DNA from: a virus
Lineage: Duplodnaviria > Heunggongvirae > Uroviricota > Caudoviricetes
Reading direction: 5' to 3' (one strand)
Virus record (IMG/VR): IMGVR_UViG_2529292920_000012
Length of the DNA stretch: 4,082 nt
Part shown: positions 1 through 4,082 of the stretch, piece by piece
Numbering within the stretch: the stretch's first letter is position 1
Layout of the letters: each line of letters begins with the position of its first letter
Translations under genes and position numbers: made by a program
The notes under the pieces: generated by a model
What the model was told of the DNA's origin: nothing
Seen by the model: only the letters and a program-made list of their open reading frames with translations
Database searches by the model: none

Positions 1-1
1 G

Positions 2-361
2 ATACAGCAACAGATGAAAACACTGTCGCGTCACTCAGATACGGCAAAAGCGTTCGCATACCTGCTGAAACAGTGGGACGCACTGAACGTGTACTGCAGT
101 AATGGCTGGGTGGAAATCGACAACAACATCGCAGAGAACGCCTTACGGGGAGTGGCCGTAGGCCGGAAAAACTGGATGTTCGCGGGTTCCGACAGCGGTG
201 GTGAACATGCGGCGGTGTTGTACTCGCTGATCGGCACATGCCGTCTGAACAATGTGGAGCCAGAAAAGTGGCTGCGTTACGTCATTGAACATATCCAGGA
301 CTGGCCGGCAAACCGGGTACGCGATCTGTTGCCCTGGAAAGTTGATCTGAGCTCTCAGTAA
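2..361 (+). CDS. tnpC: IS66-family transposase (TnpC/orf3 type), C-terminal 119 codons; 5' end lies outside the window
   Basis: The frame is open from base 2 with no upstream stop, and the stop codon TAA is at 359-361. The translation ...DNNIAENALRGVAVGRKNWMFAGSDSGGEHAAVLYSLIGTCRLNNVEPEKWLRYVIEHIQDWPANRVRDLLPWKV matches the conserved C-terminal signature of IS66 transposases (GRKNWLFAGS ... YSLI ... LLPW). The ATG at 14 is internal, not the true start. Confidence 0.9.
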   Translation: MQQQMKTLSRHSDTAKAFAYLLKQWDALNVYCSNGWVEIDNNIAENALRGVAVGRKNWMFAGSDSGGEHAAVLYSLIGTCRLNNVEPEKWLRYVIEHIQDWPANRVRDLLPWKVDLSSQ

Positions 362-371
362 ATATCAATAC

Positions 372-391
372 GGTTCTGACGAGTCGCTTAC
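372..391. repeat. Putative terminal inverted repeat (right end) of the IS66-family element
   Basis: Plus strand ggttctgacgagtcgcttac; reverse complement GTAAGCGACTCGTCAGAACC. The partner repeat is outside the window, so the exact boundary is uncertain by a few bp. Confidence 0.55.
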
Positions 392-983
392 TTTTCTTGT
401 CAGTTTCTGTTGATGCATAATCGCTGAAGTCTTTCAGGATTTGTTCGCAGTCAACCGATGGAGATGTCTGGTTGGTATTTTCTGGTGATGGTTTGTTATC
501 TGATGCTGGGATTGCCCATCCCGGCAGCGATGGAGGGAGCCAGTAAAATCCTGTTCCATCCTTGAGTTTTGCCCTGTGCCATCCCTGCTTTTTATCGAGA
601 GATGTTTGTGCGAAACCTTCCTCAAGGTTATACAGATACCGACCGATTCCCCACTGAACGGCAGCGCGCTTCATTGCACCGGAACGACCACCTTTTACGG
701 CTTCTACCTGCGTGTTTTCAGCAGCATCCCATTTGGTTACCCATTCGGAATCAATCCTGATTGATATGCCGCATTCAACGCCTCCGTTGTTGGGAATATC
801 TCGGTATTCATTGCGCCATCCTGCTTTGCCGCAAACATCGTCAAGGCGTTTCATGATTGCCCTGTTCGTGACATAAGCCAGCACCATAGCCCACACCTTG
901 CCATCGCGTGTTTTACCGCTTTGCTGTATTCGCCATTCGATATCTTCAGGGCTGAATGGCTCATCGAATTTATTCAAATCCAT
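392..983 (-). pseudogene. Rad52-like phage single-strand annealing protein (recombinase) gene, 3'-truncated by the IS66-family insertion
   Basis: ATG at 983-981 preceded by GAGGTG (988-993). The translation contains YVTNRAIMKRLDDVCGKAGWRNEY and EAVKGGRSGAMKRAAVQWGIGRYLY, which resemble the Rad52 N-terminal annealing-domain motifs as I recall them. The 233-codon ORF in the track (282-983) is a chimera: codon 198 onward (S-K-R-L-V-R...) is encoded by the IS terminal repeat and the antisense strand of the transposase 3' end. Confidence 0.6.
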
Positions 984-991
984 AATTCACC

Positions 992-1162
992 TCAGAATGG
1001 ACATGGACCAAGGAAATAACGCTGATTTAATACTTCGGTCTTTGCCGCATTTAAAAAGACGCGAACACCTTCACGATCTCCCTTCTGGCGATACATTAAC
1101 GCCTGCTGCGTGTACATGCGTCTCTGTAACTTGCTCTCCTTCACTGTGGTTGCAAGTGACAT
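992..1162 (-). CDS. Hypothetical small protein, 56 aa (MSLATTVKESKLQRRMYTQQALMYRQKGDREGVRVFLNAAKTEVLNQRYFLGPCPF); below the ORF-track size cut-off
   Basis: ATG at 1162-1160 with a strong Shine-Dalgarno AAGGAG (complement of 1169-1174) and a 6-nt spacer. Its TGA stop (994-992) lies inside the Shine-Dalgarno sequence of the downstream recombinase gene, a typical phage coupling arrangement. I do not recognise the protein. Confidence 0.5.
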   Translation of the reverse strand: MSLATTVKESKLQRRMYTQQALMYRQKGDREGVRVFLNAAKTEVLNQRYFLGPCPF

Positions 1163-1241
1163 GAATATCTCCTTCGTTACCGATTAATTCTTTCATCTGA
1201 CGAATGAATTCTTCGTCTGACCAGTTATCTGTAAAACTCAT
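1071..1241 (-). CDS. Hypothetical small protein, 56 aa (MSFTDNWSDEEFIRQMKELIGNEGDIH...); overlaps the 992-1162 ORF in another frame
   Basis: Its ATG (1241-1239) overlaps the kil-like stop codon in an ATGA coupling motif. The track ORF 1071-1256 starts 15 nt further upstream with no ribosome-binding site, so I prefer 1241. The last ~90 nt overlap the better-supported 992-1162 ORF, so the true 3' extent is doubtful. Confidence 0.3.
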   Translation of the reverse strand: MSFTDNWSDEEFIRQMKELIGNEGDIHVTCNHSEGEQVTETHVHAAGVNVSPEGRS

Positions 1242-1390
1242 TTCCTGCGGTACCACGGAAGGTTGATAGCTGATTTCATCGCTTTATTTGCTTCAAGCCA
1301 CATTTTTGAATCACCAATAAATCTGGCTATTACTGCTTTGTTTTGTGCCGCACGAAGCATCTGGTGATTAATGGCTATTTCATTGCGCAT
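1238..1390 (-). CDS. kil: Kil-like small protein (host cell-division inhibitor family), 50 aa
   Basis: ATG at 1390-1388 with GAGG 7 nt upstream. Translation MRNEIAINHQMLRAAQNKAVIARFIGDSKMWLEANKAMKSAINLPWYRRK. The segment ARFIGDSKMW...A.K resembles the central motif of lambda Kil as I remember it, and the gene sits immediately after cIII as in lambda. Assignment is from memory plus synteny. Confidence 0.5.
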   Translation of the reverse strand: MRNEIAINHQMLRAAQNKAVIARFIGDSKMWLEANKAMKSAINLPWYRRK

Positions 1391-1506
1391 AATAAGACCT
1401 CAACTCTTTTCCATCCGTCACGTAATTTACGGGTGATTCGTTCAAGTAAAGATTCATTTAGTTGGAAGGCACCCATGCGAGCGCCTCCCGCGATTACGTA
1501 AATCAT
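1375..1506 (-). CDS. cIII: CIII-like protein (lambdoid FtsH-inhibitor / lysogeny regulator), 43 aa
   Basis: ATG at 1506-1504 with AAGGA 7 nt upstream. Translation MIYVIAGGARMGAFQLNESLLERITRKLRDGWKRVEVLLCAMK. The core ESLLERITRKLRDGWKR is identical to the amphipathic-helix core of lambda CIII as I recall it; the N-terminus (IAG...) is also similar, while the C-terminus differs and is shorter. Confidence 0.75.
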   Translation of the reverse strand: MIYVIAGGARMGAFQLNESLLERITRKLRDGWKRVEVLLCAMK

Positions 1507-1530
1507 GGGTGGTTCCTTATATTGGTTTTA

Positions 1531-4081
<2,551 letters not shown>

Positions 4082-4082
4082 T

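Follow-up and report, generated by a model that had tools for sequence, protein, structure and literature searches.

The 233-residue reading frame at positions 282–983 of the DNA analysed here is very probably an insertion sequence (IS)-generated pseudogene remnant of a known family, a case of ordinary prophage decay. It joins the first 197 codons of a Rad52/Sak-type annealing protein (SSAP) gene from a lambdoid prophage to the antisense strand of an IS66-family element. The window, 4082 bp in length, is the whole of contig AIEZ01000044.1 from a draft assembly (GCA_000249135.2, 2012) of Escherichia coli DEC1E. Its 5' end lies inside an IS66-family copy, its 3' end lies one base beyond a copy of IS100, and a 1.7-kb piece of a minus-strand lambdoid pL operon sits between the two elements. 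Both ends of the contig are collapsed repeats, so the prophage sequence is readable only between them.

Features of the window

1–391, plus strand: right end of an IS66-family (ISCro1-like) element, from Pfam matches (DDE_Tnp_IS66 and DDE_Tnp_IS66_C) and copies ending at 391
14–361, plus strand: ORF holding the 3' end of tnpC of the IS66-family element, stop codon at 359–361
385–391, plus strand: IS66-family terminal sequence CGCTTAC
282–983, minus strand: chimeric 233-aa ORF, made of 197 native SSAP codons, 1 straddling codon, 35 IS-derived codons and a stop
392–983, minus strand: native part of the Rad52/Sak-type SSAP gene, residues 1–197 of 235, from DNA and protein identity
576–974, minus strand: core of the annealing domain, residues 4–136
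453–506, minus strand: low-complexity linker, residues 160–177, predicted to be disordered from pLDDT and variability among homologues
408–449, minus strand: sole remaining helix of the C-terminal domain (CTD), residues 179–192, from the helices of the model and the junction after residue 197
282–391, minus strand: IS-derived tail, residues 198–233, SKRLVRTVLIFTESSDQLSRATDRVPGLPASPGYVQ, antisense to the 3' end of tnpC
992–1162, minus strand: 56-aa ORF between kil and the SSAP gene, similar to Sf6 gp29 and HK97 gp42 (phrog_1723, E 4.5e-34)
1238–1390, minus strand: kil (PF06301 Lambda_Kil, E 1.7e-20)
1375–1506, minus strand: cIII (PF02061 Lambda_CIII, E 7e-14)
1531–2127, minus strand: Sf6 gp33-like gene ('TolA'), its C-terminal 198 codons and stop, cut by IS100
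2128–4081, plus strand: complete IS100 (IS21 family), from Pfam matches (rve and IstB_IS21) and alignment to IS100 copies
2214–3236, plus strand: istA of IS100
3233–4016, plus strand: istB of IS100, frameshifted

The insertion junction and the chimeric reading frame

An earlier reading of this DNA, made from the sequence alone, had described a minus-strand ORF of 233 aa running from 983 to 282 and an IS66-family insertion between bases 391 and 392. The ORF is present as claimed, with an ATG start and the motifs GKAGW and KRAAVQWGIGRYLY, and the insertion is backed by the ends of other IS copies, by DNA alignment and by protein alignment. We searched 5426 complete E. coli genomes by Megablast with window 282–1200. 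ISCro1/IS66 copies, in the thousands, match 282–391, many of them at 100%, and all end at 391. On the other side, 392–1200 is matched in 313 of the 5426 genomes at no more than 98.8% identity, with the gene annotated as 'Rad52/Rad22 family DNA repair protein', and none of the 5426 spans the 391/392 junction. Scanning one genome per species for exact 32-mers gave no other instance of the same junction. The exact chimeric protein was found on one contig only, that of E. coli DEC1E, and is deposited as EHU19132.1 / WP_000365294.1.

Aligned with two intact loci, the window agrees with them down to base 392 and diverges exactly between ...CGCTTAC and TTTTCTTG; from base 392 onward, DNA identity to intact prophage and phage genes is 98.8–98.9%. 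Membership of the element in the IS66 family follows from the matches of TnpC to PF03050 and PF13817 and from the conserved terminus at the junction. The target-site duplicate expected for such an element is 8 bp, here TTTTCTTG (window 392–399), and a simple insertion would put ...GATGAGTTTTTTCTTG, including this 8-bp duplicate, before the left IS66 end.

The chimera is identical to intact E. coli prophage proteins through K197, save for T173 (K in the intact proteins), and is unrelated to them after that residue. Codon 198 straddles the junction (window 392–390, AGT, encoding S) and is followed by 35 pure IS codons and a stop; the earlier count of 36 IS-encoded residues after 197 native ones is thus correct. 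The other two frames into the IS would close after 8 and 0 codons, and the chance of 35 open codons is about 0.19–0.27. The long open tail is an unremarkable chance event. The frame does stay open, as the term 'in-frame fusion' had implied, but what it records is chance read-through in a twice-disrupted prophage fragment, with no sign of use.

Family and fold of the annealing protein

The sequence-only reading had placed the protein in the Rad52 superfamily rather than with Redbeta or RecT and had proposed a profile search as the check. Pfam agrees with that placement: SSAP residues 4–136 match PF04098 (Rad52_Rad22) with 91.3 bits (E 7.9e-26; curated cut-off 20.3 bits) over profile positions 7–153 of 153. 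At E≤0.01, PF04098 is the sole Pfam family matched, and Erf (PF04404), RecT (PF03837) and Redbeta gave no profile match. A true Erf occupying the same slot in a sister prophage (L003) matches PF04404 with an E of 2e-44. P22-type Erf differs from the DEC1E SSAP in the annealing domain (PF04404 versus PF04098), although the two share their position in the operon and a homologous CTD. RefSeq phage records (NC_019705, NC_005344, NC_006949 and others) and PHROGs (phrog_1097) call the gene 'Erf-like ssDNA annealing protein'; in GenBank and PGAP annotations it is 'Rad52/Rad22 family'. Pfam backs the Rad52/Rad22 name; the PHROG name 'Erf-like' is a label only.

For structural comparison we used an AlphaFold2 model (mean pLDDT 82.6) of an intact homologue (P0001). 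The intact homologue was modelled rather than the chimera because a model guided by the alignment would force the native CTD onto the unrelated tail, and one built from the single sequence would be unreliable. The model comprises an annealing domain (residues 1–150), a disordered linker (~160–177) and a three-helix CTD (helices 179–192, 196–209 and 214–234). The linker has pLDDT <50 for residues 162–176 and varies in sequence and length among homologues. The annealing domain of the modelled intact protein has the Rad52-like annealing fold, a β-hairpin followed by β-β-β-α, and matches the folds of 80alpha Sak, Mgm101 and human RAD52. A PDB sequence search with the intact protein returned no SSAP, only a weak WW-domain match (E 0.1), so the link to these proteins needed the fold comparison.

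The likeness to the known proteins has its limits. The Sak protein of 80alpha (PDB 8pq8 and 8qe9; PMC11846896) is DUF1071-type, comes from a phage of staphylococci (Gram-positive) and is only 10–13% identical in sequence. The C-terminal regions of human RAD52 and yeast Mgm101 are eukaryotic, with RPA and RAD51 binding, and have no relationship to the three-helix CTD of the phage protein. Lambda Redbeta (bet) occupies the same slot in the pL operon and likewise combines an annealing N-terminal domain with a small helical CTD that binds partners, lambda Exo and host SSB among them (PMC11611040). Redbeta nevertheless has no detectable sequence match to the DEC1E protein, and its partner is lambda Exo, in contrast to SSB and Abc2 in the Sf6/ES18-type module.

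The weak PDB match coincides with residues 133–159 (window 507–587; GWHRAKLKDGTGFYWLPPSLPGWAIP), which have WW-domain-like spacing: W135 and W156 are 21 residues apart, aromatics lie at +11 to +13 and P159 is at W+3. The phmmer match is to the WW domain of Prp40 (E 0.1), and there is no Pfam match to the segment even at E≤10. In the model of P0001 the segment forms a small three-stranded sheet (E126–128, E136–139 and E145–149), and W148, P151, L153, P154, W156 and P159 are invariant across 34 homologues.

Natural length and loss of the C-terminal domain

The intact gene is 708 nt, encoding 235 aa, in the intact loci L001 and L002, in Sf6 and in mEpX2. Intact homologues of 235 aa comprise Sf6 gp28 and the proteins of mEpX2, HK75 and the 313 complete E. 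coli genomes. Among the best 120 of 5595 homologues (down to 57% identity), nearly all are 227–252 aa long, with full query coverage and a conserved CTD. A natural length of about 197 aa (197–211) is excluded by these lengths. The short database entries are not natural forms either: they are internal deletions (P0005 and P0010), a CTD swap (P0022) and singleton frameshifts (P0024 and P0092).

Removal of the native C-terminus by the IS, as proposed from the sequence, is borne out: the protein loses 38 native residues (KLIERYQRDWQLMAGNEDAQAKCVQVMNIRVNELKQAA) and gains 36 from the IS. A 34-sequence alignment gives ten conserved CTD positions (L183, F186, A190, L199, Y203, W207, C220, R227, E230 and L231), seven of which, from L199 onward, lie past the junction and are lost. 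The CTD of the chimera is therefore incomplete; helices 2 and 3 are removed and helix 179–192 alone is kept. Full-length homologues retain the CTD across Enterobacterales.

The CTD also occurs outside the Rad52-type proteins. The ERF-family (PF04404) annealing protein at L003 3386–3991, in the same slot as the SSAP gene at L001 4885–5592, has a homologous CTD (BLASTP E 2e-7), and P0022 is a variant with a Rad52-type N-terminal domain and an Erf-type CTD. The helical CTD is a shuffled module, which suggests that the linker holds a mosaic joint and that both SSAP types have a partner in common.

The recombination module and its missing partners

The SSAP gene lies in the lambda bet position, as had been claimed, downstream of cIII and kil in the pL operon as in its relatives. 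In Sf6 and mEpX2 the SSAP gene has the same position, after cIII, kil and a small ORF. DNA identity over window 392–1200 is 94–99% to Sf6 gp28, mEpX2_034, mEp235, HK75 and ES18 gp49; the gene also occurs in phages N7, IME10 and ECP1, at 94–99% DNA identity. The small ORF of the window (56 aa, 992–1162) has annotated counterparts in L001, Sf6 and mEpX2. It matches no Pfam family, and it is labelled 'recombinase' in RefSeq phage records and in phrog_1723.

In intact relatives the SSAP gene is followed directly by ssb (PF00436), then by a variable gene and then by abc2 (PF11043, anti-RecBCD protein 2). In these relatives the last residues of the phage SSB, FDDSDIPF, form the canonical acidic tail. 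The Sf6/ES18-type lambdoid Rec module has been described as a strand-annealing protein (SAP), SSB-1 and Abc2 (PMC12315714; Casjens et al. 2004, 2005). Sf6/ES18-type genes encode 235 aa with ssb and abc2 following, whereas in DEC1E the IS66-family element has taken the place of the last 38 codons and of the genes beyond them, and so lies directly downstream of the SSAP gene where ssb and abc2 would be. It had been suggested that a partner exonuclease gene was displaced. Downstream genes were indeed displaced, but the conserved partners are phage SSB and Abc2 rather than a Red-type exonuclease, and no Red-type 5'-3' exonuclease was found in the downstream region of the intact relatives examined. 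End processing is presumably left to host RecBCD modified by Abc2, as in P22, where this modification is established (summarised in PMC12315714).

The slot between ssb and abc2 varies among relatives, and some have no gene there. In mEpX2 (L006 1821–2369, mEpX2_032) it holds an Rv2179c-like 3'-5' exonuclease (PF16473, E 1e-73); in Sf6 it holds gene 26 (L005 1922–2401), whose product gp26 is a Cys-rich 159-aa protein with no Pfam match; and in L001 it is ~500 nt with no annotated gene.

Proposed history and likely consequence of the insertion

The preceding comparisons point to the following history. The DEC1E lambdoid prophage would once have carried an Sf6/ES18-type module of a Rad52/Sak-type SSAP, then a phage SSB, then Abc2. 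An ISCro1-like IS66-family element would have inserted after SSAP codon 197, cutting off CTD helices 2 and 3 and parting the SSAP gene from ssb and abc2. A frame open by chance for 35 codons into the IS would have yielded the 233-aa chimera, and a second element, IS100, would have broken the pL operon at a point further upstream, within the gp33-like gene.

Were the chimera produced, its intact N-terminal domain would probably still support oligomerisation and the annealing of naked ssDNA. By analogy with Sak80alpha and Redbeta, contact with the acidic C-terminus of SSB should be lost, leaving the protein defective on SSB-coated ssDNA and hence for recombination in vivo. The idea that annealing would be kept and partner contacts lost fits published results for Sak80alpha without its CTD, which still makes rings and anneals naked oligonucleotides; on SSB-coated DNA, annealing requires both the Sak CTD and the seven C-terminal residues of the cognate SSB (PMC11846896). 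The Sak80alpha truncation is engineered and clean, whereas the DEC1E chimera keeps one CTD helix and gains 36 unrelated residues.

We consider it unlikely that the chimera is a working recombinase, with the N-terminal domain alone sufficient in vivo or with helix 1 and the IS tail together supporting contact with SSB, so that the cell would still draw Rad52-type annealing activity from the prophage fragment. The annealing domain, linker and CTD helix 1 are intact, with neither frameshift nor stop, and the annealing of naked oligonucleotides in vitro by CTD-less Sak80alpha also speaks for activity; the need for the Sak80alpha CTD on SSB-coated DNA speaks against it (PMC11846896). Also against it are the loss of seven of the ten conserved CTD positions from a domain that homologues across Enterobacterales keep, and the interruption of the operon upstream by IS100, at 2127/2128. 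C-terminally truncated fragments of P22 Erf, studied by Poteete and colleagues in 1983, reportedly form rings and bind DNA and are inactive in vivo.

A scan of the window for promoters and terminators found nothing above shuffled expectation, and no promoter of its own is evident before the SSAP gene. N-antiterminated transcription could in principle cross IS100. We infer from this context that the chimera is not expressed. IS100 upstream, no promoter above chance, partner genes at least one IS length away and occurrence on a single contig argue that the question of its activity is moot.

The second disruption and the integrity of the contig

The break made by IS100 falls exactly at the IS100 terminus, TGTCACG. 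The intact gp33-like protein is 322 aa and rich in Glu, Ala, Lys and Arg; its C-terminal 198 residues are left. This break has produced a second IS chimera, a 208-aa ORF (1531–2157, minus strand) that takes its GTG start, and 10 codons, from the terminal repeat of IS100. Compared with other IS100 copies, istB at 3724–3736 reads GTAACTCGGCCCCCCGCTGCTC for GTAATGGCCCCCCGCCTGCTC. The net +1 frameshift splits istB into ORFs 3233–3748 and 3831–4016, and it may be either a genuine mutation that inactivates the gene or, beside a C-run in a collapsed repeat, a consensus error.

Such a consensus error would lend some colour to the suspicion that a short-read assembler misjoined an IS66 repeat to the prophage contig and that the gene is really intact, as would the origin of the window, an entire 2012 draft contig with repeats at both ends. 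We nevertheless regard a misjoin as very unlikely. The break in the SSAP gene coincides to the base with the conserved IS66 terminus (391), the end point of every other copy, and the other break likewise falls exactly at an IS terminus; true insertions give such breaks, which makes the artefact reading weak. A random misjoin inside repeats, moreover, would require the IS and phage sequences to be homologous, which they are not at the junction.

Least probable of all is co-option of the truncated annealase as a dominant-negative subunit that poisons the Rad52/Sak-type rings of superinfecting lambdoid phages: Rad52-type SSAPs do function as large rings of identical subunits, and anti-phage factors that target phage recombinases are known (PMC11846896), so that, if true, an IS-generated accident would be a prophage-encoded superinfection defence, but nothing direct speaks for it, the truncated form is confined to one contig of one strain and is not conserved, and the tail is arbitrary antisense IS sequence with no promoter evident.

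Significance

The reading we favour, an IS-generated pseudogene remnant, concerns a protein family, a lambdoid Rec module and an SSAP CTD role that are already described, and IS-driven prophage decay is routine in E. coli. The sole new fact is that the deposited entry WP_000365294.1 / EHU19132.1 is an IS chimera. The entry is named as an ordinary 'Rad52/Rad22 family DNA repair protein', although the final 36 residues come from the antisense strand of an IS; users should regard it as the product of a pseudogene and leave it out when aligning CTDs. The chimera, in which the CTD has naturally come close to being deleted, could be a ready-made control for recombineering tests of this SSAP family.

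Follow-up and report, generated by a model that had tools for sequence, protein, structure and literature searches.

An Arf-like acidic N-terminus and a predicted helical hairpin encoded by two overlapping ORFs in a phage recombination module

Arf, whose name stands for accessory recombination function, aids recombination in phage P22 (PMC12315714). Its genetic definition goes back to Poteete et al. 1991 who, as cited in PMC12315714, found that Erf-dependent recombination and growth reach their full level only with Arf, and a role as an acidic DNA mimic has been proposed for it (PMC9836394). A second small gene from the same position is gp33 of phage HK75. According to a July 2026 preprint (bioRxiv 10.64898/2026.07.10.737580), the 171-nt HK75 gp33 ORF alone triggers the toxicity of P2 OLD, an abortive-infection tRNase, and the effect of pBAD-gp33(HK75) matches in strength that of the complete rec locus, Gam or gp5.9, the latter two sharing the OLD-triggering phenotype with Gp33. 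These experiments used the full 56-aa form of Gp33, and the authors propose, as a hypothesis only, that it is a new RecBCD inhibitor or manipulator; the preprint is silent on the overlapping ORF that we call ORF A, on the overlap itself and on any relationship to Arf. By its description, HkaM of phage HK620 can also be likened to the locus studied here, as a small ORF in the same slot directly upstream of a Sak4 recombinase gene, which was first annotated 'arf' by position but reportedly shares no homology with Arf and is an orphan (PMC5928155).

The locus that we compare with these systems lies in a stretch of 4,082 nt of Caudoviricetes DNA (IMG/VR record IMGVR_UViG_2529292920_000012), which we refer to as the window. 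Its relevant features are as follows.

1375..1506, minus strand: cIII (FtsH inhibitor), in the same leftward early operon; PF02061, E 7.1e-14
1238..1390, minus strand: kil (host cell-division inhibitor), directly upstream of ORF B; PF06301, E 1.7e-20, and phrog_2055
1238..1241, minus strand: ATGA, in which the stop of kil overlaps the start of ORF B (translational coupling), read directly
1071..1241, minus strand: ORF B, 56 aa, ATG 1241-1239 and TGA 1073-1071, read directly
1164..1241, minus strand: B core, codons 1-26 (MSFTDNWSDEEFIRQMKELIGNEGDI), the conserved part, with a putative Arf-like N-terminal acidic helix
1074..1163, minus strand: B tail, codons 27-56, an out-of-frame read-through into ORF A, predicted to be disordered
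1169..1174, minus strand: Shine-Dalgarno AAGGAG of ORF A, within B codons 23-25, with the 6-nt spacer ATATTC
992..1162, minus strand: ORF A, 56 aa, ATG 1162-1160 and TGA 994-992, read directly
988..994, minus strand: stop TGA of ORF A (992-994) overlapping the recombinase Shine-Dalgarno GAGGTG (988-993)
392..983, minus strand: gene of a Rad52/Rad22-family single-strand annealing protein; Pfam PF04098, E 7.9e-26

Direct reading bears out the layout given in the original prediction, namely both ORFs, the ribosome-binding site of A, the ATGA coupling of B to kil, an overlap of 92 nt (1071-1162, with ORF A in the +1 frame relative to ORF B) and a stop of A that overlaps the Shine-Dalgarno sequence of the recombinase gene. 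This GAGGTG sits 4 nt ahead of the recombinase ATG (983-981), and an alternative upstream GTG at 1256 would lengthen ORF B to 61 aa. The window holds 53 ORFs of at least 30 aa, and ORFs sized like A and B are common by chance, so the reality of the two rests on conservation. Full-length PHROG matches support both (E 4.5e-34 for A, E 4e-40 for B), and selection tests back ORF A throughout and ORF B in its N-terminal part. An Rfam search found no RNA families, and promoter-like and terminator-like sites occur only at chance level.

Judged by sequence, both genes are already known as catalogued phage genes, and B is the protein of the OLD-trigger preprint. The original prediction had called the two ORFs unrecognised, which was wrong. 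ORF A corresponds to Sf6 gp29, mEp213_040 and PGAP WP_000050554.1 (PHROG 1723), and ORF B to Sf6 gp30, mEp213_041, HK446_033 and HK75_33, that is Gp33 (PHROG 2123). The annotations of Sf6 and mEp213 contain both genes and refer them to HK97 genes, the Sf6 annotators describing gene 29 as similar to HK97 gp42 and gene 30 as similar to HK97 gp42.1. B alone is annotated in HK75 and HK446, and PGAP calls A alone and not B. The ORF B protein is 100% identical to HK75_33 (translation of NC_016160 25211-25381), leaving no difference at the protein level, and differs from HK446_033 at two residues; Gp33 of HK75 and HK446 has the same slot, between kil on one side and the genes of the Rad52-type annealing protein, SSB and Abc2 on the other. 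HK75 also has an ORF A that is 100% identical to that of the window, and this ORF is omitted from the annotations of HK75 and HK446. The omission matters for the published experiment: the cloning primers match the first and last codons of ORF B and span exactly this ORF, and the cloned fragment also holds the ribosome-binding site, the ATG and the first 30 codons of the better-conserved ORF A. This bears on the assignment made in the preprint and, because the clone carries A(1-30), the active product is only provisionally assigned to B.

The recombinase gene of the window is a homologue of Sf6 gp28 and HK75_32, and the module is of the P22/HK97 type. IS elements cut it on both sides, and phage homology stops at position 392. 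None of the complete E. coli genomes searched shows these IS junctions, and the best of them covers 85% of the window. An IS66-family element abuts the recombinase gene, which for this reason lacks about 39 C-terminal codons (the intact gene has 708 nt), and the same cut accounts for the absence of the abc2 region from the window. In intact relatives abc2, the known anti-RecBCD gene of the module, is found downstream of the recombinase gene as a separate gene, unlike B. The comparison with the slot of lambda gam, made in the original prediction, is therefore apt as to position and goes no further in a module of the P22/HK97 type that has abc2 downstream of the recombinase gene. The original prediction was also right in seeing no resemblance to lambda Gam, as scanning both ORFs against Pfam at E<=1 gave chance-level matches only and no Gam.

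ORF A matches PHROG 1723 over its residues 1-56 (58-position profile). Like the family of Sf6 gp29 and HK97 gp42, it is 56 aa long, carries FLGxxPF and ends 8 nt before the recombinase gene, and we see no difference between it and other PHROG 1723 members. A divergent member of PHROG 1723 is eps34 gp37, which its annotators liken to ST64T Orf-66 and ES18 gp50; the eps34/sal4-type matches at E 1.4e-31. In the alignments and in representative proteins the FLGxxPF at the C-terminus is conserved, with FLA and FLS variants in the eps34 type. All 150 full-length recombinase-anchored loci (150/150) have an A-family ORF whose end lies 8-10 nt upstream of the recombinase gene, and ORF A is also found ahead of ERF-family and AAA_24/Sak4-type recombinases. 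The PHROG 1723 label 'recombinase' is unsupported. ORF A is under purifying selection: compared with Pseudocitrobacter, its pN/pS is 0.27 overall and 0.22 in the overlap. The A-only part has a synonymous excess (p 7e-5).

The original prediction had suggested structure prediction for both products, and AlphaFold2 gives a confident hairpin for A and one helix with a disordered tail for B. ORF A is modelled with a mean pLDDT of 87.8 and helices at residues 7-27 and 30-51, and with its pI of 10.1 it is predicted to be a basic helical hairpin. When viral predicted structures were searched with this model, nothing matched at E<=0.001; the shape of a helical hairpin is too generic. In a search of the PDB, the family profiles of A and B had nothing below E 0.07, and an NCBIfam search gave no match.

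ORF B resembles P22 Arf at its N-terminus. Both are small and acidic (pI 4.6 for ORF B, 4.05 for P22 Arf), both are encoded in the PL operon downstream of kil and ahead of the annealing-protein gene, and they have in common the N-terminal motif [WF]-x-D-[DE]-[DE]-F-I-x-x-[MI]. The similarity covers the first ~21 residues of B. The B core aligns to the Arf family in hhalign with a probability of 81% (E 1.2e-5, 18 columns), and BLASTP finds 10 of 21 residues identical to a Klebsiella Arf variant (Arf-family member P0125; E 4e-6). An HMM of the B core scores this variant at 22.1 bits, where the best of 5000 shuffles reaches 13.8. The helix predicted by AlphaFold2 for ORF B, at residues 9-20, falls in this part. 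With whole profiles the signal is lower: PF17585 (Phage_Arf), which scores P22 Arf itself at 117 bits, did not match ORF B at E<=1, and the PHROG Arf profile matches it at E 0.04 only. P22 Arf keeps a conserved C-terminal half (INLAAERQNP..W.EFAG), which is absent from ORF B, whose unrelated C-terminus is an out-of-frame read of ORF A. T7 gp5.9 is a small acidic protein, like ORF B; similarity of ORF B to lambda Gam, T7 gp5.9 or P22 Abc2 was not found by sequence in Pfam or the PDB.

We also considered whether Arf could be a fusion of the B N-terminus and the A C-terminus, given LNL[AS]R-E..N in A and INLAA-ERQN in Arf, and rejected the idea. In hhalign the C-terminal half of A takes the same register on Arf but at E 0.28 and a probability of 0.2%, and with the A-family HMM four of five Arf sequences score like shuffles (p 0.15-0.33), the fifth giving 39/5000.

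Our preferred explanation, to which we attach a probability of about 0.55, is that A and B are two separate, independently translated small genes in the PL operon of an HK75/Sf6-type lambdoid prophage. ORF B would be translated through its coupling to kil. Its working part would be an acidic amphipathic helix, made by the first ~21-26 residues and sharing homology with the P22 Arf N-terminus; the remaining ~30 residues would be an incidental tail. Module shuffling may have put the B core ahead of ORF A with no stop codon, so that ribosomes would read on in the -1 frame of A to the first stop. We infer that ORF B most likely compromises RecBCD, either by direct binding or by DNA mimicry; this would favour the phage annealing-protein pathway, and OLD would sense such a compromise. 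ORF A would be translated from its own strong ribosome-binding site inside B. With low certainty, it may be an accessory factor of the recombinase module, and its partner would then be something other than the recombinase family itself, because A precedes Rad52-type, ERF-type and Sak4-type recombinases alike. The original prediction had placed accessory recombination or anti-nuclease functions in this slot. For ORF B this is supported by the Arf-like N-terminus and by the triggering of OLD by HK75 Gp33, the inhibition of RecBCD itself being hypothetical.

Through the resemblance of the B core to the P22 Arf N-terminus, an accessory function described 35 years ago is tied to a RecBCD/OLD phenotype that can be tested. 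ORF A, found ahead of the recombinase in every related locus examined, is an obvious candidate for a missing part of phage recombination modules and recombineering systems. A wider reading, which we offer tentatively and think rather unlikely as a whole, is that the Arf-like acidic N-terminal helix, as seen in B/Gp33, in the 35-aa form of B that goes with RecT modules and in P22 Arf, could represent one widespread family of RecBCD-directed peptides. These peptides would occupy the promoter-proximal edge of lambdoid recombination modules. The function of Arf, a gene defined in 1991, would then be to compromise RecBCD, and many phages scored as having no anti-RecBCD gene would in fact possess one. 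On the same speculative footing the basic hairpin A (pI about 10), whose ...PF C-terminus recalls the tip of the SSB tail, may be the partner of the acidic B (pI about 4.6) or an adaptor for a host factor, and the translation of B across the ribosome-binding site of A might conceivably set the ratio of the A and B proteins.

Among the alternatives, the one that survives best concerns only the way in which B acts. It might serve the phage annealing-protein pathway as an Arf-like cofactor, or disturb DNA metabolism in some other way, and OLD would be triggered with no inhibition of RecBCD, through aberrant DNA or ssDNA structures or by direct contact with OLD. This would agree with the description of P22 Arf, the sole genetically defined relative of B, as an accessory recombination function and not a nuclease inhibitor (PMC12315714), and abc2 already serves the RecBCD role in HK75-type modules. 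Gp33 alone was however sufficient for OLD toxicity, in the absence of phage DNA and recombinase (bioRxiv 10.64898/2026.07.10.737580), and we consider this alternative possible but doubtful.

A less likely alternative is that only A is functional, B being a relic or fortuitous ORF, an arf-like 5' remnant at a mosaic boundary, and that A(1-30) is what triggers OLD. Such a relic would fit the better conservation of the A frame, the call of A and not of B by PGAP, and the presence in the gp33 clone of the A ribosome-binding site with 30 codons. Over its first 50-54 nt B keeps 100% identity even where the modules downstream are otherwise unrelated, which is what a recombination boundary should look like, and within populations the B core is weakly constrained (omega about 0.55, p 0.03-0.05), with one haplotype having a nonsense codon at B codon 8. 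But compared with Pseudocitrobacter the B core is under purifying selection, its protein sequence being retained while synonymous change is saturated (pS 0.84, pN/pS 0.27), phiKp_30 has an in-frame 15-nt deletion, and the similarity to Arf at the protein level beats composition-matched shuffles. In several contexts, moreover, B begins at the stop codon of the gene that precedes it; this gene is cIII in L006 and L009, and in L338 the overlap reads GTGA. Half a helical hairpin, 30 residues long, also makes an unlikely active species.

The comparison of orthologous loci, which the original prediction had named as the way to find the conserved frame, shows that the A frame is kept throughout and the B frame only in the N-terminal core. 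Polymorphism samples for this part were collected with kil, the Rad52-type protein and Erf as anchors, since choosing loci by identity to protein A would be circular for the overlap. Variants were counted within each of the two A alleles and normalised by mutational opportunity; A codons 20-42 hold a divergent mosaic block, because of which per-site counts from pooled alleles are muddled. In the overlap the B frame has a pN/pS of 2.76 against Pseudocitrobacter, compared with 0.22 for the A frame, and 13 variants are synonymous in A and non-synonymous in B with 2 of the reverse kind (p 0.003). Depending on the allele, ORF B ends after 52, 53 or 56 aa, and its tail is modelled by AlphaFold2 at pLDDT <55. 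Read together, these patterns indicate that the last 30 residues of B are unconstrained read-through in the -1 frame of A. More than half of the annotated Gp33 is then an out-of-frame tail, so its active element is probably a peptide of about 25 residues.

True dual coding, in which the 30-residue tail of B is functional and both frames of the 92-nt overlap are selected, is hence quite improbable. It could be argued from the full-length form employed in the Gp33 experiments, and from the three lineages (window/Sf6, L338 and L006) in which B is open for 25-31 codons into A. Purifying selection in both frames of the overlap, by which dual coding would be recognised, was however not found, and the tail varies in sequence as well as in length. 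Openness of the frame says little, as the B-tail frame is also open, for 31-42 codons, in four of five A genes that have no B. The form of B that occurs with no A, the 35-aa form upstream of the RecT module, carries a different tail.

The original prediction had also offered a frameshift within one ancestral gene, and databases do hold continuous ORFs of 82-83 aa, one of them in the published HK97 sequence. That an ancestral gene of ~82 aa was split in this copy, or that a programmed +1 frameshift yields a B-A fusion, is nevertheless highly improbable and can be dismissed: A and B are each found alone in other loci (A in L007, L008, L170, L339 and L340), A has no significant similarity to the C-terminal half of Arf, and the rare fusions change frame at differing positions, which makes them independent indels or errors. 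By eye, the B frame near the Shine-Dalgarno sequence of A has neither the stop nor the slippery context of a prfB-like +1 site. The unbiased samples gave 203 end-to-end alignments; in 190 of these the copy has no gap relative to the window, and the rest hold only two ORF-altering indel variants (the 83-aa fusion of HK97 and L144), so that about 99% keep the layout of two ORFs. ORF A comes with an AAGGAG and an ATG of its own, both invariant; among 101 haplotypes there are zero variants at positions 1165-1176, the region of its Shine-Dalgarno sequence, and a TAA stands in its frame 8 codons upstream.

ORF A and ORF B, the two 56-aa open reading frames between kil and the recombinase gene, are two genes and not one broken gene. 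They lie in a fragment of a lambdoid prophage with insertion sequences at both sides, and the gene order on the minus strand is that of a leftward early (PL) operon:

1-361: IS66-family transposase, C-terminal 115 codons (PF03050 and PF13817)
392-2129: phage-homologous stretch
392-983 (-): Rad52/Rad22-family annealing-protein gene, last ~39 codons missing
992-1162 (-): ORF A
1071-1241 (-): ORF B
1238-1390 (-): kil
1375-1506 (-): cIII
1531-2157 (-): TolA-like coiled-coil gene without its 5' part
~2130 to window end (4082): IS21-family element
2214-3236: istA, intact
3233-3748 and 3831-4016: istB, two pieces mutually out of frame

The end of the IS66-family element adjoins phage DNA at about 392, which costs the recombinase gene its last codons. 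Since the element cuts this gene, the SSB, exonuclease and abc2 genes of intact relatives are absent from the window. The break in istB between about 3720 and 3830 means that the IS21-family element is probably defective; its insertion site is the TolA-like gene, a homologue of Sf6 gene 33 (distinct from HK75 Gp33).

All features that the original prediction had described for the two ORFs were found in place. A Shine-Dalgarno sequence, AAGGAG, can be read at 1174-1169, 6 nt ahead of the ATG of A, and the TGA of A (994-992) lies within the GAGGTG ribosome-binding site preceding the recombinase ATG. The ATG of B and the kil stop form an ATGA. The ORFs overlap by 92 nt (about 90 in the prediction) in different frames, A being +1 relative to B. 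The window contains 53 ORFs of at least 30 aa, so chance ORFs of this size are common and the case depends on comparative evidence.

A comparison of related prophages had been proposed to see which frame is conserved. A is a conserved gene along its whole length; in B the conserved part is an N-terminal core of some 21-26 residues, and the tail is incidental. For the overlap analysis a sample picked by identity to protein A was set aside and replaced by unbiased samples that had kil, the Rad52-type protein or Erf as anchor. These gave 101 haplotypes, and the within-allele variant counts were normalised by mutational opportunity (kappa = 3). In the overlap, 13 variants were synonymous in A and non-synonymous in B (neutral expectation 4.5) and 2 were the reverse (5.1), which favours the A frame (binomial p 0.003). 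The A-only part held 19 synonymous and 11 non-synonymous variants (expected 8.2 and 19; omega about 0.25, p 7e-5), and the B-only part 14 synonymous, 27 non-synonymous and 1 nonsense (expected 9.0, 30.9 and 2.0; omega about 0.55, p 0.03-0.05). The signal is clearer against the Pseudocitrobacter prophage L338, whose A is 68% identical: pN/pS is 0.27 for A overall and, in the overlap, 0.22 in the A frame versus 2.76 in the B frame, so that purifying selection is seen in the A frame and not in the B frame. For B codons 1-21 the ratio is 0.27 (pS 0.84, pN 0.22). In four of five A genes without an upstream B, the frame used by B likewise stays open, for 31-42 codons; the long tail is therefore a property of the sequence of A and is not maintained for B. 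Its end varies by allele (52, 53 or 56 aa).

The original prediction had offered a frameshift within a single ancestral gene as an alternative. This is rejected because A and B are each found alone, the fusions have differing junctions and nearly all copies keep the two-ORF layout. The loci L007 and L008, Salmonella phage epsilon34 (gp37) and prophages of Kluyvera and Yersinia have A and no B. The locus L009 and 22 of the 80 kil-anchored loci have B and no A; there B is a 35-aa protein, MSFTDNWSDEEFIRQMKEMLNQHKEQEKDDDSDS[EK], with kil or cIII upstream and a 103-aa ORF and a RecT gene following. There are 82-aa proteins matching both ORFs, and they switch frame at differing residues, the pattern expected of independent indels or sequencing errors. 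When homologous loci of the unbiased samples were searched for a continuous ORF, 190 of 203 end-to-end aligned copies were ungapped relative to the window, and the gapped ones included just two ORF-altering indel variants, the published HK97 sequence (an 83-aa fusion) and L144. In the HK97 sequence (L112 / L259, IMG/VR 638275989) indels fuse the first ~43 residues of B to the last ~37 of A, and the A frame is shortened to 45 aa. HK97 gp42 and gp42.1 are either atypical family members or errors in a 2000-era sequence.

The ORFs had been taken as unrecognised, which does not hold: each has a full-length PHROG match, A to phrog_1723 (E 4.5e-34) and B to phrog_2123 (E 4e-40), and the same pair is annotated as mEp213_040 and 041 and as Sf6 genes 29 and 30, described by the Sf6 annotators as similar to HK97 gp42 and gp42.1. 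Neither is new as a sequence feature, and there is earlier work on B under the name Gp33. Annotation is uneven (HK75 NC_016160 25132-25302, HK446 JQ086372 24810-24980, L171 2271-2347), with both ORFs annotated in Sf6 and mEp213: NCBI's PGAP calls A (WP_000050554.1) and not B, and the HK446 and HK75 records call B and not A. The PHROGs label 'recombinase' for both families has no evident basis. Our literature search found no paper naming HK97 gp42 / gp42.1, Sf6 gp29 / gp30 or phrog_1723 / phrog_2123. Intact relatives have the order kil, B, A, Rad52-type annealing protein, SSB, (3'-5' exonuclease), Abc2 anti-RecBCD. This order identifies a P22/HK97-type module, which differs from lambda Red and has its known anti-RecBCD gene downstream of the recombinase gene. 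This phage module of E. coli type, with cIII, kil, B, A, the Rad52-type protein and SSB, is also present on a contig of 3.9 kb that bears the label 'MAG: Actinomycetes bacterium' (L334, JAFADF010000066.1), probably as an artefact of binning or contamination.

HK75_33 begins on the kil stop and its protein is 100% identical to B, while HK446_033 differs in two residues. In a July 2026 preprint Gp33 of HK75 and HK446 was alone sufficient to trigger toxicity of the P2 OLD tRNase, an abortive-infection factor; the effect equalled that of the entire recombination locus and resembled that of lambda Gam and T7 gp5.9; the authors treat Gp33 as uncharacterised, propose it as a new RecBCD inhibitor or manipulator and draw no connection to Arf, the accessory recombination function of P22 (bioRxiv 10.64898/2026.07.10.737580). 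Impairment of RecBCD would be the most economical reading of this effect. HK97 has been reported as OLD-sensitive. The published gp33 primers (F ...ATGAGTTTTACAGATAACTGGTC; R ...TCACGATCTCCCTTCTG) delimit exactly ORF B, and the cloned fragment also includes the ribosome-binding site, ATG and first 30 codons of A, so B is a candidate for the OLD-triggering product. HK75 has an unannotated ORF A 100% identical to that of the window.

The core of B resembles Arf. Three different B-type proteins weakly match the PHROG 'Erf recombination cofactor Arf' in the same register (E about 0.04), and profile-profile comparison of the two families gives a probability of 81% (E 1.2e-5, 18 columns). P0125, a Klebsiella member of Pfam Phage_Arf, is identical to the N-terminus of B at 10 of 21 positions (E 4e-6) and scores 22.1 bits with the B-core HMM, while none of 5000 composition-matched shuffles exceeded 13.8; P22 Arf scores above all 5000 of its own shuffles. 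The Pfam Arf model gave no match to B, and the C-terminal half of P22 Arf is absent from B. P22 Arf, B and the 35-aa form are all acidic (pI 4.0-4.6). For B, AlphaFold2 predicts a single helix at residues 9-20 and a disordered tail. Arf helps P22 recombination, is 'not essential' and has no known molecular function (PMC12315714); one suggestion is that it serves as an acidic mimic of DNA (PMC9836394). HkaM of HK620, a small ORF in the same slot, is unrelated (PMC5928155). The proposed accessory or anti-nuclease role thus stands in spirit for B, with its Arf-like core and an identical Gp33 that triggers OLD, and the unrecognised status and the frameshift fall away; the original observation is confirmed and its interpretation partly supported.

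For A, AlphaFold2 confidently predicts a helical hairpin (helices 7-27 and 30-51, mean pLDDT 87.8), and no significant relatives were found by structure or sequence in BFVD, PDB, Pfam and NCBIfam. The family is small, with roughly 15 clusters at 50% identity in an exhaustive profile search, and its members are basic proteins with the C-terminus [YFH]-F-L-G-x-x-P-F or one close to it. ORF A (residues 50-56, window 992-1015) and the family members P0129-P0145 share the conserved terminus ...F-L-G-x-x-P-F-COOH, with SELPF in the epsilon34 type and a hypervariable residue 53 (P, S, E, L, A, Q). This ...PF end may resemble the ...DDDIPF tip with which bacterial SSB docks onto numerous repair proteins. 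The A-family ORF ends 8-10 nt ahead of the recombinase gene in every one of the 150 full-length loci anchored on Rad52 or Erf. A is found in front of further ERF-family recombinases (Kluyvera, Yersinia) and of one of the AAA_24/Sak4 type (Pseudocitrobacter) as well. As it accompanies unrelated recombinase families, a particular recombinase would be a less likely partner for A than a host factor, DNA, SSB or B. New here are the relationship of the B core to Arf, the unconstrained B tail, and the overlap of the cloned gp33 fragment with A, which is better conserved and recombinase-linked.

Similarity to the DNA of other phages breaks off precisely at the ATG of B and the stop of A, and again inside B after codon 17-18, where 50-54 identical nt are common to A-linked and RecT-linked modules (window 1188-1241, 100% across L093, L101 and other kil-anchored loci). 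Identity across A-type modules and those with the 103-aa ORF and RecT places a mosaic recombination junction within the B coding sequence. B thus straddles a module junction and its stop is supplied by whichever module comes next; in RecT modules this stop lies 8 codons inside the 103-aa gene, and here 25-31 codons inside A. In RecT-type modules (L009 2586-2897, 22 kil-anchored loci) the 35-aa form overlaps the start of the 103-aa ORF by 23 nt. This conserved, acidic ORF (phrog_3486) is +1 relative to the 35-aa form, as A is to B, and may be a further accessory gene of recombination modules. Both genes show tandem duplications in frame: some B proteins (P0029, P0036) carry the 7-residue unit EFIRQMK two or three times, and A has six codons (YRHNGE/D) doubled in one locus (L139 / L265). 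B of Klebsiella phage phiKp_30 has a 15-nt deletion in frame (DNWSD).
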